From NCBI GenBank assembly GCA_963826825.1, contig CAWGYV010000009.1, forward strand, positions 44,712 to 108,711: a DNA stretch of 64,000 bases. Direction: 5' to 3'. Of this stretch, positions 1 to 64,000 are shown piece by piece (within the stretch, counting starts at the first letter, position 1; the number at the start of each line of letters is the position of its first letter). The translations under genes were made by a program, and so were the position numbers. The stretch is from an uncultured Acidimicrobiia bacterium (GTDB lineage: Bacteria > Actinomycetota > Acidimicrobiia > Spongiisociales > DATADW01). The notes under the pieces were generated by a model that made no database searches, was not told the origin of the DNA, and saw only the letters and a program-made list of their open reading frames with translations.

Positions 1-531
1 GCCAGCGGTCAGGCACCTACCGCAGTCCTCCTCGGAGTTGCTCTTATCGCTGTGGTTGCCGCCTGTGCCTTGTGGTGGACGTACTTCGGGTGGGTGATGG
101 GGGCGCTCGAAGACTCCCTCGCCAGGCAACCGGCGCCAAGGCTGGGGCGTGCCGCCCGTGACGTCTACTCCTTCGGCCACTTCCCGGTAGTTGCCGGCAT
201 CATCGGGTTCGCGGTGGCAATCGAGGAGGCCGTGGCGCATCCCCTCGAGCCGCTCACGATCCCCGTAGCCATCGCCCTCGTCGCCGGCGTCGGACTTTTC
301 ATTGGCGGGGTTGCCCTCGCCCTGCTGCTCAGTCGATGCCCGGTGTCCCGGTGGCGACTGATCGCCCTCGGGTTGCTGGCCGTGATGCCGCCACTCCTCA
401 CCCAACTCTCGGCCTGGGGTTCGCTGGGTGTGGTCACCCTGCTGGTGGTGGCGCTCGCGCTCGTCGATCGACCTATCGTCGGGCTGGGTTCCGAGCCTGG
501 TTCCCCTGCCGATGGGAGCCAAACGGCCTGA
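1..531 (+). CDS. Low temperature requirement protein A (LtrA) family membrane protein, 5' part outside window
   Basis: Hydrophobic helices with LWWTYF and RDVYSFGHFPVVAGII motifs typical of the LtrA C-terminal half. Confidence 0.75.
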   Translation, partial: ASGQAPTAVLLGVALIAVVAACALWWTYFGWVMGALEDSLARQPAPRLGRAARDVYSFGHFPVVAGIIGFAVAIEEAVAHPLEPLTIPVAIALVAGVGLFIGGVALALLLSRCPVSRWRLIALGLLAVMPPLLTQLSAWGSLGVVTLLVVALALVDRPIVGLGSEPGSPADGSQTA

Positions 532-556
532 GCGCGGCGAGCTAGGCGCCGTTGGG

Positions 557-2107
557 CTACGGCCCGACCAGCGCTGGCTCGGTCAAGGTTCGTCGCAACA
601 GCTTGCCCGAAGGGGTGCGGGGCAAGCTCTCCACCGGGTGTACAGCAGCCAGCCGCTTGTACGGCGCCAATTGCGCCGCCACCCACTGGGCGATTGCCTC
701 GGGGTCGGCGACGTCATCGTCGCGGATGACCACGAATGCAACCGGCAGCTCACCATGGCGCTCGTCCGGTCGCGCGACCACCGCAGCGTCCTGGACTGAT
801 GGGTGGGTCAGCAGCACAGACTCCAACTCGGCGGGCGCGACCTGAAAGCCATCGACCTTGATCAGGTCCTTGAGACGGTCGACGATGACGACCTCGCCCG
901 TCAGGCCGATCCGGCCCAGGTCGCCGGTCCGGAGCCAGTCCTCTGGATCGATCATGTCCGCGGTTGCTTCGGGGCGGCCGAGATAGCCCGCCATCACTTG
1001 TGGGCCTCGAACCCATAGCTCGCCGTTGTGGCCCGGGCCCATGTCCTCACCGCTCTCGAGGTCGACGACACGAAGCTCGGTTTCGGGGAGGAGGCAGCCA
1101 ACGGATCCGGGAGTCGTTTCCTCACCTCGCCGGGGGACGCACACCGCCCCGCTGGTCTCGGTCAAACCCCATCCTTGTCCAATGGCGCACCACGGCAGGC
1201 GGTCGGCGAGAGCGCGGTGTGTATCCGCCGGGAACGCCGCACCCCCGACCGCCACCAGGTCGAGTGCGCCGAGGTCGCGTTCAATGACGGCGGGATGATG
1301 CGCCAGGAACGACCCGACCGGTGGCGGGACCGCCAAATAGGTCACCCGATGGCGCTCCAGCAGATCGAGGAACTGGATGGGATCGAATCGGGGCATGGTC
1401 ACCACCGTCGCACCGGCGGCAAGGGGGAGTATCAACTCTGCGGTGAAGCCGAGAATGTGAAAGAACGGCGCAAGGGCCAATGTCACGTCGTCGGGACCGA
1501 CCTCGAGCGCTCCCATGAGTTGCCGGCAGACGGCGACCAGGTTGCCGTGGGTCAGCATGACCCCTTTCGGCGTCCCGGCGGTGCCGCTCGAGTAGGGGAG
1601 GAACGCCAGGTCGCCGGGTCCGGCATCGGATGATGTGCTCGGGGCATCGGTGGCCAGCACTTCGGAGATCGGAATGGCGCCAGGGGCTTCACCCGTGGTG
1701 ACCACACGCGGGATGCCGAACGTACGGGCGACCGGCACCTTCTCAGGGATGGTCAGCACCACCGAAGGGCTCGAGTCCGCGAAGTGTGCCGCTGCCTCCC
1801 GGTCGGAGGCAGCCGGGTTGAGACTGGTGACGACCCCGCCTGCCTGAAGAGCGCCGAGGGTGAACAGCGCGAACTCGGGAACGTTGGGCATCCACAATCC
1901 AACCCGGTCGCCGTGGGCAAGTCCGCCGTCGACCAGCCATGCGGCGACCCGATCGGCCTTGGCAATCATGTCGCTGTAGGTCATGGCGGCGCCGGTCGAG
2001 CCATCGACCAGGGCCGTCCGATCGCCATGATTGTCGGCCGCAGCCTTGATGAGGCCGTAGAGGTTGCCCCCCGCCTCGATGGGCCGTTGGGCGCTTACCC
2101 AGATCAT
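557..2107 (-). CDS. AMP-dependent acyl-CoA ligase (4-coumarate-CoA ligase-like)
   Basis: YSSGTAGTPKG, GWGLTE, WLRTGD, DRLKDLIK and SGKLLRR motifs; ATG at 2107. Confidence 0.9.
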   Translation of the reverse strand: MIWVSAQRPIEAGGNLYGLIKAAADNHGDRTALVDGSTGAAMTYSDMIAKADRVAAWLVDGGLAHGDRVGLWMPNVPEFALFTLGALQAGGVVTSLNPAASDREAAAHFADSSPSVVLTIPEKVPVARTFGIPRVVTTGEAPGAIPISEVLATDAPSTSSDAGPGDLAFLPYSSGTAGTPKGVMLTHGNLVAVCRQLMGALEVGPDDVTLALAPFFHILGFTAELILPLAAGATVVTMPRFDPIQFLDLLERHRVTYLAVPPPVGSFLAHHPAVIERDLGALDLVAVGGAAFPADTHRALADRLPWCAIGQGWGLTETSGAVCVPRRGEETTPGSVGCLLPETELRVVDLESGEDMGPGHNGELWVRGPQVMAGYLGRPEATADMIDPEDWLRTGDLGRIGLTGEVVIVDRLKDLIKVDGFQVAPAELESVLLTHPSVQDAAVVARPDERHGELPVAFVVIRDDDVADPEAIAQWVAAQLAPYKRLAAVHPVESLPRTPSGKLLRRTLTEPALVGP

Positions 2108-2516
2108 GCTCAGACAGACACCCGAGGAGTGGTTCGGATACGTCCCGACCATTCTCGGTCTGGCTCGAGCGCTGGAGGCGGCCGCGGTGAGCGGAGCCGA
2201 TGGCGCCGAGGCATATCGGGATCGGATGGACGATTGGTGGAACGGCATCCGGATCGCCGTGGCTCGGCTCGACGATGTCGGTCTGCTCACCGAGGGTTGG
2301 GATGTCGACCGGGCGACAGATTGGGTCTGGACCGTGGTCCATCCGTCGGCCTACCAGCACTTGGTCGTCGAGCGAGGATGGGAGCCCTCCGTGGCGACGA
2401 GGCTCCTCATCGACACCCTCGAGCACGATCTGTTGGACTGCGGAAACCGACCGATGGCGGATCACCAGGCTGGTCTCGAAGACGGAATCCCGGCTCCGGG
2501 CCGTGCCGGGCGCTAG
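2106..2516 (+). pseudogene. TetR-family C-terminal domain lacking its HTH (truncated)
   Basis: Helical domain (EWFGYVPTI...GWDVDRATDWVW...LVVERGW) resembling TetR ligand-binding halves; in-frame stop upstream at 2058-2060, so no HTH is encoded. Confidence 0.5.
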
Positions 2517-2556
2517 CTTCCACCACGGCCCCGAGACCATATGAGGAGGAACGGCC

Positions 2557-3021
2557 GTGGAATCTCAGAGCTTCTTCAGCGGGCTCTTCGACTTCTCCTT
2601 CAGGGAGTACGTCACGCCGAAGATCATCCGCGTCATATTCGTGATCCTCATCGTGTTCGCCGCTCTTGGGGCGCTGGCGTTGCTGGTCACCTCGTCTCGA
2701 GGCGGTGGGTTTGGGATCGTGTTGGGGATCATCTTCGCCGTGGTGGGGTTCTTCCTGTACGTGATCCTCTTCCGGATCTACCTGGAAGTGGTATCGGCGT
2801 TGTTCAGGATCAACGACAACATTGCAACGCTGGTCCAGCTCAGCGGCGGCACGCCGACGGTGACTCCGACCGATGTGATTACACAGATCCCTCCGCCACC
2901 ACCGCCTTCCACGCCCCCCCCACCACCCCCCAGCGCTCCTTCCCCGGAAAGCGAGCTGCCGCCCAGCCCGTTGCCGCCACCCAGCGAGCGTCCATTCGAC
3001 GAGCCTCCGCCGGCGGTCTGA
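2557..3021 (+). CDS. DUF4282-like membrane protein with Pro-rich tail
   Basis: FFSGLFDFSFREYVTPKIIRV and RIYLE...LFRI signatures; two TM helices; poly-Pro C-terminus; AGGAGG RBS. Confidence 0.75.
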   Translation: MESQSFFSGLFDFSFREYVTPKIIRVIFVILIVFAALGALALLVTSSRGGGFGIVLGIIFAVVGFFLYVILFRIYLEVVSALFRINDNIATLVQLSGGTPTVTPTDVITQIPPPPPPSTPPPPPPSAPSPESELPPSPLPPPSERPFDEPPPAV

Positions 3022-3023
3022 TC

Positions 3024-5180
3024 TCAGCGGTCGAAGCGCCGCAATCGCAGCGAGTTGGTGACAACCGAGACGCTCGATAGCGCCATGGCAGCGGCGGCGA
3101 TCATCGGGTCGAGCAGCCCGGCGGCGGCAAGAGGTATCGCGGCGACGTTGTAGCCGAACGCCCAGAACAGGTTTTGCCGGATCACGGCGAAGGTTCGGCG
3201 CGCCAGTCGGATGGCGGTAGCCACCAGGGCGGGGTCGCCCGCCATCAGGACGACGTCGGCAGTTTCGATTGCGACGTCGGTCCCGGTGCCGATGGCGATC
3301 CCCACATCGGCCGCGGCCAGAGCGGGCGCGTCGTTGATCCCGTCGCCGACAAAGGCGATGGCCCTTTGGTCACCACGCAACCGGTTCAAGACCTCGGCCT
3401 TCTCCTCCGGGGTCACCTCCGCCTCGACCCGGCTGATCCCAAGGCGAGCCGCCACGGCTTCGGCCGTCCGTTGGTTGTCTCCGGTGATGAGAGCGGTGCC
3501 CAGACCCAGTTGGTTCAGCGCGGCGATGGCGCCGGCGGCACTTTCGCGGGGTGTGTCCGCCACGGCGATCATCCCCTTCGCCTCACCGTCCCAGCCCCCG
3601 AGGAAGGCAGTCGCTCCCTGGCTCTCGACCTCCGCCATCCGGTCGGTGAGGACATCGGGCACGAAGAATCCGCGATCTGCGAGCAGTTTGGGGGTACCCA
3701 CAACCACCTCGACCCCGTCCACGGTCCCGATGACCCCCCTGCCCCCGATGGCGTTGAACCGGTTCACTCCGGTCAGATCTGTGCCGGCTTCCTCGGCACC
3801 CAGGGCAACGGCGCGCCCGATGGGGTGCTCGCTGGCTGCCTCGACCGAGCCGACCATGCGGAGGAAAAGGCGGCGGTCACCAAGCGCCAAGACATCGGTG
3901 AGCGTCATGACGCCCGTGGTGAGCGTCCCCGTCTTGTCGAAGGCCACGTCGGTCACTCGAGCCGACTGTTCGATGGCTTCTCCCCTGCGAAACAGGATTC
4001 CCGATTCGGCGCCCCGGCCACTGCCGACCATCACCGCCGTTGGTGTCGCCAGACCGAGTGCGCAGGGGCAGGCGATGATGAGAACGGCAACTGCCGCCTG
4101 CAACGCCGTGGCGACGTCGGCCCCCGAAAGCAGCCAACCGGCAAAGGTGAAGGCGGCCACCAGCACCACCACGGGGACGAACACAGCAGAAACCCGGTCG
4201 GCCAGGTGCTGGACGGGTGCCTTTGAGTTTTGCGCTTCCTCCACGGCCCTGACGATCCCGGCCAGGGCCGTTCCGGCCCCGATCGCCGTTGCACGCACCA
4301 GAAGACGCCCGTTCTGGTTGATGGTGGCGCCGTAGACGGCATCGGCCGGGTACTTCTCGACCGGGAGCGACTCGCCGGTGAGCATGCTCTCATCGACCGC
4401 GGACTCCCCGTCGATTACTTCGCCATCCGTCGGGATCTTCCCTCCGGGCCGAACGACCATGAGATCGCCGACCTGGACCTGCTCGATGGGCACCACGGTC
4501 TCTACGCCGTTGGCGAGGACAACAGCCTCGCTGGCACCGAGTTCGAACAACCTGCTTATCGCAGCCGAGGCTCGTCCCCGCGCTTGGGCTTCCAGGGCGC
4601 GGCCGAGGAGAACGAGCGTCACGATGACCGCTGCCACCTCGAAGTAGATCTCTTCACCTGCGGTTACGGCCCAGACCGAATACCCGTATGCGGCGAGGGT
4701 CCCAACCGAGATCAAGGTATCCATCGACACGTCGCCCGAACGGAGCCTCAGAACCGTATTGCGGTGGAATTGCCAGCCGAGAACGAGGACGACCGGGGTC
4801 GCCAGAGCCCATTGGAGCAGCCGGCTCCATGTCGCATCAGGCCCGAACATGCCAAGCACCAACAAGGGAGCCGATATGGCGGCCGCCCACCAGAACGATC
4901 GCCACGTAGAGCCATGACCGGCGTGTTCGTCCGAGGAGTGGGCTGGGTCGTCATCCGTCACGACATGGAGGTCGTAACCGATTCGCTGCACCGCCTGGCG
5001 AAGGTCCTCGGGCTCGACAGGGTCGGACAGGCTCACCACCGCGGTTCCGGTGGCGAAATTGACCGCGGCTTTGTCCACATCGGGTTGGCGGGAGAGCACG
5101 CGCTCGACGCGCATTGCGCAGGAAGCGCAGGTCATCCCCTCTACTTCGAAGGTGAGGTCGGGGCGTTCGGTCTCGTTCAA
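3024..5180 (-). CDS. copA: Cu(I)-translocating P1B-type ATPase
   Basis: GMTCASC, TGES, CPC, DKTGT, SEHP, GDGIND, YN and MALSS motifs. Confidence 0.95.
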
Positions 5181-5386
5181 CCGGCCACCTCGTAACCCTG
5201 GCCCTCGATGGCGGTGGCTATCTGGTCTGGCGATATGGACGCGTCGTCAAAGTCGACGGCCACCACCTTCGATTCGATCCCGACCTCGACCGATTCGACT
5301 CCGGCGAGCGCGCTGACGGCCTCCTCGATGGAGTGCTTGCAGTGGTCGCAAGAGATGTCAGGTACCGAGAAGTTGATCTGGGTCAT
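5177..5386 (-). CDS. copZ: Copper chaperone (HMA domain)
   Basis: 69 aa, [16 protein letters not shown]; ATGA overlap with csoR stop. Confidence 0.9.
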
Positions 5387-5682
5387 CGGGTCACCTCGGA
5401 TTCGATCGGGCCGGTGACAGCCGCTGTGTACTTCATGGTCTCGAGGAGCTCGTCGACGATCTCCGCGGTGCGCCCCTCGGCGACAGCTTCGCTGACGCAC
5501 GTCTCCAGGTGGTTCTGGAGTAGCACCCGGTTCACCCGCTCGAGCGAGGCTTGCAGCGCCGATACCTGCTTCATGATTTCGGGGCAGTACCGCTCGTCCT
5601 CGACCATGGCTATGACCCCATCGAGATGGCCGCGAACGGTCTTCAACCGGTTGAGCGATGTCTGCTTGTGGTGTTGCTTCAT
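5383..5682 (-). CDS. csoR: Copper-sensing repressor CsoR
   Basis: RLKTVRGH, YC, HLETC (Cys-His-Cys ligands); heads the copZ-copA operon. Confidence 0.92.
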   Translation of the reverse strand: MKQHHKQTSLNRLKTVRGHLDGVIAMVEDERYCPEIMKQVSALQASLERVNRVLLQNHLETCVSEAVAEGRTAEIVDELLETMKYTAAVTGPIESEVTR

Positions 5683-5688
5683 GGGGAT

Positions 5689-5722
5689 AGTGTACCACAG
5701 CCCACCCCACCGGGGGTGGGGT
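5689..5722 (-). promoter_or_regulatory. CsoR operator overlapping a probable leaderless promoter
   Basis: CCCACCCC-N4-GGGGTGGG palindrome (5701-5720), like the mycobacterial cso operator; -10 TACACT at 5689-5694, 6 nt from the ATG. Confidence 0.8.
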
Positions 5723-5730
5723 CAGGGTAC

Positions 5731-5784
5731 TCCCGCTTTGGCGTCGCTCAAAGGGGATATGCCGCGTTTGGTGACGCCAAAACC
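5731..5784. repeat. ~54 bp dispersed palindromic (REP-like) element, copy 1
   Basis: TTTGGCGTC...GACGCCAAA hairpin; near-identical inverted copy at 50925-50978. Confidence 0.8.
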
Positions 5785-5798
5785 ATCTTGACAAATGT

Positions 5799-5863
5799 GA
5801 CGAGGCCCCGGGGAGGGGGTCCGGGGCCTCGTCGGACGCCGGGGAGGGAAGGGAATCCCGGCG
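5799..5863 (-). ncRNA. 6C-like RNA: tandem hairpins with C-rich loops
   Basis: On the minus strand, CGCCGGG[ATTCCCTTCCCTC]CCCGGCG followed by GACGAGGCCCCGG[ACCCCCTCC]CCGGGGCCTCGTC. Confidence 0.5.
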
Positions 5864-5872
5864 CGATCTGTG

Positions 5873-6070
5873 TCAGGCGCTCCCAGGGAGGATGCGGCCT
5901 CTCACCCGGGGGAACCTCACTGGGGCATGGACATGGCAGTGCTCGCGGCGGTTGTACATCGAGAGCTTGGTCTCACAGCCGCTCACGGCGCAGACCCGTC
6001 CCTTGGCATAGGTGCGGGAGGGCCGCCTCCCGCTGTGGATCTTCTCGCCTTTGTATGTGTCGGTGCTCAT
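5873..6070 (-). CDS. Small basic Cys/His protein (possible zinc finger)
   Basis: 65 aa with C-x4-C...C-x2-H; GGAGG RBS upstream of ATG 6070. Confidence 0.65.
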   Translation of the reverse strand: MSTDTYKGEKIHSGRRPSRTYAKGRVCAVSGCETKLSMYNRREHCHVHAPVRFPRVRGRILPGSA

Positions 6071-6253
6071 TGCGGGCCTCCTGACCCGGGCATCCATTCA
6101 ACGTCTGACGGGTATCGCCCATTCCGCTGGGTTGCCCGTACCCCTTGTTCGGAGCCGGAGGCCCTGGCGGATTAGTCGCCGTCAACCGTTTGTACGCACT
6201 TTCGGGTCCGATGGTTCCCGCCGATCACCGGCAGATTGGAAGCCCCTGCGGGA

Positions 6254-8200
6254 TCAGATGCCGAGCTTCTTGAGGAAGGCTCGGTTATCGGGTTCGCGTC
6301 CCAGGAAGTCGCGCAACATGTCGGCCCCGTCGCGGCTGCCGCCAGGTTCGAGGATGGCGCGGCGATAGGCCCTTCCGACCTGATCCGACGTTACACCCTC
6401 TTCATCGAAGCGGCTGAACATGTCGTCGCCGTAGACCTCCGACCACAAGTATCCGTAGTAGCCGGCGTCATACCCCGCCATCATGTGCCCGAAGCTGGCC
6501 GGGAAGAACGTGCCCTCGTGGAAGGGGATCAGCGTCACCGCGCTTGCCCGCCGCATGATGGCGTCGAGATCAAGTTCGTCCCACGGACCGTGCAGTCCGA
6601 GGTCGAGGACGCCGAGCGAGATCTGACGAAGCGTCATCAGCCCCACATCGAGGTTGCGCGCCGCGACGAGGCGACCCACCAGGTCGGCGGGAATGGGTTC
6701 GCCGGTCTCGTGGTGACGGGCAAACCGCTGTAGGACCTCAGGCTTCCAGCACCAATGCTCCATGATCTGGGATGGCGCCTCGACGAAGTCCCCCTCGGTG
6801 TTGCTCCCCGAGAACCGCACCATTTCGGCCCGGGTCAGCGTCTGGTGGAGGATGTGCCCGAATTCGTGGAACAGCGTGACCACCTCGTCGTGCTGTAACA
6901 ACGAGGGTCGCTCGGGGGTCGGCTTTGTCAGGTTGGCGACGATCGTCGAGACAGGATGCCGGTAGCTGCCGCCTGGCTCCAATCTCCCGCCGATCAGGGT
7001 GAAGGCTGCGGCGTGGCCGTAGGTGCCCTCGCGGGGGAACAGGTCCATGAAGACAGTGGCGATCTCATCGCCGGTTGCCCGGTCGACGATGGCCCGCGCC
7101 GTGACATCGGGGTGCCACACCGGCTGGTCGTCGAGGTCGCGGAACTCGACACCGAACACTTCCCCGGTCACCTCGAGCATTCCATCGAGCACCTGCTGGA
7201 GTGGGAAATAGGCGGCCACCTCGATCGGGTCGACTCCGAAGTCCCGACGCCGGATCTGCGTGTCGTAAAAGCGCCAGTCCCACGGCTGGACCGTCGTTTC
7301 CCCGGTTTCCTGCTCGAGGAGTTTGGCCATGACCTCCAACTCGAGACGCCCCTTCTCGGTCAACGGAGGGATGAGCTTGTCGTAGAAGTCCGAGACCTGT
7401 TCGGGCTCCTTCGCCATTTGCTCTTCCATCGCGTAATGGGCCCACGAGGGAAGCCCGAACAGCTCTGCGGTGCGGCGGCGCAGCCCGACCGCCTCTTCCA
7501 GCACTGGGGTGTTGGCCTTGACGGCGCGGGTGTTGAACTTGAAGGCAAGCTCCTGGCGGAGGTCACGCCGCCGTGCGTTCTCCAGGAATGGGATCACCTC
7601 GGGATAGGCCATCGTGACCTTGTATGTCCCTTCGAGTTCACCGGGCTGAAGACGGGCGATGTAGGCATCGGGAAGTCCATCGAGGCCCTCGGCCGGCACG
7701 GTCAGATGGTCCTCCCAATCGGCGATGTTTCTGTCGAAGGCGACGGATAGCTCCACGAGGCGGGCGGCGATCCGTTTCGCCTCCTCTCTGGCCTGCGGAT
7801 CGAGCTCGTGACCGGCTCTGCGCAGATCGCGCAACGTGAAGTCGAGCAATCTCGCCGGCTCGCCGGTGAGTGCCTGGGCTTCGTCGGTCTCGGCGTACTC
7901 CTTGACCGCCCGATACAGATCGTCACGGAAGACCAGGTCCACCGCCCATTTCTGGAGACGTTCCTCTGCCCGGCGGCCGGACTCCCGCACCGCCGGATCC
8001 GGGTGGACAAACGCCATGAATCCCCCCCGCCCAAACGAGTCGCCGATGATGGCGCCGATCTCGTCGAGCGGTAGCAGGGTTGCCGCGGTCGTTCTGGGGG
8101 TCGTGGCGACGAGGGCGCTGACGATGGCGTCGGCCCGCTGGATAGCCTGCTCGGTGATGGTCTCGATCTCTTCGGGGGTGTTGGCGAAGGTGAAGCTCAT
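6254..8200 (-). CDS. M3 family metallopeptidase (thimet oligopeptidase-like)
   Basis: FHEFGH, DFVEAPSQIME, GYYGYLWSE, FLGREP motifs. Confidence 0.93.
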   Translation of the reverse strand: MSFTFANTPEEIETITEQAIQRADAIVSALVATTPRTTAATLLPLDEIGAIIGDSFGRGGFMAFVHPDPAVRESGRRAEERLQKWAVDLVFRDDLYRAVKEYAETDEAQALTGEPARLLDFTLRDLRRAGHELDPQAREEAKRIAARLVELSVAFDRNIADWEDHLTVPAEGLDGLPDAYIARLQPGELEGTYKVTMAYPEVIPFLENARRRDLRQELAFKFNTRAVKANTPVLEEAVGLRRRTAELFGLPSWAHYAMEEQMAKEPEQVSDFYDKLIPPLTEKGRLELEVMAKLLEQETGETTVQPWDWRFYDTQIRRRDFGVDPIEVAAYFPLQQVLDGMLEVTGEVFGVEFRDLDDQPVWHPDVTARAIVDRATGDEIATVFMDLFPREGTYGHAAAFTLIGGRLEPGGSYRHPVSTIVANLTKPTPERPSLLQHDEVVTLFHEFGHILHQTLTRAEMVRFSGSNTEGDFVEAPSQIMEHWCWKPEVLQRFARHHETGEPIPADLVGRLVAARNLDVGLMTLRQISLGVLDLGLHGPWDELDLDAIMRRASAVTLIPFHEGTFFPASFGHMMAGYDAGYYGYLWSEVYGDDMFSRFDEEGVTSDQVGRAYRRAILEPGGSRDGADMLRDFLGREPDNRAFLKKLGI

Positions 8201-8244
8201 GATGCTGACCATAGGTCACCCCGAACTGGCGTCTGGATAGTTTC

Positions 8245-9015
8245 TTGGACACGGGCCTGTCCGGTAAGGGAGTGCTCGTCACCGGCGCCGCCGGCGGAAT
8301 CGGCACCGCGGTTGTGCGTGCCTTCGCCGCCGAGGGTGCTCGGGTGGCTGTGCACTTCCACACCTCGCGATCCGGGGCGCAGGAGCTAGCCGGTGAGGTC
8401 GGTGGAGTGGCGCTCAGGGCCGATCTTCGTCGCCCCCCCGAGGCCGACTTGTTGGTCGCCGAGGCGGTGGCAGCGCTCGGCGGGCTCCATGTGTGCGTGG
8501 CCAACGCCGGTGTTTGGCCGTCCCAGGACGAGACCATCTGGGAGATCTCGCCGCAACGGTGGGAGGCCACGATCGCCGCCAACCTGTCGGTCACATTCAA
8601 TACGGTGGCGGCCTTCCTCCGCCACGCAGCGAACACCGGCAGGGGAAATGTCGTGCTGGTGGGATCGACCGCCGGAGTTTTCGGAGAGGCGGGTCACTCC
8701 GACTATGCGGCAGCCAAAGGAGCGATCCTGACCGGGCTCCTCCTCTCGGTGAAGAACGAGGTGGCGCGGCTTGGCAACGGGGTGCGGGTAAACGCGGTGG
8801 CACCAGGGTGGACGGTGACGCCGATGATCGCCGACGCCCGGTCGGACCCGAGCCTGGTGGAGAGGGTTACCGCCACCATGTCCCTGAAGAAGCTGGGAGA
8901 GCCCGAAGACGTCGCCTCCGCAATTGTCTGGCTGGCCAGTGATCGGCTGGCGGGCCACGTCTCGGGTCAGGTGATCACTGTGGCGGGTGGGATGGAAGGC
9001 CGGATCATCCCATGA
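8245..9015 (+). CDS. SDR family oxidoreductase
   Basis: TGAAGGIG, NAG, YAAAK, VNAVAPG motifs. Confidence 0.9.
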   Translation: MDTGLSGKGVLVTGAAGGIGTAVVRAFAAEGARVAVHFHTSRSGAQELAGEVGGVALRADLRRPPEADLLVAEAVAALGGLHVCVANAGVWPSQDETIWEISPQRWEATIAANLSVTFNTVAAFLRHAANTGRGNVVLVGSTAGVFGEAGHSDYAAAKGAILTGLLLSVKNEVARLGNGVRVNAVAPGWTVTPMIADARSDPSLVERVTATMSLKKLGEPEDVASAIVWLASDRLAGHVSGQVITVAGGMEGRIIP

Positions 9016-10572
9016 CCCCGTGGTCGGAACTCCGCCAGGCTTCCTCGCCATCGAGGTAGGTCGCCAGGACCTCGATCTGCTCCACGGCATGGGCTTCGGT
9101 CTCAACCGGGTCGGCCGCCAGGACGACGAGGTCGGCTGGGCTTCCCGGCTGTAGGGGGGCCGGCAGCCCCGAGGCCCGTGCGGCACCATCGGTGAAGAGC
9201 GCCAGGGCCGCTTCGGCTCCCAGGCCCTCTTCCGGGATGATCCCCGCCCGGTGACGTGCCGCCGCCATCCCGCGTAGCGGCTCGGGCGACTCAACAGGGC
9301 TGTCCGACCCACCAGCCAGCGGGACCCCGGCGGCGGCGAGCGAGGCGAACGCATAGGTCCAGCGCAGCCGGTCCCGGCCGAGACGGCGCTCCAGCCAACC
9401 GGTCTCGGAGGGAAGGAAACCCGGCTGTACCGATGCAGTCACCCCCAGTGCGGCGAACCGCTCTATGTCCTCGGGGAGGGTGACCGAAGCGTGCTCCATT
9501 CGCAGTCGCGATGGGTGGGTTCCGGTGTCGATCAACTCCCCGAACAGGTCGAGCACCCGGGCCACCGCCCGGTCGCCGATGGCGTGGATGGCGACGTTTC
9601 CCCCATGTCGATGGCGCGTCGAGCTAGCGACGCGGTGTGAGCATCGAGCCGTAGGGTTCCGGTCTCGCCAGGTTTGTCGGCGAATGGTGTGCGCATGGCG
9701 GCGGTGTGTGCGCCGAAACTGCCGTCGGCGAAGTCCTTCATCCCGAGGAACCGAAGGCGGGCGCCTGCTCGATCGATCGCGGCAGCGGCGCGCTCCAAAT
9801 CCTCGGGGCTGTCGGCGGAGACGAGCACCGAGAGGCGGACCGGGAGGTCGGGCGCCATCTCGACCAGAGTCGCAACCTCGTCACCTGCACCGCACCAGAG
9901 CGCCGTCCCTGCCGAGACGATGGCGCCTATGCCGGTGAGCCCCAGCGCCGGCAACCGCCGGAGCGCCTCCAGCACCTGCTCCGCCGTGATCACCGGTACC
10001 AGGTCGCCGACGGCTTGGGTGACGACCGCAACCGCCGTCTCGCGCAAGATGCCGGTGGGCATCCCGGCAGCGTCACGGTCGAAGGAGCCACCAACCGGAT
10101 CGACGGTGGCGGGCGAGATGCCGGCAGCTTCCAGTGCCGCCGTAGAGGCGACGGCGAGATGACCGCACACCCTGTTGAGCAGCACCGGACGGCCCGGAGC
10201 CATCTTGTCGAGGTCGTGCCGGGTGGGCAGCCGCCGCTCGGCCAGAGTCTCGTCGTTGAGCCCACGTCCCAGGACGGGGGAACCAGGAGGTAGATCGGCC
10301 GCCGCCGCCCTGATTCGCTCCGCCAACTCATCGAAGTCGGTGGTCGCTCCCAACTTCAAGCCGGTTTCCTCCAGGGCGAACCCAAAGGGATGGAAATGGG
10401 CGTCGACCAGACCTGGAATGATCACCCCGACATGTCGCACCTCCTCGGTGCGGCCATCGCGCAACGTGCTCGCATCGCCGACTGCGGCCACCTTCCCGTT
10501 CTCGATGAGGACCGCGTCGCCGACCAACCCGCCCGCGGTGCGGACCCGGTCGGCGACCACGAGGCGCCTCAT
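9005..10572 (-). CDS. Amidohydrolase_3 (YtcJ-like) metallohydrolase, frameshift at ~9600
   Basis: PGLVDAHFH and FADGS in one frame; IHAIGD, RMEHAS and GSDSP in another; one G missing in a G run. Confidence 0.85.
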
Positions 10573-11348
10573 CGCAGTTGCTCAGGGAGGTGCGATGCGA
10601 CCAGTTGCAGGAGGTCGGCATGCACCTCCGGAGATGCGGCCACGATCGCGGAGTCGCCGGGCCGGGCGGGAGCGCCGGTGTGATCGGTCACAACTCCACC
10701 GGCCTCCCGCACGAGAAGGATGCCTGCGGCGACGTCCCATGGTCCGAGGCCGTACTCCCAGAAACCGCCGAATCTTCCGGCAGCAACTGCTGCGAGGTCG
10801 AGAGCCGCCGCCCCCATCCGGCGGACATCGCGCCCGGCTTCGAGCACGGCCTCGAGGGCGCGGAGATACTCCCCGGCGTGCGAGCGCCGGTCGTAGGGGA
10901 ACCCCGTCCCTATCAGCGAATCCGCCAGCGGTGCCTCGGCAACGTTCAACCGGCCGGAGGTGGACCATGCGCCCTCTCCCACCGAGGCCCAATAGGTGTC
11001 GTCGTGGAAAACGTCGGCCACAACCCCGACCAGCGGCCGGTCGCCGTCGTAGAGGGCCACGGAGACGGCTACCTGCGGAATGCGGTGTAGGAAATTGACC
11101 GTGCCGTCCAGCGGGTCGACCAGCCACCGGCGGCCGGTCCAAGCCGTCCCACCGGCTTCCTCGGCAAGCACGCCGTCCTCAGGTCGGTAGCTCTCGAGGA
11201 CCGAGAGGATCGATGCTTCGGCTGCCCGGTCGGTCGCCGTCACCGGGTCGACCTCACCTTTGAACTCGGCGTCGGCCAGTCCAAATGCACCTCGGACCAC
11301 GTCGGCCCCCGCCCTCACTGCGAGCCTCGCCACGCCAAGATCGTCCAT
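10569..11348 (-). CDS. suhB: Inositol monophosphatase family protein
   Basis: EE, DPLDGTVNF, GAAALDL, PWDVAAG motifs. Confidence 0.88.
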   Translation of the reverse strand: MDDLGVARLAVRAGADVVRGAFGLADAEFKGEVDPVTATDRAAEASILSVLESYRPEDGVLAEEAGGTAWTGRRWLVDPLDGTVNFLHRIPQVAVSVALYDGDRPLVGVVADVFHDDTYWASVGEGAWSTSGRLNVAEAPLADSLIGTGFPYDRRSHAGEYLRALEAVLEAGRDVRRMGAAALDLAAVAAGRFGGFWEYGLGPWDVAAGILLVREAGGVVTDHTGAPARPGDSAIVAASPEVHADLLQLVASHLPEQLR

Positions 11349-11353
11349 GCGAA

Positions 11354-11388
11354 GACGGTAGACGGCGGACGGCGGACGGCGGACGGCG
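11354..11388. repeat. Heptamer tandem array (GACGGCG)x5
   Basis: gacggta followed by four gacggcg units, intergenic. Confidence 0.9.
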
Positions 11389-11458
11389 GCCAAACCGATC
11401 CGTGCTCATCGCACCTCGGGGAGTGAACCTTCCTCGACCGGTACCATGCCGGACCTAC

Positions 11459-12965
11459 ATGGGCGTGTTCGCTGCGCTGATTTCGGCGCTGCTCCTCATC
11501 ATCGCTTTTCCACCATTCGGGGTCGGCGCTCTTGCAGTGGTCGCCCCGATCCCATTCCTCTGGGCGGTGCGCCGGGCCAAATCGGGGTGGATGGGCGCCC
11601 TCTACGGCGCCGCATTCGGTCTCGCCTTCTTTCTTGGGCTGATCTGGTGGATCGGGGCATTGGGATTCGTTGCCCTCGTTCCGCTGCTCCTCAGCCAGGC
11701 GGCTTTCACCACGGTCTACGGCGCCCTGCTCGCCCGGGCTAGGGCTTGGTCGCCGCAGCGGTGGTGGGTGGCAGCCGTTGGGGGATGGGCTCTAATGGAA
11801 TTGGTGCGAGAGCGTTTCCCGGTGGGCGGGCTCTCATGGGGAATGCTCGGATACCCGGTCGGGGAATACGCCGCCACCCGCGGTGCCACCCAATGGATCG
11901 GTACGTCCGGGTGGTCGGTTGTTCTGTTGGCGGTTGCTGCGGGTGCCGTGGTAGCGCTGGAAAGCCGCCGATTTGGTCCGCTCGCCGCCTCCGCCGCGGC
12001 GCTGATCGGGCTGGGCCTGGCCGGGTGGGCCTGGCCGGGGATGGCGGAGGGGGAGCCACTGCGGGTCGCCATCGTCCAGGGCAACACACCATGCCCGGGC
12101 ACCCACTGCGCCGACGAGCGGTACGGCACGTACCAGCTCCACCTCGAGATGACCCGCACCATCCCGGAGGGGTCGGTCGACCTCGTCGTTTGGGCGGAGG
12201 GAGCCACCGGATCGACCAACGCCGACCCGATCCTGGTACCGGAAGTGGCAGATGCCATCGGGGATGAGGCGGCACGCATTGGGGCGTACCTGCTGGTTGG
12301 TGGCGACCGGATCATCAGCGACACCGAGTGGATCAACGCCAACGTCCTCTTCGACCGCGAGGGTGAGATCGTGGGTGAGTACCGCAAGAGACAACCGGTG
12401 CCGTTCGGTGAGTACATCCCGTGGCGCTCGTTTCTCGCCCCGCTCATCCCAGAGCTGAGCCAGGTGCCGAGGGACATGATCAGGGGAGAAGACCCAGTGG
12501 TGTTCTCGACCGATTTCGGGATGCTCGGCTCGGTCGTGTCCTGGGAGGGATCGTTCGCCCGTTTCCCCCGCGACGTCGCCCGCAACGGGGCCCAGTTGTT
12601 GGTGGTCGCCACCAACAACGCCAGCTACCAGGTGTCACCCGCCTCGGACCAACTCATCGGCATGACTCGGATGCGCGGCGCCGAGCTCGGCCTCGACGTG
12701 GTCCATGCTGCCGTGACCGGGCGGTCCACCTTGATCACCGATGGCGGCGAGGTTGGTGAGCGGACTCCCATCTATGAGCAGGCGCTCTTGGTGGGCGAGG
12801 TGCAAATGCCGCGCCGCGGGCCCGACTCTGTACACCCGCCTGGGGGATTGGGTACAAGTGGCGGCGGTGTTGGGTCTAGTCGTCGTTCTGTTCCGGCGCC
12901 GCCCCGTTCCCCCAGAGGCGACCGAGGAGATCAGCCGGCCCGCCACACCCGTCGGCTCGGGTTGA
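11459..12965 (+). CDS. lnt: Apolipoprotein N-acyltransferase, frameshift at ~12805
   Basis: TM N-terminus, VAIVQGN, WAE, YRK..PVPFGEY; the TLYTRLGDW tail is in another frame; nucleophile position reads VSWE rather than CYE. Confidence 0.88.
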
Positions 12966-13016
12966 CCGCCGTATTCCGTCTATGTTTGCCCGGCTGACAG
13001 TCGCGGAGGACGAGAA

Positions 13017-14966
13017 ATGACCCAGGCCATCGAGAACCTGCTGCGCGAGGAGCGGAGCTTCCCTCCTCCTCCCGAGTTTGCCGCCGACGCCAACGCCCAG
13101 CCGGGGATCCACGACGAGGCCGAGCAAGACTTCGCCGGCTTCTGGCTACGCAACGCCATCGAGCGGGTGAGTTGGTTCAAAGAGCCGACGGTGGCTCTTG
13201 ACGACTCCGAAGCCCCGTTCTATCGCTGGTTCACCGACGGAACCCTCAACCTCTCGTACAACTGCCTCGATCGGCACCTCGAGGAGCGGGGCGACAAGAT
13301 CGCCTACCACTGGGTGGGCGAGCCTGGCGACAAGCGAGCCATCTCCTACCGGGACCTGCACCGCGAGGTGTGCCGATTCGCCAATGCCCTCACTTCCATC
13401 GGGGTGGAGCGGGGCGACCGGGTGGCCATATATATGGGGATGGTTCCCGAACTGCCTGTGGCGATGCTCGCATGTGCCCGGATCGGCGCCGCCCACTCGG
13501 TGGTGTTCGGTGGGTTCTCCTCCGACGCGCTTGCCGACCGGATCGACGACGGTCAGGCCAAGGTATTGGTCACTCAGGACGGTGCCTGGCGCGGGGGAAA
13601 CATCGTCCCGCTCAAAGCAAACGCCGATGTCGCCGTGGCCAGGACACCATCGATAGAGCACGTCGTGGTGCTGCGACGGGTCGGCTCGGAGGTCGCCATG
13701 AAGGAGGGCCGTGACCTCTGGTGGGACGAGGTTGTGGCCGATAAGCCGGACACGTTCGACCCGGCCGAGCTCGACGCCGAGGAGATGCTCTACATCCTCT
13801 ATACGTCGGGGACTACCGCCAAGCCCAAGGGGATAGTCCACACACAGGGTGGATACCTGGTCGGCGTGGCGGCCACCCACCACTACGTATTCGACCTCAA
13901 GCCCGACGACGTCTACTGGTGCGCCGCCGACATCGGCTGGGTCACCGGTCACAGCTACATCGTCTATGGCCCGCTCTGCAACGGGGCCACGGGTGTGATC
14001 TACGAGGGTGCGCCCAACCACCCCGATTTCGACCGTCTCTGGCAGATCATCGAGGATTACCGGGTCACCATCCTCTACACGGCCCCCACCGCCATCCGCT
14101 CCTTCATGAAGTGGGGTGACCAGCACCCGGGGAAGCACGACCTCTCCAGCCTGCGGCTGTTGGGATCGGTCGGCGAGCCGATCAACCCCGAGGCGTGGAT
14201 GTGGTACCGCCAGGTGATCGGGGGCGGCCGCTGTCCGGTGGTAGACACCTGGTGGCAGACGGAGACCGGGATGATCATGATCACCCCGCTCCCTGGGATC
14301 ACGGCCACCAAGCCGGGGTCGGCCACGCTGCCCTTCCCTGGGATCGAAGCAGATGTGGTGGACGAGGATGGCAACTCGGTGCCTCTCGGCGGCGGCGGCT
14401 ACCTCGTACTCACCCGGCCCTGGCCGGCGATGGCGCGCACCATCTACGGCGATCCCGATCGCTACGTCCAGACCTACTGGTCGCGCTACTCCGGCCGCTA
14501 TTTCCCCGGTGACGGGTGCAAGCGCGACGACGACGGATACTTCTGGCTGTTGGGGCGGGTGGACGACGTGATGCTCGTATCCGGCCACAACATTTCGACG
14601 ACCGAGGTGGAATCGGCGTTGGTGTCCCACCCCGCCGTTGCCGAGGCTGCGGTTGTGGGGCGCAAGGACGCCGTGACCGGTCAGGCGATCGCCGCGTTCG
14701 TCACCCTGCGCGGTGGTGTGGAGGGGAACGAGAACCTGCTCACCGAGTTGCGCGACCATGTGGCTCAAACCATTGGGCCGATCGCCAAGCCGCGCAGCAT
14801 CGTCTTTACCAACGACCTGCCCAAGACCCGGTCGGGCAAGATCATGCGGCGGCTGTTGCGTGACATCTCCGAGCACCGTCAATTGGGAGACGTCACCACC
14901 CTCGCCAATGCCGACATCGTCGACGAGATCGCAGCCGCGGCAACCAGCGCACCCGCCGAGGAGTAA
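13017..14966 (+). CDS. acs: Acetate--CoA ligase
   Basis: YTSGTTAKPKG, ADIGWVTGHSY, DTWWQTETG, PKTRSGKIMRR motifs. Confidence 0.97.
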   Translation: MTQAIENLLREERSFPPPPEFAADANAQPGIHDEAEQDFAGFWLRNAIERVSWFKEPTVALDDSEAPFYRWFTDGTLNLSYNCLDRHLEERGDKIAYHWVGEPGDKRAISYRDLHREVCRFANALTSIGVERGDRVAIYMGMVPELPVAMLACARIGAAHSVVFGGFSSDALADRIDDGQAKVLVTQDGAWRGGNIVPLKANADVAVARTPSIEHVVVLRRVGSEVAMKEGRDLWWDEVVADKPDTFDPAELDAEEMLYILYTSGTTAKPKGIVHTQGGYLVGVAATHHYVFDLKPDDVYWCAADIGWVTGHSYIVYGPLCNGATGVIYEGAPNHPDFDRLWQIIEDYRVTILYTAPTAIRSFMKWGDQHPGKHDLSSLRLLGSVGEPINPEAWMWYRQVIGGGRCPVVDTWWQTETGMIMITPLPGITATKPGSATLPFPGIEADVVDEDGNSVPLGGGGYLVLTRPWPAMARTIYGDPDRYVQTYWSRYSGRYFPGDGCKRDDDGYFWLLGRVDDVMLVSGHNISTTEVESALVSHPAVAEAAVVGRKDAVTGQAIAAFVTLRGGVEGNENLLTELRDHVAQTIGPIAKPRSIVFTNDLPKTRSGKIMRRLLRDISEHRQLGDVTTLANADIVDEIAAAATSAPAEE

Positions 14967-15002
14967 CCAGGGCTTTCTGGCGGACCTTCCCTTTGAGATG
15001 GT

Positions 15003-15029
15003 TAAGGCATGGCTCTCGCCTGCCGATTA
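15003..15029 (+). promoter_or_regulatory. Sigma-28 (FliA/WhiG)-type promoter, copy 1
   Basis: TAAG-N15-GCCGATTA. Confidence 0.6.
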
Positions 15030-15074
15030 CTGAAGGTCGTTTGTAAACCAGGGGGGCTGGAGGGTTGTTCACAC

Positions 15075-16366
15075 ATGAAATCTGTTATTAGGGCTGTTCT
15101 GGCGCTGACTTTGTTGCTCAGCACTGTTCTGGTGGGGGCTTCGCCCGCGATGGCGGCGAACGGATCCGTAAGCGGAACGGTGACCGGAGGCGGCAGCCCG
15201 CTCGCCAACATCACGGTCGAGTTGACCGACACGTCGGGGACCCCACTCGGCAAGACGGCGCTCACCGACGCGTCAGGCGACTACACCATCACAGACGTGG
15301 TTCCGGGCGACTACAAGGTCAGGGCCCGTGATCTCGATGTGACGTCGGGGCCTGGCAACGACTGGGTGAGCGAGTTCTACAACAACGTCCAGAACCAGGC
15401 CTCGGCGATGGTGGTGACCGTCGGCGACGGCCAGGCGGTCAGCTGACATCGACTTCGAGCTGGCCCAGGGCGGCCGAATCAGGGGACGGTTACCGACAGC
15501 GATGGCGATGGACCCGTCGGTCAGATCTGTGTCAGCGTCTACGACCAGCAACTCCGCCTCAAGGGGTTCGCCAAGACCAAGGCCGATGGCAGCTACGTCG
15601 TGCCGGTCGCGCAGGGTGACGGTTGTACTCAGTTTCCACGACTGCACGGCACCCTTCGATTTCGGCCCCGAGTGGTACAACAACCAGCTCACCGGGCAGG
15701 CGGCTGACCACTGTGACGGTCACTGCCGGTGGCGAGGTGACCGGGATCGACGCCGAGCTCGGCGAGGGCTTCACCCTCACCGGCACCGTCACCGAAGAGC
15801 TCACTGGTAATGTCGCCAAGGGAGCCTGCGTCACCGTCTACAACGTCGGTGGATCGAAGGTCGACTCTGACAACGCCAACGGCAGCGGCGTTTTCGTGAT
15901 CAAGGGGCTTGATCCGCAGGAGTATGAGATGCGGATCTCGGACTGCAGCAGCGGGCAACCCCGTTGGAAGAAGGAGTGGTGGCAGGACTCCAACGGTCGC
16001 GGTGGGGCATTGGCGGTGGATCTCAGCACCGGCGGTCCCGCAGGCGGCTACAACGTGGTCGTCACTCCGATCGGTGACATCAAGGGCAAGGTCATCAAGC
16101 AGGGCGGCGGCGGCGCTCTCCGCGGGGTCAAGGTCCGCGCCTACCAGGGCCAGGATGTGGTCAAGTCGATCAAGACAAGCGGTAACGGCAAGTACAGGCT
16201 CAACAACATCCAGACCGGGACCTACGACATCAAGTTCACCAAGTCCGGGTACAAGGCGGAGTGGTACAAGAACGTCACGGTGCGCGCCAGCGCCAAAGAC
16301 GTCACCGTGAACCGTGGCGCAGTCAAGTCGAAGGTCAATGCCTGGATGCAGAAGAAGGGTGCGTGA
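15075..16366 (+). pseudogene. Secreted carboxypeptidase-regulatory-like (beta-sandwich) repeat protein, SLH-less paralogue, ~4 indels
   Basis: Signal peptide MKSVIRAVLAL; co-linear with 16542-17830 but frame broken near 15445, 15482, 15620 and 15710; ends before the Gly linker. Confidence 0.75.
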
Positions 16367-16380
16367 CCACGCTCTGACCC

Positions 16381-16429
16381 CGTCGAGGAGATCGAGGCGG
16401 CAGCGGCCAGCGCACCCACCGAGGAGTAG
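16381..16429 (+). pseudogene. Remnant of the acs 3' end
   Basis: Encodes VEEIEAAAASAPTEE* versus acs VDEIAAAATSAPAEE*. Confidence 0.8.
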
Positions 16430-16469
16430 CGCAGCAGGGCCCTTCTGGTGGACCTACCCTTGAGATGGT

Positions 16470-16496
16470 TAAGGCACGGCTTCCGCCTGCCGACTA
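16470..16496 (+). promoter_or_regulatory. Sigma-28-type promoter, copy 2
   Basis: TAAG-N15-GCCGACTA. Confidence 0.55.
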
Positions 16497-16541
16497 CGAA
16501 GGTCGTTTGTAAACCAGGGGGGCTGGAGGGTTGGTTCACAC

Positions 16542-18710
16542 ATGAAATCTGTGCTTAGGGCTGTTCTTGCGCTGACTTTGTTGCTGAGCACTGTTCTGGT
16601 GGGGGCTTCGCCGGCTACGGCTCAGACCCCTGGCTCGGTTAGCGGCAACGTACAAGGGGGCGGTGGTGGCAACCTCGAGTTCATCACGGTTGAGCTGACC
16701 GACACGTCGGGTAGACCCACCGGACTGGAAGCTGTGACCGACGGGTCCGGCAACTACACCATCGACGGGGTAGACCCTGGCGACTACAAGGTTCGGGCCC
16801 GGGACCTCCATCTCGAGGCTGACGCCGGACAGGACTACGTCAGCGAGTACTTCGACAACGTCCAGAACCAGGCATCGGCCACGGTCGTGACCGTGGCCGA
16901 CGGCCAGGCCGTGAACAACATCGACTTCGTACTGGCCAAGGGTGGCCGGATCGAGGGGACGGTCACAGACAGCGATGGCGACGGAGTCGGTCAGATCTGC
17001 GTAAGCGTCTACGACCAGCAACTCCGTCTTAAGGGGTTTGCCAAGACACAGGCCGATGGCAACTACATCGTCGCCACAGTCGCTGCGGGAGACGTCGTAC
17101 TGCGATTCCACGACTGCACCGCTCCGTTCGACTTCGGCCCCGAGTGGTACAACAACAAGCTCACCGGCCAGGCTGCTGACACGGTGACAGTCACATCCGG
17201 TGGCGAGACTGGCCCGATCAACGCCCAACTGGGCGAGGGCTTCACCCTCACCGGTACGGTGACCGAAGAGTTGACCGGGGCCGCGGCGCCCGGCGCATGT
17301 GTCACCGTCTACAACGTCAACGGGTCGAGTGTCGACTCCGACAACGCCAACAGCAGCGGCGTCTTCGTGATCACGGGTCTCGATCCTCAGGAGTACGAGA
17401 TGCGGATCTCGGACTGCACCAGCGGCCAGCCGCGGTGGAAGACCGAGTGGTGGCAGAACGCCACAAGCCGGGATGGCGCCGACCCGGTCGATCTCAGCAG
17501 CGGCGGGCCTGCCGGCGGGTTCAACCCTGTCGTCACCCCGATCGGCGACATCAAGGGCAAGGTGACCAAGCAGTCGGGTGGCGGCAACCTCTCCGGCGTC
17601 AAGGTCCGCGCCTATCAGGGCCAGGACGTGGTCAAGTCGATCAAGACCAGTGGCAACGGCAAGTACAAGCTGAACGACATCCAGGCAGGTACCTACGACA
17701 TCAAGTTCACCAAGTCCGGGTACACGACCGAGTGGTACAAGGGCGTGACCGCCCGTACCGGCGCCAAAGAGGTCACCGTCGGCCGTGGCGCCGTCAAGTC
17801 GGCCATCAACGCTTCGATGCAGAAGAAGGACGATGACGACGGCGGTGGTGGCGGCGGCGGCGGAGGCGGTGGTGACAAGGGCTCGATTGCGGGCACCGTC
17901 ACCGGCATCACCGGGGGCGTCGTGTCGGGGGCCAAGGTCGAGGTCTACAAGACCTCCGGCAACTCCGCCGGCAGCCTGGTGAAGAGCGCAACGACCTCGA
18001 GCAGCGGCGCCTACAAGGTGAGCGGTCTCAACGACGGCACCTACCTCGTGTTGTTCGCTAACGGCTCAGCGTCCTACTTTGCCGACTGGTACACCAGCGC
18101 CCCGCTCTACCGCGAGGCCGATGCCACCAAGGTGACGGTCAACGGTGCCGAGACCGGGAAGAACGGGAACCTTCAACCCATCTTCTCCGACATCGGCGGC
18201 AACACCTTCTACGGGGACATCCTGTGGCTTCGCAACACCGGCATCACGCTCGGTTGCGACGACACCCACTTCTGCCCCTCGAGCAGCGTGACCAGGGGCC
18301 AGATGGCCGCCTTCCTGGTGCGGGGTCTCGACCTGACCGGTGACACCAGTGGCGACACCTTCAGCGATGACAACGGCTCGACCTTCGAGGACGAGATCGA
18401 GATCCTGGCGCAGGCCGGTGTCACCCTCGGGTGCGCCGATGGCCTGTTCTGCCCGGATGCTTCGGTGACACGGGGTCAGATGGCCGCCTTCCTGGTTCGA
18501 GCGATGGACTATGACGACAACCCGGCGGGCGACCGCTTCACCGACGACAACGGCTCGACATTCGAGGACGAGATCGAGAAGTTGGCCGAGGCGGGTGTCA
18601 CCCAAGGTTGCACCGACACCCAGTTCTGCCCGAACGACCCGGTGACCAGAGGCCAGATGGCCGCCTTCCTCCACCGTGCCCTCGGTGGCGGGGTCATCTA
18701 CCCGGGCTGA
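16542..18710 (+). CDS. S-layer homology (SLH) domain surface protein with carboxypeptidase-regulatory-like repeats
   Basis: Signal peptide, four G-x-V-T...G-x-Y beta-sandwich repeats, poly-Gly linker, three TRGQMAAFL SLH repeats. Confidence 0.9.
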   Translation: MKSVLRAVLALTLLLSTVLVGASPATAQTPGSVSGNVQGGGGGNLEFITVELTDTSGRPTGLEAVTDGSGNYTIDGVDPGDYKVRARDLHLEADAGQDYVSEYFDNVQNQASATVVTVADGQAVNNIDFVLAKGGRIEGTVTDSDGDGVGQICVSVYDQQLRLKGFAKTQADGNYIVATVAAGDVVLRFHDCTAPFDFGPEWYNNKLTGQAADTVTVTSGGETGPINAQLGEGFTLTGTVTEELTGAAAPGACVTVYNVNGSSVDSDNANSSGVFVITGLDPQEYEMRISDCTSGQPRWKTEWWQNATSRDGADPVDLSSGGPAGGFNPVVTPIGDIKGKVTKQSGGGNLSGVKVRAYQGQDVVKSIKTSGNGKYKLNDIQAGTYDIKFTKSGYTTEWYKGVTARTGAKEVTVGRGAVKSAINASMQKKDDDDGGGGGGGGGGGDKGSIAGTVTGITGGVVSGAKVEVYKTSGNSAGSLVKSATTSSSGAYKVSGLNDGTYLVLFANGSASYFADWYTSAPLYREADATKVTVNGAETGKNGNLQPIFSDIGGNTFYGDILWLRNTGITLGCDDTHFCPSSSVTRGQMAAFLVRGLDLTGDTSGDTFSDDNGSTFEDEIEILAQAGVTLGCADGLFCPDASVTRGQMAAFLVRAMDYDDNPAGDRFTDDNGSTFEDEIEKLAEAGVTQGCTDTQFCPNDPVTRGQMAAFLHRALGGGVIYPG

Positions 18711-18720
18711 CCGAAACCAC

Positions 18721-18771
18721 GCAACCCAGGGTTCGAAGCGTCATAGAGGCGCTCCTCGAGCCCTGGGTTGC
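18721..18771 (+). terminator. Long hairpin downstream of the SLH gene
   Basis: GCAACCCAGGG...CCCTGGGTTGC inverted repeat. Confidence 0.6.
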
Positions 18772-18835
18772 TCGCGTTCCGGGAACTCACGGAACAGCGA
18801 CCGCGTAGCCTCTGACCCGCTATCGGCGGGAGAAC

Positions 18836-19555
18836 ATGAAGGTCGTCACCGGGTTCGAACCGGCAGTGCATGGGTTCCGTTTCACCAACCGGTTCCTGGG
18901 GTCGGCGGTGCTATCCCAGCTGGGCAAGACCGGCCGGCTCGCCGAGGTCACCGGGATCGGTGTCCCCCATCTCGTGCAACAGGCGCTTGGTCTCCTCGGA
19001 GGGACGCGGTTCTGGGACGGGTTCGGGCTGTGCGGCGGCATGTCGTGGCTGGCGCTCGACCGGTTCGATGCGGACGAGACACCCGAGGCGGATCCCCAGC
19101 CGCCGGCTCCCGGTAACGAACTGTTCGAGCGTCTTGTCGCCCGACAGGCCGACTCGCTTGCCGGAACCGAAATGGTGGTCCGCTGCCTTGGAGCGCAGGC
19201 CCTCCACGATTACGACCGGTGGTGGTTGTTCTGGCGGGACAGTCTTGGTGCTTTGACCGAGAAACTCGAGCTTCCCACATTGCTCGCCTCGCTTGACGCA
19301 GGGCGACCCGAATCTGTCTGCCTCATCCGCACCGCAGGGGTCTCCGATCCAGGTGCCAACCATCAGGTCGTGGTCACCGGGTACGAAGACCTCGGCGATG
19401 GACGGCTGACGCTGAGTCTCTACGACCCCAATCACCCGGGCACGTCGCCCACCATCACGCTGAGCACCGGCCAGCCCGGCCACCGGCTGGCACCGGTGCA
19501 ATCGAGCGGGGAGACCGTTCGCGGTTTGTTCGTCTGGCCTCGGTCCGGCCGCTGA
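18836..19555 (+). CDS. Hypothetical protein with papain-like Cys-His-Asp pattern
   Basis: GLCGGMS, NHQVVVTGY, LYDPN. Confidence 0.65.
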   Translation: MKVVTGFEPAVHGFRFTNRFLGSAVLSQLGKTGRLAEVTGIGVPHLVQQALGLLGGTRFWDGFGLCGGMSWLALDRFDADETPEADPQPPAPGNELFERLVARQADSLAGTEMVVRCLGAQALHDYDRWWLFWRDSLGALTEKLELPTLLASLDAGRPESVCLIRTAGVSDPGANHQVVVTGYEDLGDGRLTLSLYDPNHPGTSPTITLSTGQPGHRLAPVQSSGETVRGLFVWPRSGR

Positions 19556-19582
19556 TCCGCAGTCTGCCTTACCGGCTCGTTG

Positions 19583-20447
19583 TCAGCCGGCGAACGCCGG
19601 GACCTCGCATGGCTCTTCGCCGGGGAGGAGGGGTCTGGGGAACACTCGCCAGGTGGTGTCACCAGTTTCGAACAGAGTTGCCTGATTTGCTTCCCTGAAT
19701 GCACCCACGAGCGCTTGGGCATCTTCTCCTTCGAAGGAGGCGCACTTGATGCCCTGTTGACCGGCGAGGTCGTCCCATGTAGCAGGGTCCTCGTCGATGG
19801 GGAACTCGACCACCTGCTCGAACTCGTCTCCGGTTGCCTCTGCCTCCTGGGCAATTACCTGGATGCTTTCGGGCTCTAGCTCCCCGACGTCACCCTCGGC
19901 GGCGGCCACTCCATCGAGAACCCGGACCAGCCCGGCGAGTCGCTGCACCTGTTCGCTCTGCCCTTCGCCGATGTCGAGGGCGTAGACCTCAAACCGGTGC
20001 TCGCCCTGGTCGTCGTGGTAGGTGATCACCGTGGTCGATGCGTCGGCGATGATGTTGGCCGAGTTGTCGTCCACCTCGTCGGTGATCTGGTCGATCCCCG
20101 TGACGGTGATGGCGTCCATCACCACATCGAGCTCATCCTCGGTCAGCTGGCGGACCTGGTAGTTGGGCCAGAGCGGCTGGGGGAAGATCTCGATCATGGG
20201 TCCCTGGAAGATGAGCCGGCCGTCACCGGTCAGGACGTAGCGGGGTCCTCGGCCCAAGGCGAACTCGATTGGGACGAAGCCACCGATGTCCTCCACGACC
20301 AAGACGACGTCCTCGGCGGCGGGGAGGGTGGTCTCGGCGGGGGAGGTGTCGGTGGTGGATGCGAACTGTGGTACCTGCTCCGCCCGTCGTCCCGCAGGCG
20401 GCGAGCAGCATTGCTATTAGGGCGAGGCCTGTGACGTGTCGTTTCAT
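19583..20447 (-). CDS. Putative lipoprotein, frameshift at ~20360
   Basis: MKRH...LLAAC lipobox with Thr-rich linker; acidic globular domain continues in another frame. Confidence 0.7.
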
Positions 20448-20491
20448 GTGTTCTTGGACGAAGTACCTGGCCCCCCCGGTTCCCACCCGGA

Positions 20492-21820
<1,329 letters not shown>

Positions 21821-21844
21821 GGCCGGCATGGTACGCGGGAAGGA

Positions 21845-21911
21845 CACGGAACACGGAAGTCGGAGGACGGAAAATCACAGGTCGGCAGACGGCGGACGGC
21901 GGACGGCGGAC
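21845..21911. repeat. Compound heptamer array (CACGGAA-type then GACGGCG-type)
   Basis: cacggaa cacggaa gtcggag gacggaa ... gtcggca then three gacggcg units. Confidence 0.8.
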
Positions 21912-21945
21912 AGACACGGCTGTCCGCCACGTCCGACACCCTTGG

Positions 21946-22965
21946 TCAGCTGTACTCGACCCTCCGCTCTCCTTCGAGCACTTCTCCGACTATCCAGGTC
22001 ATGTGGTCGAAGCGAGCGAATGATCGCGGTAGCCCGCTCCACGGCCGTCGAGTCGACCACAGCCAGGAAGCCGAGGCCCATGTTGAAGGTCGATCGCATC
22101 TCGTCATCGGGCATCGATCCCCATCTTCTGGAGGAGGCCTGAAACACACTGGGCACTTCCCAGGCGTCCATGATGGATGACAGCGCGGCTCCCTATCGGG
22201 AAGCACCCTTCCCAGGTTGCCGGCGATCCCGCCACCGGTGACGTGCACCAGACCGTGGATCCCACCGGATGTGACCGCCTCGAGGACGGCCGGTGAGTAG
22301 ATGACGGACGGCTCGAGGAGCACTTCCCCCCACGTGCGGTCACCGCCGGGGAAGGGCTCGGCAAGGTCGCGCTCGCCGATGATGGCCCGAACCAGCGAGA
22401 AACCATTGCTCCGCAGGTTCGGGCTGGCGACTCCGATGACGACGTCACCGGGTCGGATGGATGATCCGTCTATCCGACCGTCCCGCTCCACCACCCCGAG
22501 TGCAGCACCAGCCAGGTCGATCTGGTCGGGAGGCATCACGCCGGGGTGCTCGGCGGTCTCACCACCGAGCAGGGGCACGTTGGCAAGGGCGCAGCCCTCG
22601 GCCACCGAGGCGACAACAGCGCGGTCCCGCGCCGGGTCGAGCCGGCCTACGGCCATGTAGTCGACCATCCCCAGCGGGGTGGCGCCGACGGCGGCGAGGT
22701 CGTCGACGCACATGGCCACCAGGTCGTGCCCCACGCCGTCCCAGCGACCGGCGCGGCGCGCCAGTTCGAGCTTGGTGCCGACACCGTCGGTCGTCAGCAT
22801 CAGCACGGGGTTTTGGTAACCGGGGGGAAGCTCGACACCGCCGGCGAACCCGCCGAAACCGCCAACCACGTTGGCGCCCCAGGTGGCGGTGACCAGACCG
22901 GAGATGGCGTCGACGTGGCGGTCGGCCCCGACGAGGTCGACGCCGGCCTCCCGGTAGGAGGTCAT
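21946..22965 (-). CDS. purM: Phosphoribosylformylglycinamidine cyclo-ligase, compensated indels at ~22010-22200
   Basis: YREAGVD, TDGVGTK, GGETAEHP, SNGFSL, HVTGGG; TFNMGLG lies in an alternate frame. Confidence 0.92.
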   Translation of the reverse strand: MTSYREAGVDLVGADRHVDAISGLVTATWGANVVGGFGGFAGGVELPPGYQNPVLMLTTDGVGTKLELARRAGRWDGVGHDLVAMCVDDLAAVGATPLGMVDYMAVGRLDPARDRAVVASVAEGCALANVPLLGGETAEHPGVMPPDQIDLAGAALGVVERDGRIDGSSIRPGDVVIGVASPNLRSNGFSLVRAIIGERDLAEPFPGGDRTWGEVLLEPSVIYSPAVLEAVTSGGIHGLVHVTGGGIAGNLGRVLPDREPRCHPSWTPGKCPVCFRPPPEDGDRCPMTRCDRPSTWASASWLWSTRRPWSGLPRSFARFDHMTWIVGEVLEGERRVEYS

Positions 22966-24374
22966 CAGGCGGGGGCTTGCTCCAGGACGAACTTGCCCGC
23001 ATCGAGGTCCACCGCGGTGGGGTACTCACCGCTGAGGCAAGCGGTGCAGAACCCGGCCTCGGCGACCTCGGTTGCGGCGAGCAGCTCATCGAGCGACAGG
23101 TAGGCGAGGCTGTCGCATCCGAGGTAGTCGGCGATCTGCTCCACCGACATGTGCGCCGCGAGCAGTTGCGAGCGGTCGGAGGTGTCCATCCCGTAGAAGC
23201 ACGGCCAACGGTATGGAGGAGAGGAGATCCTGAGGTGGACCTCGGCCGCTCCGGCCTCTCTCGTCATGGCGACGAGTTGTCGGGTGGTGCTCCCCCTGAC
23301 GATCGAGTCGTCCACCAGAACGACCCGCTTTGCGGCGAGCGTCGCCGGTATGGGGTTGAGCTTGAGCTTGATGCCTCTGTCACGCTGCAACTGGGAAGGC
23401 TCGATGAACGTCCTGCCGATATACCGGTTCTTGACCAGACCATCTGTGTACGGAATCCCGCTGTGGGCGGCGAAGCCCTGCGCCGCCGGGATGCCCGACT
23501 CGGGCACGGGGACCACGATGTCCGCATCCGCCGGCGCCTCCTCGGCCAGCCGCCGCCCCATCCGCTGACGGGCTGCCTGGACCGATTGGCCATAGAGCAG
23601 CGAATCGGGCCGGGCGAAGTAGACGAACTCGAACAGGCACAGGCGGGGCTCGCAAGTCTGGAAGGGACGCAGGCTCCGGATCCCGGTGGCGTCCACGATC
23701 ACCATCTCGCCTGGCTCCACGTCGCGCACATAGCTGGCGCCGACCAGGTCGAGGGCGGCGGTCTCCGAGGCGATCACCCAACCGTCCTCGGCAAGCCGTC
23801 CCAGGCAAAGCGGGCGGAACCCGTGTGGGTCGCGGACCCCGATGATCCGGCCCTGGTCCATCACCACCAATGAGAAGGCGCCCTCGAATTTGGGAAGGGT
23901 GGAGAACAGGGCACTCTCCAAGCCCCTGCCGTCGGAGCGCTCGTCCTCGACGGCGGCGGCGATGGCATCGAGCATCAGTTCGGAGTCGGTGGTCCCCGGG
24001 CAGTCGGGGTTCATCGATGCCAGCCGGGCGGTGTTTGTCAGGTTGCCGTTGTGGCCCAGGGCCACCCCGATGCTGCCGACCTGGCGGTACGCAGGCTGCG
24101 AGTTTTCCCAGAGGTTCGATCCGGTCGTCGAGTAGCGGGTGTGCCCGATACCGAGGTGACCGGCGAGCGCCGACAACGATCGCTCGTCGAAGACCTGGGC
24201 CACCAGCCCGAGGTCCTTGAGAACGGTGACGGTCTCCCCGTCGGAGACGGACATCCCCGCCGACTCCTGGCCGCGGTGCTGGAGGGCGAACAACCCGAAG
24301 TAGATGAGGTGGGCGGCGCGCTGGTTGGGGGCGTATACGGCGAAGACCCCGCAGGCCTCGCCGGGCCGTTCCAT
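22965..24374 (-). CDS. purF: Amidophosphoribosyltransferase
   Basis: EACGVF, LQHRGQE, GHTRYSTTG, VDDSIVRG, PCFYG motifs. Confidence 0.96.
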   Translation of the reverse strand: MERPGEACGVFAVYAPNQRAAHLIYFGLFALQHRGQESAGMSVSDGETVTVLKDLGLVAQVFDERSLSALAGHLGIGHTRYSTTGSNLWENSQPAYRQVGSIGVALGHNGNLTNTARLASMNPDCPGTTDSELMLDAIAAAVEDERSDGRGLESALFSTLPKFEGAFSLVVMDQGRIIGVRDPHGFRPLCLGRLAEDGWVIASETAALDLVGASYVRDVEPGEMVIVDATGIRSLRPFQTCEPRLCLFEFVYFARPDSLLYGQSVQAARQRMGRRLAEEAPADADIVVPVPESGIPAAQGFAAHSGIPYTDGLVKNRYIGRTFIEPSQLQRDRGIKLKLNPIPATLAAKRVVLVDDSIVRGSTTRQLVAMTREAGAAEVHLRISSPPYRWPCFYGMDTSDRSQLLAAHMSVEQIADYLGCDSLAYLSLDELLAATEVAEAGFCTACLSGEYPTAVDLDAGKFVLEQAPA

Positions 24375-24453
24375 CGTCGGGTCGAATCGTTCACGCTGGT
24401 CAGTGTAGGAGTGGGGCCAACCGGCGAACCGCCATCCGATCAGGCCGCTGATG

Positions 24454-26664
24454 TCAGCCGGCGAGCCGCCGAGGGATGGCTTCTCTCCAGATCTCTGCCG
24501 CGGTCTCCAGGGGGACGGTGAACGTCGCCGAGCCAACCCGGAGGACGATGGCATCGCCCCCAAACCCCCCCACGCGAGATGCGGCGACGCCCATCTCGCC
24601 CGCTGCCGCGGCAAGGACGTCGCCGTAACCAGGGGAGATGGCGGCGACAAACCGATGGGGGTCCTCGCTGAAGAGCCGCATGAAGTCGGGGCACTCGATG
24701 GTGGCGCCGACCGATGACCGGATGCAGATCTCGGCCACGGCCATCGCCAGCCCACCATCGGAGACATCCTGGAGCACGGGGGCAATGCCGGCGTCTGCCA
24801 GCCGTCTCGCCAGCGCCACCGCGGCGCGGGCCGCGGTCGGGTCCGGAGCGGTCGGCCTGCCTCCGACGTGGCCGAACAGCACCTTCTCCAAGCAGCTACC
24901 GGCGAGCCCCCGTCCGGCAGGCGAGCCCAGAAGCCAAAGCTCCATGCCCTCGTCGGCCAGGTCGAGGCGGGGAGGGTTGGTGGGCAGTGGGTCGACCACT
25001 CCGAGCAGCCCGATCACAGGGGTCGGGTCGATGTCCTGCCCGTCTGTCTCGTTGTAGAAGGAGACGTTCCCGCCGACGACAGGGATCGCCAGCGCTTCGC
25101 AAGCCGAGGCGATGCCCTCGACGGTCTCGATGAACTGCCACATCACCTCGGAGCGCTCCGGGTTGCCAAAGTTGAGGTTGTCGACCACTGCAAGCGGTCT
25201 CGCCCCCACCATGGCGACGTTGAGCGCAGCTTCGTAGACCAGTCGTGCGGCCCCGCGGCGCGGGTCGAGAGAGCAGAGCCTGCCGTTCCCGTCCACCGAG
25301 ACCGCCATCCCCTTGCCCGTCTCACCCAGCGACAGCAGCGTGGCGCCATGACCCGGGCCGACGACGGTATCCAGGTAGAGCATGTGGTCGTACTGCTCGT
25401 AGACCCAGCTGCGGTCGCCAAGAGCGGGGTCGTCAAGCAGCGCGAGGAGCGCTTCAGCCGGATCGGGAGGACGGAGGTAGCGGTAGGTGCTGCCCCAACG
25501 GTCCTCGAGCCACCATGGTTCACCTGCGGGTCGGATGTATCGGGGGCCGGCGGCGAGAGATTCGGCGGGCACCTCGGCTACGACCTCGCCGCGGTGACTC
25601 ACCCGCACCATGTCACTCGAGCGGACCGTGCCCACGACCGAGGCGTCGATCTCCCAACGACCCGCCACCTCGAGGACCTCGGGGACCCGCTCGGGGAGCA
25701 CGAAGGCCATCATCCTCTCCTGTGATTCCGACATGAGGAGTTCGGCCGCAGTCATCCCGCTCTCTCGGACATGGACCCGGTCGAGGTCGAGGTCGAGCCC
25801 GACTCCGGCGCGTGCCGCCGGCTCGGCGGCGGCGCACGAGAGCCCGGCTGCTCCCAGGTCCTGCACCCCCACCACGAGACGGCGGCGATATAGCTCGAGG
25901 CAGGCCTCGATGAGTTTCTTCTCCTCGAACGGGTCGCCCACCTGGACCGCAGGTCGCTTCGACCCGCTGTCCTCTTCGAAACCCGCCGACGCCAGCACCG
26001 ATGCTCCACCGATCCCGTCGCGTCCGGTGGACGCCCCGAGCAGGACCGCCACAGATCCGGGGGGTCCTGCGGTCCCAAGCACCAGTTGATCGCGCCTCAT
26101 GACGCCTAGGCACATCACGTTCACCAGCGGATTGCCCGCGTAGCACTCCTCGAAACCCAACTCACCGCCCACCGTCGGGACGCCAACCGCGTTGCCGTAA
26201 GAGGCGATGCCTCCCACGACACCGGTGAACAGGTAGCGGTTGAGCGGGTCGTCGAGCGGACCAAACCGGATCGAGTCCCAGAGAGCAACGGGTCGGGCTC
26301 CCATGGTGAACACGTCGCGCAGGATGCCGCCCACCCCGGTGGCGGCGCCCTGATGAGGCTCGACGAAGGATGGATGGTTGTGGCTCTCGATCCGCAGCGC
26401 AGCCAGCCATCCATCACCGAGGTCGACCACTCCGGCGTTCTCGCCGGGACCGACGACGACCCATGGAGCCGTGGACGGAAGGCGACCCAAGTAGGCGCGC
26501 GACGACTTGTAGGAGCAGTGCTCCGACCACATCACCGAGAACATGGCGAGTTCGGCCGCCGAGGGTTGACGCCCCAGCCGGGCGGAGATGTCCCCCATCT
26601 CTTCGTCGCTCAACCCGAGGAGACGGTGGGCTGGTGTGGGGTCGGTGTCGGGTCCGGCGGTCAC
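24454..26664 (-). CDS. purL: FGAM synthase subunit PurL
   Basis: [36 protein letters not shown] motifs. Confidence 0.96.
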
Positions 26665-27326
26665 GAAGCTCGCCGCATGGCACCTGATTCGCAGGCGCCG
26701 AGGAAGCTTTCGAGCAGCCTTACCCCTCCGTTCTCGGCTCGGTCGAGCACCGCCCGCTCGGGGTGCGGCATCACCCCGACGACGTTCCCCGCTTCATTGG
26801 CGACCGCGGCTGCGGCGAGCTGCGACCCGTTGGGGTCGTCGGTGTAGCGGATGACCACGCGGCCCGACCCCTCCGGGTCGACCCAGGCACCCTCGTACGA
26901 GTTCAACGGGATGCGGAGTCGGTCGCCCACCCGATGCGCCGACGTGAGGATCGTCGTGTTGTCGGCGACCTCCACTTCGACGAACCGGCAGATGAACCGC
27001 AGGTCTCGATTGGCGATCAGCGCCCCTGGCAGGAGACCAGCCTCGCAAAGCACTTGGAAGCCGTTGCAGATGCCGAGCACAGGAGCGCCCTCGGCAGCAC
27101 GTCGCTCCACCTCGGCCATGACGGGGGACAGGCGAGCTATCGCCCCGGTGCGCAGATAGTCGCCATGGGCGAATCCACCGGGCAACACCACTCCATCGGC
27201 GCCGCTCAGATCGCTGTCGCCGTGCCAGACGAACTCTGGATCTCCTCCCACGGCCCGAATGGCGCGGACCACGTCGCGCTCGCAGTTGGTTCCTGGAAAG
27301 AGCACGACAGCGACCCGGGCGGTCAC
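26661..27326 (-). CDS. purQ: FGAM synthase subunit PurQ
   Basis: FPGTNC, PGGF, GICNGFQ, MPHPER motifs. Confidence 0.95.
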
Positions 27327-27565
27327 TCCACGACCTCGACGGTGAAGTCCTCGAGCACCGGGTTGGCCAGCAGACGACGGCACATCTCGTCGACACGTGC
27401 CGACAGCGCCTCTCGATCGCCATCCCCGCATTCGAGGGTGATCAGCTTGTCGACCCGCACCGACGTGACCTCGTCGAATCCGAGTTGGTGGAGAGCGCGG
27501 GCGATGGTGGTGCCTTGCGGATCGGCGATGTCCGCCCGGCGGGTGACTGTCACCTCGACCTTCAA
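27323..27565 (-). CDS. purS: FGAM synthase subunit PurS
   Basis: DPQG and LLANPV motifs; TTG start overlapping the purC stop. Confidence 0.92.
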   Translation of the reverse strand: MKVEVTVTRRADIADPQGTTIARALHQLGFDEVTSVRVDKLITLECGDGDREALSARVDEMCRRLLANPVLEDFTVEVVE

Positions 27566-28440
27566 GACGATCCCGGACCGTGGAGTGGCCGGCCCGTGAT
27601 CCGCTGGTACGCCTCGAGGTACCGCTCCGATGTCTCTGCGATCACCTCGGGTGGCAGAGCGGGCGCCGGTGGTGTGTGGTCCCACCCGGAGGCATCGAGC
27701 CAGTCGCGCAGCGGTTGCTTGTCGAAGGAGGGCACGTCGTTCCCCGGCGACCAGGCGTCCGCCGGCCAATACCTCGAAGAGTCGGGGGTGAGGACCTCGT
27801 CCACCAGGATCAACTCGGCGGAGCCGCCGCGCGTGTAGCCGAACTCGAACTTGGTGTCGGCGAGGATCACACCCCGCTCGGCGGCGTATGCGGCGCCGGC
27901 GAGGTAGATGTCGACAGAGCGTCTCCGGAGCTCCTCGTAGAGGTCGTCTCCGACCAACTGTCTAGCGCCCTCTTCGGTGAGGTTCTCGTCGTGACCAGTG
28001 GCCGCCTTCGTAGCCGGGGTGAAGATCGGCTCGTCCAAGCGGTCTGCCATCTGCAAGCCCGGCGGGAGGTGCTCGGTGGTGGGTCCGCCGCCGTCCCGGT
28101 ACTCCCGCCATGACGATCCGTAGAGGTAGCCGCGTACCACGCACTCCAGGGGGACGACGTCGGCCCGCCGGACCACCATGGCGCGTCCGGTCAGCTCGGA
28201 GCGATCCTCCGCGGTCAGTTCGAGCCCGTCGAGGTCGGTTGTCAGCATGTGGTGAGGCGTGTCGAGCAGATCGAACCAGAAGACAGAGAGGCTGGTTAGT
28301 ACCTCGCCCTTGGATGGGATGGGGTCGGGGAGCACGACGTCGTATGCGGACACGCGGTCGGTCGCAACGAACAGCAAGCGGTCGCGGTCGATCTCGTAGA
28401 TCTCCCGCACCTTTCCCGACGCCACATGAGGCAGTGCCAC
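27562..28440 (-). CDS. purC: SAICAR synthetase
   Basis: SGKVREIY, ECVVRGYL, ADTKFEFG, DEVLTPDSSR motifs. Confidence 0.95.
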   Translation of the reverse strand: MALPHVASGKVREIYEIDRDRLLFVATDRVSAYDVVLPDPIPSKGEVLTSLSVFWFDLLDTPHHMLTTDLDGLELTAEDRSELTGRAMVVRRADVVPLECVVRGYLYGSSWREYRDGGGPTTEHLPPGLQMADRLDEPIFTPATKAATGHDENLTEEGARQLVGDDLYEELRRRSVDIYLAGAAYAAERGVILADTKFEFGYTRGGSAELILVDEVLTPDSSRYWPADAWSPGNDVPSFDKQPLRDWLDASGWDHTPPAPALPPEVIAETSERYLEAYQRITGRPLHGPGSS

Positions 28441-28515
28441 CACGCCTTGCGATGGTAGCGAGGGCGCGCACGGCTGCTCCACCACCTCGCGGCTCGCCGG
28501 CGATAGCCTCGATGA

Positions 28516-28926
28516 ATGACCGAGTCAGGCGGCATGGACAGGGCGATGCGGGTCGAGAGCCTGCTAGCGGATGATCCTTATGCCGCGCTCCTCGGCATCG
28601 AGTTGGTGTCGGTGGATGACACCTCGATCGTTCTCAGCATGCAGGTCAGGCCCGATCTCGCCAACTTCACCGGCTCGACGCACGGCGGGGCGGTGTTCTC
28701 GCTGGCCGATTGCGCCCTCAGCCTCGCTTCCAACATCGCCGGGCCGGCGGTGGCGGTTGACACCCACCTTGCCGTGACCGCGTCCTCATCGCCCGGCGAG
28801 AGGCTCGAGGCGACCGTGGTTGAGGAGGCGGTGGGGAAACGGCTGGCGACCTACCGGGTGACGGTGCGCCGTGGCGACGGGCGGGTCTGCGGTGCGTTCA
28901 CCGGCACCGTGTTCCGTACCGGCTGA
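28516..28926 (+). CDS. PaaI-like hotdog thioesterase
   Basis: N..G.THGGAVFSLAD motif. Confidence 0.85.
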   Translation: MTESGGMDRAMRVESLLADDPYAALLGIELVSVDDTSIVLSMQVRPDLANFTGSTHGGAVFSLADCALSLASNIAGPAVAVDTHLAVTASSSPGERLEATVVEEAVGKRLATYRVTVRRGDGRVCGAFTGTVFRTG

Positions 28927-29015
28927 TTATCGGTCTCACCACATCCATCTAGCATTCCCTGTTCCGCTCTGGAGACCCCCTGCACGTCGCCCCGATACCG
29001 CCTCGTCGTCTGCTG

Positions 29016-30155
29016 TTGAAAAGAATCCTGCTTGGCGCGGGCGCCCTGATCGTGGTCGCCGCCGTGGTCATCGGAATCCAGGTGTGGCGGACCTACCAGA
29101 CCATCGAGACAGAGCAGTTCGACCCGGCTGCGGCCGGAGAGGCAATTGCCACCCGGACCGAGGGGGCAGAGGCGGCGCCCCTTCGCCCCCCGGCAACCGA
29201 CGACGTGGCAACGACTGCAGGTCCGCTCCCGACGGTGACCGGTGCATACGAGCGCCAACTCACTCGAGCAGCCGAGGCGATCTACCTGGTCGACGTCCTT
29301 TCCGGGGTGCAACGTCCGTTTGAGTTGGTGCCCCAGCAGATCGAGCACGCCGAGAGCCCGCCGCTGCCAGACGCCATGTTCGAGGCCTACCTGTTGGTGG
29401 GGAGCGACCTCAGTGGGGAGAGGGCCGACGCCATCATCCTCGGTCTGGTCCCGAGCGACGGGTCAGATCCCATCCTGGCCTCGATCCCACGTGATCTCTA
29501 TATGACGAACCCCTGCTCTGGGGTCAACGACCGAATCAACTCGACGCTCATCGGCTGTCCCGGTTACGCCACCGGTAGCGAGCTCTTGGCGCTGGCCGTG
29601 CAGCAGTTCACCGGGGTAGAAGTCGATCACCTCGTCAGGGCCGATTTCGACGGATTCGCCAGCATCATCGACGCGCTCGGGGGTGTCGAACTGTGTGTCG
29701 ATGCACCGACCCGAGACGAGAAGGCCCACTTCGAGATTTCACCGGGTTGCCACCAGGCCGACGGCGAGCTGGCCCTCGCCTGGGCCCGGTCGCGGACGAC
29801 CGAGGAGCAGCACGACGGTGTGTGGCGCGTCGTCGCCGGGAACGACTTCACGCGGCAGCAGAAGCAACAGGAACTGCTGTTCAAGGTGGCAGGGAGGGTG
29901 GCTTCGTTCTCCTCGCTCGGATCGTTCACCACCGTCACCCAGGAGATCGCCGAGGCAGTGAAGCTCGACGCCGGGTTCTCCATAGCCGAGGCACTCGGCA
30001 TCGCCTGGAAATACCGCACCCTGCAACCAGACAACGTTCAGCGAGTCTCCCTCTCCTTTGCCGACTACCGGACTGCTGCGGGCGCGGCGGTGCTCCTCCC
30101 GTCACAAACCTTCAACTCGGCTCTGGCCGAGGTGTACCCACCGGCAGCACGGTGA
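29016..30155 (+). CDS. LCP (LytR/CpsA/Psr) family protein
   Basis: N-terminal TM; LLVGSD, RADAI, SIPRD, ARSR, R..KQQ motifs. Confidence 0.9.
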   Translation: MKRILLGAGALIVVAAVVIGIQVWRTYQTIETEQFDPAAAGEAIATRTEGAEAAPLRPPATDDVATTAGPLPTVTGAYERQLTRAAEAIYLVDVLSGVQRPFELVPQQIEHAESPPLPDAMFEAYLLVGSDLSGERADAIILGLVPSDGSDPILASIPRDLYMTNPCSGVNDRINSTLIGCPGYATGSELLALAVQQFTGVEVDHLVRADFDGFASIIDALGGVELCVDAPTRDEKAHFEISPGCHQADGELALAWARSRTTEEQHDGVWRVVAGNDFTRQQKQQELLFKVAGRVASFSSLGSFTTVTQEIAEAVKLDAGFSIAEALGIAWKYRTLQPDNVQRVSLSFADYRTAAGAAVLLPSQTFNSALAEVYPPAAR

Positions 30156-30180
30156 GCGCAGCCCGGTAGGTTGAGCGGCC

Positions 30181-31098
30181 GTGGCGGCTCGGCTTGGAAT
30201 CGACATGGGCGGCACCAAGATCGAGGGTGCCGCCCTCGACGAGGACAACGCTCCCTTCGTGCGGTTGCGGGCGGCGACGCCGTCGGGCTCTTACGAGGCC
30301 ATCGTGGACACCGTCGCCGAGGTGGTGGCGCAAGTGGATGCTGCCGCCTCCGAAAAGGGTCCGGTGCTGGAGACGGTGGGGATCGGGCACCCCGGCGTGG
30401 TCTCACCGTCAACCGGGGTGGTCAAGAACGCCAACTCGACGGCTCTGATAGGACAGCCGCTCCACCTCGATCTCAACGCACGGCTCGGCCGCCCCGTGGT
30501 GCTTCGCAACGACGCAGACTGCTTCGCTCTATCCGAGTCGACCGACGGCGCCGCTGCCGGTGCCACCTCCGTATTTGGAGTGATCATCGGCACCGGCGTC
30601 GGTGGCGGCGTGGTGGTGCGAGGCCGATTGGTCGAAGGCCCCAACGCCATCGCAGGCGAATGGGGGCACAACCCGCTCCCCTGGCCAACGGCCGGGGAAC
30701 TTCCCGGCCCCCCCTGTTACTGCGGAAAGAATGGCTGCATCGAGACGTGGGTCTCCGGGCCGGGTCTGGCCGCCGATCACCTGCGCGGCACCGGTGTCTC
30801 GGTGGAACCGCCCGAGCTGCTCAGCCAGGCCGACGAGGGGGATCCCGATGCCGTTGCGTCACTCGACCGCTACATCGATCGGCTCGCCCGCTCGCTCGCC
30901 ACCGTCATCAATGTCCTCGACCCCGAGGTGGTTGTCCTCGGCGGAGGCTTGTCCAACGTCTCGGTGCTCTACGACGCGGTCCCACGCCTCTGGGGGCGGT
31001 ACGTCTTCTCCGATCGAGTCACCACAAGCCTCGTCCCCAACCGCCACGGCGACTCCAGCGGCGTGCGAGGCGCCGCGATGCTGGTAGGAGGGTTGTGA
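30181..31098 (+). CDS. ROK family sugar kinase (Mak/fructokinase-like)
   Basis: GIDMGGTK, NDADC, GTGVGGG, GEWGH, CYCG..GC.E motifs. Confidence 0.9.
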   Translation: MAARLGIDMGGTKIEGAALDEDNAPFVRLRAATPSGSYEAIVDTVAEVVAQVDAAASEKGPVLETVGIGHPGVVSPSTGVVKNANSTALIGQPLHLDLNARLGRPVVLRNDADCFALSESTDGAAAGATSVFGVIIGTGVGGGVVVRGRLVEGPNAIAGEWGHNPLPWPTAGELPGPPCYCGKNGCIETWVSGPGLAADHLRGTGVSVEPPELLSQADEGDPDAVASLDRYIDRLARSLATVINVLDPEVVVLGGGLSNVSVLYDAVPRLWGRYVFSDRVTTSLVPNRHGDSSGVRGAAMLVGGL

Positions 31099-31108
31099 GT
31101 GGGTATCG

Positions 31109-31132
31109 GTACTGAGTACTGAGTACTAGGTA

Positions 31133-31143
<11 letters not shown>
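31109..31143. repeat. Heptamer array (GTACTNN)x5 at the convergent ROK/purB junction
   Basis: gtactga gtactga gtactag gtactaa gtactca. Confidence 0.85.
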
Positions 31144-32434
<1,291 letters not shown>

Positions 32435-32483
32435 GACCGATGATGATAAGGGCGGCCCCGGTTGACGATGATGGTCCGACGCC

Positions 32484-33459
32484 ATGGATTCGAATTTGCG
32501 AGCACGGATGATGTTGGCCGCATCCCTCCTGGGGATGGCCGTCATGGCCTGCAACTCCTCCCCGGACTCAGGTGACCCGGTCGTACTGGTCCTCGACTTC
32601 CTCCCAGGAGGTGTCCACGCCGGGATCTACGCCGCCGATGGCGAGGGCTTTTTCGCCGAGGAGGCCTTGGAGGTCGAGATCCAGACCCCGGCATCTGCCG
32701 CCGACACGCTGCGTCTCGTGCTGTCTGGCCGTGCGGACATCGGGATCGCTCCCCTTCCAGACGTGGCACGGCTCCGCTCCGATGGCGAGGATGTCGTGGC
32801 GTTCATGGCGCTGGAGCAGGTCCCGCTCGGGGCGCTGCTGAGCACCGAATCGATCGGAATCACCGACCCAAGCCAATTGGAGGGAGGCACCATCGGGGTC
32901 ACCGGCGCACCATCCGACGAGGCGATCACGCGAGTCATCCTGGAGGGCGCCGGCGCCGATCCCGACAGCGCCCAAATGATCTCCATCGGATTCGATGCCG
33001 TCCCCAACCTCATATCCGGTTCGGTGGATGCTGCCTTCGGGTTCTGGAGCTCGGAGGCGGTTGCTCTCGAGCTCGAAGGGGAGAGACCGGTCATCTTCCG
33101 TCCAGATGAATACGGGGCGCCGGCATACCCCGAGTTGGTCGTGTTCGCAACGGGAGAGACCGTGGCGAGCCGCGGCTCGATGCTCGAGAGGTTCTCCCGA
33201 GGCGATGGGGCGCGGCTATACGTTCGCCATCGACGATCCTGATGCTGCGATAGCCCACCTCACCTCCTCTGCCGAAGGTGTTGACGCCGACTTCGCCCGC
33301 GCCGAGTTCGACAAGATCGCACCCCACCTACTCGGCACCGAGGGTGGCTACGGAGAGATCACCGAGGCCGGTATCAACGACTACCTGAGTTGGGCAGCCG
33401 ACGTCGGGGTGCTCGACCGTGTTCCCGACGATCTCGTCGACCCCTCTCTCCTGCCGTGA
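32484..33459 (+). CDS. NMT1/ThiY-type ABC substrate-binding lipoprotein, frameshift at ~33200
   Basis: Lipobox VMAC, LDFLP..H, G.PAYPELV; C-terminal helices in another frame. Confidence 0.8.
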
Positions 33460-34226
33460 CACCACGGGTCGAGGTCCGTTCACTCCACAAGAGCTTCCCC
33501 ACTGGGGCCGGGACCATCGAGGTCCTCGACGGGATCGATCTCGTCGTTGAGAGGCGCCAGTTCGTCACGCTCCTCGGCCCCAGCGGATGCGGCAAGTCGA
33601 CCATGTTCGACATCGTCGCCGGGTTGGAGGAGCCGACCTCGGGCGAGGTACTCATCGACGGTGATTCCGGTGGGCGGGCAGGCCGCTGCGGATACATGCC
33701 GCAGAAGGACCTCTTGATGCCATGGAAAACGGTCGGCGACAACGTCGCGGTGGGCAAGGTCGCCAAAGGTGTCCCGCGCCGGCAAGCCAGGTCAGAGGCC
33801 CTCGAGGTGCTCTCCCGGTTCGGGTTGGCGGACTTCGCCGCTCTCTACCCGCGCCTGCTGTCGGGTGGCATGCGGCAAAGGGTCGCCCTCGCCCGCACCT
33901 ACTTGGCCGGGAACGATCTGCTCCTGCTCGACGAGCCGTTTGGCAGTCTCGACAGCCTCACCCGGCTGCGGATGCAGTCGTGGTTGCTCGACGTATGGCG
34001 CCAGACCGATTCGGCCGTTCTCTTCGTGACCCACGACATCGATGAGGCAATCCGACTCGGAGACCGGGTATATGTCCTCACCGAGCGTCCCGCCTCGGTT
34101 GCGCTGATACTCGACGTCGACCTGCCCCGACCCCGGCCATACGAGACGGTGCTCTCCCCTCAGTTCGCCCGGCTCAAGGCGGTGGCGCTGGAGCATCTCC
34201 ATCTCGGAGCCGCAGGCAATGGGTGA
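33456..34226 (+). CDS. ABC transporter ATP-binding protein (TauB/SsuB-like)
   Basis: GPSGCGKST, LSGGMRQR, LLLDEP, VTHD motifs. Confidence 0.92.
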   Translation: MTPRVEVRSLHKSFPTGAGTIEVLDGIDLVVERRQFVTLLGPSGCGKSTMFDIVAGLEEPTSGEVLIDGDSGGRAGRCGYMPQKDLLMPWKTVGDNVAVGKVAKGVPRRQARSEALEVLSRFGLADFAALYPRLLSGGMRQRVALARTYLAGNDLLLLDEPFGSLDSLTRLRMQSWLLDVWRQTDSAVLFVTHDIDEAIRLGDRVYVLTERPASVALILDVDLPRPRPYETVLSPQFARLKAVALEHLHLGAAGNG

Positions 34227-34980
34227 TCGCCGCCTGGCTCCAATCGCGGCACCGGTCGGTTTCGCTCTGCTGGTCTTGATCTTGTGGCAGATCGGCGCCG
34301 ACATCACCGGTGCCGACCCTCGGATAATCCCCTCGCCGCTCGATGTGTGGGCCGCGCTGGTTCGTCAGCCGGGGATTCTGGTGACGAACGCGGCGGTGAC
34401 TGTCGTCGAGATGGTGCTGGGGTTTGCCATGGGGGCGGCGTTTGGCGTCATGATCGGGGTGCTGGTGGGGTCGTGGATACTGGCGCGCCGCGCCCTTTAC
34501 CCCTGGCTGGTGGCGAGTCAGACGATTCCAATCCCGGCGATCGCTGCGGTGTTGGTCATCTGGTTCGGGTTCTCGATATTCCCCAAGCTGTTGGTGGTCG
34601 CACTGATCACCTTCTTCCCAGTGGCGGTGGCCACCGCCGACGGGTTCGCCTCGGTGGACGATGACCTGGTTCGCTTGATGCGCAGCTTCGGTGCCGGCAA
34701 GACGACGATCACCCGCGAGGTGCGTATTCCGGCGGCGCTCCCCTTTGTCTTCTCCGGTGCAAAGGTGGCGGCTGCCCTCGCCGTGCTCGGTGCTGTGTTC
34801 GGCGAGTGGGTCGGCGCTCGCGCCGGGCTGGGCTACCTGCTTCTGCTCGAACAGCGGGCCCTCGACACCGACGAGGTCTTCGCAATCATCGCCCTCCTCT
34901 CCTTGCTAGGCATCGGATTCGTCGCGCTCGTATCGCTGCTGGAGCGTCTTGTGATCCCCTGGCACAGTCGGCGAGTCTGA
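34219..34980 (+). CDS. ABC transporter permease (TauC/SsuC-like)
   Basis: PSP, SQTIP, VFGEW..A..GLG motifs; TM helices. Confidence 0.9.
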   Translation: MGDRRLAPIAAPVGFALLVLILWQIGADITGADPRIIPSPLDVWAALVRQPGILVTNAAVTVVEMVLGFAMGAAFGVMIGVLVGSWILARRALYPWLVASQTIPIPAIAAVLVIWFGFSIFPKLLVVALITFFPVAVATADGFASVDDDLVRLMRSFGAGKTTITREVRIPAALPFVFSGAKVAAALAVLGAVFGEWVGARAGLGYLLLLEQRALDTDEVFAIIALLSLLGIGFVALVSLLERLVIPWHSRRV

Positions 34981-35031
34981 TCGTCGGAGCGGCATGTCCG
35001 CAATCGATGAAATCGATACAGTCCCGACACC

Positions 35032-36213
35032 ATGAAGCTGACCCTTCAGCAGGCGCGTCGGATCGCAATCACCGCCCAGGGCCTGGCCGATCCGCGCCCC
35101 GAGAAGATCGATGTCCGTCATCTCCGGCGGGTGCTGGAGAAGGTGGCACTTCTCCAGATCGACTCGGTCAACGTGCTCGCCCGGGCTCACTACATACCGC
35201 TCTTTTCCCGGCTTGGCCCCTATCCGATGCGACTGCTCGACGAATATGCCTACCGCCGACGCCGGTTGTTCGAGTACTGGGGGCACGTTGCATCGCTGAT
35301 CCCGGTCGAGCAGTGGCCATTGTTCGTCTACCGAATGGAGGCGTTCAGGGAGGAACGCGCACAGGGGCGTCTGCAGCGGGAGAGACCGGGCCTATTGGAG
35401 TCGGTGTTAGAGGAAGTCGCGGCGCGGGGGCCGGTGACCGCCGCCGAGTTGGACGATGCCGAGAGGGCACGAGGACCGTGGTGGGACTGGAGTGACACCA
35501 AGCTGGCCCTGGAGTCACTTTTCATAACTGGCCAGGTGTCGGTGCCAGACCGGGTCAATTTTGTCCGTCGCTACGACCTGACCGCACGGGTCATACCACC
35601 AGAGATTCTCGATCAAGAGCCCCTCCCCAAGGACGAGGCACACCGACGGCTCCTAGTCATCGCCGCCCGCGCCCACGGGGTGGGCACTGTGGCCGATCTG
35701 GCCGACTACCACCGCATCCCCATCGCCCCCGCTCGTCGCCATCTCGCCGGATTGGCAGCTTCAGGGGTGCTCAAGGAGGTTTCGGTGGAAGGATGGACCG
35801 AGCCCGCTTACCTGCATCCAGATATCCCACTCCGGCGCCGGGTGGATGCCTCGGCTCTGCTGGTCCCCTTCGACCCGCTCGTCTGGTTCCGACCGCGCAC
35901 CGAGCGTCTCTTTGGCTTCCACTACCGGATCGAGATCTACGTTCCCGAACCGCAGCGTCGATTCGGCTATTACGTGCTCCCCTTCCTGCTCGGAGACCAA
36001 CTCGTCGCCCGGGTCGACCTCAAAGCCGACCGAGCCGGTGGGGTGCTGCAGGCAAAAGCGGCGTACCGCGAGGAGGCGGTCGACGGCCGATTGGTGGCCA
36101 CCGCACTTGCGACGGAACTTGGGGAGATGGCGAAGTGGCTCGGGTTGGGCGCGGTGGCGGTTGGCCGGAAGGGCAACCTGAGCACCGACCTACGCCGAGC
36201 CGTCTCTCACTAG
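35032..36213 (+). CDS. YcaQ-like winged-helix crosslink-repair DNA glycosylase
   Basis: LQIDSVNV (QxD), EYWGH, PFDPLVW, YRIEIY, R.FGYY motifs. Confidence 0.88.
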   Translation: MKLTLQQARRIAITAQGLADPRPEKIDVRHLRRVLEKVALLQIDSVNVLARAHYIPLFSRLGPYPMRLLDEYAYRRRRLFEYWGHVASLIPVEQWPLFVYRMEAFREERAQGRLQRERPGLLESVLEEVAARGPVTAAELDDAERARGPWWDWSDTKLALESLFITGQVSVPDRVNFVRRYDLTARVIPPEILDQEPLPKDEAHRRLLVIAARAHGVGTVADLADYHRIPIAPARRHLAGLAASGVLKEVSVEGWTEPAYLHPDIPLRRRVDASALLVPFDPLVWFRPRTERLFGFHYRIEIYVPEPQRRFGYYVLPFLLGDQLVARVDLKADRAGGVLQAKAAYREEAVDGRLVATALATELGEMAKWLGLGAVAVGRKGNLSTDLRRAVSH

Positions 36214-37385
36214 CTGCTGAGATCTTCGATCACCTCGGCCAGCGCCGCATCCCGCGCTTGCCCCCCCAGGCGTCTGGGGACGGCGACCGCCACCACCGCC
36301 CCGGTCGCCGGGTCGCGCGCCGCAGCCGCCAGCCAGGTCTCGCCGCTGGTGAGCCGGTCGCGCCAGATCGGGCTCCCGGTGGTGCGGATCAATGCTCCGG
36401 CGAGCGAATCGGACCGTTCCGACCCGGAGAAGTTCCTGGCGAACCAGTTCGGCGCGGAGAGCAGCCGAACATGGGCGACCGTGGCATTCTCGTTGTCCGC
36501 CGGCGGACCGAATTCACACAGGAACCCAGCCCAGGCGAGTACCTCCCCGCTCACCTCGGCGTAGACGCGGGGCGGTCCTATGGCCGAGGCGTAGGCGTCC
36601 TCGAGATCCGGGGCGAGATCGCGACAGCGCCGGGGAAGGGCATCCAAGACCGACGGGTCGACAAATCCATCAAGCGCCTCGCCGATCTCCCTGAGGACGG
36701 CGGTTCCCGGGACAGGACTCTGCCCGCCGAACTCGGTCCCGACACTGAGCACGGTCGCCGCCGGATCGGCCCCAACCCGGCGGCATGCCCGGAGCAGCGG
36801 CTGTGCTCGGGGGGGGAGCACCGGAACGGTTGCAAGCTTGACCGCTGGCAAGGTCGCCCGGAGGTAGCGATCAGATTCCGACGCCTCGGGATCCAACCGA
36901 CCGTCGGTGGTCACCAGCCATCTCACCGACCGCTCGAGTGGATCCACCCTGGCGAATCTGATGGTTCGCGCCGTCGGCCCCGCGGTGGATTCGCCGAGGG
37001 TCCGATAGGCCGAGACCAGCCTGTTGAGAAGCCGCGCCTCCGGTGTGAGGGGGGCCACGACCCCTTCCGGAATGCGGGCGAGTTGGCGGGTGCGGATGCC
37101 AGTCATCCTTTCGGCCTGATCGAGCAGGGCCCGCAACGCCTGACAGGCGGTCGGCGGGGGCGCGGTCGTGGTGGTCGGCGGGACCGTGGTTGGGGCCGCG
37201 GTTGTCGCCGGAACCGTGGTGGGCGGGACGGTGGGGACTGTTGTCGTGATCGATGTCGATATGGACGGGTTGACGGCGTCGCCCGGGTTGCACGCCACCA
37301 GCGACACGAGGGCGATCAGAGCCATCCGTCGCAGCCTCACCCGAGCCAGGGTAGGGCCGGGTCGCCATCCCGACCCGGCGCTCAA
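36210..37385 (-). CDS. Hypothetical lipoprotein with Thr/Pro-rich linker
   Basis: LVSLVAC lipobox and TTVP repeats; start overlaps the purE stop. Confidence 0.6.
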
Positions 37386-37873
37386 CCCCGAAGCGTTGCC
37401 TCGGCCAGGTCCACCCGGTACTTGACCAGCGAAGCAGCCAGGTCGTTGTCCGACAGGGCGAGGATGGCGACGGCGAGCAGCGCGGCATTGACCGCGCCGT
37501 CTATGGCTACCGTCGCCACCGGGACGCCGGTCGGCATCTGAACGGTCGCCAACAGGGAATCCAGGCCGTCGAGGGACGCAGCCAATGGGACCCCGATTAC
37601 AGGGAGGGTGGACTTGGCCGCCATCACACCTGCCAGGTGGGCCGCCTTGCCGGCTCCGGCGATGATCACCTTGAACCCGTCATCGGCGGCAGATGCGGCA
37701 AAGGCGAACGCCTCGTCCGGGGTCTTGTGGGCCGAGAGCACTCTGAATTCGTGGTCCACACCGAACTGCTCCAGCGTGTCCGCAGCACGTTGCATCACGG
37801 GCCGATCCGAGCCCGAGCCCATCAGAATTGCCACGCGGCCCCGGCCGCTCCTCGGCTCTTCGGGAGATGTCAA
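37382..37873 (-). CDS. purE: N5-CAIR mutase / AIR carboxylase
   Basis: MGSGSD, SAHKTP, AAHL, QMP.GVPVATV motifs. Confidence 0.95.
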
Positions 37874-39186
37874 GCGATCACACTCCTCTGATCTGGAGCC
37901 GGCACGGTACCGGTCTCGGTGACAGGGGAGACCGGTGCTCCGACATCGGTCCGGTAGTGCATCCCGGGGAATCCGATCAGATCTACCGCCTCATAGGCGC
38001 GCCTGCGGGCTGCGGCGATGTCATCGCCCAGCCCGACGACATTGAGCACACGGCCACCCGCGGTGAGCGGCCGCCTGGCATCGCCTGCCGTTGCAGCGTG
38101 GAAGAGGAGCACATCCTCGAGGCCGGCGGCGGAATCGGTCCCGCCTATGCGATCGCCGGTGCGGGGGTGGTCGGGGTACCCGGCCGAGGCGAGCACCACG
38201 TCGACCGCAGCGCGGCGCGACCACCGAAGGGTCTCGGGCATGCTCCCCTCGATCGCCTCGACCATCACTCCAACCAGGTCGTCCTGCAACCGGGGAAGCA
38301 CCACCTGCGCCTCTGGATCACCGAGGCGACAATTGAACTCGAGCACCTGGGGACCGTCCGCTGTCAGGACCAATCCCGCATAGAGGAACCCGGTGTATTG
38401 GTCGCCGTGCTCGCCCATCTCCCTCAGGACGGGAAGGATCACCTGGTCACGCACCTCCTCGACCAGCCCGATGGGAAGGTCCTCGACCGGGGAGAAGGCA
38501 CCCATGCCTCCGGTGTTCGGTCCCAGGTCGGCGTCGAGGAGCCTCTTGTAGTCGCGCGCCGGCGCCAGCGTCACCGCTTTGCCGCCGGCGCACAAGGCAA
38601 AGATCGAGACTTCGGGACCCGACAGGAAGTCCTCGATTAGGACGATGCTGCCCGCCGTGCCGAAGTCGCCGCCGAAGCACCGGTCCACCCAGCGATGTGC
38701 CGCGTAGACGTCTTCGGTCACGAGGACACCCTTACCCGCGGCGAGGCCATCGGCCTTGACGACAAAGGGACCGGTGCCACTGTTGAGGTGGTCGTGGGCT
38801 GCGGCCGCTTCGTCGAAGACGGCGGCCGCCGCGGTGGGAACCCCGGCCCGTCGCATGACCTCCTTGGCATACGACTTCGACGATTCCAGCCTCGCCGCGC
38901 CTCTGGTCGGCCCGAACACCGGGATGCCGCGGGAAGCCAAAGCATCGCTCAACCCGGCGGCAAGCGGCGCCTCAGGGCCGATCACCACCAGATCCACCCG
39001 CTGGGCAGCTGCGACGGCAGCCACCGCTCCGACGTCGGTGGGCTCGATGCCCTCGATCCGGTCGCCAAGAACCGACATCCCGGGGTTCCCCGGCAAGAGG
39101 AGCAAGTCGCGGAGTGACCCGTCACGCCGCATCGACCATGCCAGTGCGTGCTCCCGCCCGCCCCCACCGACGAGGAGCGCCTTCAT
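37870..39186 (-). CDS. purD: Phosphoribosylamine--glycine ligase
   Basis: [38 protein letters not shown] motifs. Confidence 0.96.
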
Positions 39187-40457
39187 GTCCTCGAGATCAT
39201 CTGTTGGCGCTCAGGGCCAACCGACACCCACTCCACCGGAACCCCGGTGCGCTCCTCGATGAACTCGATGTACTGGCGCGCCTCCTTGGGGAGATCGTCG
39301 TAGGTGCGCACCGCGCTGATGTCGGCCGACCAGCCGGGGAGTTCCTCGTACACGGGCACGCAGTTGTAGAGGACGCGTTGCTGGCGGGGGAACTCCGTGT
39401 AGCGCTCACCGAGCGACGTGTAGGCGACGGCAACCCGGATCGATTCGAAATGAGAAAGGATGTCGAGCTTGGTGAGGAACAGCCCGGTGAGCCCATTGAT
39501 CCGAGCGGCATAGCGCAGCGCCACCAGATCGAGCCAGCCACAGCGCCTGCGACGACCGGTCACCGTCCCGTACTCGCCGCCAAGCTCGACCATCGCATCG
39601 CCCACCTCGTCATCTAGCTCGGTGGGGAAGGGGCCAGTGCCCACCCGCGAGATGTATGCCTTGGTCACCCCGATGACTCTGTCGATCGCCGTCGGGCCGA
39701 TCCCGGTCCCGGTCAGAGCCCCACCCGCCGTGGGATTGCTGGAGGTGACGAACGGATACGTCCCGTGGTCGATGTCGAGCAGGGTGGCTTGGGCGCCTTC
39801 GAAGACGACGTCACCTCCCTCGCTCATCGCTTCCCACACGAGGAGCGATGTGTCGGCGACAAAGGGCAACAACCTCTCCGAGTACCCCAGGTACTCGGTG
39901 GCTATGGGCGCCGCCTCCATCGGAAGCTGGTTGTAGACCCTGGAAAGGATCTTGTTCTTCTCGACCAGCGAGGTTTCCAGCTTGTCACGGAAGATGCTCG
40001 GGTCGAACAGATCCTGGAAGCGGATCCCGGTGCGCGACACCTTGTCGGTGTATGCGGGACCGATTCCCTTCTTGGTGGTCCCGATCTTGTTTCTACCCAA
40101 ATAGCGCTCCATGACCGCGTCGAGCTTGCGGTGATATGGCATCACGAGGTGGGCGTTGCCGGATACCCGCAGCCGGCTCGGGTCGATTCCGCGTTCGGTC
40201 AGCATGTCGATCTCATCGAGCAGGACCTTTGGGTCGATGACGCAGCCCGAGGCGATCACCGGTGTGCAGTGCGGGTACATGACACCGCTCGGGATCTGCG
40301 AGAGGGCGAACCGTTCTTCGCCGACGACGATGGTGTGCCCTGCGTTGTTGCCGCCCTGATAGCGGACGACCATGTCGGCGGTCTCGGCGAGGGCGTCGAC
40401 CACCTTCCCTTTCCCTTCGTCACCCCATTGGGCACCGAGAACGATGGTGGCGGGCAT
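39183..40457 (-). CDS. purA: Adenylosuccinate synthase
   Basis: QWGDEGKGK, GGNNAGHT, EGAQ, GTYPFVTSS, TGRRRRCGW motifs. Confidence 0.97.
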   Translation of the reverse strand: MPATIVLGAQWGDEGKGKVVDALAETADMVVRYQGGNNAGHTIVVGEERFALSQIPSGVMYPHCTPVIASGCVIDPKVLLDEIDMLTERGIDPSRLRVSGNAHLVMPYHRKLDAVMERYLGRNKIGTTKKGIGPAYTDKVSRTGIRFQDLFDPSIFRDKLETSLVEKNKILSRVYNQLPMEAAPIATEYLGYSERLLPFVADTSLLVWEAMSEGGDVVFEGAQATLLDIDHGTYPFVTSSNPTAGGALTGTGIGPTAIDRVIGVTKAYISRVGTGPFPTELDDEVGDAMVELGGEYGTVTGRRRRCGWLDLVALRYAARINGLTGLFLTKLDILSHFESIRVAVAYTSLGERYTEFPRQQRVLYNCVPVYEELPGWSADISAVRTYDDLPKEARQYIEFIEERTGVPVEWVSVGPERQQMISRT

Positions 40458-40552
40458 GACCCTCCGGGACGGTGGAGCGGCGATGGTAGTGGTCGCCCGC
40501 CATGCGAGGCTCCCAGCGGAATACGTTCCCGACCCACACCGTTGCCGGGTCC

Positions 40553-40939
40553 ATGGACAGCATCATCGAGGAAGCGCTGGAAGCTGGTGGTCCCGTGGAC
40601 ATCACGACGACGGGGAGAAAGAGCGGCGCAGCCCGCCGCAAGGAGATCTTCTTCCACACATTCGACGGGGTGCACTACATCAGCGGCCGGCCCGGGTTCA
40701 AGCGCGATTGGCTGGCGAACCTGGTTGCCAATCCCCGCTTCACCCTTCACCTCAAGCGTGGCGTGACCGCAGACCTGGATGCGGTGGCTGAGCCGATCCG
40801 CGACCCCGATGAGCGAGGAGCCATTCTCTTCAGGATCCTCACCGAGAGTTGGGGCACCGACCCCGAGCGCGCCCGCGCCGACCTCGACACATGGGTGGCC
40901 ACCGCACCACTGGTCCGGTTCCGGGTAGAGGACTCGTAG
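40553..40939 (+). CDS. Deazaflavin (F420)-dependent nitroreductase-like protein
   Basis: TTTGRKSG..R and DWLANL.ANP motifs. Confidence 0.75.
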   Translation: MDSIIEEALEAGGPVDITTTGRKSGAARRKEIFFHTFDGVHYISGRPGFKRDWLANLVANPRFTLHLKRGVTADLDAVAEPIRDPDERGAILFRILTESWGTDPERARADLDTWVATAPLVRFRVEDS

Positions 40940-41009
40940 CGCACCGGCGTTAGGCCCGCATCCTGCTCCGCAGCGGGGTCCATTCCCCCCGCCGGGGGAC
41001 GGAGCGGTA

Positions 41010-41037
41010 CTTCCGTCTTCCGTCTTCCGCCTTCCGT
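41010..41037. repeat. Heptamer array (CTTCCGT)x4
   Basis: cttccgt cttccgt cttccgc cttccgt. Confidence 0.85.
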
Positions 41038-41065
41038 CTGATGCTCTCCCGATACGCTCCCTTTT

Positions 41066-41998
41066 GTGCCGATCACCGTCCTCCTCGGGCCGCAGCGCCT
41101 CGGGCCAACGCTTGCCCCGGTGACCCAACAGCTTGGGCTGGAGGGTCCGGTCGGATTGGTCACGGCGGGCTGGCAGGAGCTCGAGTCGGCCGATTCCGAG
41201 CTTCGCGAGCACCTAGCCACCGATGTGGTCAACCTCGACCTTTACCGCCGGGCCGAGGAGGTCTTTGCCGAAGACCCCGAGCTTGCAGAGGCCCACCGGA
41301 GACGGCAGGACCGGCTCAGGGCGCTGCAGTCGCTCCACCGGGTCCGGCTCCGCCACACGCTGGAGGCGGCGCGCCAGCTCATGGGGCGCCAGGGGGAGAG
41401 CGACGACCTCGATGCTGAGAGGGAGGCTTCCCTCCGCCAGCTGGCCGACCTCGACACCGAGCACGCCGAGAGGTTGAAGGCGGTCCACGCGGCGTGGGAC
41501 GACGAGGTCCGTCTCGCCGAACGACCCTCGGTCTCCCGCCATCGTGCCCAGGTGGCTGACCTCTTGGGAGGCGTGTCGTTTCTGGCGATCGCCGGGGGCC
41601 ACGTGGTCGTCGTCCTCAACCGGCTCCGGATGTTCGATGTGGTTGGGCTTTGGGGAGACGGCCCGGTGGTTGCGTGGTCCGCGGGAGCCATGGCCCTGGC
41701 TCGGAGGGTCTTCGTCTATCACGACAACCCACCTCAGGGGGCCGCCAACACCGAGGTATTGGAGAATGGGCTCGCCAGATACCGGGCGGTCCAGCCTTTC
41801 CCACACGCCAAGCGGCGGCTCCGACTCGAGGACCCGGTACGGACGGCGGTGCTCGCCCGACGGATGGTGCCGGCGGTGGCGGTCCCGCTCGATGAAGGCG
41901 AGTGGGTCGTACTCGACAGCGAGCGGATCATCGTCCACAACGGCGGTCGGCGACTCACCGCCGATGGATCGGTCCTGCCGATCGAGCAGACAGGATGA
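41066..41998 (+). CDS. Peptidase S51 / class I glutamine amidotransferase-like hydrolase
   Basis: TAGWQE, IAGGH, AWSAGAM nucleophile elbow, FPHA. Confidence 0.7.
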   Translation: MPITVLLGPQRLGPTLAPVTQQLGLEGPVGLVTAGWQELESADSELREHLATDVVNLDLYRRAEEVFAEDPELAEAHRRRQDRLRALQSLHRVRLRHTLEAARQLMGRQGESDDLDAEREASLRQLADLDTEHAERLKAVHAAWDDEVRLAERPSVSRHRAQVADLLGGVSFLAIAGGHVVVVLNRLRMFDVVGLWGDGPVVAWSAGAMALARRVFVYHDNPPQGAANTEVLENGLARYRAVQPFPHAKRRLRLEDPVRTAVLARRMVPAVAVPLDEGEWVVLDSERIIVHNGGRRLTADGSVLPIEQTG

Positions 41999-43134
41999 TG
42001 ACCCCTACGGTGCGACGGCTCCGGGCGGCCGCCCGGCGGGGCGAGGCGGCCCTTCTTCGATTCTTGGAGCGGCACCCCGTCCCCATCCAGGGGGAAGGGT
42101 TGACCACCTTCGTGTTCGTGGGCGAGGCCGACAAGGTCGACCTGGAGCATTGGATCTATGGGCTCCCCGGCACCCAGCCATTCGAACGTGTAGCCGGTAC
42201 TGCCCTATGGCATCTGTCGGTCGATCTCCCCGCTGAGTCGCGTATCGAATACAAGTTGGGGATCACCCGCAATGGACACCGCGAGACCATCCTCGACCCG
42301 CTCAATCCCCGGCGGGCACACGATCCCTTCGGTGCCAACTCGGTCTGCTCTACCGGGGGCTACCAGATCCCCGAATGGGCGGGTCCCGACCCCGAGTCCC
42401 GATCTGGCTCGATCGAGGACCTTGAGATCGATAGCGCCGCGCTGGGCAGCCGAAGGATCCTCCAGGTGTATCTGCCGGCGAGGTTTCGGACGGGGCGGAG
42501 GTACCCGCTCCTGGTGGTGCACGACGGGTCCGACTACCTGCGCTACTCGTCGCTGAAGAGCGTTCTCGACAACCTGATCACCCGGCTCGAGGTGGCGCCG
42601 CTCATCGTCGCCTTCTCCGACCCCGGCAATCGGCTCAAGGAATACGCCGCCGACGGCCGCCACGCCCGGCACATCACCGAAGAGGTGCTGCCTCTGCTGG
42701 CCGACCGCTACCCGCTGGTCGACGAGCCCGGGGGGCGAGGTCTGATGGGCGCCAGCCTCGGTGCGGTTGCCTCCCTGTCGACCGCTTGGATGCACCCTGA
42801 GACCTGGGGGCGTCTGATGCTCCAGTCGGGGTCGTTCGCCTTCACCGATATCGGACAAACGCGGCGCGGCCCCGACTTCGAGCCGGTGGTCACCTGGATG
42901 AACCGCTTCCGATCCGATCCGGGGCGACCTGCGGACCGCGTGTATGTGAGCTGCGGGGTATACGAGTCGCTGATATACGAGAACCGGTCGCTGGTGCCGA
43001 TGCTGCAGCGGGCTGGGATGCAGGTCCTATTCACCGAGGCACGCGACGGTCATAACTGGGAAAACTGGCGCGACAGGATGAGACAGGGTCTCTCCTACCT
43101 CTTCCCCGGCCCGCTCTGGCTGACATATGAGTAG
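41995..43134 (+). CDS. Enterochelin-esterase (Fes)-like alpha/beta hydrolase with N-terminal Ig/CBM48-like domain
   Basis: RIEYK, DPLNP, VYLP, HDG, GASLG, QSGSF, GHNWENW motifs. Confidence 0.85.
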   Translation: MMTPTVRRLRAAARRGEAALLRFLERHPVPIQGEGLTTFVFVGEADKVDLEHWIYGLPGTQPFERVAGTALWHLSVDLPAESRIEYKLGITRNGHRETILDPLNPRRAHDPFGANSVCSTGGYQIPEWAGPDPESRSGSIEDLEIDSAALGSRRILQVYLPARFRTGRRYPLLVVHDGSDYLRYSSLKSVLDNLITRLEVAPLIVAFSDPGNRLKEYAADGRHARHITEEVLPLLADRYPLVDEPGGRGLMGASLGAVASLSTAWMHPETWGRLMLQSGSFAFTDIGQTRRGPDFEPVVTWMNRFRSDPGRPADRVYVSCGVYESLIYENRSLVPMLQRAGMQVLFTEARDGHNWENWRDRMRQGLSYLFPGPLWLTYE

Positions 43135-43178
43135 CCCAGCCGCACACCGGCCTCGTCCTCTCCCGTACCCTGTCGATC

Positions 43179-44420
43179 ATGGCTGACGCGACCAGGGTCA
43201 TCGGGCTGTCGTTGGGTGCCGACCTCTGCTGGCCGGCCTGTTTCGAGGGGATCGTCAACCGGCTCGGCGCCGTCACCCACGAAGGCGAGACGCACCGGAT
43301 CGAGGTCGAGCGGGTCACCATCGAGCCCTTCGACCTCAGGCAGGACACGCGCTACGACGTCGTGCTCGACCGGCTCACCCACTGGTACCAGACGAGCCGG
43401 GAGTGGATCAAGAAGGCCGTGCTCATGGACGGGCTGTACGTCTTCAACAACCCGTGGTCCCTCCAGGCGATGGAGAAACACAGCTCGTACGTGGCGATGA
43501 TGCGGCTCGGGCTGCCCGTGCCCGACACCTGGATGGTCCCACCCAAGGAGTACGAGCCCACCACCGATCTCGAGCCGACTCTGCAGCGCTATGCCCGGTT
43601 GTTCGACGTCGGCCAGGTTGGCGAGGGCCTCGGCTACCCCCTCTACATGAAGCCGTACGACGGAGGCGCCTGGGTGGGGGTGAGCCGGATCGACGACGCC
43701 GACCAGCTGCAGACGGCGTACGAGGAGTCGGGCCGCCGTGTCATGCATCTCCAGCGCGCCGCAGAGCCCTGGGACATATTCGTCCGGGTCCTCGGGGTGG
43801 GACCGCAGACCCGGATCATCCGTTACGACCCGGGCTCCCCGCTCCACGAGCGGTACACCACCGACTACGGGTTCGTAGACGCCGATGATGCCCTCCTTCT
43901 CGAGGACATGGCACTGACCATCAACAGCTTCTTCGGTTGGGACTTCAACTCGTGCGAGGCGCTGCGATCCAACGGGAGCTTCGTGCCGATCGACTTCGCC
44001 AATGCCTGCCCGGACTCGCAGGTGACCTCGCTGCACTACCACTTCCCCTGGCTGGTCATGGCCAAGGTGCGATGGGCGCTCTTCTGCGCCATCACCAAGC
44101 GGCCCATGAGGATCAACCTCGACTGGGACGCGTACTTCGAGCTGGCAGATCAGGGCCTCCCCTATCGCGAGACGCTCGCCGGGTACGGCGCCATAGCAAG
44201 GAAACGGTTCGAGACAGAGCGCTTCGAGGAGTTCTGCGACACGACCCTGGCCGATCTGGACGAGGTTGCGCACTACTTCTTCGGCAGCCCCGAGGCGCGC
44301 GAGGCGGTCCGTTCCAAGGTGGTCGCGCTGTTCCCCGAGCACGAGTGGGACCAGTTCACCGACCACTTCTGGGGACTCATCCAGCAGTGGCGTGACGACC
44401 ACGCACGGGGTGAAGCCTGA
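43179..44420 (+). CDS. RimK-like ATP-grasp ligase
   Basis: VLDR, NNPW, K, PLYMKPYDGGAW.GV, E and IDFAN motifs. Confidence 0.8.
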   Translation: MADATRVIGLSLGADLCWPACFEGIVNRLGAVTHEGETHRIEVERVTIEPFDLRQDTRYDVVLDRLTHWYQTSREWIKKAVLMDGLYVFNNPWSLQAMEKHSSYVAMMRLGLPVPDTWMVPPKEYEPTTDLEPTLQRYARLFDVGQVGEGLGYPLYMKPYDGGAWVGVSRIDDADQLQTAYEESGRRVMHLQRAAEPWDIFVRVLGVGPQTRIIRYDPGSPLHERYTTDYGFVDADDALLLEDMALTINSFFGWDFNSCEALRSNGSFVPIDFANACPDSQVTSLHYHFPWLVMAKVRWALFCAITKRPMRINLDWDAYFELADQGLPYRETLAGYGAIARKRFETERFEEFCDTTLADLDEVAHYFFGSPEAREAVRSKVVALFPEHEWDQFTDHFWGLIQQWRDDHARGEA

Positions 44421-45138
44421 GCGGATTCACCGGGTGGTTCTCGGATCGGCTCGACCAGCATGTCACGGTGAGCAGGTGGGGTTCATGGGGCACGCCGGTC
44501 TTGGTGTTTCCGACGGCAGGTGGGGACGCCGGCGAGATCGATCGGATGGGGCTCGTCGGTGCGCTTTGGCCAATGATCGAACGCGAGCGGATCAAGGTGT
44601 ACTCATGCGACAGCATTGCCGGGCGCTCCTGGCTGGTGGGCGCCGACCCGCGGCACTCAGCCTGGCTCCAGGGACAGTTCGACGGGTTCATCCACGAGGA
44701 ACTGGTGCCCGCCATCCGGACCGACTGTTCTGACGGAAGCATCGAGATCATCACGGCGGGCGCCTCGATCGGCGCCTTCAACGCTGTTGCCTCGTTGTGC
44801 CGGCATCCCTGGACATTCCGTGCGGCGATCGGGATGAGCGGGACGTACGATCTCGCCGCCTGGCTCCACGGAACCTGGAGCGACGACGTCTACTACTCAT
44901 CGCCGCTCCATTTCCTACCGGGTTGGAGGGAGATCAGCTCGATCGGCTTCGGCGCCGGTTCGTGGTGCTCGCCACGGGGAGGGGACGCTGGGAGAACCCC
45001 GGTGAGACATGGAAGATGGCCCACGCCCTCGGGTCGAAGAGCATCCCCAACCGGGTGGATATGTGGGGGCATGAGCACGATCACGACTGGCCGACGTGGG
45101 CGCAGATGCTCCCTCTCTACCTAGACGATCTGACTTGA
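44410..45138 (+). CDS. Esterase family alpha/beta hydrolase, indels at ~44430 and ~44922
   Basis: G.PVLVFPT.GG, GASIG, MSGTYD; DHDWPTW in an alternate frame; GTG start overlaps the ATP-grasp gene end. Confidence 0.8.
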
Positions 45139-45151
45139 GCCGACCCCGGAT

Positions 45152-46135
45152 CTACAGCCAGCCGCTCTTTTTGAGCTTTCGGTAGATCAAGAGACTGGAG
45201 GCGGCCATGATGAGCAGAGCCACCGGGTACCCGAATGGCGAGTCCAGTTCGGGCATGAATTCGAAGTTCATGCCCCAGATGCCGGCGAGCATGGTGGGCA
45301 CGGCGACGATCGCCACCCAGGCGGTGATCTTCCGCATGTCGTTGTTCTGACGTACCCCGACCTGGGTGAGGTTGGCTTCGAGGATCGACGTCAACAGGTC
45401 GCGGAACTGTGTGATCTGCTCGACCACTCGGGTCAGATGGTCGGCGATGTCCCGGAAGTAGGACTTCAACACCTCGGGAATCTGCTCGAACCGGTCACCT
45501 TTGGCCAATTGCTCGAGCGGTTCGAGTAGGGGATGGGCCGCCCGGTCGAACTCGAGCACTTCCCTTTTCAGGTAGTAGATACGCTCGGCTGGGTTGTCCC
45601 CACCTCCGACAGTCGAGAAGACCTCCTTCTCGACTTCTTGAATGTCGTTGTCGAGTCCGTCCATCACCGGCATGTAGTCATCCACGACCTTGTCGAGTAT
45701 CCCGTAGAGCACCGCGCCGGGGCCGAGTGCGAGGAGGTCGGGGCGATCCTCTATCCGCTTCCGAACGCCTCGGAGTGCACTGGCTTCCCCGTGTCGCACC
45801 GCCACAACGAACTGCTTGCTCAGATAGAGGGCGATCTCGCCAAAGTCGACCACTTCCTCTGAGTCGACATAGCGCGCCGTCTTGAGCACTATGAGCAGGG
45901 TGTCGTCGTACACCTCCAGCTTGGGGCGCTGGTGACTTACCCGGTGGCCGTCCTCGACGGCGAGTTCGTGGAGGTCGAATTCGGCGGCAACCTCTGCAAA
46001 CTCCGCCTCGGTCGGCTCGTACAAACCGATCCAGGCAAACACGTTCGGGTCGCGACATGCATGGCGCGCACCGTTGAGGACGAACTCCTCCTCGCTGCGC
46101 TTCCCGTCGACGTAAAGCGCCTGATCGACGATCAC
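45152..46135 (-). CDS. corA: Magnesium/cobalt transporter CorA
   Basis: HQRPKLE, GIWGMNF, MPEL, two C-terminal TM helices. Confidence 0.92.
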   Translation of the reverse strand: MIVDQALYVDGKRSEEEFVLNGARHACRDPNVFAWIGLYEPTEAEFAEVAAEFDLHELAVEDGHRVSHQRPKLEVYDDTLLIVLKTARYVDSEEVVDFGEIALYLSKQFVVAVRHGEASALRGVRKRIEDRPDLLALGPGAVLYGILDKVVDDYMPVMDGLDNDIQEVEKEVFSTVGGGDNPAERIYYLKREVLEFDRAAHPLLEPLEQLAKGDRFEQIPEVLKSYFRDIADHLTRVVEQITQFRDLLTSILEANLTQVGVRQNNDMRKITAWVAIVAVPTMLAGIWGMNFEFMPELDSPFGYPVALLIMAASSLLIYRKLKKSGWL

Positions 46136-46231
46136 CGCGTCACCTCCGGCCTTGGTCCGCAATCTAGGGATTTGAGCGGGTGGCGCCGGACCAAGAACCC
46201 GTCGGACTGGGAGGACTGCGTCCGTCGAGGC

Positions 46232-46525
46232 TCAGGAGACGAGACGACGGGTCTGCATCAGCCAGCGGCGACGGACCGGGCGCCGCTCCTCCTCGGTGAG
46301 CCCGCCCCAAATGCCAAAGCGTTGGTTGCTGGCCAATGCGTAGTCGAGGCAGTCCTGGCGCACCGGGCAGCCGATGCAGATCCGCTTGGCCATAGCGATC
46401 TGTGCTCCGGCGAGCCCAGTTTCGCCCGCCGGAAAGAAGAGCTCTGGTGTGTACCTGGCGCACGACGCCAACGCCCTCCATTGGAGGATCGTGGCAACCT
46501 GCTCGCCGTCCTCTCGGCTCTCCAT
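46232..46525 (-). CDS. whiB: WhiB family Fe-S transcription regulator
   Basis: Four conserved Cys (C...CIGC...C), LFFP, GIWGG. Confidence 0.9.
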   Translation of the reverse strand: MESREDGEQVATILQWRALASCARYTPELFFPAGETGLAGAQIAMAKRICIGCPVRQDCLDYALASNQRFGIWGGLTEEERRPVRRRWLMQTRRLVS

Positions 46526-46665
46526 ACGTGACCCCCTTTGATTCCCGCTAAATCTAGGTCATCGGGACGGGAGCGCAACCGGTCGTCTTCGCGTTCTCTC
46601 CGATCGGTGGCCCGCCGGTCGCCACTCTATTACCACTCAATGCGCTCTCCTCCTAGCCTGACTTC

Positions 46666-47519
46666 GTGTCCGGCGACGTGGTTGGCCTGGTGGAAGTGGC
46701 GCGGACGCTTGGCGTCCACTACATGACGGCATACCGCTACGTCCGGCTCGGACAGTTGCCGGCGAACAAGGTCGGGTCGGTGTGGCAGGTCGACCGGTGC
46801 GACCTCGACGGATTTCTCGAACGCGGTCCCATCGAGACATCACCTCGCCGCCGGGCAGATTGGGCGAGCCGGATGGAGGTGCGGCTCCTTGGCGGCGACC
46901 AGGCGGGTGCATGGGCGATCGTCGAGGCTGCGCTGACCGGCGGCATCGAGCCGGTGGAGGTTTATACCGAGGTTCTCGGACCGGCGCTGAGGTCGATCGG
47001 CGATCGCTGGGCGGCCGGCGAGATCGACCCGGGGCAGGAACATCTGGCAACGGCCATCGCCCACCGACTGATAGGGCGGCTTGGTCCTCGCTTTGCGCGA
47101 AGGGGCGAACCCGGGGTTCGGTGGTGCTGGCGATGCCACCCAACGACAGACATGGACTCGGGATTGCCATGGCGGGAGACGTCCTTCTTGGCGCCGGGTT
47201 CGAGCCAATCGATCTCGGGGCCGATGTCCCGCTTGGCTCGCTGGCATCTGCCATCGGAAGGGTCGATCGGCTGAGGGCGGTAGGCATTGGCTCAGTGGTA
47301 TCCAACAACCGAAAGCATCTGGCTGCGGCCATTCGAACGGCACGGCGCGCCGCCGGGCCGGACACTCCAGTCATCGTGGGCGGGCGAGGGACCAACCACG
47401 AAGAAGCCACCGTCATGGGAGCGGACGGATGGGCCGAAACCGCCGCTGAGGGCGTCGAATTGCTCGAAGTCCTCTTGGCGGAGCGGGGAAAGGACAACCA
47501 GCTCGCCGCCAATCGGTGA
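46666..47519 (+). CDS. HTH plus B12-binding regulator (CarH/LitR-like), frameshift at ~47103
   Basis: Excisionase-type HTH, W-x9-EH, DRHGLG, LGADVP, VGG; one G missing in a G run. Confidence 0.8.
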
Positions 47520-47554
47520 GCATCGCACCGGGGCCGCGATGCCGGTGGCCGTCT

Positions 47555-48352
47555 TCACCGGCCCTCTTGTCGGGGCGGCATCGGGAAGAACCCGCTGGTG
47601 CGACGGACGTACTCCTCGTACCCGGGGCGTCGCTTCCCAATGGTCTTCTCGAGCATCGCCTTGCCGGAGACCTGGATGAGCAGGATGGACATCACGATCG
47701 GACCTAAAACCGTCCACCAGGCGACACCGGTGGCCAGGGCGATCAGGTAGAGGCCCCACCAGACCATGAAGTCACCGAAGTAGTTGGGGTGGCGGGTGTA
47801 CCGCCAGAGCCCACGATCCATCACCTTGCCCTTGTTCGCCGGGTCGGCCTTGAATCTGGCCAGTTGCCAATCTCCGACTGATTCGAACACCAGTCCCACC
47901 AACCAGACACCCGCTCCGAGGTAGTCGACCCAAGTCAACCTGGGTGGTGATGTCGGGACCTGGCCGACCTGTACAGGGAGCGAGACCACCCACATGAGGG
48001 CGCCCTGGAGGCCGAAGACCGTCCCCAGGCTGACGAGGCCAAAGCGGTCACCGTGCCGGCGTCTCATCTCCTGATACCGGTAGTCCTCCTCCTTGCCGAG
48101 GTTGCGCATCGCCAGGTAGACGGACAGCCTCAGCCCCCAGACCGTGGTGAGTCCAGTCAGCAGCCAGCGGCGCGGGTCGGCACCATCGGCGACGAGGAAC
48201 GCCGTCCAAGCCACGATGACGAATCCGAGACCCCACACGATGTCGACTGTCGAGGCGTTGCGAATGGGGAGGCTCACCAGCCAGGTTGCGATCATCACAA
48301 CGGCGACCGCGACCGCCGAGGCTGTGAGCACCGACCCGAGGTCCTCCATCAT
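47555..48352 (-). CDS. DUF1295 (steroid 5-alpha-reductase-like) membrane protein
   Basis: VDIVWG, WGLRL, EDYRY, DWQL..FK, RHPNYFG motifs. Confidence 0.88.
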   Translation of the reverse strand: MMEDLGSVLTASAVAVAVVMIATWLVSLPIRNASTVDIVWGLGFVIVAWTAFLVADGADPRRWLLTGLTTVWGLRLSVYLAMRNLGKEEDYRYQEMRRRHGDRFGLVSLGTVFGLQGALMWVVSLPVQVGQVPTSPPRLTWVDYLGAGVWLVGLVFESVGDWQLARFKADPANKGKVMDRGLWRYTRHPNYFGDFMVWWGLYLIALATGVAWWTVLGPIVMSILLIQVSGKAMLEKTIGKRRPGYEEYVRRTSGFFPMPPRQEGR

Positions 48353-49443
48353 CCGACCGCGACCGATTCGATCCAATCGTCGACCTGTTGCCACTGATCG
48401 AACAGCCAGGCGACGCGCTCGCTGCGGTCCTCGGGTATCTGATCCGCCTCGACCCGGCGGAAGCAGACGTGGATGGTCTTCCCCACCAACCCGATGCGCA
48501 GCACATCGCCCAGCTGGGCCAGTCCTTCCAGGCCGTGATGGGCGCAGACCACCACGTCTGCGCCCGTGTCGAGCAGCGCCAGTGGTCCACCCGGCCGCGG
48601 CGGCAGCAGCCGACGGAGCCGCCTCGCCCCGTCCGCCAACGCGGGATCTGTCCTCTCCAACCGACGGATCGCTTGGTCGCGCTTCCTTGGCGTGAACCGG
48701 GTCCCCTCCGGGTAGATCAGCACCCCGTCACGTTCGGTCAGACCCGTCCCCAGGCGTCGGATCTGGGCGATCTCGGTGACCGAGTCGGTCCCTTCGCGGC
48801 GCACGAAGACGTTGGGGAGCCGTTGACCGCCGATGTCGAGGACTGGGTCCCAGAGAAGCTCCTTCTTGAGCACGTAGCGCAACCGGATGCCATGAGGAAG
48901 GCTCACCAGTCCGGCTGGGAGGAGGTTGTCGACGATGCTGGCGTGGCGCATCATCAACAGGATCGGCCCTGGAGCGATCTGCTCGTCACCCTGAACGACG
49001 AATCGAAGCTGGAACACCGAGCGCAGCGACTTGAAGAGCGTGGACGACCACCACCTCTGAAGGGCCCAGGTGAGATCGACGGTTCGCCGGCCACCGCCAC
49101 CCACCAGCCAGGCCGCTCCGAGTCCGATGAGCCCGATCGTCTCGGAGGCGAGAAACAGCCAACCGAACACGGCAAGCCGGGTGATCATCCAGCGGTGCCT
49201 TCCCACCCCGCGGATCAGATCGGCGATCACGCTCAGCCCGAAAATCGCCGGTGACAAGAAGCTGACCGCGACGAACAGCACAACCACGGTCGATATCGTC
49301 CGCGCCCGCCGGGCGAGCCGCTCGGAGCTCTGTTCGATTGGCGTAGACGAGCGGTTCTTCATTGGTGCCCAGTCGCGGTTCGGCACTTCTCCCGCATCGA
49401 GGAGGTTGATAGCACCCGGTGCAGGTTCGGCAGGTGCCATCAC
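48349..49443 (-). CDS. PlsC-family acyltransferase
   Basis: HASIVD (HxxxxD), KKEL, YPEGTR motifs. Confidence 0.85.
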   Translation of the reverse strand: MMAPAEPAPGAINLLDAGEVPNRDWAPMKNRSSTPIEQSSERLARRARTISTVVVLFVAVSFLSPAIFGLSVIADLIRGVGRHRWMITRLAVFGWLFLASETIGLIGLGAAWLVGGGGRRTVDLTWALQRWWSSTLFKSLRSVFQLRFVVQGDEQIAPGPILLMMRHASIVDNLLPAGLVSLPHGIRLRYVLKKELLWDPVLDIGGQRLPNVFVRREGTDSVTEIAQIRRLGTGLTERDGVLIYPEGTRFTPRKRDQAIRRLERTDPALADGARRLRRLLPPRPGGPLALLDTGADVVVCAHHGLEGLAQLGDVLRIGLVGKTIHVCFRRVEADQIPEDRSERVAWLFDQWQQVDDWIESVAVG

Positions 49444-50024
49444 CGCCCACCGAGGCCCTCACGCTCGAGTGCCGTCCTGAGTCGCTTCATTCCCGATCGG
49501 ATCCTGCTTTTCACCGTCCCCTCTGGCTCACCGAGGAAATCCGCCACCTGGCGGTAGGTGAGGCCGTCGAAGTAGGCAAGTTCGATGGCGCGTCGTTCTC
49601 TGTCATCAAGGCGCAGCAGAGCAGCGCGGAGCCGATCGGCGTCCACCCACGTACACACCTGGTCCTCAGGGGTGGCCGACACACTGACACTTCGCAGCCC
49701 AACCCTCTCCTGGCGTGAACGACGCGCCGCCTCGGACCGGATGAGATCGACACTCCGGCCATGGGCGTGCGAAAGGAGATAGGAGCGGAGGGTTCCACGG
49801 AACGGGTCATATCGCTCCGGGCTTCGCCAAAGCCGTAGGAACACCTCCTGGACGACGTCGTCGGCCAACCCAGGGTCTTGGGTGAGCCGGCGGGCGAGGC
49901 CGTGAACCGAGCGTGCGTGGAGCCTGTACGCCTCGGCAAGCGATTCGTGTTCGCGAGACGTGAGTTGGGACCGAAGCCGCATATCACCCGGCTCGGCCTC
50001 CTTGTGGCGGCTGTGACGAGGCAT
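49440..50024 (-). CDS. ECF sigma factor, SigK-like
   Basis: DVVQEVFL.LW, YD..RG, LAYFDGLTY, GTVKSRIR motifs; start uncertain. Confidence 0.88.
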   Translation of the reverse strand: MPRHSRHKEAEPGDMRLRSQLTSREHESLAEAYRLHARSVHGLARRLTQDPGLADDVVQEVFLRLWRSPERYDPFRGTLRSYLLSHAHGRSVDLIRSEAARRSRQERVGLRSVSVSATPEDQVCTWVDADRLRAALLRLDDRERRAIELAYFDGLTYRQVADFLGEPEGTVKSRIRSGMKRLRTALEREGLGGR

Positions 50025-50072
50025 GTGCTGAGTTTTAGCACTAAATATTCTGCAACACCAAGGCGAAGGGTT

Positions 50073-50097
50073 CATCCCGACCGAGAGGCGCTCCGTA
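50073..50097 (+). promoter_or_regulatory. SigK-type ECF promoter
   Basis: CATCC-N15-CCGTA upstream of the DUF4397 gene. Confidence 0.6.
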
Positions 50098-50128
50098 TGT
50101 GGGGCAGGTGATCGAAGAAGGGAAAGAG

Positions 50129-50920
50129 ATGAGGATCAGAACATTCGCTGTGGCGTTCGTGCTTGCGATGCTCCCGGCATCGGCTGTCTTGGCTCAGGAA
50201 TCCGGAATCGTCACCGTGGTCCATGGGATCCCAGGAGACGACGACTTCCCTGTTGACGTCTATGTCAACGGAGACCTGACGCTCGAAGGATTCACATTTG
50301 CGACGGTGACCGATCCGTTGGAACTGCCAGCCGACGACTACGACATCGAGGTCTTCCCGGGTGGAGCCGACCCGGAGGCCGACGAGCCGGCGCTCGCCGA
50401 CACGGTGACCCTCCCGGCCGGAGCGAACGCGTCGATCGTGGCGCACCTCACAGAAGGCGGTGACCCAGCACTCACGGTATTCGTCAACGACACGTCGCCG
50501 TTGGACGCAGGCAACGGGAGGGTTGTGCTTCGCCATACCGCGGCGGCCCCCGCCGTCGACGTTGTGTCGGGGGACACCATGCTCGCCGAAGGTCTGACAA
50601 ATCCCAACGAGGCGCAGCTCGACGTTCCTGCTGCCGACTATCCGGTCAGCATCGTGCCTGCGGGTGGTGGCGACCCGGTGTTCTCGACAGACGCGGTGCC
50701 GGTGGCGGAGGGTGAGGCGCTCATCGCCTACGCCATCGGTACGGTGGACGGGCCCTTCACCGTCGCGGTTCAGATCATCTCCGGTCTGCACGGGTCACCG
50801 TCTGGAGTACCCACCGGCGATGGCGGTGCTGGCGGTGCCTTTCCGTTGTGGTTGAGTCTGCTGATGGCAGTGGCCGCGGTTGGTGTCGCGGGCTCGATCG
50901 CCTTGGCCCGCCGGCGCTGA
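50129..50920 (+). CDS. DUF4397-type secreted protein with sortase sorting signal
   Basis: Signal peptide, VVHGIP and RHTAAAPAVD, VPTG plus TM helix plus RRR tail. Confidence 0.82.
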   Translation: MRIRTFAVAFVLAMLPASAVLAQESGIVTVVHGIPGDDDFPVDVYVNGDLTLEGFTFATVTDPLELPADDYDIEVFPGGADPEADEPALADTVTLPAGANASIVAHLTEGGDPALTVFVNDTSPLDAGNGRVVLRHTAAAPAVDVVSGDTMLAEGLTNPNEAQLDVPAADYPVSIVPAGGGDPVFSTDAVPVAEGEALIAYAIGTVDGPFTVAVQIISGLHGSPSGVPTGDGGAGGAFPLWLSLLMAVAAVGVAGSIALARRR

Positions 50921-50924
50921 AACC

Positions 50925-50978
50925 GCTTTTGGCGTCACCAAACGCGGCATGTCCCCGCTGGGTGACGCCAAAACGGGA
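50925..50978. repeat. ~54 bp dispersed palindromic element, copy 2
   Basis: Reverse complement closely matches 5731-5784. Confidence 0.8.
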
Positions 50979-51022
50979 TGGGGACCAACCCGATTGGCGT
51001 TCTGCTCCGTACATTGAGTGGG

Positions 51023-51889
51023 ATGTCTCGAATCGCCCTCGGGTTGGTCGCCGCTGTCTGCGCCGGTGTGCTGGTTGGTGCACCGTTGATCTGGCTGGCC
51101 GAGAGGCCGGCGGCGTCAGCGGGAGACCATGGCGCGGTGGTAGACGGATTGATGTCGTCTGAGCCTGCAGCCGGCGCCACCGATCGAGAGCCGACGAATC
51201 TCCAGGCGACGCCTGAGGTGGACGCGATCGACCTAGGGCCGATGGCAATTGCGACTGCTCCGGCAGGCTCGCTCCGGCTTCCCCAAGTCAACGAGTCCGA
51301 GGAGTCGGAGGCCGGCCACCTGCGGTTGGCAGAGAGCAGGCGCCGTTTGCGCCAGCAGCGCCGTCAGGAGGAGAGGGCGGCGCTACTCGACTTCCGGCCC
51401 GCCGGGATCGAGCACCTCGATACCGCAGCACCACCGGCACCGGTGCGGATACGGATCGAAGCGATCGAGGTGGACGCACCCGTCGCCGCCCTGGGTATCG
51501 ACCCAGACAGCGGCCAGATGGACGTGCCGGCGAATGTGAGCGAGGTTGGTTGGTATCGCCATGGGCCCGTCCCCGGCGAACCCGGTTCCTCGGTGATGGC
51601 GGCACACGTCGACCTCAGTGGTCCGGGCGAAGGTCTCTTCTGGTCACTCGGCGAGGTCGACCCGGGAGACCGAATCGTCGTGGACTACTCGGACGGCACA
51701 TCCGCCGAGTTCACCGTCGAGGCACGTAACACCTACCTGAAGACCGAGCTACCCGTCGAGGCGATCTTCTCTCGGGGAGGGACCCCGGTGCTCACCCTGG
51801 TGACATGCGGAGGCGGGTTCAACTCCTCGATCGGGCGATACGACTCGAACGTTGTGGTCTATGCGGTACCCGCGTCAGGCGGCCCCTGA
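51023..51889 (+). CDS. Class F sortase
   Basis: N-terminal TM; GWY..GP.PGE.G, AHVD, TLVTCGG.F, RY motifs. Confidence 0.88.
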   Translation: MSRIALGLVAAVCAGVLVGAPLIWLAERPAASAGDHGAVVDGLMSSEPAAGATDREPTNLQATPEVDAIDLGPMAIATAPAGSLRLPQVNESEESEAGHLRLAESRRRLRQQRRQEERAALLDFRPAGIEHLDTAAPPAPVRIRIEAIEVDAPVAALGIDPDSGQMDVPANVSEVGWYRHGPVPGEPGSSVMAAHVDLSGPGEGLFWSLGEVDPGDRIVVDYSDGTSAEFTVEARNTYLKTELPVEAIFSRGGTPVLTLVTCGGGFNSSIGRYDSNVVVYAVPASGGP

Positions 51890-51908
51890 AGTCCAACGGG
51901 GCCTATAC

Positions 51909-51936
51909 CGCCGTCCGCCGTCCGCCGTCCGCCGTC
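51909..51936. repeat. Heptamer array (CGCCGTC)x4
   Basis: Four exact units. Confidence 0.9.
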
Positions 51937-51965
51937 TTTGTCACCTCTCCTACCCTTGAGCGCCG

Positions 51966-52835
51966 ATGGATTCCATGGGCTCGAGCCACACTGTGCGAAC
52001 CGGTGACGGGACCCACCTCCACGTCGTCGAGTGGGCGCCCGAGCTTCCCGATGGCGAACAGCGCGAGGTGCTGCTCGTCCACGGGCTCGCCTCCAATGCG
52101 TTCGTCTGGGAAGGCGTCGGCCGGCGACTGGCGGGGAAGGGCCACCGGGTCGTGGCCGTCGACCAGCGCGGCCACGGTCGTTCGGACAGACCCGAACGCG
52201 GCTACGACTTCGGGACACTGGTCGAGGATCTCCGCTCGGTGATGGTTCGGCTCGGCGTGGATACGCCGCTGGTAGCCGGGCAGTCGTGGGGAGGCAACGT
52301 TGCGCTCGAATTGGCCTACCTGCACCCGGGGGAGGTCGCCTCGATCACGGGGGTGGACGGGGGGTTCATCGATCTGACCTCCTCCTTCGCCACTTGGGAA
52401 TCGGCGCTCGAGGCGCTGACCCCCCCGGAGCTCGACGGGATGAACCTCGAGGATGCCGAAAAGTGGCTCCGCCGCCAACACCCGGACTGGCCGGTGACTG
52501 GCATCGCCGGGAGCCTCGAGAACCTCCAGGTGGGCCAGGGCGGGAGGCTGGAACGCCGGCTGCCGCGGGACCGTCATCTCGAGATCCTCCAACAACTGTG
52601 GAACCACCGTCCGGGCCGCCGCTTTCCGGGGCTCTCCGTCCCCATGCTCTTCGTCGTGGCTTGCGGTCCCGGCCCCGACGCAGCCGTTAGGGCGGAGAAG
52701 ATCGAGCAGGTCGCGGGAGCCATACCGCGGTCCCGGGTCGTGCTCCTCCAAGGTGACCACGACCTCCACGCCCAGCATCCAGACGAGGTAGCGGATCTCA
52801 TCGCTGCCACCGAGGATCCGAGGTTCTTCGGATGA
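51966..52835 (+). CDS. Alpha/beta fold hydrolase
   Basis: HGLAS, DQRGHG, GQSWG, DHDLH motifs. Confidence 0.88.
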   Translation: MDSMGSSHTVRTGDGTHLHVVEWAPELPDGEQREVLLVHGLASNAFVWEGVGRRLAGKGHRVVAVDQRGHGRSDRPERGYDFGTLVEDLRSVMVRLGVDTPLVAGQSWGGNVALELAYLHPGEVASITGVDGGFIDLTSSFATWESALEALTPPELDGMNLEDAEKWLRRQHPDWPVTGIAGSLENLQVGQGGRLERRLPRDRHLEILQQLWNHRPGRRFPGLSVPMLFVVACGPGPDAAVRAEKIEQVAGAIPRSRVVLLQGDHDLHAQHPDEVADLIAATEDPRFFG

Positions 52836-54076
52836 CGGCGCGCCTACTGGTGATCATGGGTTCGGGCGAAACCGCACCCACCATGGTCAAGACCCATCGC
52901 GCCGTGCTGGAGCGCTTTGACGATCCCGTCCCCGCCGTCCTTCTCGACACGCCATATCGTTTTCAGGAGAACGCCACCGACATCTCGGGGCGGATCGTCG
53001 AGCACTTCCGTTCGAGTCTCAGTCAGGCGATCTCGGTGGCCACGCTTCCCGAGGGAGGTGAGCCGGGGGAAACGGCGAGCATCATCGAGACGATCCGGCG
53101 CGCCAACTACGTCTTCTCCGGCCCGGGTAGCCCGAGTTATGCCCTCCGCCGGTGGCGGGGGTCGGACGTTCCGGCGGTCCTCGACGACACCATCGCCTTC
53201 GGCGGCGCCGTGGTTTTCGCCAGCGCAGCGGCGTTGACGCTCGGTCGGTGGACCGTCCCCGTGTACGAGATCTACAAGGTGGGCGAGGATCCGCATTGGC
53301 TCGAAGGGCTCGATCTCCTCGGCCGGACCGGGATCGACGGGGCGGTGATCCCCCATTTCGACAATGCCGAGGGGGGGAACCACGACACCCGCTTCTGCTA
53401 TCTGGGGGCGCGCCGGCTGGCGTTGATGCGCTCGCTGCTCCCCGAGTCGACCACGATCATCGGTGTGGACGAGCACACAGCACTGACCATCGACCTCGAC
53501 GCGGCGGTTGCTTCGGTGAGCGGGTTGGGGACCGTGACCATCCTGACCGATGCCGGTTCCGAGGTGATGGGAGCCGGTGACGAGGCGACTCTGTCCGAGC
53601 TGGGATCTGCCGTGGACGCGACGACCGAGCACCACCTGGCCGAGTTCGCACCGTCGGACCCCGAGACCGGCGACCCCTTTGCCGCGGGCTGGCGCGAGTT
53701 GGAGCAGCGATTCGAACCGGCACTCCTCGACGGTGATGTCGATGTCGCCCTCGATTCGGTGGTGGGCTTGCACCATTTGATCCTGGACTGGGCCGCAGAC
53801 ACCAATCAGTCGCCGGAGAGCGAGAGGGCCGAGCGTGCCTTGCGGGGAATGCTGGTGCGACTTGCAGGAGTGGCGCAGCAAGGGGTACGCGATCGCAGGG
53901 AGCTCGTCGGTGGGCTCGTCGAGGCCGTGCTCGAAGCGCGGAACGCGGCACGCGCCAATGATCGCTGGGGCGAAGCCGACGCTCTACGCGACCGACTGGA
54001 TGCACTTGGGATAGCTGTCAAAGACACCAGAGACGGGTCGATCTGGGAGTTGGCCGAAGACCGCACAGGCGATTGA
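52832..54076 (+). CDS. Peptidase S51/cyanophycinase-like domain fused to a CysRS-like C-terminal domain
   Basis: GSGE, GPGSP, FASAAA, PHFDN, GVDE; tail R..AR....W.EAD.LRD.L...GI.VKD..DG..W. Confidence 0.7.
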   Translation: MTARLLVIMGSGETAPTMVKTHRAVLERFDDPVPAVLLDTPYRFQENATDISGRIVEHFRSSLSQAISVATLPEGGEPGETASIIETIRRANYVFSGPGSPSYALRRWRGSDVPAVLDDTIAFGGAVVFASAAALTLGRWTVPVYEIYKVGEDPHWLEGLDLLGRTGIDGAVIPHFDNAEGGNHDTRFCYLGARRLALMRSLLPESTTIIGVDEHTALTIDLDAAVASVSGLGTVTILTDAGSEVMGAGDEATLSELGSAVDATTEHHLAEFAPSDPETGDPFAAGWRELEQRFEPALLDGDVDVALDSVVGLHHLILDWAADTNQSPESERAERALRGMLVRLAGVAQQGVRDRRELVGGLVEAVLEARNAARANDRWGEADALRDRLDALGIAVKDTRDGSIWELAEDRTGD

Positions 54077-54082
54077 GGCCCG

Positions 54083-55180
54083 ATGGGGAGCGTCATCGTC
54101 GGCACCGGAGTTCACCTACCCGATCGCATCGTCACCAACGACGACCTCTCCCGAGTGATGGACGTTTCTGACGAGTGGATCCGGTCGAGGAGCGGCGTAG
54201 AGCAGCGCCGGTTCGCCGATCCAGGGGTGGGCGCCTCCCAACTGGGAACTCAGGCAGGGCTGGCGGCGCTCGACGATGCCGGTCTGGCCGCTGACGAAGT
54301 AGACGCAATTGTCACCGCCACCATGACCCCCGACCTGTTCGCACCCGGGATCGCCCCGATGATCCAGCAGGCGATGGGTCTGCGACGGATCCCGGCACAC
54401 GACCTGCGGGCGCAGTGCTCCGGATTCCTCTACGGCCTCGACCTGGCCGACGCCCTCATCGTGTCGGGGCGGGCTGCAACCGTGCTCGTGGTCGGGGCCG
54501 AGGTGCACGCCGGCTATCACCCGTGGTGGCCGAACCGCGACTACCTGTACGGCTTGTCCGACGAGCCACCGACACCCGACCAGTGGGACGAGAACACCAG
54601 GCACAGGTCGTGGAGCGTGCTTTTCGGCGACGGGGCGGGTGCCGTGGTGCTCAGACGGAACGACGATCCCAGGTCCGGGTACATCGGATCGCGGCTTTGG
54701 ACCGATGGCGACTTGCTGGAGTTGATCCACGTTCCGGGGGTGGGTTTTCGCCACCAACCCTGGGTGGACCACTCCCAACTCGACGCCGGGCTCCACATAC
54801 CGGTGATGGACGGGCGCGAGTTGTTCCGCAAAGCGGTCGAGCTGATGCCGGATGCGATCAGAGTGGTGCTCGCCGATCACGGGCTCGATGTCGCCGATCT
54901 CGACCTCGTCCTCTCCCACCAGGCCAATTCCCGGATCGTCGATGCGGTCCGCAAGGCGATCGGCGTGGAACCCGACGTCGTCCCGGTCAACATCTCCCGG
55001 TACGGCAACACCACCGCCGCCACGCTCCCCATCCTCCTCCACGAGATGCGGCGGGAAGGGAGAGTGCCCCCAGGAGCCCTCATCTGCCTGACCGCGTTTG
55101 GCGCGGGTGCCCACTGGGGTGCCTCGCTCTACCGGGAGCCGGGGCCGACGACGGCGACCTCGGACACAACCGGACCGTAA
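54083..55180 (+). CDS. fabH: 3-oxoacyl-ACP synthase III family protein
   Basis: AQCSGF, LFGDGAGA, HQAN, YGNT, FGAG motifs. Confidence 0.88.
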   Translation: MGSVIVGTGVHLPDRIVTNDDLSRVMDVSDEWIRSRSGVEQRRFADPGVGASQLGTQAGLAALDDAGLAADEVDAIVTATMTPDLFAPGIAPMIQQAMGLRRIPAHDLRAQCSGFLYGLDLADALIVSGRAATVLVVGAEVHAGYHPWWPNRDYLYGLSDEPPTPDQWDENTRHRSWSVLFGDGAGAVVLRRNDDPRSGYIGSRLWTDGDLLELIHVPGVGFRHQPWVDHSQLDAGLHIPVMDGRELFRKAVELMPDAIRVVLADHGLDVADLDLVLSHQANSRIVDAVRKAIGVEPDVVPVNISRYGNTTAATLPILLHEMRREGRVPPGALICLTAFGAGAHWGASLYREPGPTTATSDTTGP

Positions 55181-55191
55181 CCTGGAGAGCA

Positions 55192-55803
55192 ATGCCGCGG
55201 ATACGCGCCGCCAACATCGAGGATCACAAGGAACTGACCCGGCATCAGTTGATCGATGCCACGCGCCAACTGCTGGCTGAAGTCGGATACGAGATGCTCA
55301 CCTTGGGTGACATCGCCGCCGCCGTAGGGATCGGACGTACCACGATCTACCAGTATTTCCGCGACAAGGAGGACGTGCTCGCCTCGCTGGTCGAGGAGAC
55401 TCTCCCCCAGGTTGTGGAGGACATCATCGCCTCGGTCCCCGACGACCTCCCCGTAGAACGCCGACTCACCGCGCTCGCCGAGGCCACGGTCGGGTTCGTC
55501 GCCAGCGATCCGGTTCTCGGCCTGGTTCTCCACCGTGACGTGTCCAAGCTCTCCGAGTCGACCCAGGAGAGGATCAGCGGCGCCCACCGGGATCTGTCTG
55601 CCGAGATCGCCCGGCTCTACCTGGTCGGCGTCGAGCAGGGTCGCTTCCGGGCGCTCCCTCCCCGGTTGGTCGGGCGGTTCATCCAGGACCTGATCATGTC
55701 GTCGGCGCGTGCCCTGGTCGACGCCCCCGACCCGCGGGCCGTGGCAGGCGAGACCACCGGCGCCATGGCGGAATTCCTGCTCCACGGGTTGTCGGCGCGG
55801 TGA
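55192..55803 (+). CDS. TetR family regulator
   Basis: IAAAVGIGRTTIYQYF HTH. Confidence 0.9.
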   Translation: MPRIRAANIEDHKELTRHQLIDATRQLLAEVGYEMLTLGDIAAAVGIGRTTIYQYFRDKEDVLASLVEETLPQVVEDIIASVPDDLPVERRLTALAEATVGFVASDPVLGLVLHRDVSKLSESTQERISGAHRDLSAEIARLYLVGVEQGRFRALPPRLVGRFIQDLIMSSARALVDAPDPRAVAGETTGAMAEFLLHGLSAR

Positions 55804-57005
55804 CCCGCATCGTTTTCACCGGAGGGTCGGTGTTCGACGGCACCGGACATCCTCCATCGCCCGGTGACGTGGTCATAGAGGACGGTTGGGTGGTGGACGT
55901 CGGCTCCGGTCTCGATGGCGACGAGCAGGTCGACGGCTCGGGGCGGACGATCCTCCCCGGTCTCTTCGACACCCATGTCCACTTCATGATCAGCGGCATC
56001 GATATGTGGGGGATGCTGCAGACGCCCCTCTCGTATCGGTTCTTCCAGGCGGCGCGCAATCTGGAGGCCACCCTCGACGCCGGGATAACCACGACGCGCG
56101 ACGCGGGCGGCGCCGATGCCGGGTTGCGCAAGGCGGTGGATGAGGGTCTGATCCCGGGCCCGCGGATGCAGGTGTCGATTGGGATGCTCAGCCAGACCGG
56201 CGGGCACGGTGACCCGTGGCTCGCGTCCGGTGTCACCGCACCGCTGATTCCCGCATGGCCGGGCAGTCCCGAGACCATTGTTGACGGACCGGACGAGGTG
56301 CGCCGCAAGGTCAGGGAGTTGATCCGCTGTGGAGCCGACGTGATCAAGGTGGCCACCTCCGGGGGAGTCCTCTCCGCCTCCGACGAACCGACCCACGCCC
56401 ACCTGTCACCCGCCGAGCTCGATGTGTTGATGGAAGAGGCCAACGCCGCCGGGCGGTTTGTCATGGCGCACGCCCAAGCGACCACCGGGATCAAGAACGC
56501 CATCCGCGCCGGGATCAGGTCGATCGAACACGGCATCTATCTCGACGACGAGGCGATCGAGTTGATGGTGGAACGAGGCACCTGGCTGGTCCCGACTCTG
56601 CTGGCACCGTATGGTGTGATCGCCGCGGTGGAGCAGGGTGCCCGGGTGCCCGACAGCGCAGTTCGCAAGGCGACCGAGGTGATCGAGATCCACCGAGACT
56701 CATTTGCCCGAGCGGTTTCCGCCGGGGTGAAGGTGGCGATGGGGACCGACACCGGGGTCACGCCCCATGGAAACAATCTTGCGGAGCTGAGCTTGATGGA
56801 GCAGGGCGGGATGTCGCCAATCGACGTGCTCGTTGCCACCACCCACAGCGCCGCCGAGTTGATGGGTCTCGACCGTGAGTTGGGGACGCTCCAACCGGGG
56901 AAGCGGGGGGACCTTGTGGTGGTCGATGGCGACCCGCTCGATCTCGAGGCCCTGCCCGCCGCCATCGTCGAAGTTTGGAAGGACGGGGTGCGCGTCAAGG
57001 GATGA
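55800..57005 (+). CDS. Metal-dependent amidohydrolase (prolidase-like subgroup)
   Basis: DTHVH, IKV, MAHA, SIEHG, GTD motifs. Confidence 0.9.
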   Translation: MTRIVFTGGSVFDGTGHPPSPGDVVIEDGWVVDVGSGLDGDEQVDGSGRTILPGLFDTHVHFMISGIDMWGMLQTPLSYRFFQAARNLEATLDAGITTTRDAGGADAGLRKAVDEGLIPGPRMQVSIGMLSQTGGHGDPWLASGVTAPLIPAWPGSPETIVDGPDEVRRKVRELIRCGADVIKVATSGGVLSASDEPTHAHLSPAELDVLMEEANAAGRFVMAHAQATTGIKNAIRAGIRSIEHGIYLDDEAIELMVERGTWLVPTLLAPYGVIAAVEQGARVPDSAVRKATEVIEIHRDSFARAVSAGVKVAMGTDTGVTPHGNNLAELSLMEQGGMSPIDVLVATTHSAAELMGLDRELGTLQPGKRGDLVVVDGDPLDLEALPAAIVEVWKDGVRVKG

Positions 57006-58129
57006 GCCTCACCGCCCGAATGTTGAACCGGGCCACCCTTGCTCGCCAGATGCTGCTTCGTCGGGAGTCGCTCGACGTGGTCGAAGCGGTCCGCCGCATC
57101 GTGGCTTTGCAGGCTCAACACGCACCCTCGCCGTACCTCGCGCTGTGGAACCGGCTCGCCGGCTTCGACCCCGCCGACCTCGACAAGGCATTCACCGACC
57201 GCACCGTGGTCAAGGCGTCGTTGCTGCGTCTCACGCTTCATGCCGTCTGTTCGGAGGACTACCCGGAGTTTCACAACGTGATGGTTCCCAGCCTCCGTGG
57301 CTCGGTGCTGCACGACACGCGCTTCACCTCGACCGGCTTGTCGATCCCCGATGCTGACGCGCTGGTTCCCCCCCTTGCCGAGTTCACCGCCGAGCCGCGG
57401 CGTGGTGCCGAGATCGAGGATCTGCTCGAAGGCTTGGTGGGCGAACGCAAACCGCGGGTGTGGTGGGCGCTGCGCAGGTTTGCTCCTCTGCACCACGCAC
57501 CGACGGGCGGGCCATGGTCTTTTGGTCAGCGGGCCTCGTACATCTCTGCCAAAACCAAGGACGAGTCACGGGAGGAGTCCACGCAGTTGTTGGTCCTGCG
57601 CTACCTGCAGGCATTCGGCCCCGCCTCGGTGCCCGATTTCGCCCAGTTCACCATCCTGCGCCGGCCGGTGACGCAGCAGGCGCTCAAGGCGCTCGACGGC
57701 CGGGTCGTCGAGGTTGAGGGTCCCGGAGGCGTCAAGCTGCTCGATGTGCCTGGGGCACCACTCCCAGCCGAGGACACCCCTGCACCCTCACGGCTCCTCC
57801 CCATGTGGGACAACACCCTCCTCGCCTACTTTGACCGCAGCCGCGTCGTCCCCCCCGAATACCGGCCCTTGGTCATCAAGCGCAACGGCGACGTTCTCCC
57901 CACCCTGCTCATCGACGGCTATGTCGCCGGTGTCTGGCGTCCCGTCGACGGAGGCATCGAGGCGACGGCCTTCCACCGCCTCGATGACGAGGATTGGGAT
58001 GAGCTTGCCGCAGAGGCTCGGGCGCTCGTTGCGTTCCTCGCCGATAGAGACCCGAGGGTCTACAGCCGTTACGCCCACTGGTGGACCAAGGGGTTCCCCG
58101 GGGCTGAGGTGCGAGTGCTCTCGGGTTGA
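57002..58129 (+). CDS. AlkZ-like winged-helix DNA glycosylase
   Basis: LNRATLARQMLL, LQAQ (QxQ), R.TLH, LLPMWD, DG.VAG.W motifs. Confidence 0.88.
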   Translation: MSLTARMLNRATLARQMLLRRESLDVVEAVRRIVALQAQHAPSPYLALWNRLAGFDPADLDKAFTDRTVVKASLLRLTLHAVCSEDYPEFHNVMVPSLRGSVLHDTRFTSTGLSIPDADALVPPLAEFTAEPRRGAEIEDLLEGLVGERKPRVWWALRRFAPLHHAPTGGPWSFGQRASYISAKTKDESREESTQLLVLRYLQAFGPASVPDFAQFTILRRPVTQQALKALDGRVVEVEGPGGVKLLDVPGAPLPAEDTPAPSRLLPMWDNTLLAYFDRSRVVPPEYRPLVIKRNGDVLPTLLIDGYVAGVWRPVDGGIEATAFHRLDDEDWDELAAEARALVAFLADRDPRVYSRYAHWWTKGFPGAEVRVLSG

Positions 58130-58214
58130 TGCCCGGCACCGATTGCTCCGGCCGTTCCGGCATGAGGGCGCGAATTCCCTACTAGCCTCGCTGCGTCGTC
58201 AGCCCCGAGGGCCA

Positions 58215-60251
58215 GTGTCGGATCGCTATACCAATCGTGAGCTCTCCTGGCTCGACTTCAATGAGCGGGTCCTCGCGATCGCAGAGGATCCGGCCACCCC
58301 GCTGCTGGAGCGAACCAAGTTCCTCGCCATCTACTCGTCGAATTTGGACGAGTTCTTCCAGGTGAGGGTGGCGGGGCTTCTGGAGCAGCAGGCGGCGGGC
58401 GTGCGGACCGTCTCCGCGGACGGGATGTCGGCTACCGATCAACTGAAGGCCATCCGGCAACGTGTCCTCGGTCTGTCCGACCGCCAGTCCCGCTGCTTCC
58501 ACGAGTCGGTGGCTCCCGCCTTGGAGGAAGCCGGGATCGCCTTCTCCTCATACGACAGCCTCGACGACGACGACCGGAAGTATCTCGACGAGCAGTTCCG
58601 CGAACGCGTTTTCCCTGTGGTGACACCCCTGGCGGTGGACCCGGCGCACCCATTCCCTTACATCTCCAACCTCTCGCTCAACTTGGCGGTGTTCGTCCGC
58701 AACCCGCGCACCGGGGTGACCCGCTTCGCCCGGGTCAAGGTGCCCCCGATCCTCCCCCGCTTCGTGGTCATGCCCGACGGAGAGCGTTTCGTGTCGCTCG
58801 AGCAGGTGATCGCAGCCCATCTGGATGCGTTGTTCCCTGGGATGGAGATCGTCGACCATCACCCATTCAGGGTCACCCGCAACGCCGACTTCGAGGTCGA
58901 GGAAGAGGAGGCTCACGACCTGCTCGCCGCCATCGAGTCGGAGCTCACCCGAAGGCGCTTCGGCCGGGTGGTGCGGCTCGAGGTCGAGCCGGGGATCCCC
59001 GACCACGCCCTCGAGCTGCTGATCCGCGAGATGAAGGTCGGTCCCGAGGACGTGTACCAGATGGAAGGGCCGCTGGACATGGCTGGTCTGTTCTCGTTGT
59101 CAGCCCTTTCCAGACCCGACCTCAGCTGGCCGGCTTTCACCTGGGTGACCGACCCCAGGCTGGCCACGGTCGATGGCGTGCCGCCGGACGTATTCGTCGC
59201 CATCAGCAAGGGCGATCTGCTCGTACACCATCCATACGACTCCTTTTCCACCTCGGTCGAGGTTTTCCTCGCCGCAGCCGCAGCCGACCCCAACGTGCTC
59301 GCCATCAAGCAGACCCTGTACCGCACGTCCTCGGGGAGCCCGATCATGGAGGCGCTCATCGAGGCCGCCAACGAGGGCATACAGGTCGCCGTCCTCGTCG
59401 AGCTCAAGGCCCGCTTCGACGAGGAGCGGAACATCGAGTGGGCGCGCGCCTTGGAGGAGGTGGGGGTGCACGTCGTCTACGGGCTGGTCGGGCTGAAGAC
59501 CCACACCAAGACCACGCTCGTGGTGCGCGAGGAGGAGGGCGTCATCAGGCGATACGCCCACATCGGCACCGGCAACTACAACGACTCCACCGCCCGCATC
59601 TACGAGGATGTCGGGCTGTTCACCACCGACGACGACATCGGCGCCGACCTCTCCGATCTCTTCAACTTCCTCACCGGATACAGCGAGCAAAGCCACTACC
59701 GCAAGCTGCTCGTGGCCCCGGTCGAGTTGAGACAGCGGATCCTGGCGCTGATCGACCGCGAGACTTCCCGCCCAGGCGGGCACATCGTGATGAAGATGAA
59801 CGCGCTGGTGGACGCCGAGATGATCGAGGCGCTGTACAAGGCCTCCGAGAGCGGAACCCGGATAGAACTGTTCGTGCGCGGGATCTGTTGTCTCCGTCCC
59901 GGCGTGGAGGGGATGTCATCGAACATCACCGTCCGCTCGATCGTGGGCAGATATCTGGAGCACTCACGGATCTACCGCTTCGGCGCCGAACAGCCTCTCT
60001 ACTACATCGGATCGGCCGACATGATGCCCCGCAACCTCGACCGAAGAGTCGAGGCGCTGACACCGGTGGAGGACCCGGCGCTGCAGGGACGGCTCGAAGA
60101 GGTGCTCGACGTCCTCCGTGAGGATGACGAGTTGGCCTGGGAACTGAAGGCGGACGGAAGCTGGGTCAAGGTTCCCACGGTCATGGGCATCGAGACCCAC
60201 AGACGACTCCAGGAATTGGCGATGGAGAGGGCGTCGAGTCGCGATGACTGA
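58215..60251 (+). CDS. ppk1: Polyphosphate kinase 1
   Basis: NRELSWL.FN.RVL, HPFP, HHPY, ELKARFDE, GTGNY, LEHSRI motifs. Confidence 0.96.
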   Translation: MSDRYTNRELSWLDFNERVLAIAEDPATPLLERTKFLAIYSSNLDEFFQVRVAGLLEQQAAGVRTVSADGMSATDQLKAIRQRVLGLSDRQSRCFHESVAPALEEAGIAFSSYDSLDDDDRKYLDEQFRERVFPVVTPLAVDPAHPFPYISNLSLNLAVFVRNPRTGVTRFARVKVPPILPRFVVMPDGERFVSLEQVIAAHLDALFPGMEIVDHHPFRVTRNADFEVEEEEAHDLLAAIESELTRRRFGRVVRLEVEPGIPDHALELLIREMKVGPEDVYQMEGPLDMAGLFSLSALSRPDLSWPAFTWVTDPRLATVDGVPPDVFVAISKGDLLVHHPYDSFSTSVEVFLAAAAADPNVLAIKQTLYRTSSGSPIMEALIEAANEGIQVAVLVELKARFDEERNIEWARALEEVGVHVVYGLVGLKTHTKTTLVVREEEGVIRRYAHIGTGNYNDSTARIYEDVGLFTTDDDIGADLSDLFNFLTGYSEQSHYRKLLVAPVELRQRILALIDRETSRPGGHIVMKMNALVDAEMIEALYKASESGTRIELFVRGICCLRPGVEGMSSNITVRSIVGRYLEHSRIYRFGAEQPLYYIGSADMMPRNLDRRVEALTPVEDPALQGRLEEVLDVLREDDELAWELKADGSWVKVPTVMGIETHRRLQELAMERASSRDD

Positions 60252-61712
60252 GGCGAGGCGAACGCTTCGTTTCGCATTGGAGCGCGGGAAAGGATCCCGG
60301 ACCTGGGCTCGCTCGGCCTTCGGGTGGTGGCGCCCCCCGCCCCGCCTTCCCTGTTCGAGACCACCTATCACGACACCGCCGACCTCCGGCTGGCGCGCTG
60401 GGGGGCCACCCTGACCTTCCGGGCGGGGGAGGGGTGGACCGTCGAGCTACCCGACCCCGATGGCAGGCCACGAGCAGTGGGGCGCATGCTCGGCGGAGAT
60501 GGCGATGTCGTGCCTTTCGACGCCCTCAGCCTGACCCGCTCGTTTTCCCGCGGTGCACCGATCCTGCCCCTCGCCTCGCTCCGCAGCAGCCGTCGCACCT
60601 ACCGCCTGATCGACGGTGCGGGTGGTCTGTTGGCCGAACTGCACGAGGACGCCGTGATCGTCCGACGTGATGCAGGCCCAGCCTCGGGGTTCCGTGAGCT
60701 CGAGGTCCAGTTTGTCGCTGATGGCGAACGCGCCGACGAACTCGCGGCTGCACTCCGCGGTGACATCGGGGACGCCATCGGGACTCGTCTCGCCCGGGTG
60801 CTGGGCCCGAGAGCTGTCGAACCATCCGACGTCCCCGTTGTGAGTTTGGGCGACGATTCGACCGCGGCGGAATTGCTCGTTTCCGAGCTCTCGTCGGCGG
60901 TCCGTCGGTTCATCCTGTATGCGCCGATGGCGGTCGAAGGGGTGGACCCAGAAGGCGTCCACCAGGCAAGGGTCGCCGTTCGCAGGTTCCGCTCGTATCT
61001 GCAGAGCTTCCGCCCGGTGCTCGATGAGGAATGGTCCGAGGCTCTTCGTGCCGATCTCAAGCTGCTGGCCAGCATGTTCGGCGAGGTGCGCGACTCCGAT
61101 GTCCTCATCGACCGCCTAACCGGTTTGGGTGACCAGTTACCGGCAGAGGACGCATCGATGGTGGACAAGATCGTGCTGCAGCGTCTCGGCGACAGACATG
61201 TCGCCCGGGCACGCCTCATCCATTTCCTCGAACAGCCGGAGTACCTGGCGCTGCTCGACCGCATGGTCGAGGGTGCGGTTGATCCGAGGCTCCTCGACAA
61301 CGCCGGCGAGCCGGCCCTCGAGGCACTCCGACCGATGGTGGCCAAGAGGTGGCGCAAGCTGCGCAGCGCGGTGAAGGCCCTCGACGACCTGCCTGCCGAC
61401 GAGCAACTCCACAACGTCCGTCTCCGGGCGAAACGGGCGCGCTACGCCGCCGAGGCGGTGGAGCCGATGGCCGACAAGGACGCCTCCTCGTTCGCCTCCG
61501 CCGCCGCCGACCTGCAGGACGTACTCGGGTCCCACCAGGACGCCGTCGTCGGTCAGCGCTGGCTACGAGACGAGTTCCGCAGCGGGGACCCGGACCTGAG
61601 TTTTGTGGTCGGAGAGCTCGCCGGTCTCGAGCAATCGACTGCGGCGCGCACCCGCGCCGAGTGGACGGCAGCCTGGGACCGGGTCCGCAAGAGATCGAAG
61701 TGGCTCAAGTAA
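60244..61712 (+). CDS. CYTH plus CHAD domain protein, probable frameshift at ~60290
   Basis: Y.DT.DLRL and RELEV; HQARVAVRR, RD.DV, H.VR..AKR.RY, LG..QD motifs. Confidence 0.85.
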
Positions 61713-61720
61713 GAAAGACT

Positions 61721-61748
61721 CGGCGGACGGCGGACGGCGGACGGCGGC
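61721..61748. repeat. Heptamer array (CGGCGGA)x4, left arm
   Basis: Inverted relative to 62137-62164. Confidence 0.9.
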
Positions 61749-61749
61749 A

Positions 61750-62136
61750 AGAGTGGTCTCCGGTTTGAAATAGTCACTCCTCCTTGCTGGCTATCTGATG
61801 TCCTCCGGTAGTCGATGAGCAGTCCGTATCGATCGGCCTTTCATCAAACAGCTACCTAGCTGACGCCGGGCTGTCATCCTGACCTGATAAAACCCTGTCG
61901 GGTTCGAGGTCCATCGCACGTTCCTCGTCCCTTCCGCCTCCGAGAATGGGTCCGTCATCACTGGCGGACCCTTCTCGTTGGCCGGTGGCTTCGCTACAAC
62001 ACAGTTCTATCGAGCGGCCTTCGGCCACGCTCACTTGTGCTGGTCGGGCCGGCAAGCGCCCCGGCCAGGTCAATGGGGCGGTACGAGCCGCTCCCCGCCT
62101 CAGTGGTTCGTAGCCTTGGGCTTCGCCCTTTCTGGC
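61750..62136 (-). ncRNA. Structured non-coding element, candidate orphan IS110-type non-coding end (bridge-RNA-like)
   Basis: At least six stems; GACCT...AGGTC stem with internal loop; ends in AAGGAGG with no credible gene behind it; family resemblance is recalled, not searched. Confidence 0.4.
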
Positions 62137-62164
62137 TGCCGTCCGCCGTCCGCCGTTCGCCGTC
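62137..62164. repeat. Heptamer array (CGCCGTC)x4, right arm
   Basis: tgccgtc cgccgtc cgccgtt cgccgtc. Confidence 0.88.
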
Positions 62165-62184
62165 TCTGCTCGCGGACACCCCCC

Positions 62185-62236
62185 GTTCACTTCTACTAGG
62201 CCGCGACAGGCGATGCAACGTTCACTCTGCGTTCAC
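62185..62236 (+). promoter_or_regulatory. PHO box (PhoP/RegX3-type direct repeats)
   Basis: GTTCAC at 62220 and 62231 (11-nt period) plus one at 62185, upstream of pstS. Confidence 0.75.
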
Positions 62237-62345
62237 TTTCGAGCCAGGGTGCGGTCAAGACCTGTGGATACCTTGCCGACCGGCGGCCGGGCGCAGCCCG
62301 GGCGCGGCCCTCGGGCCAATGCGCGGAAAGCTGCAAGGAGCAAAG

Positions 62346-63435
62346 ATGACATTCGGGAAACAGGTCCGCCTGGTGGCAGTGCTGAGCCTCTTTGCGCTGG
62401 CCATCGCCGCCTGCGGGGGCGGGACGACCGACACAACGACCACTGGAGGGGGGACGGACACAACCGCGGCCGCCGGGGGATCTGATACGACAGCATCCGG
62501 AGCTGCCGGGAGCGTCGTCGTCTCCGGGTCATCCACGGTTGAGCCCGTCACCGCGCTGGTCGGTCAAAACTGGGGAGCGGACAACCCCGATGTGGCCATC
62601 TCGGTCGAAGGTCCCGGGACCGGCGACGGGATCGCCCGCTTCTGCAATAACGAGATCGATATCGCCGACGCCTCGCGGGCGATCGAAGAGGACGAGATCG
62701 CCCTCTGCGAGGAGGCTGGTGTCGAGTACGTCGAGCTGCTCATCGGGCTCGACGGATTGACCGTCATCACAAGCCCCAACAATGCCGAGGTCACCTGTCT
62801 CGACTTCAACGATCTGTACGCACTGGTTGGGCCGGAGTCAGAGGGTTTCGCCAACTGGTCGGATGCAAACGACCTGGCGGCCGAGCTGGGAGCCGGGCAC
62901 GCTCCCTACCCGGAGGCGCCATTGGTCATCACCGCCCCGGGCGAGGAGTCGGGCACATACGACTTCTTCGTCGAGACGGTGATCGAGCCGATCCAGGAGG
63001 AGCGAGCGCCCGAGGATCTCGACGGTGACGGCGAGAACGACTACTTCACCCGGGCCGACTACCAGGCATCGCCCAACGACAACGTCATCATCGAGGGCGT
63101 GGCCGGTAACGACACCTCGCTCGGCTGGGTTGGGTTCGCGTTCTACACGGCAAACGAGGACACAGTCACTGCGATCGAGGTCGACGGCGGCGAGGGATGC
63201 GTGGCGCCGAGTATCGAGCACGGTGGCAGACGGCAGCTACCCGATCTCCCGTCCCCTGTTCATCTATGTCAAGACCAACGACCTGGCCAGCCGGCCCGAG
63301 CTGATCTCCTTCGTCGACTTCTATCTGAGCGACGAGGGCATCAGCGCTACCTCCGAGGCGGGGTACGTCGACACCCCGGAACTGGAAGCGACTCGGACCG
63401 CCTGGGAGGACGCCAAGTCGGCAGCCGGAGGCTGA
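62346..63435 (+). CDS. pstS: Phosphate ABC substrate-binding lipoprotein, frameshift at ~63220
   Basis: Lipobox IAAC; GSSTVEP, GTGDG, ASR, SGTYDFF; YPISRPLFIY in another frame. Confidence 0.9.
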
Positions 63436-63445
63436 GAGTCCGGAT

Positions 63446-63473
63446 CGACCGGGCGGGTAGCGCCGCCCGGTCG
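63446..63473 (+). other. Intercistronic hairpin between pstS and pstC
   Basis: CGACCGGGCGG-N6-CCGCCCGGTCG. Confidence 0.6.
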
Positions 63474-63488
63474 TCCACGAGGAGTTCG

Positions 63489-64000
63489 ATGACCACAGAG
63501 CAGGACATGGCCAGGAGGTCTGAGGGGGAACCCGCGCCGACGTCGCCGCGAGGCGATCGTTCGTACCCTCTTCTTCCTGGCCGCCGCACTATCCGTCCTG
63601 GTGAGCGTCGCCATCGTGCTGTCGGTGTTGATCGATGCCGTCGAGTTCGTGCGATCGATCGACCTCAGCCAACTTTGGGCCGATGGCTGGTTTCCCCGGC
63701 GCGGCCGATTCAGCATCCCCACGATCTTCGTCGGATCGCTGATGATCACTCTGGTGGCCCTGGTCGTGGCGTTGCCCCTCGGCTTGGGCGCCGCCATCTA
63801 TCTCTCGGAGTACGCCCGCCCCGCGGTGCGGAGGACGCTCAAACCGACGCTCGAGATCCTGGCCGGGGTCCCGAGCGTGGTGCTCGGGTTCTTCGCCCTC
63901 TCCTTCATCACTCCGAACATCATGCAGGCCATTTGGGAGGACACCCAGGTGTTCAACTATGGCGCAGCCGGGATCGCCGTCGGCATCCTCATCATCCCTC
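63489..64000 (+). CDS. pstC: Phosphate ABC permease (partial; frameshift at ~63515)
   Basis: PLGLGAAIYLSEY and LEILAGVPSVV.G motifs; runs off the window. Confidence 0.9.
   Translation, partial: MTTEQDMARRSEGEPAPTSPRGDRSYPLLPGRRTIRPGERRHRAVGVDRCRRVRAIDRPQPTLGRWLVSPARPIQHPHDLRRIADDHSGGPGRGVAPRLGRRHLSLGVRPPRGAEDAQTDARDPGRGPERGARVLRPLLHHSEHHAGHLGGHPGVQLWRSRDRRRHPHHP

Follow-up and report, generated by a model that had tools for sequence, protein, structure and literature searches.

The gene-free block between the CHAD-domain gene and the pstS-like gene of an uncultured Acidimicrobiia bacterium is a patchwork of three unrelated layers, namely heptamer arrays, a single-copy non-coding segment that we call U, and an eroded copy of a dispersed four-hairpin repeat. 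We consider it probable that this block flanks the ppk-CHAD operon on its 3' side and consists of three independent layers, in which U would be a 3' UTR and terminator and the repeats would be gene-end elements of the REP or TRIT kind. The initial annotation had taken the block for a single structured RNA cassette, a view that is at odds with the independent gain and loss of the three layers across six genomes of the genus.

The window analysed here is a stretch of 64,000 nucleotides (G000:C9:44712-108711) from a genome of 3.16 Mb (G000; 66% G+C, 78% complete). The genus sample consists of six genomes, G000 to G005, G000 included, which are 72-93% complete. In the window, a 633-nt spacer runs from the CHAD stop (61712) to the pstS ATG (62346) and contains the gene-free block of ~450 bases. 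Gene context was obtained with a purpose-made, crude ORF/GC3 caller that covered 85% of the genome and missed pstS. The GTTCAC repeats ahead of pstS, which we take to be putative PHO boxes, are kept in the orthologous spacer of all six genus genomes. The features of the locus are as follows.

57714-60251, + strand: ppk (Pfam), upstream of the CHAD-domain gene
60324..61712, + strand: CHAD-domain gene (Pfam CHAD, E 2e-51), last gene of the ppk-CHAD pair
61721..61749, + strand: left heptamer array, (GGCGGAC)x3-4, G-rich in the CHAD sense; arm 61716-61752
61753..61976, + strand favoured: U, a single-copy non-coding segment, unique in the genome
61907..61977, + strand: conserved core of U (its last 71 nt), a C/U-rich stretch followed by a hairpin
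61948..61981, + strand: intrinsic-terminator-like hairpin, stem-loop at 61948-61971 followed by the tail TTCTCGTTGG
61977..62109, + strand: eroded copy of the four-hairpin repeat (85.8 bits with covariance model R1), with P1 broken and P3 and P4 shortened
62118..62128, + strand: small hairpin GGGC-TTC-GCCC, GGGCTTCGCCC, between the repeat and its array
62131..62167, + strand: right heptamer array, (GTCCGCC)x2 and one GTTCGCC, C-rich, 31 nt after the four-hairpin repeat
62185..62236, + strand: three GTTCAC PHO-box-like repeats (at 62185, 62220 and 62231), read in the sequence ahead of pstS
62346..63998, + strand: pstS-like gene (Pfam PBP_like_2, E 1.4e-21), whose frame reaches the window end

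Coding potential and folding of the block

The analysis supports the view that the block is non-coding, structured above chance and home to elements under selection. That no credible ORF lies between CHAD and pstS had been noticed at the outset and was borne out: the GC3 bias typical of the genes of this genome is absent from every ORF in the block, and a six-frame tblastn search of the block against the genome returned nothing at E <0.01 except other copies of the four-hairpin repeat. The short ORF thought to follow a strong ribosome binding site is not credible, since its GTG abuts the presumed site with zero spacing; it also runs antisense to the array and to CHAD. Decay of a former coding sequence was considered as well and rejected, as neither G001 nor G005 preserves the two minus-strand ORFs (20 and 56 aa), owing to a lost start and frameshifts.

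The stems described in the initial annotation were all found, about where it had placed them. Besides the small hairpin at 62118-62128, which is not conserved in the congeners, the following elements were read in the sequence.

62047-62066: stem GGCCGG-N8-CCGGCC
62012-62032: stem GAGCGGCC-TTCG-GGCCACGCTC
61941-61977: long hairpin
~61881-61911: GACCT...AGGTC stem
~61808-61857: GGTAG...CTACC hairpin
61777-61785: reverse complement of AAGGAGGAG

Shuffle tests gave z scores of -7.7 (+) and -7.9 (-) for the whole block, much of this excess arising because the two arrays pair with each other. For 61753-61985 alone the scores were -3.6 (+) and -2.8 (-), and for the repeat copy at 61977-62109 they were -1.9 on each strand, while an intact repeat copy reached -4.6 and -5.4. 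Folding is equally above chance on both strands; consequently, energy gives no preference for the minus strand, which had been proposed as the folding strand.

Searched against the genome, the block matches only itself over its full length. Dozens of places match the arrays alone, and some ten others align to interior positions 211-343; the 210 nt before these are unique. Rfam gave no relevant match over 61000-63000 at E up to 10, so assignment of the block to a known family, one of the outcomes initially foreseen, found no basis there.

The orthologous spacer in six genomes

The spacer is present at the orthologous site in all members of the genus sample, with a different content in each.

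G000: left array present; U present; repeat eroded; right array present
G004: left array present; U present; repeat reduced to the first arm of P1; right array present
G005: left array present; U diverged; repeat decayed; right array degenerate
G001: left array absent; last ~150 nt of U, abutting the stop; repeat complete; right array present
G002: left array absent; U absent; repeat starting 4 nt after the stop; right array present
G003: left array present; U absent; repeat tail only; right array present

As the six genomes hold differing subsets of the layers, these come and go independently. Together with the finding that only the arrays and the repeat recur in the genome, this independent variation identifies the block as a mosaic and not as one element. 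No clean empty-site allele, which had been suggested as a check, was encountered; the congeners differ by piecemeal gains and losses. An array occupies the right-array site in all six genomes, with units that differ.

The history of U is less simple. The flanking genes place G005 and G003 nearest to G000 and G004 at the greatest distance, yet the U of G000 resembles the G004 version most and the G005 version least, which simple vertical descent would not predict. Either U is ancestral and has suffered losses or it has been exchanged between lineages.

Heptamer arrays

The two arrays of the block belong to a large family. Two or more exact GGCGGAC units occur at 63 sites of the genome, and 106 arrays are counted when mismatches are allowed; widening the unit to GGMRGAC raises the number to 125, made up of 70 GGCGGAC, 33 GGCAGAC and 22 GGAAGAC types. 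The modal length is four units (42 of 106 arrays). The G-rich strand starts within 15 nt of a co-oriented stop in 23/106 arrays and within 50 nt in 28/106, and the left array, which begins 9 nt past the CHAD stop, has a placement typical of this genome. Some arrays also sit ahead of genes.

The flanking arrays are indeed inverted to each other, as first described, with 37-nt arms that are 86% complementary. Such an arrangement is recurrent: neighbouring arrays 30-1000 nt apart form seven '+-' pairs and zero '-+' pairs in the 125-array set (P = 0.008), and with a narrower array set six of the eight neighbouring pairs are '+-'. The arms, this bias and the agreement of left and right unit types at the locus in G000, G004 and G003 would fit a MITE-like non-autonomous mobile element with the arrays as terminal inverted repeats, the role of cassette brackets in which the arrays had initially been seen. 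We nevertheless regard a mobile element as very unlikely and this reading as largely refuted. No second copy of the block exists in the genome, its arms belong to an array family more than 100 strong, and no direct repeat of the kind left by target-site duplication flanks them. The interiors of the '+-' pairs are otherwise unrelated, sharing arrays only, and at least one contains a real gene, while the congeners show piecemeal gains and losses instead of clean presence or absence. Agreement of unit types is itself imperfect: it fails at the locus in G005 (agreement in three of the four genomes with both arrays) and holds in only four of the seven inverted pairs genome-wide, all of the majority type. 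Among the arrays listed for the five congeners there are at least five further '+-' pairs, and unit types agree in two of those five.

We read the inverted pairs as the result of array polarity, the AGAGAC end facing the flanking gene, and not as the ends of mobile cassettes; the two arrays of the block are inverted because arrays here lie with the same end outward. A selected long-range stem between the two arrays was also considered and is not established, given that the best duplex partner of an array is not always its cognate and that unit types match in 4/7 pairs.

A four-hairpin repeat at gene ends

The segment 61977-62109 aligns with ten further places in the genome, which together define a repeat of ~145 nt consisting of four GC-rich hairpins (P1-P4) and a GCACCCCC tail. 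Covariance model R1 finds 67 matches in the six genus genomes (14, 14, 12, 11, 11 and 5), 14 of them in G000. Nine of the other thirteen G000 copies score 126-151 bits and four score lower; the window copy, at 85.8 bits, is a worn one. Beyond the genus, matches of 49-79 bits occur in 4 of the 115 sampled genomes of the order's other genera (121-genome sample), and the repeat is patchily present in several families of an Acidimicrobiia order. Rfam recognized none of eight loci with good repeat copies at E up to 1.

The covariance analysis that had been proposed for the whole block separates its layers, the repeat covarying strongly and U not at all. In an alignment of 40 distinct repeat sequences, pairing holds in 95.9% of cells and double changes occur at 17 of the 36 pairs; with the non-genus sequences included (49 distinct sequences), these values become 95.4% and 28/36 pairs, the double changes amounting to 149 cells. 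None of 500 shuffles scored as high, and slid controls reached 35-47% paired cells and at most 16 double-change pairs. The alignments behind these counts were fitted to the structure of the model, which favours that structure.

The placement of the repeat was examined for 38 of 41 matches, three weak or partial tandem matches being omitted. In 13/38 copies the repeat 5' end lies no more than 12 nt from the stop of a co-oriented ORF, in 18/38 no more than 150 nt, and in none of the 38 does an opposite-strand ORF end less than 34 nt from the 3' end. The window copy lies 265 nt from the CHAD stop. Outside the genus the anchoring is tighter still: eight of ten copies begin no more than 2 nt from the stop of an ORF with a GC3 of 0.79-0.95, and the remaining two follow a tRNA-Ser gene and a partial tandem copy, respectively. 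No common theme was found among the genes upstream of the repeat, which include a phosphoglucomutase-type mutase, a phosphoribosyltransferase, an H+-PPase, a PLP enzyme, a hydantoinase B, a MaoC and a CHAT protein.

A C-rich (GTCYKCC)n array lies at most 260 nt downstream in 28/38 copies, mostly at 15-55 nt and always in the same orientation, and a G-rich array lies downstream of none of the 38. An array within 260 nt upstream is found for the window copy only (1/38). The right array of the block is therefore the normal partner of the four-hairpin repeat and the left array is unrelated to it. Non-genus copies have no arrays beside them. As 24 of 31 compared repeat loci fall into seven syntenic groups across species, most copies are old and retained.

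We propose that transcription of the upstream gene would extend into the repeat, which would form the mRNA end and might there terminate transcription or block 3' exonucleases, by analogy with what has been proposed for REP/BIME and TRIT elements. Hairpins and arrays might instead work as DNA, for example by binding proteins, by serving in recombination or nucleoid organization or by forming hairpins connected with replication. Of the 1727 stem cells, 1633 are Watson-Crick pairs, and the others include 15 G-U against 26 A-C in the 49-sequence set (14 against 23 in a second count), with no excess of G-U; an intact copy folds equally well on both strands, and arrays occur ahead of genes too. The lack of a + strand preference among stem mismatches means that DNA hairpins, or both strands, could be the target of selection. 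Still, a role at the DNA level appears improbable to us: the repeat has a strict polarity, its 5' end lying at stops in 13/38 genus copies and 8/10 non-genus copies and its 3' end never, and a symmetric DNA site would not need such polarity. Moreover, no REP-type Y1 transposase (PF01797, RAYT) was detected in any of the six genus genomes, which are 72-93% complete.

Segment U

U occupies the orthologous site in four of the six genus genomes and is absent from two, and is consequently dispensable. Covariance model R2, built from the four U versions, hits this locus only, in G000, G004, G001 and G005, with 153-182 bits; over the rest of a 141-genome sample of the order, scores did not exceed 28 bits. 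The core of U in G000 is 97%, 92% and 90% identical to that of G004, G001 and G005, while the adjacent third codon positions of CHAD are 64%, 68% and 83% identical. On the strength of these comparisons, the last 71 nt of U are under purifying selection.

The core ends in a hairpin of 10 pairs (7 G-C) with a 4-nt loop, followed by a weak U-tract (5 T in 8). Scanning of both strands of 61500-62450 revealed no other terminator-like site. The hairpin combines the GC-rich stem-loop and the U-rich tract of an intrinsic terminator, which is its predicted function, and it is kept in all four genomes that carry U, where the U-G wobbles of the + strand are A-C mismatches on the minus strand. We accordingly favour the + strand for U. 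Evidence from the remainder of U is equivocal: compensatory pairs number 0/34 and 0/33 on the two strands in the four sequences, folds of either strand derived from the G000 sequence are kept equally well in the relatives, and a single change in the 61808-61857 hairpin of the congener alignment favours the minus strand.

In the reading that we prefer, U would form the 3' UTR of the ppk-CHAD transcript and supply its intrinsic terminator, the strand of U and the RNA ends being deduced along with this role. U is co-oriented with the operon and, in G001, abuts the CHAD stop directly. U might further give rise to a small RNA derived from this 3' UTR, with the conserved C/U-rich stretch free for pairing. 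At the window locus, the terminator of U would do the job of the repeat, and the local repeat copy may be decaying because it is redundant behind it. The counts of G-U and A-C in the repeat and the similar folding of U on both strands do not single out the + strand, and both count against this reading.

Alternatively, U might be a small-RNA gene in its own right, encoded on one or the other strand and possibly linked to phosphate control, and not just an operon 3' UTR. U has the typical layout of trans-acting sRNAs, with a terminator-like hairpin behind a C/U-rich stretch. It lies between two phosphate-related operons, folds above chance (z -3.6 on the + strand and -2.8 on the minus strand), and its core is better conserved than the pstS promoter and leader (90-97% against 80-86% identity). 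We find such a gene rather unlikely, however: no sigma-70-like promoter was detected on either strand of the spacer, U shows no covariation and is missing from 2/6 genomes, and the promoter of a minus-strand RNA would fall in the repeat, which G004 lacks. Preservation in G001 of only the 3' part of U, set against the CHAD stop, fits read-through from the operon better. Of the first suggestion of an undescribed ncRNA at the phosphate locus, the part concerning the whole block fails with the mosaic; it could still hold for U, given its 71-nt core of 90-97% identity.

A bolder variant, which we put forward tentatively, would make the repeat a dedicated RNA domain anchored at stop codons, its shape preserved by covariation in several families of the order, and read by some factor that sets mRNA 3' ends or couples the end of translation to mRNA fate. 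The U core would then be a small regulator stemming from the polyphosphate operon's 3' UTR, next to pstS.

Relation to IS110 elements

The block had been likened to a recombinase-free bridge-RNA locus or a non-autonomous IS110 derivative. As described in the available text of Durrant et al. (2024, PMC11208160), bridge RNAs come from the non-coding end next to the recombinase gene, and each of their two internal loops holds guides of 8-9 nt. The block resembles them in being non-coding and structured, in its length of a few hundred bases and in having stems with internal loops, and the same source reports that IS110 elements target REP-like repeats. The block differs in having no adjoining DEDD/Tnp recombinase gene, no similarity to the IS110 ends of the genome, no guide-length loops and no clean empty-site allele; the loops of the named stems measure 4-7 nt, shorter than the guides, and a donor element with which they could pair is lacking.

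Genomic context points the same way. The single IS110 gene of the genome (PF01548 and PF02371) lies on another contig (C7:27531-28608), and blastn-short comparison of the block with that locus and its flanks gave words of at most 11-13 nt (E 0.58 or worse). Nine IS110 hits were found in 4/6 genus genomes, the nearest of the 67 repeat copies being 10.5 kb away, whereas G004 and G005 carry 11-12 repeat copies and no IS110 hit. Of the block, only the arrays and positions 211-343 recur, no part of it adjoins an IS110 gene, and U is single-copy and tied to its locus. An IS110 origin consequently has, in our estimation, next to no chance of being correct. Rfam returned no bridge-RNA match at the real IS110 locus of this genome either, so its silence on the block is uninformative about IS110.

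Comparison with known gene-end repeats

REP/BIME elements of Proteobacteria are dispersed GC-rich palindromes found at gene 3' ends, where they form composite mosaics, and are proposed to end or stabilise the upstream mRNA. The four-hairpin repeat is likewise dispersed, multi-copy (14 in G000, 67 in the genus), GC-rich and extragenic, on the 3' side of genes. It differs from REP/BIME in that no cognate RAYT/Y1 gene was found (0/6 genus genomes, 72-93% complete), in being mostly syntenic and not recently spread, and in its fixed polarity, with the 5' end at the stop.

A parallel within the phylum is TRIT, the Tuberculosis Rho-independent terminator motif of Mycobacterium, a single hairpin in 147 copies (Gardner et al. 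2011, PMC3152330). According to the available text of that work, TRIT is also a multi-copy hairpin motif conserved in sequence and structure within one Actinomycetota lineage, has a very narrow distance to stop codons and is palindromic enough to fold on both strands. The four-hairpin repeat shows the narrow stop-codon distance and, by analogy, is predicted to terminate transcription. Unlike TRIT as described there, it comprises four hairpins and a C-rich tail (~145 nt), has 5-14 copies per genome, is usually followed by a heptamer array and is patchy over several families.

Heptameric G-rich simple repeats are known in Xanthomonas and Nostoc (Rehm et al. 2015, PMC4692102). The arrays described here share with them, as far as the available text of that study goes, the seven-base units, the presence of more than 100 mostly non-coding arrays, the modal length of four units and the G-rich strand in sense, close behind stops. 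They differ in that GGCGGAC has GG tracts only, so that any putative quadruplex would have two tetrads, and in that some of the arrays, in the C-rich orientation, accompany the four-hairpin repeat. We found no work on such extragenic palindromic repeats in Acidimicrobiia, and our search for heptanucleotide tandem intergenic repeats in Actinobacteria found none for this lineage.

Implications

These results remove a tempting lead, as there is no orphan bridge RNA at this locus, and illustrate that layered repeats can mimic a single structured RNA cassette. They also describe, for a genus of uncultured soil Acidimicrobiia, a composite element at gene ends in which four covarying hairpins are combined with a heptamer array. 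If it is true that these repeats define mRNA 3' ends, they would aid operon annotation in thousands of metagenome-assembled genomes of a lineage poor in canonical terminators. The core of U, for its part, is a small and concrete candidate regulatory RNA at the phosphate locus.

Array-bracketed spacers

Besides the CHAD-pstS spacer of the window, six spacers of 120-620 nt in the genome under study (G000) are preceded by a G-rich heptamer array and closed off by a C-rich one:

G000:C3:157395-158063, array-bracketed spacer
G000:C3:167740-168099, array-bracketed spacer
G000:C6:136440-137107, array-bracketed spacer
G000:C17:18224-18881, array-bracketed spacer
G000:C6:6150-6340, array-bracketed spacer
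G000:C6:186109-186270, array-bracketed spacer

With the window spacer counted, the order G-rich then C-rich was observed seven times in G000 and the reverse order never. No ORF with coding-like GC3 was found in several of these six spacers, and the interiors of the six are mutually unrelated. A 75-nt stretch, 80% identical, is common to two array-bracketed spacers (G000:C4:102581-102653 and C6:136574-136646) and may represent another small repeat family.

Genomic contexts of the four-hairpin repeat

The largest syntenic group of the four-hairpin repeat includes a pair of copies in G000 and a pair arranged in the same way in its congener G003 (C10:166944 and 169630). The G000 copies are in direct orientation, 2.5 kb apart with a few genes between them:

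G000:C17:76499-76641, four-hairpin repeat
G000:C17:79133-79272, four-hairpin repeat

Elsewhere in G000, a glmS ribozyme is located a short way 3' of a phosphoglucomutase-type gene. Behind this gene come an intact copy of the four-hairpin repeat and a pair of heptamer arrays, which therefore lie between the end of that gene and the riboswitch of the next:

G000:C8:99826-99978 (L011:27-179), minus strand, glmS ribozyme (Rfam RF00234, 88.8 bits)

The stretch L071:404-1019 (on G118:C1), which is from outside the genus, has a full repeat directly 3' of a tRNA-Ser(TGA) gene, and a second tRNA-Ser(GCT) gene, ~450 nt further on, is followed by a partial copy. The L071 element terminates in CCCCTTTTT, with a clearer U-tract than the copies of the genus.

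The CHAD-pstS locus

In the window, the following features were identified:

61713-61756, region of the left heptamer array
62122-62172, region of the right heptamer array
62185-62236, three GTTCAC repeats ahead of pstS, the last two 11 nt apart
62346-63998, pstS-like frame, open for at least 551 codons, as far as the window end

The GTTCAC repeats, putative PHO boxes that resemble those of actinobacteria, are conserved in 6/6 congeners together with the leader as far as the pstS start. The PBP_like_2 match is limited to residues 49-281 of the frame, which either encodes a pstS-like protein with a long unexplained C-terminal part or continues into the next gene. Both arrays have orthologues in loci L020 and L024. 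The unit variant at this locus differs from genome to genome (GGCGGAC in G000, GGCAGAC in G004 and GGAAGRC in G003) and is the same in the left and right arrays within each genome, a match that may reflect concerted change or chance.
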